64,000 nucleotides of DNA from Ignavibacteriota bacterium. GTDB lineage: Bacteria; Bacteroidota; Ignavibacteria; UBA10030; CAVZMI01. The stretch lies in the NCBI GenBank assembly GCA_963776275.1, contig CAVZMI010000017.1, forward strand, positions 1-64,000. Direction: 5' to 3'. Both the position numbers and the translations under genes were made by a program. This document shows positions 1 to 64,000 of this stretch, piece after piece. The notes beneath the pieces are model-generated. The model ran no database searches. It saw only the letters and a list, made by a program, of their open reading frames with translations, and was not told the DNA's origin. Each line of letters opens with the position of its first letter. The stretch's first letter is position 1.

Positions 1-281
1 ATATAATCCCAAGGCATAGAGGAGGAAAAACTGCTTGGTCAAATGTTGTCACTTGTTGTTTCGAATGTAATTTGAAAAAAGGAGGAAAAACTTTACCTGA
101 AACTGATATGAGACTCTTGAAAAAACCTAAGGCTCCTTTCCGATACCCTCTGCAGAACTTGCATCTTGAAACACAAAACCATAAAAGTTGGTCTCGTTTT
201 CTCGATTTCAATAAATGGAATGTAGAGATAGGAGAAGACAACAATCAGTCTCTGGAACTTCAAAATATAAAAGAAAATTAA
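1..281 (+). CDS. HNH endonuclease (McrA-like), 5'-truncated by window edge
   Basis: Frame from nt 3 reads IIPRHRGGKTAWSNVVTCCFECNLKKG, the HNH motif (H)IIPxxxGG...N...CxxCN. Confidence 0.85.
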   Translation, partial: IIPRHRGGKTAWSNVVTCCFECNLKKGGKTLPETDMRLLKKPKAPFRYPLQNLHLETQNHKSWSRFLDFNKWNVEIGEDNNQSLELQNIKEN

Positions 282-282
282 A

Positions 283-459
283 ATGTGGGTAAAATGTCCT
301 CAATGTGGTAAAAAAATCCTTAAAGATGAAATTCATTGCTCTTCCTACTTTCCTTTCTGTAGCAGAAGATGCAAACTGGTTGATTTGGAAGGATGGTTAG
401 AAAATAGATATAAAATAACCATACCATTAAATGCTGAAAGGAGTGAAGATGATGATTGA
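283..459 (+). CDS. yacG: DNA gyrase inhibitor YacG (58 aa, below ORF-track cutoff)
   Basis: Manual translation MWVKCPQCGK...YFPFCSRRCKLVDLEGWLENRY; CxxC plus FPFCSxRCxxxDLxxW signature. Confidence 0.92.
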   Translation: MWVKCPQCGKKILKDEIHCSSYFPFCSRRCKLVDLEGWLENRYKITIPLNAERSEDDD

Positions 460-915
460 GATGAAAGTGGAAGGTATCGCACTGGATCCTAAGAGCAACA
501 TGCCTGTGGTAATTCTCAAAAGTAGAACAAACAGGAAAGCATTGCCAATCTGGATTGGAATTTTTGAAGCTAGTGCCATAGCTTTAAAACTAGATGGAGT
601 AGACTCCCCTCGTCCTCTTACTCATGATTTATTGAAGTCAGTAATTGAAAAACTAAATGCTAAAGTTTTCAAGATATATATAAGTGAATTGAAAAATAAT
701 ACCTTTTATGCTAAAATAATATTGAAAATTGCTCAGAAGAAATTGAATATAGATTGTAGACCATCTGATGCGATAGCTTTGCTTTAAGAACCAATTCCCC
801 GATATTTGTAGAAGAAGAAATAATCGGTAATATGAAGAAGGACAAAAACAGAGAAGATTTGAAATTTCTTCTTGAATCTTTGGAAAAAGAAGAGTTTGGA
901 AAATATAAAATGTAA
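449..915 (+). CDS. Bifunctional nuclease family protein (DUF151/BFN), indel near 785
   Basis: LPIWIGIFEA, RPLTHDL, DCRPSDAIAL; continues in another frame as RTNSPIFVEE...FGKYKM*. Confidence 0.9.
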
Positions 916-916
916 A

Positions 917-952
917 CCCTATTAAGAAGTCCCTGAAAGGGCTTTTAATGGG
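917..952 (+). terminator. Intergenic hairpin, possible terminator
   Basis: CCCTATTAAGAAGTCCC-TGAAA-GGGCTTTTAATGGG imperfect inverted repeat just after the BFN stop. Confidence 0.5.
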
Positions 953-972
953 ATTAAGAAAAGGATGAAAAA

Positions 973-1768
973 ATGGACAAGATTACAAAAATTCTTGTAA
1001 TTCTAATTTTTGTTGCTTCATTAGGATTTCTGACTTTTTGCTGCTAAAACTATCAAGACAATTGAAACACAAAAGGAACTCATCAATTCTCTGCAAGAGA
1101 ATATTTCCTCCCTACAAGATACAATTAATTCTTTAGAGGAAACTATTAATACGGCAAGAAGTGAAATTAGTTCCTTAAGAACAGAAAGGGATCAACTTGA
1201 AAAAGAATTGGCTCGTGCAATAGAAGAAAAAGAGAAAGCAAAAAGGGAATTAGCTGAGATAAAGAGAGAAGATGAAAAATTACGCACTGAACTAACTAAC
1301 GAAAAAGCCAAAGTTGCATCATTGACGGCAGAAAACAACCGTTTAATCGAACAGACGGCTTCCTCAACTCAAACAAGAATAAATTTGGAGCAGAAACTTG
1401 AAGAAACCGAGAATAAACTCTCAATAGCAGAAGATAAACTTGCTAAACTTGAATCCGTGGGAATACTCGTGGAGAGAGAAGCAATAAATCCACCAGGAGA
1501 AGGTAGAACACCTCAAATTGTAAAAGCAATTGAGGGAAAAATTGTTGATGTTAAACCGAACGGGGTTGTCGCTATTAACTTCAAAGGTAGCATTAATCCA
1601 CAAAAGGGAACTACTTTCTACATAATTGATTCAGACCAAGTAAAAGCAAGATTAGCCCTTGAAGAAATTTACAATACTATAATGATTGCTCATATGGAAA
1701 TTGAAAAGGGAAATTATAATATTAAGAACGGTGATAATGTGAGATTAATCCTTTGGACTGAAGAATAG
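973..1768 (+). CDS. Membrane-anchored coiled-coil protein with C-terminal beta domain (indel near 1045-1070)
   Basis: N-terminal hydrophobic ILVILIFVASLGFL, then a long E/K-rich heptad segment, then ORF 1208-1768. Confidence 0.65.
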
Positions 1769-1779
1769 GAGGAGGAAAA

Positions 1780-2387
1780 ATGGGACCGGAAGAACTTTTA
1801 ACTGAAGAAGAAGTCTTGAAAATGCTTAAAATTAACAAAGCCCAATTAGAAAATTATGTTCGAGAAGGCAAATTAAGTCCTTTATATCAAGAAAGTGTAA
1901 GAAAATTTAAACGAAGTGACCTTTCTGAAATCACCAAAGAGACCACCTATTGAGCCACCTGTAGAAATTCCCCTTATTGGAACCGCAGGATCATCAATTA
2001 CCAAAACACAGAAAGAGGAAGGTTCAACCCGAATAATCGAACCACCCAAAGAGAACATAGAAATAGGAATAAATAAAACGGGAACAAAAGGTATACATTT
2101 GAAGAAAGAAACAGAAAAATTCTTAAAACCGCTTGAGAGAGTTATACCAACTACTCAAAGAGAACTGGATTCTCATTTCGTTAAGTGCTGCATTTGTAAT
2201 TGCTGCCTTTTCAATATTCATGCTTACTTTCAACTTGAAAGGTAAAGAGATACCACCAATCAACAAAATCTTGGGCACTTTGGGTTCTATTCCCATCATA
2301 GGGAAAGAAGAAAGTAATGCGATTGAAAGCCAAGCAAATCTACTATCCAATCTGCTCAACAAACTAAGAAAAGCGCAGAAAATTTAA
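1780..2387 (+). CDS. HTH (MerR/excisionase-like) protein with C-terminal transmembrane helix, frameshifted
   Basis: Strong SD GGAGGAGG; MGPEELLTEEEVLKMLKINKAQLENYVREGKL...KFKRSDL; downstream frames give a Pro-rich linker and WILISLSAAFVIAAFSIFML. Confidence 0.6.
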
Positions 2388-2477
2388 TAAAAGAAACGGA
2401 AGAATTTATAAAAGAATAAACTCCCGTTTAGAAATATAGATTGTTTTTTAACATTTCTAATGTTATTGAAAGAATTC

Positions 2478-3157
2478 TTGAAAGGGACAAGAGTTGTTCT
2501 TACTAAAAGCTGTATCAGCATATGTTGTTTTGTTGGGGTCGGTAGTTTTTCATGAGTATCTCTCATGCATGGATGGCCCAAAAATTAGGAGACAATAGCC
2601 CCTCTCTTCTCGCCAGACTACCTTAGACCCAAGACCTCATATTGATATTCTTGGTACTGTAATACTTCCTCTTATCATGTTGATTTATGGGTTATATCTG
2701 GAAATCCCTTCCTGATAGGATGGGCGAAACCTGTTCCTATTAATCCCTACAACCTTAAGAACCCTAAAAAGGATATGATATTGATTGGAGCTTTGGGACC
2801 TCTAACCAATTTTATACTTGCATTTTGCTTCACTGTTTTGCTTAAAACAGGAATTTTCCCCTCCGGTTCTTTAGCAGAAGCTTTCATTGCATTTGCAATA
2901 TTCTTAAACTTGATACTGGGAGTATTTAATCTTATTCCTTTGCCACCTTTAGATGGTTCTCATATATTACTTGGGTTTTTACCTCCCGAAGCGGAAATAA
3001 AATACTATGAGAATTCAACCATTTGCATTATTTATTCTAATTTTTATGCTTATAACAGGTATATTGGGTTTTATCATATCTCCTATTTTTTACTTATGGA
3101 CATATCTTTTTAAACTAGATTTTATAACCCCTGCACTTACATTTACTCAGAGGATAA
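2478..3157 (+). CDS. Site-2 protease family (M50) protein, frameshifted; ends approximate
   Basis: HEYxH-like (CATGAGTATCTCATGCA), GWAKPVPINP, GPLTN, FNLIPLPPLDGSH. Confidence 0.88.
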
Positions 3158-3158
3158 G

Positions 3159-3873
3159 ATGGAATACAGTGTACAATTAGAATCTTTTGTAGGACCTCTT
3201 GACCTCCTACTTCACTTAGTCAGAAAGAATGAACTGGATATTTTCGATATACCCATTGCACAGATTACAGATGATTACTTGAAATACATAGAACTTATTA
3301 AAGAACTAAATTTGGAGGTCGCGGGGGAATTCTTGGTGTATGCAGCAACTCTTATGTATCTTAAATCAAGGAGTCTTCTCCCGGCAGACCAGAAAACTGA
3401 AGAAGAAATATTAGACGAAGAAGAACAACTTCAAGAACTGAAAGAAAAATTAGCTGAATATGAAAAATTCAAACAGTTAGCTTTGCAACTTGAAGAGCGA
3501 CAAAAAGAGGAAAAACAACTATTTGCAAGAGAACCATTATCCTATATCAGGGGAAGAAACCCAAATAGATGCAACTTTGTTTGACCTAATAGATGCTTTT
3601 GCTCTCATATTAAAAGAAGCAGACGAAAGAGGAGATTCTTGAGATTATAGAAGACGAAGTAACAGTAAATGAAAAAATTACATTAATTATAGATATTTTA
3701 AAGAAGACAAAAAAAATAATATTTTCTTCCCTATTTCACAAAGCTAAAACGCAAACAAGAGATGGTAGTAACATTTATGGCTCTTTTAGAACTGATAAGA
3801 CTACAAGAAATAAGAGTAAAACAGAGTTCCATTTTGGTGAAATCTGGCTACATTTAAAGATCGGTCTAAATAA
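3159..3873 (+). CDS. scpA: Segregation and condensation protein A, frameshifted
   Basis: FVGPLDLLLHLVRKNELDIFDIPI, YLKSRSLLP; C-terminal VVTFMALLELIR in another frame. Confidence 0.95.
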
Positions 3874-3903
3874 TAAATTATAAATCATAGGATATTTACT
3901 TTT

Positions 3904-4445
3904 ATGGATAATCCAAAATTAAAAACTTTATAGAAGTTTTAATCTTCTGTTCCTCTTCTCCCTTAAAATTAGAGAGAATAAAAGAAATAGTGAAAGTTAA
4001 CCGAAACGAAATCGTGCAAGTTATAGAGGAATTAAACCGGGATTACAAGAAATCAGAAAGGAGTTTTCATATAAGAAAAATAGCAGGCGGATATCAATTC
4101 TATGCTCTTACCGAATTTTCATCGTATTTGAAAGAACTCTCAAAAACAAAACCCATAGTTCTTTCATCCCCTGCTCTTGAGACATTAGCTATGATAGCTT
4201 ATCGTCAACCTATAACCAGACCGGAGATTGAAAATATAAGAGGTGTAGATTCAAAAGGTGTTCTCAAGAATTTATTAGAAAAAAACCTGATAAAAGTTGT
4301 GGGGAGAAAGGATGTTGTCGGTAAACCGACTCTATATGGAACAACTGCATTCTTCTTGAAACATTTTGGGTTGAATTCTATCTCAGAGTTACCTAAAATA
4401 GAGGAGTTGTCTGCTAATACTTTAAACTTAAAAACAGAAAAATAG
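3904..4445 (+). CDS. scpB: SMC-Scp complex subunit ScpB (indel near 5' end)
   Basis: LSSPALETLAMIAYRQPITRPEIENIRGV, GKPTLYGTT..FL..FGL. Confidence 0.96.
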
Positions 4446-4454
4446 GAAAATAAA

Positions 4455-5513
4455 ATGGATATAGAGAAATTACGTAGGGAAATTAACAAGATAGATGATG
4501 AGATTCTAAAACTGTTAAACAAAAGAGCTATAACAGCTATAGAAATCGGGAAAACTAAGAAGAAAATAGGAATTTTGCCATATCGGCCTGCCAGAGAAAG
4601 GGACATCATTAATTCACTACTAAAGAAAAATAAGGGCCCATTGAATCCGGAAGATATTAAGAACATATATCGGGAAATTATGTCTGTTTCGGTAAACTTA
4701 CAAAAAAAACTGGCTATTGCTTATCTCGGTCCGGAAGCCACCTATACACACGAAGCAGCCACCAAGAAATTTGGTGCATCTGCTGAATATAAACCCTTAT
4801 CAAACATAAAAGAAATTTTTTCCGCAGTAGAAAAAGGAATTGCTGATTTTGGGGTCGTACCTGTAGAAAATTCCACTGAAGGAGTAGAAACACACACTCT
4901 GGATATGTTCATAGAGTCGGACTTGAAGATATGCGACGAGATTCTCTTACCTATTTCACATTGTCTTCTTTCCAAGTCAAAAAAGAAAAAAATAAATAAA
5001 GTATATTCTCATCCGCAGGCATTGGCTCAATGTAGAATATGGCTACAAAAAAATCTGCCGGGAGTACCACTGGCAGAAGTATATTCTACAGCCCAGGCAG
5101 CCAAATTAGCCTTAAAAGAAAAATTCTCAGCAGCAATTGCCTCGGAACTTGCATCTCGACTATACAATTTACCCATTGTAGGAAAAAACATTGAAGACCT
5201 TTCAGTGAACGTGACCAGATTTTTAGTAATAGGCAAAGAATCCAGTCAACCGACAGGAAACGACAAGGTTTCTCTGATGTTTTCCCTGAAAGATAAAGTC
5301 GGTGCCCTTCATTCCAGTTTAAAACCTTTCTACAAACATAAAATAAACTTAACTAAGATTGAATCCCGTCCCTCTAAAAGGAAAATCTGGGAATATTATT
5401 TCTTTGTAGACTTAGAAGGTCACTGCGAGGAGAAAAGAGTAAAACAAGCAATTGAAGAATTAAAGCCTCTGTGTACATTCTTGAAAGTACTCGGCTCTTA
5501 TCCTAAGGGATAA
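4455..5513 (+). CDS. pheA: Chorismate mutase/prephenate dehydratase (P-protein)
   Basis: CM domain LRREINKID..., YLGPEATY, PVENSTEG, SHPQALAQC, TRFLVIG, ACT NLTKIESRP. Confidence 0.97.
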   Translation: MDIEKLRREINKIDDEILKLLNKRAITAIEIGKTKKKIGILPYRPARERDIINSLLKKNKGPLNPEDIKNIYREIMSVSVNLQKKLAIAYLGPEATYTHEAATKKFGASAEYKPLSNIKEIFSAVEKGIADFGVVPVENSTEGVETHTLDMFIESDLKICDEILLPISHCLLSKSKKKKINKVYSHPQALAQCRIWLQKNLPGVPLAEVYSTAQAAKLALKEKFSAAIASELASRLYNLPIVGKNIEDLSVNVTRFLVIGKESSQPTGNDKVSLMFSLKDKVGALHSSLKPFYKHKINLTKIESRPSKRKIWEYYFFVDLEGHCEEKRVKQAIEELKPLCTFLKVLGSYPKG

Positions 5514-5555
5514 CTTTAAAAATTCAAAATTTAAAAATAAAAACGCAAATTGAGC

Positions 5556-6840
5556 ATGAATGAGTCTTTTGTTGTAAGTGAATCCAGATTATCCGGTAAA
5601 GTAGAAATTCCCCCGTCTAAATCACATACTATCCGTGCAGTTGCTATTGGGAGTCTGGCAAAAGGGAAAAGTGAGATTTCATCTCCTTTGGTCTCAGAAG
5701 ATACACTTGCAGCTGTAGAAGTATATAAAGCACTGGGCGCAAAAATTAAAATTAAAAAGGGGTTATGGATTATTGAAGGATTTAACGGAAAACCTATTCC
5801 CCCTAAAAATGTACTCGATGTAAAAAATTCCGGTACAACTTTGAATGTTGTTATGGGGTCTTGTGCTCTTCTTGAAAAAGGAGAAGCTCAGCTTACAGGA
5901 GATGAACAGATTAAAAAACGCCCCTCTGGTCCTCTTGTAAAATCACTTAACGACCTCGGTGCATCCGTTTCATCTAAACACAGTAATGGATTGCCTCCCT
6001 TTCATTATAAAAGGAAGACTTAAAGGAGGAGAAACAACACTTGAGGCTTATTCGAGTCAATATTTAACGAGTCTATTAATAAATACTCCTTTAGCTGATG
6101 GAGTAAGTTTAATCAATGTTCCTTTACTAAATGAAAAATCTTATGCCGAGATTACTTTAGAATGGCTGAAATACCAGAAGGATTAAACTTGAAAGAGAAG
6201 ATATGAAAAAATTCTATATTCCAGGAAATCAATCCTATAAAGCTTTCTTAAGAAAAATACCTTCGGATTTCTCCTCAGCAACATTCTTCTTAGCAGCAGG
6301 TGCTCTGAAAGACAATGATATAACTTGCTGTGGGCTGGATTTCAATGACCCCCAAGGAGATAAAGCTGTAGTTGATTATCTTAAGAGAATGGGTGCAAAA
6401 GTAGATATAGAGAAAGATTCTGTCCGTATAAGAGCAGGTTCTTTAAAAGGAATAGATATAGACATGAACGATACACCGGACGCACTACCTATGATGGCTG
6501 TAGTCGGGATGTTTTGCTAAAGGTAAAACAAGACTTCTTAATGTACCCCAAGCTCGCATAAAAGAGACAGACCGTATTAAAACAATGTACCAAGAACTGA
6601 CTAAAATGGGTGCGAAAATTCATGAACTTGAAGACGGTTTGGAAATTGAGGAGAGTAAACTTAAACCAGCAAGAGTCAACGGTCACTGCTGACCACCGTA
6701 TAGTAATGGCACTGGCTATAGCTGGTCTTATGACTGAAGGTGAGACTATTATTGATACTGCAGAAGCAGTAGCTATAACTTTCCCTAATTTTGTAAATTG
6801 CGTCCAGGAAATCGGTGGAGATATTCACATAGTAGGATAG
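5556..6840 (+). CDS. aroA: EPSP synthase, split by several indels
   Basis: PPSKSH, NSGTT, SSQY, SDFSSA, KETDR (nt ~6560), DHRIVMA, FPNF. Confidence 0.95.
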
Positions 6841-6917
6841 TCAAGGATATATTTCATGAAAGGTAAGACAAAAGGACAAGCAGTAAAAATTTATAGCTTA
6901 CTTATCTCCAACGGGGA

Positions 6918-6946
6918 TTGACTATATTATCCTTTTGTTATAAAGT
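6918..6946 (+). promoter_or_regulatory. sigma70-like promoter upstream of pckG leader
   Basis: TTGACT-N17-TAAAGT. Confidence 0.5.
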
Positions 6947-6984
6947 ATAAAGAACTGAAATATAACTGGCAGACTAAGGCAAGA

Positions 6985-7072
6985 ATTCTAACAAAAGAGT
7001 TGTTGGAGAGTAAGCCAACATAAAATCTTTTGGTTCTCGTTAGGAGAGCGCGAGATATTGTTGGCTTTTTTT
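6985..7072 (+). promoter_or_regulatory. Leader with mutually exclusive terminator/antiterminator hairpins
   Basis: CCAACA (7015-20) can pair with TGTTGG at 7001-06 or at 7059-64; the latter is followed by a T-run. Confidence 0.55.
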
Positions 7073-7105
7073 GTTCGCTATCATCCGTGGGAAGAAGGAA
7101 TAATC

Positions 7106-8945
7106 ATGAAATCAAAAAGTTACTTGGAAATATTACAATCTAAATTAGACAAACACAACTATACTAAACTATGCGCTATAGCCAACTCTAAAGTTCACCA
7201 GTTTATCGTTGAATCTGCAGAGTTGTGTAATCCGCAGAAGATATTTATCTGTAGTGATTCTACTGAAGATATTGCATATATACGCGAGCAAGCGATCTCA
7301 ACCGGAGAAGAAAAACCATTAGCAATTTCAGGACATACTTGTCATTTTGACGGTATAGATGACCAAGGTCGGGACAGAGAGGTCACCAAATATCTCGTAC
7401 CCAAGAACGCATCCTTAAGTAAAGCCCTTAACCAAATTAAGAGGGAGAAAGGTTTGGCAGAGGTGAAGAACTTACTCAAAAATGCTATGCAGAATCGTAC
7501 GATGATTGTCCGTTTACTTTCGCTAGGACCGACTAACTCCATATTCAGCATTTTGTGTCTGCAGTGTACGGATTCTTGGTATGTAGCTCATAGCGAAGAC
7601 CTTCTTTATCGTCCGGCTTATGAGATGTTTCGGAAAGAAAAAACACAGACTGGCTTTCTTTAGTATCTTACATTCAGCAGGAAAGATGAATGAAGAGATG
7701 GTGAGTATAGAAACTGAAAAAAAACGTATCTATATTGACTATACCCAAGACACTATTTATAGCGTCAATACTCAATATGCCGGTAATACGATTGGTTTAA
7801 AGAAACTCGCACTTCGTCTTACTATCCGCAAAGCAGATAAAGAGGGATGGCTTGCAGAGCATATGTTGCTAATGGGGGTACATGGCTCGAATGGACGCAA
7901 AACTTACTTAGCAGGTGCCTTCCCCAGCGCTTGCGGCAAAACCTCTACCGCAATGCTTCCCGGCGAGACAATCTTGGGTGATGATATTGCTTACTTACGT
8001 AATATTAATGGCAAAATCCGAGCAGTGAATGCTGAAGCCGGTATTTTTGGTATTATCCAAAATGTCAACCCTACTAATGACCCTGTTATATATAAAGTGC
8101 TTACTACGCCGGGTGAGGTTATCTTCTCCAACACACTAGTAAAAGACAGCAAACCCTATTGGCTGGGGATGGGTTGCGAACTTCCTAAAGAGGGAGTAAA
8201 TTTCTCGGGGACATGGCATAAAGGCAAGACTGATAGCGAAAACAATAAAATCCCTCCTGCTCACAAAAATGCCCGTTACACTGTTGCTCTAAAGGCACTG
8301 GAGAATGTTGACTGCGAACTGGATAACACTCAGGGTGTGGAATTGGCTGGCATAATGTATGGCGGAAGAGATGCCAAAAGTTATGTGCCGGTGCAGCAGA
8401 GTTTTAATTGGCAACACGGTATTATAGCTTACGGAGCATCACTTGAGACTGAAACAACTTTTGCTGTTATCGGTAAAGAAGGCATACCGGAAATAAACTT
8501 GATGAGTATTCAAGATTTTGTTTCCATTCCTTTGGGTAAGTATATTCTCAACAACTTAGAATTTGGCAAGAAACTTAAAAAACCACCTTTTATTTTCGGC
8601 GTCAACTATTTCCTTCGGGATAAAGAAGGTAAATTCTTAAACGGTGCGCGGGACAAACATGTATGGGTAAAGTGGATGGAGTTACGTATACATAATGATG
8701 TTGATGCAATAAAATGTCCTACCGGCTGGATTCCCAAATATGAGGACCTGCATATGCTTTTTAATCAGGTTCTGGGCAAGGATTATACAAAAGAGGATTA
8801 CATCAAGCAATTCACTGTTCGCGTTCCTGAGAACTTAGCTAAACTTGAGCGGGTGGAGAAATTCCACCGCCAAAACGTCGCTGATGCACCACAGATACTC
8901 TTTGAAGTACTCACCCAGCAACGTGAACGCTTGCTTAAAGCTTAA
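7106..8945 (+). CDS. pckG: Phosphoenolpyruvate carboxykinase (GTP), one indel near 7640
   Basis: QYAGNTIGLKKLALR, WLAEHM, AFPSACGKT, GDDIAY, HKNARYT, VNYFLRD. Confidence 0.96.
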
Positions 8946-8997
8946 AAGCAATTTGGTGAGTATATTTCCCCTGAGAGTTTGAGGTGAGGTGTTCAAA

Positions 8998-9888
8998 ATG
9001 AGTGATGAGATACTACGTTTAACACATTTTCCCGATATCAAATTTTTTAAAAGGGGTAAAGTAAGAGATGTTTATGACTTAAGAGATAAACTTTTAATAA
9101 TTTCCACCGATAGAATATCCTGTTTTGATGTAGTTTTACCCACATGCATTCCGAATAAAGGGAGAGTTTTGACCCAACTTTCTTTATTCTGGTTTGATTT
9201 TACTGAAGATATAATTCCTAATCATTTTATTACTGCTGAGGTTAGTGATTTCCCAGACGAGTTGCAAAAGTATAAAAAAATATTACATGCTCGTTCAATG
9301 TTGGTTAAAAAAGCAAATTCTATACCTGTAGAGTGTGTGGTAAGGGGTTATCTTTCCGGTTCCGGCTGGAAAGAATATCAAAAGACACGTTCTATTTGCG
9401 GTATAAAATTACCGGAAGGGCTACGAGAATCAGACAAGCTGCCTGAGCCTGTCTTTACTCCGTCAACAAAGGAAAAAGTTGGACACGATGTAAATGTAAC
9501 GCAGGAACATATTGAGAAAGAAATCGGCAAAGATACTGCGACAAAACTAAAGGATATAAGCATCGCCTTATACAAAAAGGCTGCCCGATATGCGGAATCA
9601 AAAGGCATAATTATTGCTGATACAAAATTTGAATTCGGTATTTATAATAACGAAGTTATCCTTATTGATGAGATCCTTACGCCGGATTCGTCTCGTTTTT
9701 GGTCGAAAGATGAATATAAGCCGGGGCGTTCACAGCCAAGTTTTGATAAGCAGTTTGTGCGCGATTACCTTGAAACACTGGATTGGGATAAAACACCCCC
9801 TGCCCCGGAATTACCTAAAGAAATAGTCAATAAAACAGCCGAAAAATATCTCCAGGCTCTTAAGATAATTACAAGAAAGGAACTCTAG
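8998..9888 (+). CDS. purC: SAICAR synthetase
   Basis: [55 protein letters not shown]. Confidence 0.98.
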
Positions 9889-9928
9889 GAGGAAAAGAGA
9901 CACCCAATTATTGGAGGAGGTATAAATT

Positions 9929-11113
9929 ATGTCTATATCAAAACGAGTAAGTTTAATTAGCCCCTCACCAACATTAGCAATAACAGCAAAAGCAAAAAAG
10001 ATGCAAGCTGAAGGCATTAATGTAATTGGTTTTGGTGCAGGTGAACCGGATTTTGATACACCTGTTAATATCAAAGAAGCCGCCAAGAAAGCAATTGACA
10101 AAGGATTTACCAAATATACTCCTACTTCCGGCATAAAAGAATTAAAAGATGCTATCTGCAAGAAATTTAAAAACGACAATAATCTTGACTATTCACCGGA
10201 GGAAATTCTTGTTTCTTGCGGGGCAAAACATTCTATTTTTAATGTTATCCTTGCACTGTGCAATGAAGGACGATGAAGTTATTGTACCTTCTCCCTATTG
10301 GGTAAGTTATCCGGAAATGGTTAAAGTAGCCGGTGCAAAATCTGTATTTCGTAAAAACGACACAGGACTCTGATTTTAAAATTAGCCCACAGCAATTACA
10401 AAAAGCAATTACATCAAAAACAAAACTTTTAATTTTGAATTCTCCTTCCAATCCCACAGGTATGGTTTATACAAAAGAGGAACTGCTAAGTTTAAGTGAA
10501 ATCTTAATAGAGAAAAACGTTTTTTGTATATCTGATGAAATATACGAAAAAATTATCTATGACGGTGTAAAACATATAAGTATTGCCTCTTTAGGAGTCT
10601 GAAATAAAAAAACAGACAATTGTCATAAATGGTGTCTCTAAATCTTATTCTATGACCGGCTGGCGAATAGGATATGCTGCAGGACCAAAAGAAATCATTC
10701 AGGCAATGTCAAATTTGCAAGACCATTCAACTTCCAACCCAACATCCATTTCTCAACTTGCCAGTGTAGAAGCATTACAAGGACAGCAAGAAGACTTAAA
10801 GCGAATGGTTGAAGAATTTAAAAAGAGACGTGATTATATAGTGGAAAGGATAAATTCTATAAAAGGTCTTTCTACAATTAAACCCCAAGGTGCATTTTAT
10901 TGTTTTGTGAATATATCTGAAATTCTTGGAGGGAAAATCAGCAATTCAATGGAATTAACAGATTTACTTTTAACTGAAGCCAAAGTAGCTGTCGTCCCAG
11001 GTTGCGTTTTCGGAGACGATAACTTTATACGATTATCTTATGCAACTTCTATGGAAAATATTGTAGAAGGATTAAATAGGATAGAAAAGTTCATAAACAA
11101 AATAAAGAGTTGA
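9929..11113 (+). CDS. aspC: Class I/II PLP aminotransferase (aspartate aminotransferase), frameshifted
   Basis: [40 protein letters not shown]. Confidence 0.95.
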
Positions 11114-11156
11114 ATTGAAATTCAGAACAATATAATATTGTAAAAAAGGGGGAATT

Positions 11157-12482
11157 ATGCTGGGTTGTAATATTGGGACTTTATTCAAGGTAACAGTAGG
11201 CGGTGGTTCATATCAGGAAGGTATGACAACTCATCTACAAGGCGTACCTCCGGGAATGCTTATAACTGAAGAAGAGATTTACAGTGATTTGCTCTTGAGA
11301 AAACCCGGTCAGGACGAATTAACTTCACCCCGATTAGAACCCGATATCCCAGTTATTTACAGCGGTGTTAATGTCGCAGATACAATGATAGGAGTTAAAA
11401 ATGCTGGTTATACTAACGGCACACCTTTTGTGATTCTGATACCGAATCTGGATAGAAAATTTGAACACATAGAGCAATATCGCACAACAAACCGCACACC
11501 TCGTCCAGGACATGCTTCTTATGCATCATTCAAAAAATACGGAATTTACGATGATGCTATCGGAGCAGGATTTTTCAGCGGAAGATGCACTTCTACGGTC
11601 GTTGCAGCAGGAACAGTTGCAAAAAAAATACTCAAAGAACACGGCATTGAAGTCATCGCTTATATCAAAGAAGCAGCCGGAGTAAGCATGAAAAATATGC
11701 CTATAGAGGAGATAAAGAAAAAAGTATCCAGTTTCCGCAAGATGAGGAAAGAATACGACAAAATATACAAAGCAATCTATGTTTCCGGCCGTATTAAACC
11801 CACAATGCGGTTCTTAGAGAAAATGGCAGTCCTTTCTGAATTTGAAAAGATTCTTACAGAAGTAGAACCAGTAAAGATGAACGAGGAAAAAATTCGCAAA
11901 GAATATGGTATTCATCCAAAACTAAACTGTCCGGATTTGAAAGCCGCAGATGAAATGTATAAAGAAATAATCAGAGTTAAAGATGAAGGCGATTCAACAG
12001 GCGGTGTTGTAGAAGTGGTAGCTACAGGACTTCCGGCTGGTGTTGGAGAACCGTTTTTCAACAAACTCAGCGGAGAACTGGGAAGACTTTTGAACATCAA
12101 TGCAGTTAAAGCAGTGGAAATTGGTGCAGGTACAAAAGTAAAAGATATGAAAGGTTCCCAGTGTAATGACGAATTATTCTCTGAAGGTGGAAAAGTAAAA
12201 TTTAAGTCTAATAATGCAGGTGGAATTACCGGTGGTTTAACCACAGGACAACCGGTAATAGTAAGCATAACGATAAAACCCACACCTACTATTGCTAAGG
12301 ACCAGCATACTATCGATAAACTAACCTTACAGAATGTTACTTTGAAAGCAGTAACAAGACGCGATCCTACTATCGTTCCCCGTGCTTGGCCTGTAGCCGA
12401 AGCCTTTGCAGCAATAATTATTCTGGACCAGTATATGCAACATCTTGCTTATCAAAGCATGTTTACCCATAAATCTGCTTAA
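11157..12482 (+). CDS. aroC: Chorismate synthase family protein, divergent, with insertion
   Basis: RKPGQ..TSPR, TNGTP, PRPGHA, GDSTGG, GVGEP, NNAGGITGG..TG, KPTPTI, RDP. Confidence 0.85.
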   Translation: MLGCNIGTLFKVTVGGGSYQEGMTTHLQGVPPGMLITEEEIYSDLLLRKPGQDELTSPRLEPDIPVIYSGVNVADTMIGVKNAGYTNGTPFVILIPNLDRKFEHIEQYRTTNRTPRPGHASYASFKKYGIYDDAIGAGFFSGRCTSTVVAAGTVAKKILKEHGIEVIAYIKEAAGVSMKNMPIEEIKKKVSSFRKMRKEYDKIYKAIYVSGRIKPTMRFLEKMAVLSEFEKILTEVEPVKMNEEKIRKEYGIHPKLNCPDLKAADEMYKEIIRVKDEGDSTGGVVEVVATGLPAGVGEPFFNKLSGELGRLLNINAVKAVEIGAGTKVKDMKGSQCNDELFSEGGKVKFKSNNAGGITGGLTTGQPVIVSITIKPTPTIAKDQHTIDKLTLQNVTLKAVTRRDPTIVPRAWPVAEAFAAIIILDQYMQHLAYQSMFTHKSA

Positions 12483-12502
12483 ATGTAGAGGAGGTTTTTA
12501 TA

Positions 12503-12724
12503 ATGGTGGAAGAAATTGATACAAAAAGTTTAAAGTGCGGGAAAAGACTATATCATTTCAATCTAAAGAAAACATCCGGCGGCAACAAATATATAGATAT
12601 AGTCGAGATAAGAAATCAAAATGATACTCGAGAGAAAGACAGAATTATGATATTTGAAGACCATATTAATGAATTTATGGAAACACTAAGTGAAATGGCA
12701 ACTAATCTGAAAACAGGTAAATAA
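12503..12724 (+). CDS. PUR-family/DUF3276 single-stranded nucleic-acid binding protein
   Basis: KSLKCGKRLYHFNLKKT...YIDIVE...IMIFED..EF pattern, 73 aa. Confidence 0.8.
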   Translation: MVEEIDTKSLKCGKRLYHFNLKKTSGGNKYIDIVEIRNQNDTREKDRIMIFEDHINEFMETLSEMATNLKTGK

Positions 12725-12725
12725 T

Positions 12726-12986
12726 ATGGAAATCATAAAAAATCATTCTAGGCGGAGTAAAACTGCAGTTATCGGCTTCATATTATCCATTCTCTGGCTC
12801 TACGGGTTGGGTTCAATTTTCGCTGTTATTTTAGGAATTATCAGCATAAGGAAAATTAAAAGAAGTAATGGCGAACTTAAAGGAGAAGGTTTTGCCATAA
12901 CGAGCATAATCTTAGGCGGGATAGGTCTAATTCTTCCTCTCTGGATTCTAACCTCGGTTATCTGGACAATTATTACCCGTTCATAA
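12726..12986 (+). CDS. DUF4190 membrane protein
   Basis: A..GFILSILW..GSI.AVILG..SIRKIKRS.GELKGEG.AI..IILG. Confidence 0.85.
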   Translation: MEIIKNHSRRSKTAVIGFILSILWLYGLGSIFAVILGIISIRKIKRSNGELKGEGFAITSIILGGIGLILPLWILTSVIWTIITRS

Positions 12987-12999
12987 GTGAAAGAATAAG

Positions 13000-13044
13000 A
13001 ATCGGTTTTCGGTTATAGGTTATCGTATTTAGCAACACCGATTA
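13000..13044. terminator. Hairpin between convergent genes
   Basis: AATCGGT...ACCGATT inverted repeat overlapping the FadL-like stop. Confidence 0.4.
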
Positions 13045-14309
13045 GAAAGTATACGTTGTGGACAATTCAAACATGTGCGAATATCCCCAGTAATCGCCAT
13101 TGGTAGGAAATGCGTTTTCACTATCTTCTGCTTCTCTTCTTATACCTTGAGAATATGAATATGCAACATCTACATTCACTTTCCATATCGGGAAACTGGC
13201 ACCCACAAAAAATCTGTTGCTTGAAACGTCAAACATCATAGGGTCTAAGGTTTCTGCAGGAACAGGAGAAGGGTCCCACATGTAACCGCCTCTTAAGGTA
13301 AATTGGGGATTTACTTCGTATTCTGCCCCAAGTCTTAATATATATCTGTCTTTCCAATCGCGGGAGATTTCTACTTCGTCTGTAGATAACAATTGCATGT
13401 GGCGGATTAAAAAGATGTTATGGGATTATCTAATTTTTGAGTAAGCGTATCAATTCTTGACCAATTTACCCAATCAATCTCCCGACTGACAAGCCATCTA
13501 TCAAAACCTGAATAGCTAACTCCTAAAGATACTGTTTGCGGGAAGGTAAAATTCATCGAAAAATCTTCATCAAATTTGGGATAATCTATTGGAGTTTGAG
13601 GGTCAATATCAACATCTCCTTCGAATTTAACTTTTGTTTCGCTTCTCCAGGTACCGCCTACTGTCCAATTATCCGAAGGTGACCACAGAAAACCGATATT
13701 GCCGGAAGTTCCTCTTCCCTCTCCCCAAGTTTTGACATACGCTTCACTGGGAATAGGCGGAATTGCACCATGTAGGAATAACAACAGCATAAGATTTAGT
13801 ATTCATTTTTGCAAAGCCTTCTGCTAACCCTGCTCCTACCAACAAGTTATCTCCTAATCTACAGGACATTCCTCCCTGAAGATTACCCAGGGAGATTTCC
13901 GAGCGCGTTGAGTTATATCTCAAAAAAGAATCATCTTCCCATCTTTGACTCAAACCAAAAGGTACATAGTATCCTAATCCTGCACTGAAAGAATCGTTGA
14001 AATTGTGTGTCAAAAAGAGATTAGGTATCATCTGGATAGTCGTTATGCTGCTTTCCTTACCATCTGCTTCGGCATCATAATACGAATGAGGGTCAACGAA
14101 AGCCGTGCCTTTCATAAGCATAGTTCCTTCACACATACCTAATCCGGCAGGATTCCAGTAAAGAGCTGAAGGGTCATCAGCAACAGCTACAAATGCACCA
14201 CCCATTCCAGTGGCTCTTGCCCCAATTGAAGGTGCCTGAATACTGGCTGAATAGACAGTTGAAACTAATAAAACGAAAAAAATAATTAAGAAGAGATTCT
14301 TTATTTCAT
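13042..14309 (-). CDS. Outer-membrane FadL/TodX-family transporter, frameshifted
   Basis: GARATGMGGAFVAVADDPSALYWNPAG, FPQTVSLG, W.D....RLGAEY, LRGGY; C-terminal TYTF. Confidence 0.9.
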
Positions 14310-14326
14310 CTTCCTCCCTTTTTTAT

Positions 14327-15347
14327 TTAATCATCGCAATTTTCCAAAACTTTTATTGCTATATCGAGAATTTTCGGATGAAAATGAGTTCCTTTTCCTT
14401 CTTTAAGATTGTTTAATGTTTCTTGTTTACTCAAGGCTTTGCGGTAAGGTCTATCTGAACGCATGGCATGATAAGCATCGGCAATAGCTAGAATAGAAGC
14501 AAACAATGGAATTTCCTTACCTTTTTTCCCATTGGGATATCCTGTCCCGTCATATTTTTCATGATGGTCTCGTATTATACACATATAGTCTTTTAACCCA
14601 CCAATTGGATTCTATGGGTATATAGAACATCCCATATCAGGATGTTTTCTAATCAGTTCCCATTCTTTAGCAGTAAGTTTCCCTTTTTTGCTCAATATAG
14701 ATTCAGGAATACCAATTTTCCCAATATCATGCAGAGAAGCCACATAGCGAAATGTGTCCTTCTCATCAGGGGTAAGTTTTATAAGAGAATTACACGCTTC
14801 AAGTATCAACGAAGCATAACGAGCTACCTGTTCAGAATGGACGGAGGTATAACCGTCTTTAGCATGTATTGCAGCTAAAAGAGAATCTATTGTAGAGGAA
14901 TAGAAGTTCTTTGTTCTTTGATCAAGTCGATTTCTTAATATTCTCTAATTCCAATAATCTTTTTTTCTCTTTTCTCTTTTTCCCTCTCCTTTTTATTCTC
15001 TCCTTTATAATTTCAAGAAGTTCATTTCTATTAAAGGGTTTGTTTATATATGCCGAGGCACCACATCGCATAGCTTCAGTTGCACTATCCAGAGTGCCAT
15101 ATCCTGTAATCATTATTATCTCAATATCTTCATCTATTTCTTTTAATCTCTTCAAAAGTTCTATTCCGTTCATTCCGGGCATTTTTATATCTAACAGAGC
15201 CACATCAGCCATATCTTCTCGAAATTCTTTCAGTACTTCTTCTCCTTGTGTAAAAATTGATAGATCATAATTATCTTTTAAAATCATCTTAATAGATTCT
15301 CTCACTCCTTTTTCGTCATCCACAATAACTATTTTGCCTTTTTTCAT
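14327..15347 (-). CDS. Response regulator with HD-GYP phosphodiesterase (RpfG-like), frameshifted
   Basis: REC (VDDE, LLDIKMP, KPF); AKDGYT..HSE, LHDIGKIG, HHEKYDGTGYP, ADAYHAM.SDRPYR. Confidence 0.93.
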
Positions 15348-15385
15348 CTTTCCTATCCTTTCTTCTACTAAGAAGTAGAATTTTA

Positions 15386-17634
15386 TCATTTTATCCCGAG
15401 CTTCTCCATTTTATAGGCGAGCATTCTTCTACTTATATTCAACAATTTAGCTGCTTTCATTCTAACTCCACCTGATTTTTCCAAAGCTTCAATAATTAAT
15501 TTTCTCTCTATCTTAGCCACTTCTTCCTCCAGAGAAAGATGTTCTTCCTTGAAAGAAGGAGTGGTAGTTTCTTCTACATGAGTATAAGAAGGAGCTGATA
15601 TGAGGTTCAGGCATTGGGACTGAGACCTCGTCTCTTTCTGTTATCACCGGAAGGAATATTTCAACAGTTGTCCCTTTCTTGGGTATTGAAGATATATTAC
15701 TCTTACCACCATGCTTTTCTATAATCTGTTTTACAATAGGTAATCCAAGACCTAATCCTTGAGTTTCGGTTGTAAAAAATGGCGAATACAGTTTAGACAT
15801 ATTTTCATACTCTATACCTTTGCCGTTGTCTTTAAAGATTATTCTAACTTCTTTTATTCTCGAGGTCATACGAAGTCTCAATGTCTAACTTGCCACCATC
15901 ATTCATAGCAGAGAGACTATTCTTAATAAGATTTGAAAAAACTTCTTTCAGTTTATCACCGTCAATGAGACTCTTGGGAATAGAACTGGCGATATTCTTT
16001 TTGACTTGGATATTTTGCTTTTTAAACTCTTCTTGGAATTCTTCAATCACTTCTTCCAATATTGAATTGATATTCTCCGTAGAAAGAGTTAATTTGGAAG
16101 CATCTGAAAGTTTTTCCAGTCGGTTAACAATATAGTTCAACTTATTAACACTATCTAAAACCGTTTCATGATAATCTTTCACAAAACCTTTCTCTCCTTT
16201 CTTCTCTGGTAGAAGCTGTGCAAACGTACTAATAGAAACAAGTGGATTTCTTATTCCGTGGGCTATTCTTCCTGCAAGTTCTCTCCAGAATTCTTCTTCT
16301 TTTGCTTTATCCAGTTCTTCTTCCAACTTTTTGACCCCTGATATATTCTGGAAAATCATCAATGCTCCTTTTACTTTATTTAATTCATCCCTCAAAGGAA
16401 CAGTGCTTATCCCCAAAGAAATATTCTTTCCAGGATATACTATTTCATGCCGATTATAAATTCGTCTCATCGTGAAGGGTTCTCAGCATAATATCAGCAA
16501 TTATTGAGCCTGTTTTTTGTATATCTTCACCTATTATCATCTACTTCTATTCCCAAAATATCCTTTGCGGATTTATTTATTGAGGTTATTTTCCCTTCCT
16601 TATCTATAGTTAATACTCCGGAAGAAATATTCCGCATTATATCAGAAAGGTGTTCTCTGTGTTGAATAATCTCTTTATATAGACAAGAATTCTGGATAGC
16701 TAATGCGGTATAGTTACTCATCATATATAGAAATCTTAATTCACTGGGAGTAAAATCCTCACCAGTAATTTTTTTGCCCAGACTCAAGAAACCTAAAAGG
16801 TCACCATCAGAGAATAATGGAATACATATCTCTGATTCCAAAAGTTCCATTTCTTCCTTAATAGAAGATGGAATATTTTTGTTTTGTCTTGTCAATATCT
16901 GCCCATTTTTGTGAAAGCCATCCTGCAATACCATCTCCTTCCTTAATTTTGAATTCTTCCACAATCTCTCTTTTTATTCTCAAAGCATTTTTAATCCTAT
17001 AAGAGAAATTATTTTTATCTTTAATGAGAATCGCTAACTTCCCTACTTCAAAAACTTCTCCCAATGTAGTTACAATCATTTCAAAGAGTTCTTCGGGTTC
17101 AAATATGTGAGTTAGAATACGGGAGAATTTTCTAAAAGTCTCCTGATAGTAATAGAATAATTGTTTTAACTCTTCTTCCGGTAAGAAATCTCTATTTCCT
17201 GTAACAGGTTCTTTTGTTGTTAAATCTAATTCTCTTTTCTCGTCTTCCAGAGTTTTAATTTTTCTCATAAGTTGAAGTCTTTCTTCAGCTCTCAATATAA
17301 GATGCCCCAGTTCTTTTCTTTTGAATGGTTTGATTGTCCATTCATAAACCTTGTTTTCTATAAGTTCTTCTTTTATCTTGTCCTCAGATGTGCAAAGAAG
17401 AACTATAGGAATAATTTCTGAGTTCAATCTCTCTTATATCTTTGATAAATTCAAGCACATGTAACATCTGGGAGCGGAGTATCTATAATTGCAATGTCAA
17501 TCTGTTTTTCTTTTATTGTTCTCAAAGCTTCTGTCAGGACTTGAAGCAGAAAAAATCAAAAATTTGTCGTCAAGTATTGCCTTTAAAGATTCTTTTATCT
17601 GTTTTTGTTCAGTAACAATTAATAGATTCTTCAT
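15386..17634 (-). CDS. Multidomain sensor histidine kinase (degenerate REC-GAF-PAS-HisKA-HATPase) followed by a Fis-type HTH, multiple indels
   Basis: IAHGIRNPL H-box, NLIKNS N-box, DNGKG, GLGLGL; GAF LLGFLSLGKK.TGEDF; PAS SGVLTID..GKIT..N; HTH IIEALEKSGGVRMKAAKLLNISRRMLAYKM. Confidence 0.85.
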
Positions 17635-17986
17635 GATTTTGAAGTTATTAATTTATATTCGGATTCTTTTAAAAATACTGGCAGAGAGATTAAGAAAGTT
17701 GTTCCTTTATTCTACTTCGCTTTCAACTTCAATCTTACCACCATGGTCGGTTACAGCTCGGTAAACAATTGCCAAACCTAAACCTGTGCCATTATCTTTT
17801 GTTGTGAAGAAAGGGTCAAAAATTCGTGAAAGATTTTCAGGAGGAATTCCTTCTCCTGTATCTCTGAATTTTTAAAAGAATCCATCCTCCATTGTCAGTT
17901 TTCTTATAAGATGTTGTAATGTATAGATTTCCCTCCCTCTTTTTTCCATAGCTTCAATGGCATTAAGAAGAAGATTTAAAAGGATT
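17631..17986 (-). CDS. C-terminal HATPase fragment of a second histidine kinase, cut at contig junction
   Basis: [45 protein letters not shown]. Confidence 0.88.
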
Positions 17987-17995
17987 TCGTCAAAT
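17980..17995. other. Contig/genome junction
   Basis: Genes on both sides are truncated here; base composition, CpG usage and indel density change abruptly. Confidence 0.88.
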
Positions 17996-18247
17996 CTTCA
18001 CCGGCTTGATCTTCTCATAGATCCTATTCCGACAAATTTTATACATAATTCCTCTCATTTATTCGGTATCGTTGAGGCGATTGCCCTGGCACGTGAACTT
18101 CATCAACTCCCTTCGCGTTTACTCCTGTACGGTATCGAAGCCAAGATATTTGCGGCAGGAGCGCCTCTTTCTTCAGAAGTGGAAGGATCTGTGACGCATG
18201 TTGTCAATGGAATCGTCGATGAAGTCACGAATAACGCCAGTGAATAG
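17987..18247 (+). CDS. Hydrogenase maturation protease, C-terminal part (5'-truncated at junction)
   Basis: SSHLFGIVEAIALARELHQLPSRLLLYGIE..F..GAPLSSEV. Confidence 0.85.
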   Translation, partial: SSNLHRLDLLIDPIPTNFIHNSSHLFGIVEAIALARELHQLPSRLLLYGIEAKIFAAGAPLSSEVEGSVTHVVNGIVDEVTNNASE

Positions 18248-18291
18248 ATCATAGCGAATAACGGCCATTACTCCGTCGAAGGAAAGAAAAA

Positions 18292-20504
18292 ATGAACATA
18301 TCCGGAATTCGAAAAACTGCCATCGGTCTCATTTTCCTTACAATCGTTCTCCATCTGCCGGCACTGGGCAGAAGGGGGCAAAAGAGTTCACAGTAGAAGA
18401 TATTTATGGATCAAGGAAATTTGCGGGTAAATCTCTTCGAGGAATCGGATGGATCAACGAAGGCGGGAAGACAACGAAGTTCTCATATCTCAAGAGCGAC
18501 GATTCAACGCAGCAAACGAATATCTGGGTTCAAGATCTCCATGTGGGTGAGAAAAAACTTCTCGTTGATGCTGCAAAACTCATTCTCAAACCCGGCGATA
18601 AACCTTTTCATATCTCAAATTATGTCTGGTCACCAAATTTTTCAAAAATCCTTTTTACCGGAACACTGCCGGCACGGCGGACCAAGACCGGGGGGGATTT
18701 ATTCCTTTACGATCTTACCACGGAATCGTTCAGGGAATTGACATTGTCCAAGGAGGAACAGAGTAATGTTCAGTTCTCGCCGGATGGATCAAAGATCGGT
18801 TTCGTCCGTTCCAATGATCTCGTAGTTCTTGATCTTGACAGCGTGAAAGAAACCCGCCTGACCAACGATGGGGCGGAGCACGTGTTGAACGGACATTTCG
18901 ATTGGGTCTATGAGGAAGAATTCAGCATTATTGACGGATGGCGGTGGTCGCCTGATGGAAAAAGCATTGCGTACTGGCAGCTCGACGAGAACCGCGTACC
19001 GAAATATTTCCTCTGGAATTATGAACCACAGCATGCCGAATCGACAGAGACGCGATATCCGCAGCCGGGGGACCCGAACTCCATCGTGAAAATTGGCATC
19101 GTCTCACTCGAGACAGCGAAAACCGTCTGGGTAGATCTTGGAGCGAATGATGATATTTATATCCCGCGCATCTATTGGACGCCTAAAAGTAATTCTCTCT
19201 TCATTGAACGGCTCAATCGTGCACAAAACACACTCGAAATGCTTGCAGCCGATCCGTTATCGGGGACAACAAAAATTCTTTTTACGGAAAAGGATGATGC
19301 GTGGATCGATATTTACGACGATATGACATTTCTTCCTTCGACCAATCAGTTCATCTGGTCTTCCGAGCGTGACGGATATAAGCATCTCTATCTCTACGAC
19401 ATGGACGGCAAACTTGTTCGACAAATTACAAAAGGCGAATGGGAAATTGACTTCCTCAATGGTGTTGATGAAAAAAATAAGTTGATCTATTTTACCGCCA
19501 CGAAGAAATCTCTGTTGGAGAAGCACTTCTATGTTATCGGATTCGGCGGATTGGGATTACAGCAGTTGACGAAGGAAGAAGGAACACATACGATTAACCT
19601 ATCGCCTGACTATCAATACTTTATCGATCGCTATTCGACAATTGTCCAGCCGCCAAAGCAGGTTCTCTATTCAGCAAGCGATTCACTGATTCGCGTCCTC
19701 GAGGATAACCCGATGGATATTTTGAAGGAATATTCGATGGGTGAGGCAAATTTCTTCACATTCAAAACATCTGATGGAGTGGAGTTGTATTGCTCAATGG
19801 TAAAACCGCTGGCATTTGAACAGGCAAAAAAATATCCGGTGTTGTTCGATGTCTATGGAGGTCCGGGCTCTCAGACCGTTGGAAATGTGTGGGGCGGCAG
19901 TGATTATCTCTGGCATCAGATGTTTGCGCAAAAGGGGTATATCGTTGTGAGTGTCGATAATCGTGGGACAGGTTTCAGGGGAAAGGCATTCAAACAAATC
20001 ACGTACAAAAACCTCGGCAAGTGGGAAGTGAACGACTATATCGAAACTGCAAAATATCTCGGTTCGCTACCGTATATCGACAATAACCGCATCGGGATCT
20101 GGGGGTGGAGTTATGGGGGATATGTCACGCTTCAAACGATGTGCCTGGGCGCAGATTTTTTTAAAACCGGTGTTGCAGTTGCCCCCGTGACACATTGGAT
20201 GTACTATGATGATATATATACCGAGCGGTACATGAGTACTCCGAAAGAAAATCCTGCAGGATACAGCGAAAGTGCTCCGATCAATCATGCTTCACAATTG
20301 AAAGGAAATCTTCTCATTGTCCATGGAACCAGCGATGATAATGTCCACTGGCAGAACACAATTACGATGGTCGATTCACTCATCAAGGCGAACAAGCAAT
20401 TTGAAACCGCATTTTATCCGGGTAAAGATCATAGTATTCGGGGAGGTGTTACACGACAACAGCTCTTCACAAAAATCACGGAATTCATTTTGAAAAATTT
20501 ATGA
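18292..20504 (+). CDS. S9B dipeptidyl peptidase IV (indels near 5' end)
   Basis: DWVYEEE, YGGPGSQ, GWSYGG (Ser), HGTSDDNVH (Asp), DHSI (His). Confidence 0.96.
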
Positions 20505-20781
20505 TGGATACAGGAGATAGGTTGAGGTTGAAGTCAAGGGTGAGAGGGGATGAGTCTATGTAATGCTGTTATCCCGTCAGACCAAGAATTTGGACAATCA
20601 GTTAAAAAGGCGATTCAAGACAGTTGAATTCCTGATATTACCTCGTTTTTTCGGACATCGATCATTTTTCATGAAGGAATATCTCAAATAAAATCATTGA
20701 TGATTCCATATTTGTTCTTTTTCACTTTTTCTCTATATTGTCTGAAAGTCACAATCACTCCTCATCATTCAGAAATATTCC

Positions 20782-22716
20782 ATGCCAGGAAAAGATTTTC
20801 ACCCCTACGTTCCCGCTGAAACATCACTCGCAGAACTTTCAACAAGAGCACTGTTTATCGGTGTCGTACTCGCATCGGTTATGGGAGCAGCGAATGCGTA
20901 CATCGGTCTGAAAGCCGGCATGACCATCTCGGCGACGTTTCCGGCCGCCGTCCTTGCCATCGCCTTATTGCGAGGGCTTCAGGGGACAATATTGGAGGAA
21001 AATATTGTCCGGACTACCGCCACGGTCGGCGAAGCTCTCGTCGCAGGGGCAATTTTTACATTACCGGCATTTATCGTAACCGGAATCTGGGGATCGTTCA
21101 ACTACTGGGAAAGCACCGTGATTATGCTTGTTGGTGGAATTCTCGGTGTTCTCTTTGTTGTGCTTCTCCGTCGCGTTCTTATCGATGAGTCTGATCTCCC
21201 ATATCCCGAGAGCATCGCGTGTGCCGAAATTGTTAAGGCTGGACAAAAAGGTGAAAGCGGAGCAATATATGTTTTTGGTTCGATGGGGGTTGCAGCCGTC
21301 ATCGAATTTTTTAAAAATAGCCGCGGTATAAAAATATTTGGTGAAAACTTTTCGGGATTTATTCCGTTTAAGAATTCAATAATTTCCATTGGTGGAAAAA
21401 GCGAGACATACTCCGGCGGCCTCTATCTCCAGTCTCCGCTCGCTTCACCGGCTCTGGTCTCGGTGGGGTATATTATAGGCTTCGAGCTTTCGGCGATCGC
21501 ATGGGCCGGCGGCCTCTTTGCATGGTTCTTTCTTATACCGCTCGCGGCATTTCTGAACGGACGGATTCCGGCTGGTGCGGATATCGCGACAGTATTTACC
21601 GATGTGTGGCAGAATCAGGTACGAATGATCGCCATCGGTGCAATGCTTGTCGGAGCGGTTCATACACTCTGGGGATTAAGAAAACCACTTGTGGAAGGAC
21701 TCGCTCGTGCTTTCCGTGATCTCCGAAATATTCGGGGTGGCGCTACGTCAAATGTCTCGCGTCTCCAGAAGGATATCCCTTTCTCGTGGATTCTCATCGG
21801 GCTCGTTCTCCTGACAATCCCGATCACGGGGATCTATTTCTTCTATACACATGATCTCATCGCTTCTATCTGTGTTGCAGTCATAATGATCGTCACCGGT
21901 TTTCTCTTTACCGCTGTAGCTGGATATCTTGTCGGTGTCATGGGTGGATCGAACAATCCAATTTCCGGACTTACCCTGCCTTCGCTTGTTATTGCTGCGC
22001 TTCTCATGGTATTGTTCGGTATTACCGGAAAAGGGGGGATTGCGGCGGCGCTTGGTGTTGCGGCGGTCGTCTGCTGTGCTCTCGGAATCGGCGGAAGCAT
22101 TTTGCAAGACCTGAAAGTCGGTCATATACTCGGCGGTACGCCGTGGAAAATGGAACTCGGTGAAATTGTAAGTGTGATCGTTACATCCTTCGTCCTAGTT
22201 TTTCCGATGGCAATTCTTCATGCGGGGACTCCCGGCGGTATCGGCGGCCCGCAGTTACCGGCACCGCAAGCCGGTCTCATGGCCGCGCTTTCGCAGGGGA
22301 TTGTGGGAGGAACAATGCCCTGGCCGCTGTTGCTGTTCGGAGCTGCATTTGCAATAGGTCTGATTCTTATCAAGTCTCCATCACCGACACTGATCGCGGT
22401 CGGAATGTATCTTCCGTTTGAGACAACATCGGCAATTTTTGTCGGTGGATTATTAAAATATGTTTTCGATACACTCCGGAAGACCCAAAAATATTCACCG
22501 CTCGAAATGGAATCGTCTGAAAATAAAGGAATCCTTCTTGCTTCAGGACTCGTTGCCGGTGAAGCAATTACCGGTGTAGTTCTTGCCGGATTATTTCTGC
22601 TGAATTTCTCATTACCGACAATTTCCAATAATCCCACACTGGGATTATTGATATTTGTTGTTATCGCACTTATTCTTGTAGTAATTCCTTTCAAGAAAAA
22701 AACGCACTATGAATAA
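20782..22716 (+). CDS. OPT-family oligopeptide transporter
   Basis: ANAYIGLKAG, ENIV.T, LPYPE, NNPISG, QDLKVGHILG, PAPQA, GLVAGE. Confidence 0.96.
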   Translation: MPGKDFHPYVPAETSLAELSTRALFIGVVLASVMGAANAYIGLKAGMTISATFPAAVLAIALLRGLQGTILEENIVRTTATVGEALVAGAIFTLPAFIVTGIWGSFNYWESTVIMLVGGILGVLFVVLLRRVLIDESDLPYPESIACAEIVKAGQKGESGAIYVFGSMGVAAVIEFFKNSRGIKIFGENFSGFIPFKNSIISIGGKSETYSGGLYLQSPLASPALVSVGYIIGFELSAIAWAGGLFAWFFLIPLAAFLNGRIPAGADIATVFTDVWQNQVRMIAIGAMLVGAVHTLWGLRKPLVEGLARAFRDLRNIRGGATSNVSRLQKDIPFSWILIGLVLLTIPITGIYFFYTHDLIASICVAVIMIVTGFLFTAVAGYLVGVMGGSNNPISGLTLPSLVIAALLMVLFGITGKGGIAAALGVAAVVCCALGIGGSILQDLKVGHILGGTPWKMELGEIVSVIVTSFVLVFPMAILHAGTPGGIGGPQLPAPQAGLMAALSQGIVGGTMPWPLLLFGAAFAIGLILIKSPSPTLIAVGMYLPFETTSAIFVGGLLKYVFDTLRKTQKYSPLEMESSENKGILLASGLVAGEAITGVVLAGLFLLNFSLPTISNNPTLGLLIFVVIALILVVIPFKKKTHYE

Positions 22717-22743
22717 CATAGAGTCCCTGTTTGGGGAAAAAGA

Positions 22744-23874
22744 ATGAATCAAAAAATCCGTGTCGGCATAATTTTTGGAGGACGTTCGGGTGAACACGAA
22801 GTGTCGCTCGTCTCGGCAACCTCCATCATCAACGCTCTTGATCCCTCAAAATATGAGATTATCCCTGTTGGGATCACAAAAGAAGGGAAGTGGTTAAGCT
22901 CGGCAGAGGTGCTCCATGCTCTGAGATCGGGAAAAACCCAGCTGACACTGGAAGAAAAGTTGGTTCTTCCCGACCCGACGCGAAAAAGTCTTGTCAATGT
23001 ATCGGCTCCTATGGGTTCTCCCGATGAACCGCGACTCGACGTCGTTTTCCCGGTCATTCATGGGACCTATGGAGAAGACGGGACTCTGCAGGGGTTGCTC
23101 GAGCTGGCCGGGATTCCCTATGTCGGAGCGGGTGTGCTTGCTTCGTCGGTTGGGATGGACAAGGTGGTTCAAAAAGAGTTGTTCCGGCAAGCGAAGATCC
23201 CAATCGCTCCGTTTCTTTATTTTTTATCGTCAAAGTATCAATCGAATTCAAAAAAAATCATTTCGCTTATAGAGAAGAAAATCGGTTACCCATGTTTTGT
23301 GAAACCTGCAAATTCAGGTTCAAGTGTGGGTATATCGAAGTCACATACCAGGAAAGAGCTCCTGCACGATATTGAGTACGCTTCGCATTATGATAGGAAA
23401 ATAATTGTCGAGCGTGCGGTTCGAAATGCGCGGGAAATTGAATGTTCTGTTTTGGGTAACGATGATCCGAAAGCGTCGATTCCCGGAGAGATCATTCCGT
23501 CGAATGAGTTTTATGATTATGACGCGAAATATGTAGATGGAAAATCGATCTCCATCATTCCAGCAAAACTTCCGAAAGCGATCGTTCGGAAAATCCAGGA
23601 ATTAGCGATTCGTGCGTTCAAGGTCATCGACTGTACCGGAATGGCCCGGGTTGATTTCTTTGTCACAAAGCGCTCAAATAATATATTTCTGAGCGAAATC
23701 AACACGATTCCCGGATTCACTTCAATCAGCATGTATCCGAAGATGTGGGAGGCGTCGGGAATACCTTATTCACAATTACTTGACGAATTGATCCATCTGG
23801 CCATCGAGCGGTACGAAGAACGGAGCAAGCTTTATACATCGTATCAACCGAAGAAGGATTGGTATAAGGAATAG
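22744..23874 (+). CDS. ddl: D-alanine--D-alanine ligase
   Basis: FGGRSGEHEVS, HGTYGEDG, GSSVG, FYDYDAKY, EINTIPGFT..SMYP. Confidence 0.98.
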   Translation: MNQKIRVGIIFGGRSGEHEVSLVSATSIINALDPSKYEIIPVGITKEGKWLSSAEVLHALRSGKTQLTLEEKLVLPDPTRKSLVNVSAPMGSPDEPRLDVVFPVIHGTYGEDGTLQGLLELAGIPYVGAGVLASSVGMDKVVQKELFRQAKIPIAPFLYFLSSKYQSNSKKIISLIEKKIGYPCFVKPANSGSSVGISKSHTRKELLHDIEYASHYDRKIIVERAVRNAREIECSVLGNDDPKASIPGEIIPSNEFYDYDAKYVDGKSISIIPAKLPKAIVRKIQELAIRAFKVIDCTGMARVDFFVTKRSNNIFLSEINTIPGFTSISMYPKMWEASGIPYSQLLDELIHLAIERYEERSKLYTSYQPKKDWYKE

Positions 23875-23884
23875 CAGCAGATGA

Positions 23885-24415
23885 TCACCCTTGTTGAAAT
23901 ATTTCTTTCAAAACTAAATTCATCGTGTGGATCGAATACTGATCGAAACATACCATAGTGATTTTTTCAACGGTAGAATCGGTTTCAAGAAATTTTTTGA
24001 TTTCTTTCAGGGCAATCTGCGTAGCACGGGCAACTGGATATCCGTAGGCACCGGTACTAATCATAGGGAAGGCGATTGTTTTGACGTTGTTTTCGACAGC
24101 CAGTCGAAGTGAGTTTTCATAACATCGGGCAAGAAGAGTATCCTCGTCGTTGTTTCCTCCATGCCAGATCGGACCCACCGTGTGAATCACATACCGCGCC
24201 GGAAGTTTATACCCCCGGGTAATTTTCGCTTCACCAGTTAAACAACCGTGCAGTTTCCGGCACTCTTCAGCCAATTCAGGACCTGCAGCCCGATGAATCG
24301 CTCCATCGACACCGGCGCCGCCGCGAAGACTGTTGTTCGCCGCATTGACGATGGCATCGACTTTTTGCTGTGAAATATCACCTTGTATGATTTTAATCCG
24401 ATCTAAAATATTCAT
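23885..24415 (-). CDS. ymdB: Macro domain O-acetyl-ADP-ribose deacetylase (YmdB-like)
   Basis: GDI...VDAIVNAAN.SL.GG.GVDGAIH, HTVGP, AFP.ISTGAYGYP; start reassigned to ATG 24415. Confidence 0.93.
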   Translation of the reverse strand: MNILDRIKIIQGDISQQKVDAIVNAANNSLRGGAGVDGAIHRAAGPELAEECRKLHGCLTGEAKITRGYKLPARYVIHTVGPIWHGGNNDEDTLLARCYENSLRLAVENNVKTIAFPMISTGAYGYPVARATQIALKEIKKFLETDSTVEKITMVCFDQYSIHTMNLVLKEIFQQG

Positions 24416-24544
24416 ACGATATCTATCATCAGAAAGAAGATAAGAGGTGACAGAGGCAGCTGCTTTTTTCAATGGAAATATGATAAATGAAGGTGAAAGA
24501 ATCAATAGAAAATCGTACTTTCGTGTGATGGGGAACACTATGAA

Positions 24545-24571
24545 TGCAACAATCTGCAGTACTGCTACGTA
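24545..24571 (+). promoter_or_regulatory. Putative ECF (SigW-type) promoter
   Basis: TGCAAC-N17-CGTA upstream of the pspC operon. Confidence 0.45.
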
Positions 24572-24604
24572 CTCTACTATGGAGGCATTCATTTGGAGGA
24601 TTAT

Positions 24605-25279
24605 ATGGATACGGGAACCGTACATACAAAAAGGCTTTATAAATCGCGCCATGATCGAATGATCGATGGTATGTGTGCCGGCATTGCAGAATATCTCGGC
24701 ATCGATCCCACAATTCTCCGGGTGCTGTGGGTACTAAGTATTTTTGTAGGGGGAACTGGTTTTTTCCTCTACATCGCAGGGATGATTATCATGCCCGTGA
24801 ATCCCGAACATCTTGCGTCACCAACGGCAGACACAACCTCGAAACCTTCTCATGGCAATCAACGATTCTGGGGAATGATGCTTATCGTTTTCGGTCTTAT
24901 CATTCTTATGACAAATCTGGGAATACTGGCATTCCTGAATATCTGGCATGTCTCGTGGACGGTTCTCTTTGCGTTCTTCCTGATCACTATCGGGATTTTC
25001 TTTATTTTTCGTTCTCCAACCGTTCGGGAACAACCGCCGACGCCGGACGGATCACACACAGATACAGTTCCACAGGCACCTAAACGCCGGTTCGAACGGA
25101 CTCGAAAAGATAGAAAAATCCTCGGCGTCTGCGGTGGAATTGCAAAATATTTTGATATTGATCCATCGATCATTCGCATCCTCTATGTGCTTTTTATTTT
25201 TGTTTCTCATGGAATCGGGATTATTCTCTATTTTGTTTTAGGACTGGTACTCACCGAAGAAGAACCGCAACAAGTTTAA
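24605..25279 (+). CDS. pspC: Double PspC-domain membrane protein with central LiaI/LiaF-like TMs
   Basis: RLYKS..DRMIDG.CAGIAEY.GID and R.ERT..DRKILGVCGGIAKYFDID; SD GGAGGA. Confidence 0.92.
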   Translation: MDTGTVHTKRLYKSRHDRMIDGMCAGIAEYLGIDPTILRVLWVLSIFVGGTGFFLYIAGMIIMPVNPEHLASPTADTTSKPSHGNQRFWGMMLIVFGLIILMTNLGILAFLNIWHVSWTVLFAFFLITIGIFFIFRSPTVREQPPTPDGSHTDTVPQAPKRRFERTRKDRKILGVCGGIAKYFDIDPSIIRILYVLFIFVSHGIGIILYFVLGLVLTEEEPQQV

Positions 25280-25307
25280 CGAATAGGAATAGAAAGGAGC
25301 GCTATAA

Positions 25308-25814
25308 ATGCAGTCGAAACGATTCCCCTGGTTTGGAGTTTTTCTTGTTATCGTGGGAACTGGATTGCTTCTTGATCGGCTCCAGATCCTTGCTTTTGGC
25401 TGGCCGCGTCTTCTCTGGGCGTTTTTTGCACTGTGTGGATTTGTGATGGTGATCGTGGGGTTTGTACGGGAACAACGGGGTCATGTATTCTGGGGAACAG
25501 TAATATTTCTCTACGGTATATTCTTTACACTTCGATATTTCAATGCTTTCGAATATCATGTACATCTTTTTGTCGCTGCAAGTCTGATTATTTTCGGACT
25601 GGCATATGTCATGAGAGTCATTTATGCTCCACGCGATTGGTCATTGCTTATCCCTGGATTTCTTCTCATCGGTCTTGGGGGAACACTTGTTTGTGCAGAA
25701 CTCGGGTACATCTATCGGTATGATGTGTGGTACTATTTAAGAATATACTGGCCGGTTATTCTCATCCTGCTGGGGGTATCGTTGTTCTTTAAACGGAAGG
25801 AACATAATCCGTAG
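25308..25814 (+). CDS. LiaF/DUF5668-like membrane protein
   Basis: Repeated GxxLI..G..LL and YWPVILILLG helices. Confidence 0.7.
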   Translation: MQSKRFPWFGVFLVIVGTGLLLDRLQILAFGWPRLLWAFFALCGFVMVIVGFVREQRGHVFWGTVIFLYGIFFTLRYFNAFEYHVHLFVAASLIIFGLAYVMRVIYAPRDWSLLIPGFLLIGLGGTLVCAELGYIYRYDVWYYLRIYWPVILILLGVSLFFKRKEHNP

Positions 25815-25820
25815 AAATAC

Positions 25821-25845
25821 GAAAGCCGCACCGAGTGCGGCTTTC
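25821..25845. terminator. Bidirectional terminator hairpin
   Basis: GAAAGCCGCAC-CGA-GTGCGGCTTTC perfect 11-bp stem between convergent genes. Confidence 0.8.
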
Positions 25846-25862
25846 AGGTTATTGGATATTCA

Positions 25863-26918
25863 CTATCGCGGAAGTGTAATCAGATACTCTATCCCCCTTG
25901 TGAGTCCCTGTTGAATAATGAATTTTCCACCATAGTATTCTGTAATTGCCCGGGCCATCATGAGACCGCATGTATTACAGATAGCATTTGGATCTTTCAA
26001 TCCATCCACACAGAGTGAGATGAGAAGTTCTTCCTGCGTACTTCGAGCGGTCACGCGTATTACGGTTTCGCGCGGTGCCGATGAGATCGCATTATCGAGT
26101 ACTTCATAAAAGAGATGTTTTATATAATCGTTAGGAACATGGAATTCATGATGGTCTTTATCAATCTGGGTCGAAAGCTCAATGTTCTTCGTCTGGAGCA
26201 TCGGTTGAGACGCTTCGATACATTCATTCGCTATGGAATGGAGATCAAGGATATAGACAGTATTCATGTCATCGGCTTGAGAAGACTGAGTCGAGAGGAG
26301 CTTGAACTCATAGTAGAGAAGCAGATTTTTCAGGGTTCTATCAATATGCGAGGATGGGTTCCTGAAATACTCATGTGTTGTCCGAATTTCATCGAGTGAT
26401 GCCTCTTCGAGTTCCTGAAACACGAGATCTTTAAAACCCTGAAGAGTCTCGAGCCGTGTGCTGATGACCTGTGGCTGCTGTTTGATATTCTCGAATTCCT
26501 GTTTATATTTTCCTCGGAGAGAACGGATACGTTCGAGTTTTGTCTGGACAGCAAGAATGATATCGATAATGTCATAGGGTTTGACAATATATTCATCTGC
26601 TCCCGCAATCCGGCTGGAACGGATGGAATCAATATTATCAACCGCTGTGAGAAAAATAAAAGGGATATCCTGCCATTGAATTTGTTCTCGGACTTTTTGA
26701 CAAAATTCAAAACCGTCCATTCCGGGCATCTTGATGTCTGAAATGATGACATCAGGTGAGAAGGCTTCCATCTTTTGTAAAGCATCGATTCCACTGGCGG
26801 CCGTCTCAACGAGAAATCCCTGCTCTCGCATGACCTCGGCGACCAGCATTGTTACTTCGATCTCATCATCGACAAGAAGTACTTTGTCCTTGTTTTGATT
26901 TAGATTGATCTGAGGCAT
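25863..26918 (-). CDS. Response regulator fused to a degenerate histidine-kinase-like region
   Basis: REC VDDE/SDIKMP/KP; C-terminal EVLDNA, GL...AITEYYGG without a clear H-box. Confidence 0.8.
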   Translation of the reverse strand: MPQINLNQNKDKVLLVDDEIEVTMLVAEVMREQGFLVETAASGIDALQKMEAFSPDVIISDIKMPGMDGFEFCQKVREQIQWQDIPFIFLTAVDNIDSIRSSRIAGADEYIVKPYDIIDIILAVQTKLERIRSLRGKYKQEFENIKQQPQVISTRLETLQGFKDLVFQELEEASLDEIRTTHEYFRNPSSHIDRTLKNLLLYYEFKLLSTQSSQADDMNTVYILDLHSIANECIEASQPMLQTKNIELSTQIDKDHHEFHVPNDYIKHLFYEVLDNAISSAPRETVIRVTARSTQEELLISLCVDGLKDPNAICNTCGLMMARAITEYYGGKFIIQQGLTRGIEYLITLPR

Positions 26919-27017
26919 GGCTAAAAAGGGTGGTGAACGTTACTGGTTTAATTATAATAAATGTACGTGAATGTTTGTAGGTTGTCAAGAGTTTCAGGCG
27001 TAATTTCTCGGAGGTGG

Positions 27018-27734
27018 ATGATGAATACCCATATTACGGACGACGAATTGTTACCGCCGTTCGATGGTTTTCCGAAACAAGGCATTGAATTTCTTAAGAA
27101 ACTCAAGCGAAATAACAAACGCGAGTGGTTCAATGCGCACAAGGTTGAGTACGAAGAATATGTAAAATTCCCTATGCAATCGCTCATTGGCACACTGGCC
27201 CCACCAATGCAGGAATATGCCCCGGAGCTTGACGTCCATCCCAAACGCTCGCTATTCCGAATTTATCGTGATACAAGATTCAGCAGAGACAAGACTCCCT
27301 ATAAAACGCATATCGCCGCTATTTTTACCCCCAAAAAAGCAGATCGTGAAGCTGCAGGTCTGTACCTCCATATTGAACCGGGGGAAGTGTATCTCGGAGG
27401 AGGGATGTATTCGATCAGCTCTGACCGTCTTCGTGATATCCGGAAAGCCATCATCCAGGAGACCAGTTCATTTTTGGAGATCGTTAATGACCGGGACCTT
27501 CGCAAGCTATACGGATCATTGCTTGGCGAGAAACTCTCGCGGGTGCCCCATGGATTCGACCGTGATCATCCGATGCAGGAGTTTCTTCGAATGAAGCAAT
27601 TCTATGTCGGAACATCGCTGGTTATCAATTCATGTTTTTCCAGAAAATTTGTTGACATCATTCATGAACATTTCCGGGTTATCACACCGCTTGTCCGTTT
27701 CTTGAATTCTGCATTCGGGTGCGAAAAAGAGTAA
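27018..27734 (+). CDS. DUF2461 (TIGR02453) protein
   Basis: NNKREWF..HK..Y, RIYRDTRFSRDKTPYK, LYLHIEPG. Confidence 0.95.
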   Translation: MMNTHITDDELLPPFDGFPKQGIEFLKKLKRNNKREWFNAHKVEYEEYVKFPMQSLIGTLAPPMQEYAPELDVHPKRSLFRIYRDTRFSRDKTPYKTHIAAIFTPKKADREAAGLYLHIEPGEVYLGGGMYSISSDRLRDIRKAIIQETSSFLEIVNDRDLRKLYGSLLGEKLSRVPHGFDRDHPMQEFLRMKQFYVGTSLVINSCFSRKFVDIIHEHFRVITPLVRFLNSAFGCEKE

Positions 27735-27888
27735 AAACAACACACAGGATTTGTCAGTAATCTTCTTCATAGTGACTATCTTGACATTCACGAGTAAAGC
27801 CTTATATTGAATTATCATAAGTATTTCTTTTTTTCATGAACTTCCTCACCCGTGAAGATGTTTTTTTCGGAAGGAAGGGAGTGAATCG

Positions 27889-30089
27889 ATGGATGTCTCG
27901 AAAAATGGAAAATACAAGAAGAAACTCGAAGAGCTCCTTTCAATCTGTAAGAAGAACCTTCGTTCAGTTGATACAACGCTAATCGAGCGGGCGTATTATT
28001 TTAGCCTGGAGGCTCACAAGCACGACATCCGTGCATCTGGTGAGCCATTTTTTGATCATCCGTACGAAGTGGCAATGATTATTGCCAAGGAAATTCCGCT
28101 CGACGATTTCTCTGTCGCCAGCGCACTTCTCCACGACGTTGCCGAAGATACTGATTTCACAATCGAGGATATCAAGGCGGAATTCGGTCCGGTTGTTGCC
28201 GATATCGTCGACGGTGCGACCAAGATCACCGATATATTCAAAAGCCACGAAATTACACAGGCCGAAAATTACCGCAAGCTGCTACTCTCGATGGTGAATG
28301 ATATCCGCGTCATGCTGGTGAAATTCGCCGATCGCTTGCATAATATGCGGACTCTCGAATATCTTCCGGTAGAAAAACAGCAGCGCCTCGCAAAAGAAAC
28401 GTTCGAAATCTATGTCCCCTTCGCACACCGTTTCGGTCTCGGAAAAATCAAGTGGGAACTCGAAGATCTCTCCTTTAAATACAGCGATCGCAAGGAGTAT
28501 GATGAAATCTCACGTCTGTTGAGCGCCAAACGGAGAGAGAGGGAGCATTACATTAAGAAATTCGTAAAACCTATTGGGGAACGCCTCGAAGCAGAGGGAA
28601 TGCAGTTTGAAATCGGAGGCCGGCCGAAACACCTCTACAGCATTTACTCTAAAATGCAGCAGCGAAACAAACCGCTGGATGAGATTTATGATCTTTTCGC
28701 CGTGCGGGTCATCCTCGACACGGATAACAACAACGACTGCTTCGCTGTGTACGGCATCGTTTCGGAAATTTACATCCCGATTCCGGAACGTTTCAAAAAC
28801 TATATTTCCATTCCAAAAAAGAATGGGTATCAATCGATCCACACCACTGTGATCGGACCTGAAGGGAAGATGGTCGAAGTTCAAATCCGGACTCGCGCAA
28901 TGCATGAAGTTGCGGAGAAGGGGGTTGCAGCGCACTGGCGGTACAAAGAAAATGTCGCAGGGTTGGACAAAGAATTGGAATATTGGGTCGACTGGGTACG
29001 GGAACTTTTTGACCATAAGCTTGACGAAGATTCGCCTAAAGAGCTGATGGAAAGTTTTAAACTCAATTTGTACCAGGATGAGATTTATGTTTTCACACCG
29101 AAAGGTGAACTTAAAATCCTCCCCAAAGGCTCGACTCCGATTGATTTTGCGTTTGAGATTCATTCACAGGTCGGTAATCACACTATCGGCGCGAAAGTGA
29201 ATGGCCGCATTATCCCGCTGAATTCCATGTTAAAAAGCGGCGATCAGGTGGAAATAATCACTTCAAAGAATCAAACACCGAATGCCGACTGGGAACAATT
29301 TGCCATCACCCATAAAGCCAAAACTCATATACGGCGATGGATCAAGGAAGAGCAGAGAAAACCTCACTCGAGGGACGGGAGATTTGGGAAAAGAAACTCA
29401 AAAAAATACGACTGCATGTCAATGAAGACGATCTCACAAATTTCGTTCATGAGGCAAAATTTGACAATCTGACGGATTTTTATATTCGGGTCGCAAAAGG
29501 CGAAGCAAATATCGATGCGTTTGCCGATGAAATAGAGCTAAAACTTCATCATCCCCAGCCTGTCGAATCTGAAAAGGACGTTGTCGAAAAAACCTCGATC
29601 TTTAAACAGTTCGTTAAAACCGCGCGCAGTTCACTCGGTGGAATCCTTGTTACCGGTTCGGAAGACGTGTTTCTCCATAACTTCGCCAAGTGCTGTAACC
29701 CCGTTCCGGGAGATGAGATCATAGGTTTTGTAACTACCGGCGAAGGAATAAAGATTCATCGAAAGACCTGCCATAATGTTCAGCGATTCTATGCGGCGCA
29801 TGAAGATAGAATCATCGAGGTGAGTTGGCCGGTCACCGACGGCGAGGTGTTCATCGGCGGTATTAGTTTCTCCGGTGACGATCGACCCGGTATGCTCGAA
29901 GAGATCACCCATGCGATCTCGACTTACAATAACACAAATATCAGAAGCGTCAACATCGACTCAAAAGGAACATTGTTCGATGGATGGATTCTTCTGTACG
30001 TGAAGAATCTCGACCATCTTAACCAAATCATCAGCAGGGTGAAAAAACTCCCCGGCATTCAAGCTGTCGAGCGGTTTGAAAAAATGTAG
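27889..30089 (+). CDS. spoT: Bifunctional (p)ppGpp synthetase/hydrolase, indel near 29360
   Basis: LLHDVAED, DRLHNMRTL, GRPKHLYSI, NGYQSIHT, EVQIRT, TGS, KCCNPVPGD, ACT. Confidence 0.97.
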
Positions 30090-30119
30090 TTCTATCACCA
30101 GGAAAGTACCAGTGATTCA

Positions 30120-30563
30120 ATGACTCAGCCTGCTAGCGGACAACGTATTCTCGCGATCGACTATGGAACGGTGCGAATCGGTATCGCCCTCAGTGACCCG
30201 CTTCGCCTCATAGCAAAAGCGTTGGAAACCTATCCCAACAACCGCAATTTCATGACACAATTACATTCATTATTACACGAACATAACGTCGGAATGGTTG
30301 TCGTTGGAATGCCCGTCAATCTCAAAGGTAAAGAAGAGAGGAAAGCTCAGGAAGTCCGTCTGTTTATCGATCGTCTTTCGGAAGAAATAAACGTCCCGAT
30401 CAGGACTTGGGATGAGCGCTTTACTTCGACAATGGCGAAACATTCCCTGATCGAAATAGGGGTCAAGAAGAAGAAACGCAGGGATAAATCGCGCGTCGAT
30501 CAAATTGCCGCAGCACTGTTGTTGCAGAGCTTCCTCGATGCAAAGGCATACGAGAATGCGTAG
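30120..30563 (+). CDS. ruvX: Holliday junction resolvase-like/pre-16S maturation nuclease
   Basis: AIDYG.VRIGIALSD, WDERFTS, D..AA..LLQ.FL. Confidence 0.97.
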   Translation: MTQPASGQRILAIDYGTVRIGIALSDPLRLIAKALETYPNNRNFMTQLHSLLHEHNVGMVVVGMPVNLKGKEERKAQEVRLFIDRLSEEINVPIRTWDERFTSTMAKHSLIEIGVKKKKRRDKSRVDQIAAALLLQSFLDAKAYENA

Positions 30564-31290
30564 ACTCCTGGAAAAAACGAGCGCTTTCATCAAAGAGTCT
30601 CTCCGCGGCAGAGCGATACGCTGGATTCTGATTGGTATTGTATGCATGACCACGTTCGAATATTTTTCTCTTCCGAGTGTAAGCATCGAAGATTTACGTC
30701 AGAAGAATGTCAGCGGAACTGCATTGATGGAACAACGGGCTGATGAAGCACAATCGCAGGGAAGACCCTTCAGGATCGTCCAGCGCTGGGTTCCCTACTC
30801 AAAGATATCTCGAAATCTGCTGAATGCGGTGATCGTCGCAGAAGATGGCACGTTTTTCTCTCACGGCGGTTTCGATTGGTACGAGCTTCAGGAATCTATC
30901 GAACGTAATCTGGATGAAGGACGGCCTGTCCGCGGTGCGAGCACGATCACACAGCAGCTTGCAAAAAATCTGTATCTTTCAACGTCGAAAAGCCCGTTAC
31001 GAAAGCTCAAAGAAGCCGTTATAACGCTCAGACTTGAAGAACACTTATCGAAAGAACGAATTCTGGAAATTTATCTCAATATCATCGAGTGGGGAGACGG
31101 TATTTTCGGAGTCGAGGCAGCCGCACAAAAATATTTTGGTGTTTCCGCCGGCTCATTAAGTAGAGAACAATCAGCACGTCTTGCTGCAGTAATCCCAAGT
31201 CCACTCAAACATTCACCAAGCTCCAACAGTCGCTATGTTCTGAGGAGATCGGAAATCATACTCCACAGGATGGAAGCGCGAGGATGGTAG
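30556..31290 (+). CDS. mtgA: Monofunctional peptidoglycan transglycosylase
   Basis: AEDG.F..H.G.D, RGASTITQQLAKNL, RKLKEA, KERILEIYLN. Confidence 0.96.
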   Translation: MRRLLEKTSAFIKESLRGRAIRWILIGIVCMTTFEYFSLPSVSIEDLRQKNVSGTALMEQRADEAQSQGRPFRIVQRWVPYSKISRNLLNAVIVAEDGTFFSHGGFDWYELQESIERNLDEGRPVRGASTITQQLAKNLYLSTSKSPLRKLKEAVITLRLEEHLSKERILEIYLNIIEWGDGIFGVEAAAQKYFGVSAGSLSREQSARLAAVIPSPLKHSPSSNSRYVLRRSEIILHRMEARGW

Positions 31291-31296
31291 GATACC

Positions 31297-31959
31297 GTGA
31301 ATCGACATGAGCTAGATAAGATCATTGATGAGGGAGAGGGATTTCAGGTTGAATTCAAACGGAAAGTCTCCTCACCGGAAAAAATTGCACGTGCACTTTC
31401 AGCTTTTGCCAATACGCGCGGAGGGAAAATTCTCTTCGGCGTGGATGACGACGGCTCGATTGTCGGTGTCGAAAGTGAAAAAACAGAGATCGAGTTTATC
31501 GCCTTTGCGGGCGAGCAGATGTGTGAACCGCCGGTTATTCCCGATATCGAGATCGTACCGGTGAATGGAAAAGATGTGATCGTCGCGATTATCTCCGAGA
31601 GCGACGAGAAACCGCATTATTTTCTGGCCGACGCAGCAACAGAAGAGAATGGCGGTGAACGCGTGTACATCAGGGTGAATGATAAAACTCTGATCGCGTC
31701 AAAGGAAGTTATCCATATCCTTCGGGACGAGCGGAAAGACTCGAAACCTCTCACAATTGAGATCGGTGAGAATGAACGACGATTATTCCGGCATCTTGAA
31801 ACACACGAACGAATTACGGTCAAGCAATATAGCGATCTGGTGAATATTTCAGACCGCCGTGCTTCCCGGATTCTGGTCCGACTCGTTCGGGCAGGCGTGA
31901 TTCGAATTCACACGCTTGAAAAAACGGACTTCTTCACGCTTGCTTCCCCACGGCAATAG
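31297..31959 (+). CDS. AlbA_2 (Schlafen-like) domain protein with C-terminal winged HTH
   Basis: GEGFQVEFKR, AFANTRGG.ILFGVDDDG.IVG, YIR; C-terminal ITVKQYSDLVNISDRRASRIL. Confidence 0.92.
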   Translation: MNRHELDKIIDEGEGFQVEFKRKVSSPEKIARALSAFANTRGGKILFGVDDDGSIVGVESEKTEIEFIAFAGEQMCEPPVIPDIEIVPVNGKDVIVAIISESDEKPHYFLADAATEENGGERVYIRVNDKTLIASKEVIHILRDERKDSKPLTIEIGENERRLFRHLETHERITVKQYSDLVNISDRRASRILVRLVRAGVIRIHTLEKTDFFTLASPRQ

Positions 31960-31960
31960 G

Positions 31961-32095
31961 CCACGACGCGAGTTGTGGGTTTAATGAGGCAACCTCCGGT
32001 AAAAGAGCCACGGAGTGGCGTAAGAACATAAAGCTTTTACTCCTTTCGCTCCCGTCGGTTCTAGAACCCCATGAGGCATGACGCCTCAGCTTTTT
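31961..32095 (+). ncRNA. Candidate structured non-coding RNA ending in an intrinsic terminator
   Basis: GCGA-tetraloop hairpin, long interrupted stem or pseudoknot, terminal TGAGGC/GCCTCA hairpin plus T5. Confidence 0.45.
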
Positions 32096-32106
32096 ACTTG
32101 CATTTT

Positions 32107-32253
32107 TTCGCATATATTTTACAATCTCTTTTGGTATGCTGGGCAATGAAATGGTACAATGGGAGCAGTACGGTAGTTTCTTCTGGTATTTATTTCTATC
32201 GAATCTCGACTTTAAAATGGCAATCGGTGAAGAAGATGGTATTATTACGTTGA
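32107..32253 (+). pseudogene. Orphan remnant of a T9SS type-A C-terminal sorting domain
   Basis: W.NGSS.VVSSGIYFYRI......VKKMVLLR* matches the SGxYFYRL...KKMxLLK CTD ending. Confidence 0.7.
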
Positions 32254-32285
32254 ATACGGAAAAGAAAATTTTGATACAGCAACAA

Positions 32286-32840
32286 CTACAAACCCTTCGG
32301 ATTTCCTTCAGAACGGAAAACATGGACAAGCTCAAACACCGCGATGCCGTACGCCACCGCAACGTTCAGTGATTGCTTTGTTCCAACCATCGGAATCTCA
32401 ATAGAAATATCGGCTGCCTCAACGAGTCGGTGCGAGACGCCTGTAATCTCGTTTCCAATGATCAGACAGACCGGGAATTGCGACGGAGAGACGGCCGTAT
32501 AAGGAATACTGCGTGTGGTCTGTTCGAGTATACAAATTGTAACGCCACGCTGCTTTAGTTCAAGGACTACTTCAAGCGGATCTTTTCGATATTCCCATGG
32601 AACAGACTCCGTTGCGCCGAGCGCGGTTTTTTCGATTTCTTTTCGCGGCGGATGAGGAGTGAATCCACAGAGAAATAGCTTCTGAATCCAGGCGCCATCT
32701 GATGTCCTGAAAATCGATCCGACGTTATAGAGTGAACGGACACTATCAACAAGCACATAGATGGGGAGACGGGGTGTTGCCTGCAGATTGGTCCGTTGCG
32801 TACGCCGGACGGCGATTTCATCATGTGTTAGTTTTCTCAT
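32286..32840 (-). CDS. TrmH/SpoU family RNA methyltransferase
   Basis: VRSLYNVGSIFRTSD, GNEITG, IEIPM.G.KQSLNVAVA. Confidence 0.95.
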   Translation of the reverse strand: MRKLTHDEIAVRRTQRTNLQATPRLPIYVLVDSVRSLYNVGSIFRTSDGAWIQKLFLCGFTPHPPRKEIEKTALGATESVPWEYRKDPLEVVLELKQRGVTICILEQTTRSIPYTAVSPSQFPVCLIIGNEITGVSHRLVEAADISIEIPMVGTKQSLNVAVAYGIAVFELVHVFRSEGNPKGL

Positions 32841-32958
32841 GTTAAAATATAAGAAAAATTAACACTTTTCACAGTAGCTCCAGAAATTAGATCACACTAT
32901 TGCTTCAAATAAAGAAAATTCGTACATTTTAAAGCTAAGAGAACGATATCAGGGTAGC

Positions 32959-33636
32959 TTGAAGAAGATCATCATTGCCATCGATGGTCCCGCAGCGTCG
33001 GGAAAGAGCACGACAGCCCGTAGAGCCGCCGAGCAACTTGGTTATCTGTACATTGATACCGGTGCTATGTATCGTGCGATTACCTGGCAGGTATTAAGCG
33101 AAAATATCGAACCATCAAATATCGAGGAAATTTCTCGCATTGCAGATAAGATACATGTTCGTCTGAAGACGGATAATAGTTCTTTGAAAGTACTGGTTGA
33201 TGGAAAAGATGTCACGCGGGAAATCCGACTTCCGGAGGTGACGCAGGCCGCCAGCGCTGTGAGTAGCGTTCCACAGGTCAGAGAGGTGATGGTCCGCGAG
33301 CAGCGTGTCATGGGAAAGGAAAAAGGCGTTGTACTCGATGGACGGGATATCGGCACCGTGGTGTTCCCTGAAGCAGAGCTAAAGATTTATTTGATTGCCA
33401 ATCCAAAAGTGCGGGCAGAACGTCGTGCAAGAGAACTGCAGGAACAGGGGATTCCGGTCGATGTAGAGGAAATCGAAAATGAAATTGTGATCCGTGACAA
33501 AAAAGATTCTACACGACAGATGAGCCCTCTCCGGAAAGCCGACGATGCAATCGAACTTGATACATCGTTTCTCAGTATTGAAGAGCAGGTAGAGTTCGTT
33601 GTATCGAAAGCGCGGGAAATTATCGAAAAGTCATGA
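32959..33636 (+). CDS. cmk: Cytidylate kinase
   Basis: AIDGPAASGKST, DTGAMYRA, DGRDIGTVVFP. Confidence 0.98.
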   Translation: MKKIIIAIDGPAASGKSTTARRAAEQLGYLYIDTGAMYRAITWQVLSENIEPSNIEEISRIADKIHVRLKTDNSSLKVLVDGKDVTREIRLPEVTQAASAVSSVPQVREVMVREQRVMGKEKGVVLDGRDIGTVVFPEAELKIYLIANPKVRAERRARELQEQGIPVDVEEIENEIVIRDKKDSTRQMSPLRKADDAIELDTSFLSIEEQVEFVVSKAREIIEKS

Positions 33637-34508
33637 AGATTACCGTTGATATAAATTCCGGTTTTTGCTGGGGTGTAATACGTACAATCGATATCGCCGA
33701 ACAGGAGCTTCAGGAATCCGGTAAGCTCTATTCATTAGGGGCGATCATCCATAACCCTGTCGAAGTTCAACGGCTGGAACGTAAGGGACTTCGAATGATC
33801 TCGCATACAGATTTTGAATCGCTGCGAGGAGCAAAAGTCCTTATTCGTGCACATGGTGAACCTCCGGAAACCTATGAGAAAGCGAAAGCTCTCGGAATTT
33901 CACTGATTGATGCCACGTGTCCGGTGGTTACGAAAGTGCAGGAGCGGATCAAGAAATTTTATGATAATGGTTTTCAGGTCGTCATCTTTGGGAAAAAGAA
34001 CCACGCCGAAGTTATCGGGCTCGTAGGACAGACAAACGGCGAAGCAATCGTCATCAAATCACTCGATGAGATTTCAAAAGTAGATTGCAATCGTAAAACG
34101 GTGCTGTTTTCCCAGACGACAATGGATAAACCGACGTTCTATGCAATCCGCGACGACCTTGCAAGTCGAATAAGAGAATTTGAAGTTTCAACATTTGAAA
34201 ATGAAGCGATTGAGTTTCACGCAAAAGACACCATTTGCGGCCAGGTGTCGGGACGCGAAAAGAAGCTGCGCGAGTTTGCTGCGCATAATGATGTCGTCAT
34301 TTTTGTTGCTGGACGCACGAGCTCGAATGGTGAGAAACTGTTCGCAATTGCCCGGGATGTAAATAAGAACACATATTTTATCGAAGATGTCGGCGAGTTG
34401 CAAAGATCATGGTTTGATGGAAAAGAAAGTGTCGGAATCACAGGGGCGACATCAACGCCCCAATGGCTTATGGAAAAAGTGAAAGGTGCCATCGAGATAA
34501 TTGCATAA
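33633..34508 (+). CDS. ispH: 4-hydroxy-3-methylbut-2-enyl diphosphate reductase
   Basis: GFCWGV, RAHG, DATCPVV, HAEV, DTIC, SSN, GATSTP. Confidence 0.97.
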   Translation: MKITVDINSGFCWGVIRTIDIAEQELQESGKLYSLGAIIHNPVEVQRLERKGLRMISHTDFESLRGAKVLIRAHGEPPETYEKAKALGISLIDATCPVVTKVQERIKKFYDNGFQVVIFGKKNHAEVIGLVGQTNGEAIVIKSLDEISKVDCNRKTVLFSQTTMDKPTFYAIRDDLASRIREFEVSTFENEAIEFHAKDTICGQVSGREKKLREFAAHNDVVIFVAGRTSSNGEKLFAIARDVNKNTYFIEDVGELQRSWFDGKESVGITGATSTPQWLMEKVKGAIEIIA

Positions 34509-34664
34509 AAGTCTATGTCATCACTTAATCAAAATATCAATCACTTACTTACGATGAATCAGTACCACATTGTGGTATTGATCAGTACTCTCTTTATGTT
34601 CACAAAAGCGGCATCCTGATGACAATGTTTGCTCATGTGGAATTGAAGAGATTGTGGAGGTTTA

Positions 34665-36413
34665 ATGGCTGACGAAAAATCCGAGACCTTGTCGAAACCT
34701 ACTGAATTCGACGAGCGTGGTTACTCGGAAGCAGAGTTCAAAGAACTCGAGAAACTGTACGAGAGTACATTAGGTAAAATAAACGAGGGTGAAATTGTCC
34801 GGGGACGTATTGCACACATCGGCGATAACGAAGTATCAATCGATATCGGCTTTAAATCTGAAGGGGTAGTTTCTATCCAGGAATTCCCGAATATCGATGA
34901 GTTGAAGATCGGTGATGAGGTTGAAGTATTCCTCGAAAGCGTTGAAGACAAAGACGGCAAGATGATTCTTTCCCGGAAGCGCGCAGACTTCATGCGCGTG
35001 TGGGAACGGATCACAAAAGCTTTTGACACAGGCGAAGTATTGAAAGGCCGATGTGTTCGGAGAATCAAAGGCGGTATTGTCGTCGACTTAATGGGCATCG
35101 ATGCATTTCTGCCGGGTTCGCAGATTGATATCCGCCCAGTCCGCGATTTCGATGCATTTCTCGGACGGGAACTCGATTTCAAAGTAGTGAAAATTAATCA
35201 TCCATCCGAGAATGTTGTTGTCAGCCATAAAGTGCTTGTTGAAGAAGAAATGGCCGATCAACGCAAGGCTATTCTGAACAGTCTGGAAAAAGGACAAATT
35301 CTGGAAGGAAATGTCAAGGCGATCGCCGACTTCGGTGTGTTTGTTGATCTTGGAGGCGTCGACGGTCTCGTCCATATTACAGATCTCTCGTGGGGACGCG
35401 TCAGTCATCCATCAGAAGTCGTGAAACTTGATCAAACGGTGAACGTCGTTGTTCTCGATTTCGACCAGGAAAAGAAACGCATTTCTCTCGGTATGAAACA
35501 GCTCCAACCGCATCCATGGGAAAAGATCCACGAGAAATACCAGGTCAATCTGAAAGTAACCGGCAAAGTCGTTTCTCTGGCCGATTACGGTGCATTCATC
35601 GAGATCGAGAAGGGAATAGAAGGACTCATTCATATTTCGGAGATGAGCTGGACGCAGCACATTAAACATCCCTCCCAGATGGTTTCGATGGGACAAATGA
35701 TCGATGCAGTTATTCTCAGTATCGATAAGGAAGCAAAGAAAATATCGCTAGGTATGAAACAGCTCGAACCTGATCCATGGCTGACTCTTCTCTCCAAATA
35801 TCCTGTCGGTTCACAACATGTTGGCGTGGTACGAAACCTGACTACCTTCGGCGTGTTTGTCGAGCTTGAAGAGGGTGTCGATGGTCTTGTTCATATCTCA
35901 GATCTCTCATGGACAAAGAAAATCCGCCATCCAGGTGAGGTCGTGAAAAAGGGTGACAAGATCGACGTCGTGATTCTCGGGATCGATGTCGACCAGCGCC
36001 GCATCTCACTCGGTCATAAACAGGTGTCCGAAAATCCGTGGGATGGTTTTGCCGAAACGTACCGTATTGGTACCGATGTGGAAGGAAAGATCGTCAGAAT
36101 CATTGAGAAAGGCATCATTGTTGAGATGCCGCTCGGTGTCGATGGATTTGTCCCGGTGTCGCAGCTTTCACAGACTCCGGTGAAAAATATTGCCGACTCG
36201 TTCAACGTCGGTGATTCTATCCCTCTTCGTGTCATTGAATTTGATAAGGAGAGCAAGAAAATCGTCCTCTCTGTACTCGAATATCTGCGTGGGAAAGATC
36301 AAAACACCCTTAATGATTATGTGGAAAAGCACAAGCTTGCTCCAATGACATTGAAGGATGTAGCGGTTGGTGCGGAAAAAATCGATATCAGCACAGTTCC
36401 AAGCACAAACTAG
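34665..36413 (+). CDS. rpsA: 30S ribosomal protein S1
   Basis: Six S1 repeats: DIGFKSEG, FLPGSQID, FGVFVDLGGVDGLVHITD. Confidence 0.99.
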   Translation: MADEKSETLSKPTEFDERGYSEAEFKELEKLYESTLGKINEGEIVRGRIAHIGDNEVSIDIGFKSEGVVSIQEFPNIDELKIGDEVEVFLESVEDKDGKMILSRKRADFMRVWERITKAFDTGEVLKGRCVRRIKGGIVVDLMGIDAFLPGSQIDIRPVRDFDAFLGRELDFKVVKINHPSENVVVSHKVLVEEEMADQRKAILNSLEKGQILEGNVKAIADFGVFVDLGGVDGLVHITDLSWGRVSHPSEVVKLDQTVNVVVLDFDQEKKRISLGMKQLQPHPWEKIHEKYQVNLKVTGKVVSLADYGAFIEIEKGIEGLIHISEMSWTQHIKHPSQMVSMGQMIDAVILSIDKEAKKISLGMKQLEPDPWLTLLSKYPVGSQHVGVVRNLTTFGVFVELEEGVDGLVHISDLSWTKKIRHPGEVVKKGDKIDVVILGIDVDQRRISLGHKQVSENPWDGFAETYRIGTDVEGKIVRIIEKGIIVEMPLGVDGFVPVSQLSQTPVKNIADSFNVGDSIPLRVIEFDKESKKIVLSVLEYLRGKDQNTLNDYVEKHKLAPMTLKDVAVGAEKIDISTVPSTN

Positions 36414-36473
36414 CTGCCCTGCAAATGAGAGTTGGAGTGGTACAAGGAAGAAATAAAGTGCAAGTGTAATGAC

Positions 36474-36514
36474 GAAGGGGTTGGTTCTCGTTCACAGAGG
36501 GTCGACTCCTTTTT
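36474..36514 (+). terminator. Intrinsic terminator after rpsA
   Basis: AAGGGGTTGGTTCTC...GAGGGTCGACTCCTT followed by a T-run. Confidence 0.65.
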
Positions 36515-36544
36515 GTTCTGTGACAAACGATTGGAATTGCAGAG

Positions 36545-37852
36545 GTGAAGAAACGAGTCGCACTGCAGACATTGGGATGCAAACTCAATTATGCAGAGAC
36601 ATCATTGTTTGCTGAACAGTTTGTTGAGAGGGGATTCGATCTCGTCGATTCACATCATGCGGCCGATATCTACGTGCTAAACACCTGTTCCGTGACTGAA
36701 CGGGCGAATCGGGAATGCCGGCAGATTATCCGTCGGATGCACCGGCAGTCGCCTGACGCAACCATTGTCGTGGTGGGTTGTTACGCACAGCTTGAACCGC
36801 AGCATGTTGCATCGATCGAAGGAGTCGATCTAATCCTGGGGGCAAAAGAGAAATTTTCGGTTGTTGATTTTCTCGACAATTTTGAACGACCTCAAGCACC
36901 GCAGATTCACGTCGGCTGTATCGAAGATGCAAATGTTTTTAGATCTGCATACTCGACATCTCTGAGAAATCGGACTCGCGCTTTTCTGAAAATACAGGAT
37001 GGATGTGACTATACATGCAGCTATTGCACAATTCCGATGGCCCGCGGTGCAAGCCGAAGTCAGGATATACAAACAACTGTTTCGCAGGCGAACAGTATTG
37101 TGCATAGTGGATTTCGCGAGATTGTCCTGACCGGTGTGAATGTTGGAGATTACGGACGAAAAACAGACACATCACTGTTGAGTCTTCTCCAACACCTCGA
37201 GAAGGTGGAAGGATTAGAGCGGATCCGAATAAGTTCTATCGAGCCGAACTTACTTGACGATGACCTTCTCCGGCATATTAAGGGCTCATCAAAAATCTGC
37301 CATCATTTTCATATCCCCTTGCAGAGCGGTCATGATGCAATCCTGAAAGCGATGCGGCGAAGGTATTGCACAGCTGAATATGTAAGATTGATCAATTCAG
37401 TTCGCACACTTTTTCCAGACGCGGGTATTGGAGTTGATGTTATCGTCGGTTTCCCGGGTGAATCCGATGAACACTTTGCGGCAACACATACATTGCTGGC
37501 AGAACTTCCGGTATCGTATCTCCATGTGTTCAGTTATTCAGAACGACCGAATACACATGCGGCGACGATCGCGGATACCGTAAACCCGGCTGTACGTACG
37601 CGACGAAGCGACGCACTCCGTGCTCTTTCAATGAGGAAAAAACAAGATTTTTATCGTGTGTATGTCGGAAAATGTGTCGATGTTCTTATTGAAGAGTCGA
37701 TAGACGATGGAATGATGGAGGGATTTACGGGTAATTATATACGAGTCAAAATTCCTGCAAATCCGCTGTATGGAAATCACATACTTCCGGTACGGTTGAC
37801 CTCGTATGATCCTGAATCGGAAGTGTGTCACGGCGAAGTCGCCGCAGTGTAA
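36545..37852 (+). CDS. mtaB: tRNA t6A37 methylthiotransferase
   Basis: TLGCKLN..E, NTCSVT, KIQDGCDYTCSYC radical SAM motif, RISSIEP. Confidence 0.96.
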   Translation: MKKRVALQTLGCKLNYAETSLFAEQFVERGFDLVDSHHAADIYVLNTCSVTERANRECRQIIRRMHRQSPDATIVVVGCYAQLEPQHVASIEGVDLILGAKEKFSVVDFLDNFERPQAPQIHVGCIEDANVFRSAYSTSLRNRTRAFLKIQDGCDYTCSYCTIPMARGASRSQDIQTTVSQANSIVHSGFREIVLTGVNVGDYGRKTDTSLLSLLQHLEKVEGLERIRISSIEPNLLDDDLLRHIKGSSKICHHFHIPLQSGHDAILKAMRRRYCTAEYVRLINSVRTLFPDAGIGVDVIVGFPGESDEHFAATHTLLAELPVSYLHVFSYSERPNTHAATIADTVNPAVRTRRSDALRALSMRKKQDFYRVYVGKCVDVLIEESIDDGMMEGFTGNYIRVKIPANPLYGNHILPVRLTSYDPESEVCHGEVAAV

Positions 37853-37923
37853 CGAAGAGAGTCGTCCAAGCGTCTTCTGGAAGGAGTATTTCCTATCAAC
37901 AATCACTTGAAACCGTAGGCAGA

Positions 37924-38691
37924 ATGAAGACTATATTGTTTTTCACATTGATGGGAACGTTCCTTCTCTCGGAAGGAATCTTTGCGCAGGCTGAGAATCG
38001 GCAGAACGTTTACCAGCAATTAATCACGACCTCGATTTTACAACAATCAGCGGCGGCAGATTTTCGCCCGGTGTTTAATGAGACCGATGGAAATCAGAGA
38101 AAATCTATATTTCGCGCTGTGATATACTCATTGATTCTCCCCGGAGCCGGTGAGTATTATGCCGAGGGTTACTCGCGTGGAAAATATTTTACAATTGCAG
38201 AAGGCGGATTGTGGCTGACCTATGCAGGTTTTCAGATATACGGAACCCATATCCAGAGCGATGCACGCCGCTATGCTGCAATCTATGCCGGTATTCAGAG
38301 CGAAGGGAAAGACGATAACTACTTCGTCGATATAGGAAATTACGACAACATATATCAGTACAACGAAAAAAAATTGCAGGATCGAAGAATTGATCTTCTT
38401 TATGATCCATCGGCAGGGTATGCCTGGCAGTGGACGAGCGCAGTCGAACGGCAACGCTATCGCGATCTTCGAATATCATCGAGCAATATCCTTTATAATT
38501 CACGATTTGTTATTGCGGTGATTATCGCAAATCATATAGCAAGTGCAATCAGCGCCGGAAAGGCTGCTTCTGATTTTAACAAAGCACTCTCTGGAACGGT
38601 GGGGAACTGGCAATGGCGTCTCTGTCCGCAGGTCGTGATGACCTCGGGCATTCCTGACGGCTTTTCTTTGGGAATCGAAAGCCGCTTTTAA
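37924..38691 (+). CDS. Secreted/outer-membrane hypothetical protein (DUF5683-like N-terminus)
   Basis: Signal peptide, KS..RA..YSLILPGAGEYY, C-terminal F. Confidence 0.6.
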   Translation: MKTILFFTLMGTFLLSEGIFAQAENRQNVYQQLITTSILQQSAAADFRPVFNETDGNQRKSIFRAVIYSLILPGAGEYYAEGYSRGKYFTIAEGGLWLTYAGFQIYGTHIQSDARRYAAIYAGIQSEGKDDNYFVDIGNYDNIYQYNEKKLQDRRIDLLYDPSAGYAWQWTSAVERQRYRDLRISSSNILYNSRFVIAVIIANHIASAISAGKAASDFNKALSGTVGNWQWRLCPQVVMTSGIPDGFSLGIESRF

Positions 38692-38708
38692 GAACAGCAA
38701 CATCTCAT

Positions 38709-38736
38709 GGGCCCCGATTCCTTCGGGGCTTTTTCT
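38709..38736 (+). terminator. Intrinsic terminator
   Basis: GCCCCGA-TTCCT-TCGGGGC-TTTTT. Confidence 0.7.
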
Positions 38737-38739
38737 TCT

Positions 38740-39480
38740 ATGGCGATACCATTAAGAGCTCTGAAATTAACTATCGAATACGACGGCACAGATTTCGTCG
38801 GCTGGCAAATCCAGCAGAACGGGCGTAGTGTCCAGGCGGAAATCGAGCGGGCATTCAATCAGATTCTACAGGAACAACATTCAGTCATCGGATCGGGCAG
38901 AACCGATGCTGGGGTCCATGCCCGCGCTCAGGTAGCGCATTGCCATATTACAGCATCAATCGACGTACGCGATCTCCAGCATTCCCTCAACAGTGTACTG
39001 CCAGAAGATGTAACGATGATTAATATCGAAGAAGTTCCGGAAAGCTTCCATGCGCGGTATTCAGCCGTTGAACGACGATATAAATATTTCGTTTCGACAC
39101 AACAAAGTCCTCTTCAGCGTCGGTACGAATGGTGGGTAAAATACAAGATGGATCTCGGACAGATGAACCGGTGTGCGGAGCTCATTCGCGGTGATCACGA
39201 TTTCGCCTCTTTCTGCCGGACAAAATCAGCGGTCAATCATCACCGCTGTATGGTAAAAAATGCCGTGTGGATCTCCGATGAACGTCGCTGCATCTTTGAT
39301 ATCACTGCAGACCGTTTCCTCCATGGTATGGTACGAACGCTGGTCGGTACAATGATTGACGTCGGACGCGCATTCATCTCTTTTGAAGATTTTTTCCATA
39401 TCCTCGAAGAACGCGATCGACGGGCTGCACGTATGACTGCACCTCCCCAAGGACTATTTCTCTGGGAAGTGAAGTATTAA
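38740..39480 (+). CDS. truA: tRNA pseudouridine(38-40) synthase
   Basis: YDGTDFVGWQ, GRTDAGVHA, FHARYSA, FLHGMVR, TAPPQGL. Confidence 0.98.
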   Translation: MAIPLRALKLTIEYDGTDFVGWQIQQNGRSVQAEIERAFNQILQEQHSVIGSGRTDAGVHARAQVAHCHITASIDVRDLQHSLNSVLPEDVTMINIEEVPESFHARYSAVERRYKYFVSTQQSPLQRRYEWWVKYKMDLGQMNRCAELIRGDHDFASFCRTKSAVNHHRCMVKNAVWISDERRCIFDITADRFLHGMVRTLVGTMIDVGRAFISFEDFFHILEERDRRAARMTAPPQGLFLWEVKY

Positions 39481-39547
39481 GACATTCGTTGATTCTCTAA
39501 ACGGAATCATGTACATTGCACTATGCTGAACAAATAATGGATAAACG

Positions 39548-40564
39548 ATGATTTCACAAGCAATAACTCTTCTTGCTCATGGAAAGAATCTACAACAGGA
39601 CATCGCATATGGTGCGATGGTCCAGATTTTTTCCGGTGAAGCAACACCCGTTCAGATTGCCAGCTTTCTAACAGCCCTGCGAGTGAAAGGGGAGAGTGTC
39701 GAGGAAATCACGGCCTGTGCAAGAGTAATGCGCGAAAAAGCCACCCGTATTACGTCCAACCATCCTGTCATCCTTGATACATGTGGGACAGGGGGTGATG
39801 GCGGAAACACATTCAATATTTCCACCGCAGCGGCAATTGTCGCGGCAGGAGCCGGAGCAATCGTTGCAAAACACGGAAACAGGGCTATTTCGAGTAAATG
39901 TGGAAGCTCCGATGTTCTTAAAGCGCTTGGAGTGAATGTAGAACAAACCACACCAGAAGTAATGAAACGCTGCCTGGATGAGATCGGCATTGCATTTCTC
40001 TTTGCACCATTGCTTCACGGTGCAATGAAATATGCCGCCCCCATAAGACGCGAACTTGGATTTCGGACAATATTCAATATTCTCGGGCCGCTCACAAATC
40101 CGGCCGGGGCAACCCGGCAGCTTATCGGTGTCTATGATGCTTCATTAACACGGCCTATTGCCGAAGTCTTGTGTAATCTTGGAACCGAACATGCGTTGGT
40201 TGTCCATGGTGCAGGCGGTTTTGATGAAATATCGACACTCGGAATCACGAAAGTTAATGAAGTTAAGGATGGACGTATCCTGAGTTATGAAATCAAACCG
40301 GAGGAATTCGGTTTTGATATTCCGCAGCTTCATGATCTTCTTGGCGGGGATGCCGATCACAATGCGCACATTCTTCAGAAAATATTTGAAGGAGAGCGTG
40401 GACCCCGCCGTGATATAACAGTCCTGAACGCCGGCGCCGCATTGATGGTTACGGGTTTGGCATCATCTATCAAAGAGGGAATTCAGCGCGCACAATCAGC
40501 AATTGATGATGGAAGTGCAGTAAAGAAACTTGATCGGCTTCGTGAATTAACACATAAAGGATGA
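39548..40564 (+). CDS. trpD: Anthranilate phosphoribosyltransferase
   Basis: DTCGTGGDG..TFNIST, KHGNR, RTIFNILGPLTNP. Confidence 0.98.
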   Translation: MISQAITLLAHGKNLQQDIAYGAMVQIFSGEATPVQIASFLTALRVKGESVEEITACARVMREKATRITSNHPVILDTCGTGGDGGNTFNISTAAAIVAAGAGAIVAKHGNRAISSKCGSSDVLKALGVNVEQTTPEVMKRCLDEIGIAFLFAPLLHGAMKYAAPIRRELGFRTIFNILGPLTNPAGATRQLIGVYDASLTRPIAEVLCNLGTEHALVVHGAGGFDEISTLGITKVNEVKDGRILSYEIKPEEFGFDIPQLHDLLGGDADHNAHILQKIFEGERGPRRDITVLNAGAALMVTGLASSIKEGIQRAQSAIDDGSAVKKLDRLRELTHKG

Positions 40565-41469
40565 ATGCTATGAAGTACCGCACCCTCGGAAGAACAGGAC
40601 TTCGCGTTTCAGAAATCGGCTTTGGAGCACTTGAGATCGGGCGGTCGTGGGGAATGGCTGCTGGCGGAACGGCAAATCCTCCAACGGAACAGGAAGCGAT
40701 TTCGGTTATTCATAAAGCCATCGATCTTGGGATCACATTTTTTGATACCGCACCAGCCTACCAGATGAGCGAAGAACGACTTGGAAAGGCACTGGTTGGG
40801 AAACGTGATAAAATTGTCCTTGCAACAAAGTGTGGAGAATGGTTTGACGTTTCATCTGTCTACGATTATTCAACGAAAGGGACCGAAAAGTTCGTTGAGA
40901 AGAGCCTGATCAATCTCCGGACAAATGTTCTTGATCTTGTTCAAATTCACAGCGGGACTCTTGACGTTGTGCGAAACAATGAAGCATATGAAGGATTACG
41001 AAAAGCGCGCGATGCAGGAAAAATCCGGTATATCGGCATCAGCGTGGATGATAACGAAACAGCCATCGCGGCGATCAAACACGGCGGTTTCGATACTGTC
41101 CAACCGAGTTATCATATGCTGCGACGCGGTATTGAGCCCGAAGTGCTTCCCCTTGCGATGAAAAATAACATCGGGATCATTATCAAGGATCCTGTCTATC
41201 GTGGAAGGTTAACATCAAAGTATGTATATTTAGAAGAATCTGCTGAGAAAAGCGTCATAACACAGCTTGATACCACTGCCAGATCATATGGAATGACACT
41301 CACTCAGTTAGCACTCCGCTTTATTCTCACGCATGATGCGGTGTCAACGATCATCGCTGGAACAAAACGGGCCGAGCATCTTGAAGAGAATGTACAAGCA
41401 TCAGACGGAAAGAAAATGGAAGAAACACTGCATAGGCGAATTCGAGAACTTCTCCATACTATACCATGA
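40561..41469 (+). CDS. Aldo/keto reductase
   Basis: LGRTGLRVSEIGFG, FDTAPAY, ATK, DLVQIH. Confidence 0.95.
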   Translation: MNAMKYRTLGRTGLRVSEIGFGALEIGRSWGMAAGGTANPPTEQEAISVIHKAIDLGITFFDTAPAYQMSEERLGKALVGKRDKIVLATKCGEWFDVSSVYDYSTKGTEKFVEKSLINLRTNVLDLVQIHSGTLDVVRNNEAYEGLRKARDAGKIRYIGISVDDNETAIAAIKHGGFDTVQPSYHMLRRGIEPEVLPLAMKNNIGIIIKDPVYRGRLTSKYVYLEESAEKSVITQLDTTARSYGMTLTQLALRFILTHDAVSTIIAGTKRAEHLEENVQASDGKKMEETLHRRIRELLHTIP

Positions 41470-42812
41470 ATGAGGTGTGGTTAGATATTCTCTTGATATT
41501 TTTCCTAATCCTGCTCAACGGATTCTTTGCGGGGAGCGAGATAGCTATCGTCGCGACACGAAAAAGCAGGATAAAGGAATTGATTGAAAAGGGAATTCAC
41601 AGGGCGAAAAGAGTGGAGAAGCTCCAATCGTCCCCCGATACCTTCATTGCCACAACGCAAATTGGAATGACGATTGTGGGTACGCTCGCCTCTGCGCTCG
41701 CCGGTGTTACAGCAGTTGAATATCTCAAACCTCTCATTGCTTCAATTCCGGTATTTGCCGGTTCGGCTGAAACAATCTCACTTATCATTGTCGTCCTGGT
41801 ATTATCATTTTTAATGCTTGTTTTTGGCGAGCTCGTTCCGAAATCAATCGGACTCCGATATTCGGTTCGTGTCGCACTCGTTATAGCGAGTCCGATTTTG
41901 TTGTTGTCTCGATTGTTCCGTTTTCTTATACGATCGTTGACTTTCACAAGCAATCTTTTTTTAAAACCTCTTCATGATAAGACGAGCTTTTCTGAATCAA
42001 GAATATCAGAAGAGGAATTTAAACTTCTTCTCGAAGAAGGAACGAAGACGGGGGTTTTTGATAAAACCGAACATGAACTTATCTCCAGCATCTTTGAATT
42101 CACCGATACCATCGCAAAAGAGGTCATGGTTCCACGTCCCGACGTGGTTGCGATTGATGTGGACACCAAGCGTGAAGATCTCATTCATATAGTTTCAGAA
42201 CAGGGATATTCGCGCATGCCGGTGTACCGGCAGACGCTTGACAATATTATTGGCGTGATTTATACAAAAGATCTGCTGACGCTCCTCGAACATAGAGATC
42301 TGATCATACTTCAGGATATCATCCGTCCGGTCATGTTCGTTCCATCAACGAAAAAGATCAGCCATCTTCTCCGCGAGTTACAGTCGAAGAAACTTCACAT
42401 GGCTATCGTCGTTGACGAGTTCGGAACGATCGACGGTATCATTACGATGGAAGATATACTTGAGGAAATCGTTGGCGAGATCCATGATGAATATGATGAA
42501 GAAGTCAAAGAGATAGAGACTTCGGCCGACGGCTCTGTCGTAGTTGATGCTCGGATTACCATCGACGACTTCAATAAACGGTTCGGGACCGAAATACCCG
42601 AAGATGCAGATTATGAATCGATCAGCGGATTCCTTTTAAAAATATCCGGAAAGATTCCAGAAGTGAATGATGAAATACGGTACAGTGGACTTTCATTCAT
42701 TGTTACAAAGAAAAGCCAACGGCGGATATGGCAAATAAAGGTGAAGGGAATTGCAGAATATCAGGCCAGAAAAAAGGACGAAACCTCTTCCCAGGAAATA
42801 AGACCCTCATGA
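41466..42812 (+). CDS. Hemolysin-family CNNM-CBS-CorC protein
   Basis: NGFFAGSEIA, GELVPK, YSRMPVY, VVDEFG..GIITMEDILEEIVGEI. Confidence 0.96.
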   Translation: MNEVWLDILLIFFLILLNGFFAGSEIAIVATRKSRIKELIEKGIHRAKRVEKLQSSPDTFIATTQIGMTIVGTLASALAGVTAVEYLKPLIASIPVFAGSAETISLIIVVLVLSFLMLVFGELVPKSIGLRYSVRVALVIASPILLLSRLFRFLIRSLTFTSNLFLKPLHDKTSFSESRISEEEFKLLLEEGTKTGVFDKTEHELISSIFEFTDTIAKEVMVPRPDVVAIDVDTKREDLIHIVSEQGYSRMPVYRQTLDNIIGVIYTKDLLTLLEHRDLIILQDIIRPVMFVPSTKKISHLLRELQSKKLHMAIVVDEFGTIDGIITMEDILEEIVGEIHDEYDEEVKEIETSADGSVVVDARITIDDFNKRFGTEIPEDADYESISGFLLKISGKIPEVNDEIRYSGLSFIVTKKSQRRIWQIKVKGIAEYQARKKDETSSQEIRPS

Positions 42813-42864
42813 TCGATCCTAACATCCTGTTCGAATATGGAGTGGCTATAATATGTGAGAATGG

Positions 42865-43644
42865 ATGACAACTTTCTTAGAGAATATCGTAGCAAAAAAA
42901 AGAATCGAGATCGAGGAGAATAAAAAACGAATCTCGCTGCAGCAAATCCAGAAGGTGGCAGAACAGAGCGGGCGACCGCGGGATTTCCGCAGTGCGTTGC
43001 TGAAAGATGCAATTTCCTGCATTGCTGAAATTAAAAAAGCATCACCGTCTCGTGGTGTCCTGACAAATGATTTTCATCCTCAGACGATTGCCCGTGAATA
43101 TACCGAGGGAGGTGCGTCGGCTATTTCCGCTCTGACCGAAATACAGCATTTCCAGGGATATCCGGAAATAATCGGTGAAATTAAAGATGCTTGTATGCTT
43201 CCAGTTCTTCGAAAAGATTTTATTATTGATGAATATCAAATTTTTGAGTCGCGCGCTCTCGGAGCAGACGCGATACTCATCATAGTCAACCTGCTTGATC
43301 CGGCATCAACCGTACGATTTCTCCATAGAGCTCACAGTCTAGAGCTGGAATGTCTTGTTGAGTGTCATAATGAGGATGAAATCGGGAGAGCTATCGATGC
43401 CGATGCCGGAATCATTGGGATTAACAATCGCGATCTTCATTCATTTCAAGTGAATCTTGATACATCTTTTCGATTGTGTGAACGGGTACCACCCGAACGG
43501 ATATGCGTGAGTGAAAGCGGGATACAAACACATGAGCAGGTGAATCTGCTTTTTCAGGCTGGATTCAATGCGATCCTCGTCGGTGAACAATTGATGACTG
43601 CAATTGACCGGGCTGCGGCATTGCGTTCTTTACTTAGAGGTTGA
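42865..43644 (+). CDS. trpC: Indole-3-glycerol phosphate synthase
   Basis: IAEIKKASPS, LRKDFI, GINNRDL, SESGI. Confidence 0.98.
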   Translation: MTTFLENIVAKKRIEIEENKKRISLQQIQKVAEQSGRPRDFRSALLKDAISCIAEIKKASPSRGVLTNDFHPQTIAREYTEGGASAISALTEIQHFQGYPEIIGEIKDACMLPVLRKDFIIDEYQIFESRALGADAILIIVNLLDPASTVRFLHRAHSLELECLVECHNEDEIGRAIDADAGIIGINNRDLHSFQVNLDTSFRLCERVPPERICVSESGIQTHEQVNLLFQAGFNAILVGEQLMTAIDRAAALRSLLRG

Positions 43645-43645
43645 G

Positions 43646-44293
43646 GTGGAATCGATCTATGTAAAAATCTGTGGGATTACAAATATTGGCGACGCGCTTG
43701 ATGCCATTAAATATGGAGCGGATGCTCTGGGATTTATTTTTCATAAAGAAAGTCCGCGGTATATTTCACCGGGAGATGCAGCCACGATCATTCAGAAACT
43801 CCCAAAACACATTACTAAAGTAGGGGTTTTTGTTGATTCACATCGAAGGGAAATTGAGGCTGTGGTCAGAACGTCGTGTCTGAGCGCAATTCAGCTTCAC
43901 GGTGACCAACATCCCGAGGATTGTACGGGATACGACGTATCTGTTATTAAAGCGTTTCGTGTGGGAGAGAATTTTGATGCCGCCCAATTAGGACTTTTCG
44001 AGGTTGAGGCAATTCTTCTGGATACGCTTCGACCCGGGAAACCTGGAGGGACTGGTGAAACATTCGATTGGAATGTGGCTGTTCAGGCAAAACAGTATGG
44101 TAAATTGCTTCTTTCCGGGGGACTGACTGCGAAAAACATTGAAGATGCAATAAGATTTGTCAGACCCTATGGTGTTGATGTGAGTTCGGGGGTTGAAAAA
44201 TCTCCAGGAAAAAAAGACCCGGAAAAAGTCCGAGAATTCATTATTAAAGCAAAAACAACAACTTATTATGATGAAACAGAAGAAGATTTCTAA
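43646..44293 (+). CDS. trpF: Phosphoribosylanthranilate isomerase
   Basis: VKICGIT, SPR, QLHG, GGTG..FDW, DVSSGVE. Confidence 0.97.
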
Positions 44294-45482
44294 TTATACG
44301 CTACCAGATAAGGATGGACATTTTGGCGTTTTCGGCGGGATGTTCATTCCAGAAACATTAATACCAGCCGCAAAAGAACTTCAAGAATGGTATGATAAAC
44401 TGAAAGATGATAAGGAGTTCCAGCAGGAATTTAAACTTCTACTGAGGCATTATGCTGGAAGACCGACACCATTGTACAAAGCACAACGTCTGACGGAGTT
44501 CGCAGGCGGGGCTACCATATATCTGAAAAGAGAAGACCTCTGTCATACGGGTGCCCACAAAATCAATAACACAATAGGTCAGGTCCTAATTGCTCGTCGG
44601 ATGGGTAAAAAGCGGATTATAGCAGAAACAGGAGCAGGACAGCATGGAGTTGCAACAGCGACCGTCTGTGCTCTTTTTGGACTCCAATGCATTGTGTATA
44701 TGGGAGAGGAAGACATGGAGCGCCAGGCTCCAAATGTGTACCGTATGAAACTCCTTGGCGCAGAAGTCCGAACAGTGAGTTCCGGAAGCCGCACACTCAA
44801 AGACGCAACAAGCGAAGCAATTCGTGATTGGGTAACGAATGTTCGGGATACATTTTACATCATTGGATCGGTCGTCGGTATGCACCCATATCCCATGATG
44901 GTGCGGGATTTTCAGTCTATCATCGGAAAAGAGACACTCGATCAATTCAAAGAATATGAAAATCGGCTTCCGGATATTTTAATCGCATGTGTTGGCGGCG
45001 GCAGCAATGCTATGGGGATGTTTTATCCATTTCTGCAGCATGTTCCCCCTGTCAGAATGATCGGAGTCGAAGCGGCTGGTGAAGGATTGACTTCGGGAAA
45101 ACATGCAGCGTCCCTTGTCCTCGGGAAAAAAGGGGTTTTACACGGAGCGATGCAATATCTCTTACAGGATGAAGAAGGTCAGGTTCAAATAGCACATTCA
45201 ATTTCAGCCGGACTTGACTATCCGGGAGTTGGTCCCGAACATTGTTATTTTAAGGATGCCGGCATCGCAGAATACGTTGCGATCACGGACAACGAGGCGC
45301 TCGATGCTTTTCATCTCCTTGCAAGAACAGAGGGAATCATCCCGGCACTCGAGTCTGCCCATGCCATCGCTTATGCTATACAACTAGCAAAAACGCTTCC
45401 TTGCCAGAAATCGATTGTCGTGAATCTCTCCGGCCGGGGCGATAAAGATCTTAACACAGTAATGAAATACTCAGCTCGATGA
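44268..45482 (+). CDS. trpB: Tryptophan synthase beta subunit
   Basis: [47 protein letters not shown]. Confidence 0.99.
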
Positions 45483-48208
45483 ATCGCGTGGAAATTTCTG
45501 GAGAAAAACAACAGCCGGATGGTCGTTCAAGGTTCTTTGCTGCAGGGAGTGTGATTTTTTTTATTGCTCTCGGGCAGATAATGAATATCATCCAGGAAAT
45601 GCTCATTGCTGCGTATTTTGGTACTACGTGGATTACTGACGCCTACAAGTTGTCGATGGCAATTCCGACGCTCTTCTCGACTGAATCGATCGCGATAATC
45701 AACGCCGTTGTCATTCCTATTCTTTATACCGGGAAAACATTTGAAGAACAACGGAAAATTTTTTCTGCACTTCTTATTTTTTTTATTGTCGTAAGCGTTT
45801 CCCTCTGGCTCGTACTACTTCTTTTCGCTTCGCCTCTTATTGCTCTTGTTGCGCGCGGTTTTTCGCAGGAAGGACGGCTGATTGCCGTTTCACTTCTCAC
45901 CGTGACGTCGTCTATAGTGGTTCTTACGATTCTTTCAACATTTGCGGGAAATGTTCTGAACAGCCGCAACGAATTTGGAGTGCCGGCGCTTCAAAAAGGA
46001 TTCATGTTTGCAATGATCATTCCAGCATTGTATTTTGGAGCCTCGAGATTCGGAATAGGATCGGCCGCCTGGGGGGCAGTTATTGGAATGGGCGTATTTA
46101 CAATTATCATATTCTGGCGACTTCTCCGTCATCATTTTACTCCGGTCAGAGTTACCATCTGGAAAAATCCGGCTGTGACGCAGTGTATTCTGCTCGCTGC
46201 TCCGCTGATTATCTATTCTCTATTCAACCAGGTGAATGTTCTTTTCGAAAAAAAGATAGCGGCCGATTTTCCCACCGGAACACTTTCGGCTCTCGATTAT
46301 GCATTGAAGAGCTCGGCTTTTTTCATCAATTTTCTCGGTGTCGGGATAACGACGGTAATTTTTCCGACATTATCGAAAAAAAATGTAGAGGGAGATACTC
46401 AGTCGCTTCAGCGGTATGCTGAACGGTTATTTTCATTCATCATTCTTCTGGTTACTCCATTTATTCTCTTTCTTCTTATTTTCCGTACGGAATTTATTCA
46501 GGTCCTGTTTGAACGAGGCGCATTTACTCCGGACGCCACTGCGATGACATCCCGAATGCTCGGCTACTACGCCATCGGTCTTCTCGGTTATGCTGTGGTG
46601 ATGACGTTCCCGCGCTTTTTCCAGGCAACCCGGAATAATACAACCATCATGCGCATCGGTATTGCGATTGTCGGTGTGAACATACTCGGATTGATTGTAT
46701 TCCCATATATGTTCGGTTCGATAGGAATACCGATATCGTTCATCGTGACCTATATGCTTCATGCGTGCATACTTCTTTCCAGACTTCACGCCATCATCAA
46801 ATTCCGTTGGAGTACAATTGGTCTGCAGACATTGAAAATTGCAGTTCCGTGTCTTCTGTCTGCATTATTTCTTTTCGGAGCACATTCCCTAGTACCATTT
46901 TCATCGATTGCCTCATGGGGCGCCCGCTTTGGCATTTTAGCCGGTATATGTCTGTTGTTTGGAACGCTGCATCTTGTGATTGCAGCAGGGATGAAAGTTG
47001 TTGTCGCAGAAGAAATTGTCCGGCGCGGTCTTATTACGATACGACGATCTGGGAAAAGAAAACAGATGAACATTGTGGTTATTTCACACAGCAGTGTTGT
47101 GGGATTGTATCAGCAAAAGCTCGCACTGATGCATCAGCGGTATGACGACGAAATATCTCTCATTACTCCACCGTCATGGAATGAAGGAGGACATGAGGTG
47201 ATCGCCGAGGTTCATCATTATCCGGAACTCAATGTCACACCGCTCCCGGTTCATTGGCCCGGCAGACTCAACCGCCATTACTACTCATGGAGAGCATTAA
47301 GGAACTACCTTCGCCGGCGGCATCCCGATCTTATATACATAGAGGAAGAACCGCGAAGTCTGTGCGCTTATCAGACTTATCTCTTCTGCCGTTCCAACAA
47401 TATTCCGTATGTCTTTTATACATGGGAAAATATCGAGCGAAAATATCGCTTAATTCATGAGATTATTTTCCGGCATGTACGCCGTTCGGCGGCGGCAGCA
47501 GTCGTGGGGAGCTGGGATGCAGCCGAGATACTTCGCCGTCGATCCTTTACGAAACCTATGCTTATACAGCCTCAATATGGAGTGGATCCGGACATTTTCT
47601 ATCGCCGCGAGACTTCACGTTTCAAGGAAGGGTGGCGGGTTTCAGGTCCAGTGATCGGCTATGCCGGACGTCTTGTACCTGAAAAAAGAGTAGACCTTTT
47701 TCTCCATGCGTTCGAAAAGCTGTCGTTCCGCGCTACATGTGTCATTGCTGGAGACGGTCCGGAATTCAATCCTCTGAAAGAATTAGCGGCACGGCTCCAG
47801 CGCACACAGGATATCTATTTTATCGGTTCGGTTCCATACGATCAAATGCCAGAATTTCTATCGGCACTTGATATTCTCGTTCTTCCTTCGCAGACGACAT
47901 CGATATGGAAAGAACAATTTGGCAGAGTACTCATCGAGGCGATGGCATGCGGGGTCTGCGCCGTCGGATCGGATTCGGGGGCAATCCCGGCGGTAATCGG
48001 AAACGCCGGATGGATATTCCAAGAAAATGATGCTCACGCATTAACGAAAATTCTTAACGATCTCGTTGTTGATGGAGAAGAGCGGAAACGAATGGCGGAC
48101 GAAGGCAGGGCACGAGTTCTCGAACATTTCTCAAACGCAATTCTCGCGCACCGCTTACACGAATTTTTCGTGCAGGTTGTATCGCAACCTCAGTCTCCGA
48201 ATGTATGA
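45479..48208 (+). CDS. MurJ/MviN-like flippase (aa 1-529) in frame with a GT4 glycosyltransferase (from ATG 47066)
   Basis: AAYFGT...DAY, FPTLS, LFERGAF; then [28 protein letters not shown]. Confidence 0.85.
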
Positions 48209-48291
48209 TAAATTGGCAGCCTCGACGAAGTTTATTTCAATGAAAATATTTCGTATTGTTAGTATACATCACTGATAAGTTTGAGTTAATC

Positions 48292-48933
48292 ATGAAACGA
48301 TCATTACCGGCTGATGATATGCTGTATTCGGGAGGTTCCGAAGAGTTACAACGGAAAATTCAGACTAAATTCATTCGCTTTTTCCGTTCACTCCCTGGCA
48401 AGGTGTTGGAGATCGGGTGCAGCAGAGGAGTTGTATTATCGCTCATGAAAGAAGAGGGGATAGAGGCGTACGGAATCGACCTCTCGGAAACAGCAATAGA
48501 ATATTGTGTGTCAAAAGGATTGGATGCACATCATAGTGATGTTCTATCGCATTTACATCAGGTTCCCGACATGTCATTGGGCGGTATATTTTGTGCGCAT
48601 GTGATTGAACATCTTTCTCCAAACGATGTGATAGAATTAATCAATCAAGCTTTTCGTGTTCTGAAACCTGGCGGTAAATTGTTACTCATTACTCCGAATG
48701 CAAAAGATCTCCGGACTGCGGAACGATTTTGGTTGGATATAACGCATGTGCGGTTATATCCAAATAAATTGCTGCGGGTATTATTACAGCGGGAAGGATT
48801 TCACAATATTCGTACGTTTGCTGATAAAGAACCGGCAAATAATATTTTCGTGCATATCATAAAAATAATGGTGCGTTTGTGGTTCCTTGGATTTATGTTT
48901 GTCGGTGATCTTGTAGTCATTGGTGAACGATGA
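48292..48933 (+). CDS. Class I SAM-dependent methyltransferase
   Basis: VLEIGC.RG, GIDLS, HVIEH, LKPGG, FWLD.THV. Confidence 0.92.
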   Translation: MKRSLPADDMLYSGGSEELQRKIQTKFIRFFRSLPGKVLEIGCSRGVVLSLMKEEGIEAYGIDLSETAIEYCVSKGLDAHHSDVLSHLHQVPDMSLGGIFCAHVIEHLSPNDVIELINQAFRVLKPGGKLLLITPNAKDLRTAERFWLDITHVRLYPNKLLRVLLQREGFHNIRTFADKEPANNIFVHIIKIMVRLWFLGFMFVGDLVVIGER

Positions 48934-50063
48934 AAACAAATACGCTTCGAATTCTTATGATCTCCAAAGCACTTGTCGTTGGTGCATATCATAAAAAGTT
49001 AGAAGCGCTCTCCGAACTTGGAATCGATCTTCATCTGGTCATTCCTCATCGATGGAACAATCAACGGCCTGAACTGACGGCAGGCCGCGGATATTCAATA
49101 GATCTCCTGCCGGTTTTATTCTCAGGGAAAAATCATTTTCATTTCTATCGCAATCTTAAGCGGACACTTCAAAGAATTCAACCTACTATTATTCATATCG
49201 ATGAGGAGGCACACAGTTTCGTAACATACCAGGCAATGCGATTGGCCGTTGCCAATAAAATTCCGGCATTGTTTTTCAATTGGCAAAATATTTTTAAGAA
49301 CTATCCATGGCCCTTCTCATATTTTGAGAACTACAATATGTCGCATGCCTCTGCCGGTATAGCCGGCTCCCGAGAAATCAAGGATGTATTAATGAAAAAA
49401 AAATGCCGCACTCCGCTGTTTGTCATCCCCCAATTCGGAGTCGATCCACAAATTTATTATCATAAACTTCAAAAAGCTTTACGAAATAAAATTGCAGGTG
49501 ACAGAGCATTCACCATTGGATTTGCAGGGAGATTCGTTGAAGAAAAAGGCATCGGTACTCTTGTTGAGGCTTGCAGCAGACTTCCCCGGCACGTGCATTT
49601 ATTGCTCGTCGGGAGCGGACCGCATAAAGAGATCTTGCTGAAACAGGCTTCCACGCTCGGAGTAGCCGATCGCCTGCATATTATTGATCAAGTCAGTTCC
49701 AAGGATATGCCGAAATATTTGAATATCATGGATTGCCTGGTGTTGCCCTCATTGACCTGTTCGAATTGGAAGGAACAATTTGGGCGCATACTGATTGAAG
49801 CGATGGCCTGCGAAGTTCCTGTGATTGGATCAAGCTCGGGAGAAATCCCGAATGTCATCGGCGATGCAGGTATCATCTTTTCAGAAGGAAATTCCGCGGC
49901 ACTGACGGAATCACTGCAGAAATTAATGGATAATAAAAGACGTCGAGAATCGTTGGCAAAAAGTGGAAGGAAACGTGTTATAGAGCTTTTTACACAGAAG
50001 AAAATTGCACAAGATACCCTCGATGTCTATCGGTTCATCGTAAGGAATAAAAAGGATCGCTGA
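48930..50063 (+). CDS. GT4 glycosyltransferase
   Basis: GFAGRFVEEKG, LVLPS, WKEQFGRILIEAMAC. Confidence 0.95.
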   Translation: MKTNTLRILMISKALVVGAYHKKLEALSELGIDLHLVIPHRWNNQRPELTAGRGYSIDLLPVLFSGKNHFHFYRNLKRTLQRIQPTIIHIDEEAHSFVTYQAMRLAVANKIPALFFNWQNIFKNYPWPFSYFENYNMSHASAGIAGSREIKDVLMKKKCRTPLFVIPQFGVDPQIYYHKLQKALRNKIAGDRAFTIGFAGRFVEEKGIGTLVEACSRLPRHVHLLLVGSGPHKEILLKQASTLGVADRLHIIDQVSSKDMPKYLNIMDCLVLPSLTCSNWKEQFGRILIEAMACEVPVIGSSSGEIPNVIGDAGIIFSEGNSAALTESLQKLMDNKRRRESLAKSGRKRVIELFTQKKIAQDTLDVYRFIVRNKKDR

Positions 50064-50070
50064 AAATCTC

Positions 50071-51270
50071 ATGAGACACCAATATATGACGGAGGTACGT
50101 TGGAAGCTGGTCGTGCAAAGGTGTACCGATTATTTTGTAGATCTGTATTCGAAGTTTTTTCATAAAAAAGATATATCGGAACGTAATGCCGAACCCAAGC
50201 AGATTTTGTTAGTAACACTTGGCCATTTGGGAGATGCTCTTATTGCTTCATTTATTTTTCCCTTGATTCGTGAGCGTTACCCGAAAACCGCTCTTGATGT
50301 GCTTACCGGTGAATGGTGTAAACCGGTACTCGAGAATAACCCGTACATTCGCGATCTTATTTTCTTCGAACATTTCAGGGCGAATAGATCAAGTATATCG
50401 GGCTGGAAAAAATTTATGAGACATAATAATACGGCGCGTTCCGCCCTCAAGACAATTCTTTTAAAAAGATATGATCTTTCCATCGAGGGAAGAGTTCATT
50501 ATCCAAATGGGAATCTTCTGTGTTATCGAGGAAAAATCAAGCGAAGAGTAGGATTCGGTTCTGGTGGATACGGATCGCTATTGACCGATGAAGTATTATT
50601 CCCGTCACGATCTAATTTCCACCTGTTGGACGCACTCTTGGAAGAACTTCGAATAGTTGGAATTGATGAAACATTAGAATCGATAAAACCATATTTTACA
50701 ACCTCTATCGAGGTAATTCAGAAACTGCATCCCTTCGCTTTCTGCTTCCAAAAACCTTTCGTTATTATTCACCCCGAAAGCGGGAATATCAAACGGAGAT
50801 TGAGCAGGGAGTTCTGGCTCCAAATTGTTCAGAGTATCATCCATGCGACTGATTATATGATCGTGATTTGCGGTACCGAAAAAGCAAGCTCGTATTTGTC
50901 TGATTTCCTTTCAGAAAATCTGAGCGAAGGCAAAGAACGGATTATCGATACAGTTGGAAAACTTTCATTGGATGAATTCTTTGTGCTCAGTCGGTACGCA
51001 AAGGCAGCATTCACCGTAGAATCGCTTGCAGTTCATCTCTGCGCCATTAATTGTGAAACAATATCATTTTATAAAAAGGGATCAGGAACATTATTTTTCC
51101 CAATACCGAATAAAAAATCCACTATGATTCACAACCACCTGCCATCGAAAGGTGCAATAGTCCATCCCAAAATTGTGAACCATTTCGTTAATGACATTGA
51201 ATCAAAAGAGACGACTGCGCTTGTGGCGGAGATCATTCAATCTCTTGTGTCTCGGGAAAACAAGGCTTGA
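50071..51270 (+). CDS. GT9 (heptosyltransferase-like) glycosyltransferase
   Basis: HLGD, RERYP, NPYI, IIHP, GKLSL. Confidence 0.85.
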   Translation: MRHQYMTEVRWKLVVQRCTDYFVDLYSKFFHKKDISERNAEPKQILLVTLGHLGDALIASFIFPLIRERYPKTALDVLTGEWCKPVLENNPYIRDLIFFEHFRANRSSISGWKKFMRHNNTARSALKTILLKRYDLSIEGRVHYPNGNLLCYRGKIKRRVGFGSGGYGSLLTDEVLFPSRSNFHLLDALLEELRIVGIDETLESIKPYFTTSIEVIQKLHPFAFCFQKPFVIIHPESGNIKRRLSREFWLQIVQSIIHATDYMIVICGTEKASSYLSDFLSENLSEGKERIIDTVGKLSLDEFFVLSRYAKAAFTVESLAVHLCAINCETISFYKKGSGTLFFPIPNKKSTMIHNHLPSKGAIVHPKIVNHFVNDIESKETTALVAEIIQSLVSRENKA

Positions 51271-51431
51271 AAAGTCTCGCACAACAGAAAAGATATCATC
51301 AAATGCTTCGATTGGGACAATCCGCCGTAGCAATCCTGAGGGTCTATCGAGAATCCATATAGCAGGTGTGTCTTGTGTTTGTTCCGGAAAAGTAATATTA
51401 TTGATCGAACATCTAAAAGGGACTGCAATTC

Positions 51432-52148
51432 TTGAACGCCGTACATAAAGATACCGTGCTCAGTGCAATACTCCCGAAGATCGATGAAACAACGGCTGCT
51501 TCACGTTACGATGGGAAATTATCGATTCATGAAATCGAGGAACTGTATCTTTCATTTCTTGTCGATATCACAGCACAAGCCAATCGATACATAAAAACTC
51601 GTGTTTTGATTTATTATTATGTTCCTTCGTTACGTGATATGCTGGCAAGTCTTTTCCATGGACCAATCGAGTTTCGATTGATCTCACCAAAAGATAACGG
51701 CCTGCTCTTCTCTTCCACGATCGAACGCATATTCAGGAACGAGCAATGTAAAAATCTTCTTCTCCTTATCACGCTTCATCCACTGGTGAATTTTCACATT
51801 TTCGAACATGCGTTACAAGTGTTGAATTTTGATGATGATAGCCTGGTCATTGGTGCTCTCACAGACCACACGCCATATCTTCTCGGTATGAAAAATCCTC
51901 ATGAGTCGTTCTTAATGCTGGAAGATGCCCAGTATTACAGCAGTGAAGCGCTCCTTAGACGATGCTGTGCGATCAACGGACTCGTTAATCCCTTATGTTC
52001 GCTTCCTGTTATTCAAACGATGAGCGATCTGATGGTTCTCAAAGAAAGAATGGAACGGCTGTGCGAAACACGACACGATTATCCAAAACGAAGTCTTTCG
52101 TTGCTCCGGCAACTTGAAAGTACGCATACGATTGAGAGACCCGTATGA
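51432..52148 (+). CDS. Hypothetical protein, possibly a degenerate DUF2064/CofC-like nucleotidyltransferase fold
   Basis: LY..FL.D, A...L...D.LVIG....YLLGM, D-L..L pattern; overlaps the nadD start. Confidence 0.45.
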   Translation: MNAVHKDTVLSAILPKIDETTAASRYDGKLSIHEIEELYLSFLVDITAQANRYIKTRVLIYYYVPSLRDMLASLFHGPIEFRLISPKDNGLLFSSTIERIFRNEQCKNLLLLITLHPLVNFHIFEHALQVLNFDDDSLVIGALTDHTPYLLGMKNPHESFLMLEDAQYYSSEALLRRCCAINGLVNPLCSLPVIQTMSDLMVLKERMERLCETRHDYPKRSLSLLRQLESTHTIERPV

Positions 52149-52723
52149 ATATCGGCCTCTTTGGTGGGAGTTTTAATCCGCCACATCACGGACATCTTCT
52201 CATGGCAGAGACAATACGAGAACATTTTAATCTCAGTACGGTCTTCTTCATTCCATCGTTTGTCCCTCCACATAAACAGCTCGAACACCTTGCGTCCGAA
52301 AGAGATCGTCTTGCGATGGTCGAGTGCGCTATTTCTGGAAATAGATATTTTCAATGTTCCGATATCGAGATTCGAAAAGGAGGAATATCGTACACAATTC
52401 AGACGGTGGTTGAATTCGAACAACGATATCCTCACAGCCAATTATTTCTCATTATTGGCATCGATAATCTGGTCGATTTTAAATCATGGAAGTCACAGGA
52501 AGAATTACTGGCCAAAGCGACCCTCATCGTCTGTGACCGTCCCGGATTTCATCAGGACGACGTCCCCCGAGATCTAATTCGCCACGCGCATTTCGTGTCG
52601 GCACCGATGATCGGGATCTCGTCAAGCGACATCCGGCTTCGGATCAAGATGGGGAAATCGATTCGCTATTTCGTTCCTGAATCGGTGGCTGAGTATATTC
52701 GAGCCAATCGGCTGTATTTGTAG
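52145..52723 (+). CDS. nadD: Nicotinate-nucleotide adenylyltransferase
   Basis: FGGSFNPPHHGH, PPHK, SYT, IIG.D, ISSS.IR. Confidence 0.98.
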   Translation: MNIGLFGGSFNPPHHGHLLMAETIREHFNLSTVFFIPSFVPPHKQLEHLASERDRLAMVECAISGNRYFQCSDIEIRKGGISYTIQTVVEFEQRYPHSQLFLIIGIDNLVDFKSWKSQEELLAKATLIVCDRPGFHQDDVPRDLIRHAHFVSAPMIGISSSDIRLRIKMGKSIRYFVPESVAEYIRANRLYL

Positions 52724-52793
52724 ATTATGGAGACAGAGCATTTCCTTTCTTGATACTCTTCGGCGCTTTTCGTATTATATATTCCAAAATGCC

Positions 52794-52868
52794 GCCCCTG
52801 TAGCTCAGTATGGATAGAGCAGCAGTTTCCTAAACTGTTTGTCGGGTGTTCGAATCACCCCAGGGGCA
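52794..52868 (+). tRNA. tRNA-Arg(CCT)
   Basis: Acceptor GCCCCTG/CAGGGGC, D-arm GCTC..GAGC, anticodon loop TTCCTAA, T-loop TTCGAAT. Confidence 0.97.
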
Positions 52869-52948
52869 CATTCAAATCGCAGTATTCTCTGTACCATACT
52901 TACTGATTCATCATTCCTTGAGACCTATCCATCCACGATTCAACCGGA

Positions 52949-52974
52949 AGAAACAAACGACAATATTGTACGTA
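52949..52974 (+). promoter_or_regulatory. Putative ECF (SigW-type) promoter
   Basis: AGAAAC-N16-CGTA about 40 nt upstream of the SpoIIE-type gene. Confidence 0.45.
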
Positions 52975-53014
52975 CCTCATAATAGACAGAATAAGCATTT
53001 ATAAGGACTGCAGC

Positions 53015-55466
53015 ATGAAATCATCACGGATTATTCTTTTTTTTGTGATCGTTATTCTTGTCTGCGGTGTGATCATCTCAATGCTCGCACCCAAAGTGCA
53101 TAAAACCGCCGGCATTTCCATTGCCGTCGGTCCCGACTCGGTGAAGGCAATTGCACAACAGTTCGCCCATGAGCAGGGATTCGACCTGAAAGGCTTTTTT
53201 GTCTCCGCAGAACTTCAATATTCTTCATCACTCATCAAACAGGTTCAGGAGACCTTTGGTCTCGAGAAGGGGAATTCACTGCTTCGTGATTCAATCCCCG
53301 GGTATTACTGGGTGCTCTCGTGGCATAAAATCGGCGAGGAAATGATATCCATTTCACGGAACCAGACGGAACGCGCAATGCTTGGCGGCATCGATATGCA
53401 TATGAATACATATGGAAGGTTATTGGAGTACAAACGGTCTCTTGAAGACACCGTTCGTCTTCCACTGATTCCACCCTCTGAAGCCCGAATTCTTGCCGAA
53501 CGATTCATCAGTACACATAGCTATTATCGTTTTGCGGCCAGTGAGAAGATCGATACGAGTGCTCTAAACACGCAACACGACATTCGTGGCCCACAGATAC
53601 TTCAATTTGAATCGGAAGAAACAATTCAGCGACCCACCCGGACTGATTACCGCTTTCGGTGGGTATCATGGGAACCATCGCTGGGTGACAGTATTCTTGT
53701 CTCGTTACAAGTCGCGGGGAATACCGTCACACAGTATTCGACGGAATATGTCGTTCCGCAAAAATATGAACGACAGGAGATGGAACTCATCACCACTCTG
53801 CTGCCGATACTTTTTTTTACCGTTATTATTATCATAATGATCGTTGTCGCAATCAAACGTCTTCGATCATACGAAATAGGTTTCAAAATTGCGCTGGTTG
53901 TCGGCATCATCGCAGCTCTCTTCTCTGTGCTGGATCTCTTCTCATCGCTTAGCGGAACAGGATGGGGATTAATCTTTGCATTGATTTTCACTCCCCTGTT
54001 CGTCGGCGGAGCTCTGATTCTCGCCTGGGCAATCAGCGAGTCGATGGGAAGGGAACAGTGGAGAGAAAAATTCATTTCGATCGATCTCCTCACAAAAGGG
54101 TATCTGCTGGAATCGAATATTGGAAAAAGCATCCTGGCGGGGATAGCAGGTGGGGCAGGTCTCTTTGCACTCTGGCTCACGCTGACATGGGTCGCTCAAC
54201 ATGTGAGTCCTCTCTGGTATTCATTGGAGGAGAAGAGTCATATCAGATTTTTAGGTGTTTCAAGTCCGTCCCTGCAGATTCTCGGCCACAATTTATACAA
54301 CAGTTTCTATATTCTCAGTACGGCTATCATTTTTCCGCTTTCACTTGTTCGAAAGCGATATCCAATGAAGTGGATTCTCTACACCGGCGGGGCACTCTTT
54401 TCTGCGTGCATCGATCATGGTCAACTTTTTCCACTTTCCGCCGGGATGGTCATCTCGGCGTTGCAGGGGATATTTCTTGTTTGGATATGGCTGGAATTCG
54501 ACGTTCTCGCACTCCTGACTGTTCTCTTCAGTTCAGCGGTTATCGAGAACGGGGTTACGCTCATCATGGCAGGGAACTCCGGAATCATGTATTCCGTGTA
54601 TACGCTGGTTCTCTTTTTCGGAATCCTATCTCTCTGGGCTGTTGTGACGCTACTTACGAAAAACAGGGTGACAGATTATGATTCGATCATACCGGCCTTT
54701 GCGCGGCATATTACAGAGCGACAACGTCTCCAGCGTGAATTGGAAATTGCACGTGAAGTCCAGAATGGGATTCCTCCCGAAAAATAATCCCGATGTTCCG
54801 GGATTGCAGATTGCATCACGATGCCTTCCGGCTCTCGAAGTCGGCGGCGATTATTATGATTTTATCGAAATGGGAAAACAATATCTCGGTGTCGCCATAG
54901 GTGATGTCTCAGGGAAAGGTACACAGGCCGCATTCTATATGACACTGACAAAAGGTTTTCTTCGGGCACTCTCACGGATATCGAGGTCCCCTTCCGAGAT
55001 ACTCTCGCAGATGAATAAACTGTTTTATGAGAATGTAGAACGCGGAAATTTTATCAGCATGGTGTACGGGATTTTTGACATGGAATCATACACTCTTCGA
55101 TTAGCCAGAGCCGGACATAACCCCGTGATGATACGAAAGTCGGGTGCCCGGGAAACTGAAATCCTCCAGCCTGCCGGACTGGCTCTCGGTCTTGACTATG
55201 GAGAGCAATTCGATAAGACGATCAAAGAAGTCGACATTCATCTTTCATCTGGTGATCTTGTTGTTTTCTACACGGATGGATTCCCTGAGGCAATGAACAA
55301 AGCACAAGAAGAATATGGTGATGGCCGACTCCGTACGACGATCGAAAAATACAGCGATTTGACTCCGCAGGAAATTCTTGAAAATATATTTCGTGAATTG
55401 AAAGAATTCTCGGGAAGGGCGCAACAGAATGATGATATGACAGTCGTTGTAATTAAGATAGTCTGA
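53015..55466 (+). CDS. Polytopic membrane sensor with C-terminal PP2C/SpoIIE (RsbU-like) phosphatase, indel near 54765
   Basis: ELEIAREVQ, VGGDYYDF, GDVSGKG, AGHNP, YTDG..EA, DDMT; about 11-12 hydrophobic helices plus an extracytoplasmic domain. Confidence 0.92.
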
Positions 55467-55608
55467 GATCATCCCTTCATGTTTTCTCATTCACACTCCT
55501 TTCAAATTGGTGAAAGAATTCGTACATTACACACAATTCAGCCTGACGCTGTTTTATCTTCGTTACTAAATTTACCGCAGAGATAATTTTTTTAAAAGGG
55601 AGTATAGA

Positions 55609-57621
55609 ATGAAATTCCATTTCAAATACATTATCATCACGGCGTTGTTATTATCGGTATTCTTATCCATAACGGCATTCAGCCAGGAAGACGCTACAAT
55701 GCTTCGTGCCGTACTCCGGAATTCCGAACCACAAAAACGAATCGATGCGCTCAATGAATTTCTGCGCGTATATCCCAATAGTACTCTGACTCCCCGCGCG
55801 TTGTACGGACTCTTCACAGCATACATGGAAACAGGTAAAAGCGACTCAGCCCTTCTTGTTGCTCCACGCTGTGTTGCATCGTTCCCCGATGCCGCACGCG
55901 GTCAGATGAAGATGATGGTCGCAGAGGTTCTCGTTGAAAAAAGTGTCGGACTCGATACAGCCGAAGCGTATACGTTGGCAGCAGAACGGTGGGCGCGGGA
56001 AAGAAAACGGCCGGAGTTGAGTACAATCCTTCACATTGAAGCAAATATTCTATCCCAAAGGGGGAATATTCTCAAAGCGGAAGAACTCGAGCAAGAAGCG
56101 CTTCAGAATGAACCGACAAATCCCGATTTTCTTTTAAAACTAGGTATCTATCAAGAACGTAATGAAAAAAAAGATCAGGCATTACGGAATCTATGCCGGT
56201 CGATCCTTTTTGGAAATTCGAGCGAAGCACTTCAGAAATTCAACTCATTACTTGCCCGTGAAAAAAGCGAATCCGATGCACAGCAGCTGAAAGAAATAAT
56301 TGTGAATGAGATTGTACGGTCCTATGTCGATACGACAAAGCCGGAAAGGATTATTGAAGCGCGGAGCATCGCAGCCGCATTGATGGCACGTACCGAAGTA
56401 AATTTGAAAAAAGCACGAGAGTGGGCAACAAGTGCGGCAAAATCTCCTGAAAAGGGGGAATCAATTGAGGAGCTTGTGAACTATCAAAAGAATCTTGCTC
56501 TCGTCGCACTGGCAGAGAAGAAATATACCGAAGCAGTCGCCATTCTCAGAACGATTTCCGATCTTGTCGATCCATGGAATGATGAGTTATGGTATACGAT
56601 CGGTCAGGCGTACGAAAAAATAGGTAAAAATGAGATGGCGAAAAATGCTTATATGAGTGCGTTAGTCGGATCGAAGGTTCCACAACTCGTCAATGCGTAC
56701 TCAGGTCTTGTGAGTGAAGGAGAGCGTGCACCGGCACAGATTGACAGCGCGATAGAAATGAAGAGACAATCGCTTCTGGATTACCATCCTGGAAACGCTG
56801 CCGTCCAAAAATCAAAAACTGGGAAGATTGTTCTCGTAGAACTCTTCACGGGTTCCGAATGCGGTCCGTGTCAGGCCGCCGATAAAGCGCTCGATTATCT
56901 GTCTGAGTACTATCCCCGAACTACACTGGTACTGCTTGAAAACCATCTCCACATACCCCAACCGGATCCGATGACAAATCCGGATTCATGGGAACGCTAT
57001 ACGCTGTATGGAGGTAATTTTGGAACTCCGACCGTCGTTATCGATGGAACCCAAAAGATAGTCGGTGGAGGTCCGCTGTATCTCGGCCAGAATCGTTTTA
57101 ACGTGTATCAACATTTCATTCGACGCTCTTTGGGGAAGACCCCGCCTGTAATGATCGAAGGGACTGCCCAGCTAACAGGGGGGAAGATCGCCGTGGAGAT
57201 TCAGCTACATCCAACAAAGAAAAATCAAAAGAACGATCGTTCGATAAGACTTCACATAGCACTTATCGAGAAGTCCATCGATTACACCGGAGGAAATGGC
57301 ATAACAAAACATTCCTATGTTGTCAGAAAGACGCTCGACGGAGTTCAGGGAATTTCGCTGAAATTAAGCAACGATGGAGAAAAAATAACAAAAGTAATAG
57401 AGCTTTCGCAGGTCGAGCGAGAATTACAGAATTATCTCGACAATGTTACAAAACATCCATCATGGCGTCCTTCGTTTACAAATTTCCCTGGCTGGAAAAC
57501 GCGCCCTGACAGGATCAATCCGTCCAATATAGCAATTGTTGCATGGATCCAGGATCCGGAAAGCAAGGAAGTCCTTCAATCATTTTATTGTGATGTCATT
57601 CAGGGTACAAACACGAAGTGA
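55609..57621 (+). CDS. Secreted TPR protein with C-terminal thioredoxin-like (CxxC) domain
   Basis: Signal peptide, TPR-like helices, VELFTGSECGPC, HLH...DPM, GTPT. Confidence 0.8.
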   Translation: MKFHFKYIIITALLLSVFLSITAFSQEDATMLRAVLRNSEPQKRIDALNEFLRVYPNSTLTPRALYGLFTAYMETGKSDSALLVAPRCVASFPDAARGQMKMMVAEVLVEKSVGLDTAEAYTLAAERWARERKRPELSTILHIEANILSQRGNILKAEELEQEALQNEPTNPDFLLKLGIYQERNEKKDQALRNLCRSILFGNSSEALQKFNSLLAREKSESDAQQLKEIIVNEIVRSYVDTTKPERIIEARSIAAALMARTEVNLKKAREWATSAAKSPEKGESIEELVNYQKNLALVALAEKKYTEAVAILRTISDLVDPWNDELWYTIGQAYEKIGKNEMAKNAYMSALVGSKVPQLVNAYSGLVSEGERAPAQIDSAIEMKRQSLLDYHPGNAAVQKSKTGKIVLVELFTGSECGPCQAADKALDYLSEYYPRTTLVLLENHLHIPQPDPMTNPDSWERYTLYGGNFGTPTVVIDGTQKIVGGGPLYLGQNRFNVYQHFIRRSLGKTPPVMIEGTAQLTGGKIAVEIQLHPTKKNQKNDRSIRLHIALIEKSIDYTGGNGITKHSYVVRKTLDGVQGISLKLSNDGEKITKVIELSQVERELQNYLDNVTKHPSWRPSFTNFPGWKTRPDRINPSNIAIVAWIQDPESKEVLQSFYCDVIQGTNTK

Positions 57622-58526
57622 TGAGCGCGGCATCGATTCCTTATATTGGTGAATTCAGCGCCTTATTCACGGCTTTTCTGTGGGCAGGGAGCTCCCTTCT
57701 TTTTGCTTCCGCTGCTGTTCGTGTTGGCTCTGTGGCAGTGAATGTTACACGTCTGTTTTTCGCTGCGATACTATTATTCCTGACAATAGTGATAGCCGGT
57801 ATCGAGATTTCCATATCGAGATCACAGATGTTCAACCTTATTGTCAGTGGTGTGATCGGATTGGCCTTTGGCGATACATTTCTTTTCAAGGCATATCAAC
57901 ACATCGGTGCGCGGCTGAGCATGCTTCTCATGGCACTTGCTCCAGCCATTGCTACGATCTGTGCGTTTCTCTTTCTCGGTGAACGTATTTCTTTTCTTGG
58001 ATTTCTTGGCATCGGGATTACCATTGCCGGAATTGCCACGGTTATTCTTGAGCGTCCCGATGAATCGAAGGCACGGCATCGAATGACATTTAGGGGTTTT
58101 CTCTTTGGAATTTGCGGAGCATGTGGACAGGCGGGTGGACTCCTCTTTGCAAAGGAAGCATTTTCGGAAGGTATGATCAACGGCTTTGTTGCGGCCTTCA
58201 TCCGGATCCTGATTTCAGTCATGATACTCATTCCATTTGCAATCCTCACCCGACACCTGAAACACCCGGTGAAACTTTTTACACGCGAGCCAAAAGCACT
58301 TCAATTGATCAGTTTGGGGACGCTTCTCGGACCGTACTTCGGTATTACCCTCAGCCTCTTTGCCATTGCTCATGCCGAAGTAGGCATTGCCGCCACACTG
58401 ATGGCGACAACACCGATCATTATGTTGCCCATGAGCTGGATTCTTCAGAAGGAAATCTTATCCTGGAAAGCCGTTCTGGGTGCGTCCGTAGCAGTTGGTG
58501 GTGTGGCGCTTCTTTTTCTTCATTGA
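57618..58526 (+). CDS. DMT/EamA family transporter
   Basis: About 10 TMs, SG.IG...GD.FLF, LGP..G. Confidence 0.92.
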   Translation: MMSAASIPYIGEFSALFTAFLWAGSSLLFASAAVRVGSVAVNVTRLFFAAILLFLTIVIAGIEISISRSQMFNLIVSGVIGLAFGDTFLFKAYQHIGARLSMLLMALAPAIATICAFLFLGERISFLGFLGIGITIAGIATVILERPDESKARHRMTFRGFLFGICGACGQAGGLLFAKEAFSEGMINGFVAAFIRILISVMILIPFAILTRHLKHPVKLFTREPKALQLISLGTLLGPYFGITLSLFAIAHAEVGIAATLMATTPIIMLPMSWILQKEILSWKAVLGASVAVGGVALLFLH

Positions 58527-58620
58527 TTCTCTGTATTCCACTTGCACAAGTGAGTCGGTTTTTCTACCTTCATAATAGGCTCGTGAGAGGGAATATCGAG
58601 AATCTTTCCCTGGAGATTGT

Positions 58621-59697
58621 ATGAACCATCTGCGTTGGTGTCTATTCATCGGACTCATCGAGATATCGCTGATCCTTTCATCGTGTACTTCCCATATTTA
58701 TCACGTCGCGTATCCAACTTTATCTGATGGAAAATACGATTCGGAATTTCCATACAAGAGTTGTTCGGATCAACTTGAAAAAATCGGGGAAACGATCAGA
58801 CTGTTAAATTGTATTGCCAGTTATAAGAGCTATATTTTCCCTCAGGGTTCAGCGCTACGGAAGAGCGACATGACAATCGACATGATTGAGAAAAAAGCCG
58901 AACGAGTGCAATATATCAATAATACATCGTCAGGGACCGCCACAGTGATTTACTCACAGCCTTACAAAGTGGCCGTCATGACATGCGCACATATCGTCAT
59001 ATTTCCAGATACGCTGGTATCATATTTTTCTGATCACGAGGGAATACCGACTGAATACGTCCAATCAATTGCATTACGACAATCGCAATTAAATTACATC
59101 GCCGATCTGCCCGAGAGCAGCGAATTGGAAATCCTCGCTGTTGATAAAAGTAATGATATCGCCATCCTTGGAAAAACTTTCGAGAAACCTTCGGTAAGAA
59201 CCATCGCTGTATTCGATTATCCGGTCGGTTATGCGAAGGAATTGGAATGGGGAACGTTTGTCTATATGTTTGGATATCCTTTAACGAACAAAATGGTCAC
59301 CAAGGCAATTGTCAGTAGTCCCAATAAAGATACGCGCGGTTCATTTTTACTTGATGCAGTGTTTAATCGCGGATTCAGTGGAGGTCTAATTCTTGCAATA
59401 CGTGATGGAGTTCCAAATTTCGAGCTTGTAGGAATAGTCAGCTCTGTGCCGGCGGATTATGAAAATGTACTTACTCCGCCGCCGGTAAATTCAAACGTCG
59501 AATATGACGCGACCGTTCCCTATCAGGGCGAAATATATGTCAATCGAAAAATAAATATCAAATACGGTGTGACACGAGCCATCTCGGTTGAGACGCTCAA
59601 AGATTTTGTGGAAAAAAACAAATCGATTTTTGAGTCGAAAGGATATTATATCACTTCATTTTTCGAGCAACAACGTGCCCGACCAGATCAGCCATGA
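58621..59697 (+). CDS. Trypsin-like serine protease lipoprotein
   Basis: Lipobox LSSC; TCAH, DIAIL, GFSGG triad motifs. Confidence 0.8.
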   Translation: MNHLRWCLFIGLIEISLILSSCTSHIYHVAYPTLSDGKYDSEFPYKSCSDQLEKIGETIRLLNCIASYKSYIFPQGSALRKSDMTIDMIEKKAERVQYINNTSSGTATVIYSQPYKVAVMTCAHIVIFPDTLVSYFSDHEGIPTEYVQSIALRQSQLNYIADLPESSELEILAVDKSNDIAILGKTFEKPSVRTIAVFDYPVGYAKELEWGTFVYMFGYPLTNKMVTKAIVSSPNKDTRGSFLLDAVFNRGFSGGLILAIRDGVPNFELVGIVSSVPADYENVLTPPPVNSNVEYDATVPYQGEIYVNRKINIKYGVTRAISVETLKDFVEKNKSIFESKGYYITSFFEQQRARPDQP

Positions 59698-59844
59698 TAG
59701 ACGGTTCGGTTGAAGGAGGGTGTTGTTCGAGAAAACAGAACGATGGACAATACACAAGGCACGATCGTATTTCGATTGATTCCTACAGGATTTTTCTTAT
59801 ATTCTTACTTAATTCAATTTTAGTGCTGACATAATCCTTTCTTC

Positions 59845-61542
59845 ATGAGACTCAATCGGCTATTTATCCCCACGTTAAAAGAAATCCCATCGGATGCAAC
59901 GATCCCCAGCCACCAGTTAATGCTTCGGGCAGGACTCATGCGGCCTCTGGCGGCGGGAGTATATAGTTTTCTCCCCCTCGGGTATCGGGTAATGAAAAAA
60001 GTCATGCAGATCATCCGTGAAGAAATGGATGCCATCGGCGGACAGGAATTCCATCTGCCCGCACTCAACCCGATCGAATTATGGGAAGAAACCGGACGGG
60101 TACAGGCATTCGGCGATATCATGTTTCATATCAAGAATAGACCTCTCGTACTTGCACCGACCCACGAAGAGGTGATCTGCTCGATTGCGAAGAACCACAT
60201 CAGTTCGTATCGTGATCTCCCACAAATCTGGTATCAGATTCAAACAAAATTTCGAAACGAACCGCGTCCGCGCTCTGGTGTGATTCGCGGACGTCAGTTT
60301 ATAATGAAAGACTCCTACACACTCGACGCCACATGGGAAGGATTGGACCATGGATACGATCTCCACTCCGAAGCATACAAAAAGATTTATACGCGGTCGG
60401 GACTGAAATTCTTCATCGTCGGCGCCTCCAGTGGTGCGATGGGAGGAAGTGGTTCACAGGAATTTATGGTTGAGTCGGATTATGGAGAGGATACGGTCGC
60501 GCTCTGCGACTCATGCGGATATGCGGCAAATCTGGAAATCGCGGCATCAAATGTCGCAGGTGCCGTCAGAACCGTAACGAAGGATATACCGGAGGAAATC
60601 CACACGCCAAATATCAAAACAATTGACGAGCTTGCGGATTTTTTAAAGATCACAACTGCGCTGTGTGCGAAATCCTTGGTGTATATACATAACTCTCGGC
60701 CGGTGTTGATTTTCATGATGGGAAATGATCAGCTCAACGAAGCGAAACTCGGAGCTGTGCTGACGGGAGAATTCAGACAGGCACGACCCGAAGAATTGTC
60801 CGAGTTCACTGGAGCGGATGCCGGATCAATCGGACCGATTAATCTCCGGTCCCCCATGCGCGTCATTGCCGACAATAGATTGAAGAACGCAAATGGGATG
60901 ATCAGCGGGGCAAACAAAAATGATTACCACATGATAAATATCGATTTTAACCGTGATGTTAACGTCGATGCTTATTATGACCTCAGAGTCGTCGAAGATA
61001 AAGAGCCCTGCCCATCATGCAATAGACCGCTTCGTATTGTAAAAGCGATTGAGATTGGGCATATTTTTAAGCTCGGTACGAAATATTCAGATAGTCTGCA
61101 TGCGGTGTTTCTTGATGAAAACGGCAAGGAACAACCGATAATTATGGGAAGTTATGGAATCGGAGTCGAGAGAATCGTCGCTTGCCATATCGAACAGAAT
61201 CACGACGAGAACGGCATCATGTGGGATAAGGACATTGCACCGTTCCACGTTCATCTTATTGCCGTGAATCCGACCAATGTACCACTGAAGAAAACAGCTG
61301 ATTCTCTTCACGATACGTTCGAGTCCCTCGGAATCGAGGTATTGTATGATGACCGGGAAGATGCTTCACCGGGATTCAAATTTAAAGATGCCGATCTTCT
61401 GGGGATGCCGTTACAGGTCATTGTCGGTGAACGCAATTTTAAAAATGGACAGATCGAGCTTAAAGAACGCAGGACAAATCAGAGAACATTAGTCGCAGTC
61501 GACAAGGTCGTTGAAGAAGTGCGGGCATTTCTTCGCGCTTAG
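59845..61542 (+). CDS. proS: Proline--tRNA ligase (with INS editing domain)
   Basis: LAPTHEE, KFRNEPRPR, GHIFKLG.KYS, MGSYGIG. Confidence 0.98.
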   Translation: MRLNRLFIPTLKEIPSDATIPSHQLMLRAGLMRPLAAGVYSFLPLGYRVMKKVMQIIREEMDAIGGQEFHLPALNPIELWEETGRVQAFGDIMFHIKNRPLVLAPTHEEVICSIAKNHISSYRDLPQIWYQIQTKFRNEPRPRSGVIRGRQFIMKDSYTLDATWEGLDHGYDLHSEAYKKIYTRSGLKFFIVGASSGAMGGSGSQEFMVESDYGEDTVALCDSCGYAANLEIAASNVAGAVRTVTKDIPEEIHTPNIKTIDELADFLKITTALCAKSLVYIHNSRPVLIFMMGNDQLNEAKLGAVLTGEFRQARPEELSEFTGADAGSIGPINLRSPMRVIADNRLKNANGMISGANKNDYHMINIDFNRDVNVDAYYDLRVVEDKEPCPSCNRPLRIVKAIEIGHIFKLGTKYSDSLHAVFLDENGKEQPIIMGSYGIGVERIVACHIEQNHDENGIMWDKDIAPFHVHLIAVNPTNVPLKKTADSLHDTFESLGIEVLYDDREDASPGFKFKDADLLGMPLQVIVGERNFKNGQIELKERRTNQRTLVAVDKVVEEVRAFLRA

Positions 61543-61553
61543 AAGGATAGAGA

Positions 61554-62987
61554 ATGTACGGCGAATGGAAGTTCTTCGTCAATGGCGGATGGCGGACGTC
61601 ATCACACCGTCGTCCTGCGATCAATCCCTACACTCGAAAAACTATCGGTACTGTTGCACAGGCATCGGGGAGCGATATCCTTGATGCGATTGCTGCAGCA
61701 CATGCAGCGTTCGGTGTAATGAAAAAGCTCCAGGCGTATGAAAGAAGTGCAATACTGCTCGGAATCGCAGACACCCTGAAACGCCGCAAAGAGGAACTCG
61801 CACGATTAATGACGGATGAATCGGGAAAGCCGATTCAATTCTCTCGTGCAGAAATTGATCGCTCGATCTTTACCTTCTTGACGGCCTCCGAAGAAGCAAA
61901 ACGGATTTCTGGCGAGGCATTACCGCTCGATCTTGCTCATCACTCCAGACAACGGCTCGGCATACTCCGACGCTTTCCGATTGGTGTAATAGGTGCGATT
62001 ACACCATTCAATTTTCCAATAAATCTTGTCGCACATAAGGTTGCACCCTGTATCGCCGCAGGCAATACAATGATATTGAAGCCTGCATCGAGTACAGCAG
62101 CGATCGCTTCGACATTCACAGAAATTATTGCGGAAACATCGCTCCCAACAGGTGCGTTCAACCTTGTCACATGTACCGGCGCCGAAGCGGAGATTCTTGC
62201 AACCGATCCGCGCATTGCAATGCTGACCTTTACCGGAAGTCCTGAAGTCGGATGGCGATTGAAAGAAAAGGCCTGGAAGAAAAAAGTGACGCTCGAGCTT
62301 GGAGGAAACGCCGGCATCATTATCGATGAAGGAATTGCTATCGATCCGATCATCCAGCGCATCGCACAGGGATCATATGGAAATGCGGGACAATCATGTA
62401 TTGCCATCCAGAGAATTTTTGTTCATAGGAGCCTTTTTGACGAATTTCGCGAGAAGTTTATTGCGACAACGCGTACAATTGTCGTCGGCGATCCCACCGA
62501 TGAATCGACAGTCGTAGGTCCGATGATTAATGAAGCAGCTGCGGTCAAGACTGAAGAATGGATCAACGAAGCTGTAAAACTGGGGGCGAAAGTCCTTGTC
62601 GGAGGAACAAGACAAGGCGCCGTGTTTGCACCGACTGTTCTCACAGAAACTACAACTATGATGAACGTTGAGTACCGCGAAGTATTCGCACCTGTTGTCA
62701 CGCTGACTCCGGTAGAGTCGTTCGATGAAGCACTCCTGCGTGTGAATGATTCAAAGTACGGCCTCCAGGCCGGTGTTTTTACAAATAATCTTCAGCACGC
62801 GTTTACTGCGTACGAGACACTGGCCGTCGGTGGCGTGATAATCAACGACTATCCGACCTACCGTATAGATCATATGCCGTATGGTGGAGTAAAAGAATCA
62901 GGGATGGGACGGGAAGGTCTTCGTTACGCTATCGAAGAAATGACCGAACTTAAATTGATGGTTCTTAATTTTTCTAAATTGTTTTGA
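61554..62987 (+). CDS. Aldehyde dehydrogenase family protein
   Basis: PFNFP, FTGS, LELGGN, GQSC, EVFAP, PYGGVKESG. Confidence 0.97.
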   Translation: MYGEWKFFVNGGWRTSSHRRPAINPYTRKTIGTVAQASGSDILDAIAAAHAAFGVMKKLQAYERSAILLGIADTLKRRKEELARLMTDESGKPIQFSRAEIDRSIFTFLTASEEAKRISGEALPLDLAHHSRQRLGILRRFPIGVIGAITPFNFPINLVAHKVAPCIAAGNTMILKPASSTAAIASTFTEIIAETSLPTGAFNLVTCTGAEAEILATDPRIAMLTFTGSPEVGWRLKEKAWKKKVTLELGGNAGIIIDEGIAIDPIIQRIAQGSYGNAGQSCIAIQRIFVHRSLFDEFREKFIATTRTIVVGDPTDESTVVGPMINEAAAVKTEEWINEAVKLGAKVLVGGTRQGAVFAPTVLTETTTMMNVEYREVFAPVVTLTPVESFDEALLRVNDSKYGLQAGVFTNNLQHAFTAYETLAVGGVIINDYPTYRIDHMPYGGVKESGMGREGLRYAIEEMTELKLMVLNFSKLF

Positions 62988-63103
62988 TTAATTTAAAGAT
63001 CCGACGTTTTCCTACGAATGAGGTTTTTTTATCTTTAGAAAAGATTAGTTATTTAATATTCGGTTCCTCAACATTTAAGAAAGCCAAATGTTGAGTAGAG
63101 AGG

Positions 63104-63322
63104 GGTTACCTCGATACTCGTCCTGAGCCCCTCGGTGAACTCGGGGCTAGCTTGTCGAAGGACGCCCACCCCGTTTCACGGGGTAGGACTACACCTCGAC
63201 CGTTCGATAAACTCACGGCGAGCAAGCTCAGTGCGGCGCTCGGTAAACCGGCTGTACACCAAATTGTGAAACTGCCAGGGTGTCGAGTAGCCCTCGTTCT
63301 TTGAGGGCATATCGAGACAACC
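63104..63322. repeat. Cluster of nested REP-like palindromic units (core YTCG-N5-CTCR)
   Basis: Six related imperfect palindromes, four of them inserted inside others. Confidence 0.8.
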
Positions 63323-63414
63323 ATACAGTGTCTGAAGTAACTCCAAGAATCAAAGTATAATATTCTATGAGTCCTTCAGCATATACAAATTGGGTTTGAG
63401 GCGAAAGGATTATC

Positions 63415-64000
63415 TTGTCAGACTTCATTCATCTTCACAATCATACACACTACAGTCTTCTGGATGGTGCATGCACTGTCGAGGACCTTGTTAATGCTGC
63501 AGTAGAACAGAAGATGCCTGCGGTAGCACTAACCGACCATGGTGTATTATTCGGTGCAATTGAATTTTACCAGAAGGCAAAAAAAGCAAATATAAAGCCG
63601 ATCATTGGCAGTGAAATCTATATCGTTACAAAAGGATCTCGTTTCGACAAAGTCACTCCTGCAGAAGCACGTACGAGTGGTGGGAAAAGAGGAATTTACC
63701 ACCACCTTGTCCTCCTGGCAAAAAATCAAACGGGCTATAAAAATCTTGTCAAGCTTTCAACAATCGGCCATATCGAGGGTTTTTATTATAAACCCAGAAT
63801 TGATCTTGACACTCTCCGGCAATATTCCGAAGGGCTCATCGGACTTTCAGCATGTTCGGGCGGAGTGGTTGCGGCGCATCTCGTGGATGGACGATATGAT
63901 CTGGCAAGGGAAGCGGCTATTCTCTATAAAGAAATTCTCGGCGAAGATTTCTATCTTGAGATTCAGGATCACGATCTTGAGAGAGAAAAAAATATCCTTG
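63415..64000 (+). CDS. dnaE: DNA polymerase III alpha subunit, 3'-truncated
   Basis: TTG start; SDFIHLHNHTHYSLLDGA, ALTDHG, KPIIG.E, HLVLLAKN..GY.NL, FYYKPRID. Confidence 0.98.
   Translation, partial: MSDFIHLHNHTHYSLLDGACTVEDLVNAAVEQKMPAVALTDHGVLFGAIEFYQKAKKANIKPIIGSEIYIVTKGSRFDKVTPAEARTSGGKRGIYHHLVLLAKNQTGYKNLVKLSTIGHIEGFYYKPRIDLDTLRQYSEGLIGLSACSGGVVAAHLVDGRYDLAREAAILYKEILGEDFYLEIQDHDLEREKNIL

Follow-up and report, generated by a model that had tools for sequence, protein, structure and literature searches.

A nest of tiny hairpin repeats upstream of dnaE in an Ignavibacteriota genome, and its relatives in other bacteria

Introduction

The spacer which precedes dnaE in an Ignavibacteriota genome contains a block of short palindromes, some of which lie inside others. 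What is this structure, and how can it arise? An earlier note, made from the sequence alone, described the block as a stack of palindromic units of 23-24 nt, each inserted between the TCG and the CTC of its host, and interpreted it as a fixed-length micro-element which uses its own motif as target. We have rebuilt the block by script, searched other genomes for relatives of its units, and looked for a gene which might be responsible for their movement. In what follows, the window is the whole stretch of DNA that was analysed, 64,000 nucleotides of contig CAVZMI010000017.1, and coordinates refer to it unless a locus in another genome is named.

Results

Genomic setting

The block occupies positions 63104-63322, ahead of the dnaE start. 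The window takes in nearly all of a 64,130-nt contig, and the ProRS which it encodes shares 87-89% identity with proteins labelled 'Bacteroidota bacterium' and 69-74% with those of Ignavibacteria and Kryptonia, so the source is an uncultured member of this group. Its upstream neighbour is an aldehyde dehydrogenase gene (61554..62987, plus strand; PF00171, E 1e-145), its downstream neighbour is the start of the gene for the DNA polymerase III alpha subunit (dnaE, PHP domain; 63415..64000, plus strand; PF02811, E 1e-57), which exits the window. The block forms a G+C island, with 57-62% against 24-36% in the surrounding spacer. It is spanned by an ORF of 72 amino acids, for which we have found no Pfam family and no homolog. 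A perfect 10-bp inverted repeat (63067-63095; arms CTCAACATTT and AAATGTTGAG, with 9 nt between them) abuts the block, 80 nt past the dehydrogenase stop. It may be the terminator of this gene, though it is not followed by a T run.

Several genes in the window appear split into overlapping or adjacent ORFs (7058-8945, 13042-14205, 15513-17427 and 27889-30089): PEPCK (two pieces), a FadL-type porin (three), a histidine kinase (several) and RelA/SpoT (two). Such splits point to assembly frameshifts or to pseudogenes, and differences of a single nucleotide in unit length (23 vs 24 nt) may therefore be assembly errors. The window also contains a 909 amino acid ORF (45479-48208) which combines MurJ lipid II flippase and group 1 glycosyltransferase domains, an unusual fusion if real.

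Four units in two nests

The block is a genuine nest of tiny repeats. Two units are intact, both of them 23 nt long: unit C (63128..63150, plus strand), CCCCTCGGTGAACTCGGGGCTAG, with loop GTGAA and tail CTAG, and unit F (63200..63222, plus strand), CCGTTCGATAAACTCACGGCGAG, with loop ATAAA and tail CGAG. They have the same layout: the first three stem bases are followed by YTCG, five further bases and CTCR, then by the complementary three and by a tail of 4 nt. Each of them splits another unit. C is found in the loop of unit B (63117..63163, minus strand), in the opposite orientation. A 23-nt excision restores B, TCGTCCTGAGCTTGTCGAAGGAC, with 23 nt, and on the minus strand this emptied unit reads TCC-TTCG-ACAAG-CTCA-GGA-CGAG, the canonical core of the family described below. 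The boundaries of B can be set at 63117-63162 or 63118-63163. F is found in unit D (63192..63238, plus strand), in the same orientation, at CTCGA^CAAG, and its excision, also of 23 nt, restores D, CACCTCGACAAGCTCAGTGCGGCG, as 24 nt with the structure CAC-CTCG-ACAAG-CTCA-GTG-CGGCG. The loops of the inserts thus differ from those of the hosts, which are ACAAG in both B and D, and the tails in the window are CTAG, CGAG, CGAG and CGGCG. C enters B at a bond different from that used by F in D. AGC is present on either side of C, which leaves a 3-nt uncertainty in where C begins and ends; around F the microhomology is one nucleotide (C).

The scripted rebuild has confirmed the coordinates of C, F, B and D given in the earlier note, their lengths (23, 23, 23 and 24 nt) and the AGC at both ends of C. 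The motif said to be shared by all four, stem-YTCG-N5-CTCR-stem', is present in full in B, C and F, which have three base pairs and a Y-R pair around TCG-N5-CTC. In D the three base pairs are present, and the Y-R position holds C.A. As hairpins the units are weak: their nearest-neighbour energies, from -1.4 to -2.6 kcal/mol, are no better than those of shuffled sequences.

The strict motif (3-bp complementary stem, YTCG, N5, CTCR) has two intact matches in the 64,000 nt, both strands included, and both are in the block. The mean of 200 Markov simulations is 0.17. Both matches are nested (2/2), while none of the 45 cores which arose in 300 simulated windows is (0/45). If up to two mismatches are allowed, 14 matches are found against 8.5 expected, convincing only within the block, which is the sole cluster of units in the 64 kb. 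Comparison of the block with plasmids by blastn gave seven weak matches (E 0.7-8), none of them real.

Outer unit and additional hairpins

The two nests lie between the ends of an outer unit, A. Its two ends match each other and are true relatives of unit G, described below; the left end is GGTTACCTCGATAC (GGTTAC-CTCG-ATAC; 63104..63117, plus strand), and the right end, CTCGGTAAACC (CTCG-GTAAACC; 63239..63249, plus strand), needs one bulge to pair with it. The sequence GGTTNNCTCGATAY is present in the window only at A (63104-63117) and, inverted, at 63309-63322. The ends of the outer unit proposed in the earlier note do match, but it does not close cleanly: when B, D and hairpin E are removed, 10 nt are left in its loop, not 5.

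Hairpin E (63165..63187) is a fifth insert, absent from the earlier list and of a different type from the other units. It has 23 nt, CCCACCCCGTTTCACGGGGTAGG, with nine predicted stem pairs and a TTC loop (-7.9 kcal/mol, z -3.7). We have found no further copies of it in the window or in 124 loci from the matches listed in the genome scan described below.

Unit G (63279..63322, minus strand) is an inverted relative of A. It had been described as uninterrupted; in fact, it is split by a 19-nt hairpin, H (63290..63308), GCCCTCGTTCTTTGAGGGC (GCCCTC-GTTCTTT-GAGGGC), which is found in its loop and has no further copies in the window. A 20-nt excision at H restores TGT-CTCG-ATATA-CTCG-ACA, and the whole emptied unit reads GGT-TGT-CTCG-ATATA-CTCG-ACA-CC. 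The loop pentamer of G, and perhaps of A, is ATATA. Within the block, YTCGA^C serves as the site for F in D alone; the positions of C in B, of H in G, and of B, E and D in A are different.

A family of repeats in other genomes

A genome scan with the 17-nt core of emptied B as query has detected at least 125 stretches. According to the record titles of the matches listed, they correspond to at least about 18 phyla, with cultured isolates included, for example of Thalassotalea, Sphingomonas and Novosphingobium. The groups named in these titles, among the matches listed, are Bacteroidota, Ignavibacteria, Cyanobacteria, Chloroflexota, Alpha-, Beta- and Gammaproteobacteria, Actinomycetota, Nitrospirota, Acidobacteriota, Planctomycetota, Verrucomicrobiota, Myxococcota, NC10, Armatimonadota, Binatia, Zixibacteria, Eremiobacterota, Deferribacteres and several Patescibacteria.

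Cores were counted in 123 loci around the listed matches (1,249,737 nt), since one locus (L039) was dropped because of its overlap with L038. The number of intact cores in these loci is 254, while a Markov control gives 4; 124 of the 254 are seed-free. The common form of the loop is TCGACARGCTC: 169 cores have the pentamer ACAAG and 51 have ACAGG, together 220 of the 254, a count which is biased by the seed. The consensus of the 218 distinct units is R-NCC-TTCGACARGCTCA-GGN-YGAMCGG, with the CC/GG positions biased by the seed, and conservation stops 7 nt past the stem. For an unbiased check of the stem we have taken 148 loop matches regardless of their flanks. Pairs 1 to 4 are Watson-Crick in 131, 124, 116 and 119 of them, and CG, GC, TA and AT pairs are all present; pair 5 is Watson-Crick in 71 of the 148, and pair 7 in 37, which is the chance level. 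The stem thus covaries over four pairs, in agreement with the earlier claim that stems differ and yet stay complementary. Among seed matches the fourth pair, which is free, is Watson-Crick in 130 of 145 cases, so most of these matches are family members and not chance. Some matches in high-G+C Actinomycetota, for example L073, resemble coding repeats and may be unrelated.

The tails depend on the lineage: CAAG is found in L038, ACCA or CACCG in Binatia, TGAC in Bacteroidota and CGAACGG, the tail of 55 of the 218 distinct units, in many Proteobacteria. Most units (71 of 86) are located outside long ORFs. Their orientation with respect to the flanking genes is not biased (21 vs 18), and they are equally distributed between convergent and divergent spacers (12 vs 12). 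We have found no conserved left flank in lone units, so a strict sequence target does not hold.

Some loci present other arrangements. Inverted doublets or two-tier hairpins are frequent in proteobacterial loci (L005, L035, L053, L071 and others, near position 10000), with an outer stem around the unit, CCGTTCG...CGAACGG or CCGYTCA...CGAACGG, and often with an extra hairpin between the units. In Microbacterium mangrovi (L004, 7889-12200) units and spacers form long tandem arrays with periods of 54 and 71 nt, overlain by long ORFs without a Pfam family. Two lone units (L016 near 10000; L068 near 4485-4501, plus strand) adjoin what seem to be ends of tRNA genes, T-arm-like by the look of the sequence.

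In summary, the family is a widespread dispersed repeat, apparently uncatalogued. Neither the motif as text nor the peptides encoded by it are present in the literature searched; figure logos and supplements could still hold the motif.

Nesting in other genomes

Together with the two cores in the window, 256 intact cores are available, and 10 of them are strictly nested. Eight of these are found outside the window (8/254), in four genomes: three in L038, three in a single Binatia chromosome (L075 and L079), one in Parcubacteria (L084) and one in Acidobacteriota (L094). The nesting described for the window is therefore a recurrent feature. If one stem mismatch is allowed, 15 of the 256 are nested. 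As a control we have made 23-nt excisions every 7 nt across the loci, which placed a core over the junction in 10 of 177,193 trials.

The length excised is 23 nt in seven of the ten strict nests and 24, 25 and 26 nt in one each (five of 23 nt plus the same three lengths in the eight nests outside the window). The fixed length proposed in the earlier note is thus the modal one, with exceptions. Eight of the ten inserts have the orientation of their host, and six of these (five of the eight nests outside the window) enter at offset 8 of the host, YTCGA^C, which is the bond used by F in D. In this sense the units do use their own motif as a preferred site, but 246 of the 256 intact units are not inside another unit. 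In eight nests, host and insert have different stems, each of them self-complementary, for example CCC in CCT, CCC in TGG and CCG in CAC. A loop-specific search has also detected a 24-nt insert which ends in CGGCG, as D does (L033).

In L079 seven left halves (NNN-TTCGA, with a period of 8 nt) are followed by right halves with a period of about 15 nt; read by eye, the stems of most layers pair in nested order, with a few orphans. Strict recursive peeling fails past one layer because of orphan halves in the deeper layers, so deep stacks have been read by eye. Deep nests or large numbers of units are found in complete chromosomes such as OZ241332.1, OY970254.1, OY730416.1 and CP050901.1.

Units are also found inside heptamer arrays, (GACGAGT)n, (CTCCAAT)n and (GGTGTCG)n, in Chloroflexota and a cyanobacterium (L024, L023, L002). 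In L024 (about 430-560) a 24-nt unit interrupts (GACGAGT)n exactly in phase, and a 24-nt excision restores the phase. A relaxed periodicity screen of the loci found L024 alone.

Two other approaches have been rejected. A general test for split motifs (any N5 loop, inserts of 1-80 nt) gave no peak at 23 nt, only peaks at multiples of three; it was swamped by codon periodicity, so the loop-specific and excision tests were used instead. Histograms of the distances between YTCGA or GCTCR motifs are confounded by codon periodicity too.

Search for an enzyme

None of the 62 ORFs in the window belongs to a nuclease or transposase family in Pfam, as the earlier note had stated when it found no cognate enzyme gene there. 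The same is true of the 51 ORFs beside 18 dense clusters in other genomes, and neither of these two sets contains a RAYT or Y1 gene. Clustering of 2,590 ORF pieces located up to 3 kb from a unit has also brought out no recurrent gene family: the best cluster covers six loci and corresponds to response regulators, and in Pfam the 12 representatives of recurrent neighbour clusters belong to common families only, with no nuclease or transposase among them. The enrichment in enzyme genes next to clusters which the earlier note suggested looking for is not found in these sets.

Discussion

A proposed mechanism

The observations described in the earlier note are partly confirmed, and its interpretation is partly supported. 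On balance, we lean somewhat towards the view that the units are a non-autonomous micro-element, inserted in trans into the exposed loops of its own kind. Insertion is well supported, the class of enzyme is a guess. The mobility of the units is suggested by their anatomy.

On this view, at least eight tiny hairpin repeats have piled up in the block, and most of them are members of a single, very widespread family. Each unit would have a stem of variable sequence, about 4 bp long, a fixed loop of 11 nt (TCG-N5-CTC) and a short 3' tail, about 23 nt in total. New units would enter as whole modules in the exposed loop of units already there, most commonly directly 3' of YTCGA and without target duplication. 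Insertion at the loop would split the host, which is exactly restored when the insert is removed. Since a loop is offered only by an intact hairpin, stacks would grow from the middle, and the innermost unit would be the youngest.

As they encode nothing themselves, the units would depend for cutting and joining on a protein encoded elsewhere. It would act on single-stranded DNA; our best guess, with low confidence, is a nuclease-ligase of the HUH/Y1 kind, single-strand specific and able to recognize hairpins. The loop is invariant while stem and tail vary with the lineage, which suggests that a shared factor recognizes the loop. We infer that the complementary strand, GAG-N5-CGA, could close by two sheared G.A pairs and a G:C pair round a pentaloop. 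An asymmetry among wobbles (22 C.A vs 7 G.T, p 0.008) hints that GAG...CGA is the folded strand, weakly, since 19 of the 22 C.A are at one stem position.

A more ambitious proposal, which we consider possible but rather doubtful, is that these are cross-phylum 23-nt modules with an invariant 11-nt loop, which move at a fixed length into their own loop at TCGA^C, so that the centre-grown stacks record the order of insertion. There is no recognisable transposase nearby, and units are present even in Patescibacteria, with their small genomes; the enzyme responsible might thus be of a new class, or a housekeeping one which acts on single-stranded DNA.

Alternative explanations

The explanation which competes best with insertion requires no dedicated enzyme. 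Replication slippage or template switching at hairpins might duplicate half units (8 nt on the left, 14-18 nt on the right), or filled units might be copied into empty ones by short-patch conversion. Several loci present what would be expected. In L015 (10000-10280) a single left half is followed by right halves only, ACAAGCTCAGGACG, up to six copies with a period of 14 nt, and in L096 (about 300-460) by at least seven copies of an 18-nt unit, also right halves only. L038 has four left halves and two right halves, and the paralogous copies of a larger repeat in this locus differ in steps of 8 nt. Such unequal numbers of halves are not predicted by insertion of whole units, and they count against it. 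The microhomology at the junctions in the window, AGC around C and C around F, is also consistent with slippage. In fact, slippage clearly acts on these tracts, as a contributor as well as a rival. The nests are another matter. Differences in stem, loop and orientation cannot be produced by duplicating neighbouring sequence, while insertion of a separate copy can produce them, and all three are found: the stems differ in eight of the ten strict nests, each stem remaining self-complementary, the inserts in the window have other loops than their hosts (GTGAA and ATAAA in place of ACAAG), and C is inverted relative to B. Because most inserts have a stem other than that of their host, the nests are not explained by slippage alone, which we regard as an unlikely account of the whole.

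The second alternative is a strict REP/REPIN system, in which a RAYT (TnpA-REP) Y1 nuclease, with its gene elsewhere in the genome, would spread the hairpins. REP sequences are usually described as species-specific, while here a single loop sequence is common to many phyla. In passages of three papers, REP/REPIN elements are described as short intergenic hairpins, often in inverted pairs, non-coding and thought to be spread in trans (PMC3116915, PMC3333891, PMC8266576). Our units resemble them in several respects: they too form short hairpins between genes, with stems that vary, inverted doublets are frequent among the proteobacterial loci, with outer stems CCGTTCG...CGAACGG, and A and G form an inverted pair. 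They differ in that no GTAG or CGTC tag adjoins them at a fixed position and no RAYT or Y1 gene is seen in the 62 window ORFs or the 51 ORFs near dense clusters. Their stem is also much shorter and their conserved loop much larger. For example, the superfamily of CGTC-tagged REPs defined by Di Nocera et al. (2013) has stems of 8-9 bp, loops of 4-5 nt and a CCA tail, according to passages of that paper (PMC3733652), while here the stem has about 4 bp, the loop 11 nt and the tails are different. Nesting in the loop of the element itself is not mentioned in the REP/REPIN passages we have cited. We thus retain the link with REP and RAYT made in the earlier note as an analogy only, and a system of this kind seems to us improbable.

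A third possibility is that the 220 nt correspond to a single structured RNA, either a dnaE leader, an sRNA or an element at the 3' end of the dehydrogenase mRNA. The region does fold better than shuffled sequences (z -2.5 and z -3.3 for the plus and the minus strand), but this signal stems from separate hairpins. The best match to Rfam 15 for positions 62900-63500 has an E value of 3.2, far below the gathering score, and in eight loci there are no matches at this score. Moreover, solitary units between unrelated flanks are present in many phyla, and the units show no bias with respect to transcription. The view of the earlier note, that these are dispersed repeat units rather than one RNA, is supported, and we give very little credit to the structured RNA. 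As for chance or an assembly artefact, several frameshifted genes on the contig indicate that its base-level quality is imperfect, but there are no nests in 300 simulated windows, the same architecture is found in independent assemblies and units of the family are present in isolate genomes, so this explanation is hardly credible.

Comparison with known systems

The closest published analogue of the units is the SDR repeats of Nostocaceae. SDR1-8 are reported to have been described by Elhai et al. (2008, Genome Res 18:1484) as units of 21-27 nt, nested in each other and present in heptamer arrays, and are reported to have been argued to be mobile. The likeness is one of size and arrangement: our units have 23-24 nt, are nested, and one of them interrupts a heptamer array in phase. 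SDR5, with 21 nt, is described in passages of three papers as precisely inserted inside the HIP1 octamer (PMC4390886, PMC5861425, PMC13756078). The SDRs have been reported in Nostocaceae only, in the passages of PMC5861425, while the present family is found in at least about 18 phyla by record titles.

Single-strand transposition also offers a parallel. IS200/IS605 elements recognize hairpins and insert 3' of a short specific sequence, without target duplication, and insertion 3' of YTCGA without duplication resembles this Y1/HUH type of transposition. The differences are that our units consist of one hairpin instead of two ends, have only 23 nt, present no TnpA that we have found, and follow a target rule in nested copies only. 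There is also a precedent for hairpins as targets: IS1397 is specifically inserted into palindromic units, according to a title cited in PMC3116915.

Short palindromic repeats in the organelles of Volvox carteri are regarded as selfish, with an unknown enzyme, in the passages of PMC2670323. They differ from our units in being found in eukaryotic organelles and in their size (11-79 nt, 50 nt on average), long stems and loops of 3-5 nt, and these passages give no fixed unit length or insertion site. Finally, the units are not MITEs, which have the terminal inverted repeats of an IS, a target-site duplication and 50-500 bp: they have 23 nt and no consistent duplication, only the microhomology of 3 nt at C and 1 nt at F.

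Significance

In practical terms, the units create spurious ORFs and GC-rich islands, which can mislead the annotation of spacers such as that before dnaE. An enzyme able to place a 23-nt module at a defined bond would be of interest as a tool. The presence of one loop across many phyla calls for a shared recognition factor or for repeated horizontal spread, and to our knowledge neither has been described. If the units are truly mobile, the defined site makes the mechanism directly testable with oligonucleotides. They would then be near the minimum size that mobile DNA can have, with an insertion site defined inside their own loop, and if movement of 23-nt units into their own loop is the correct reading, they would be the smallest mobile DNA known outside Nostocaceae.
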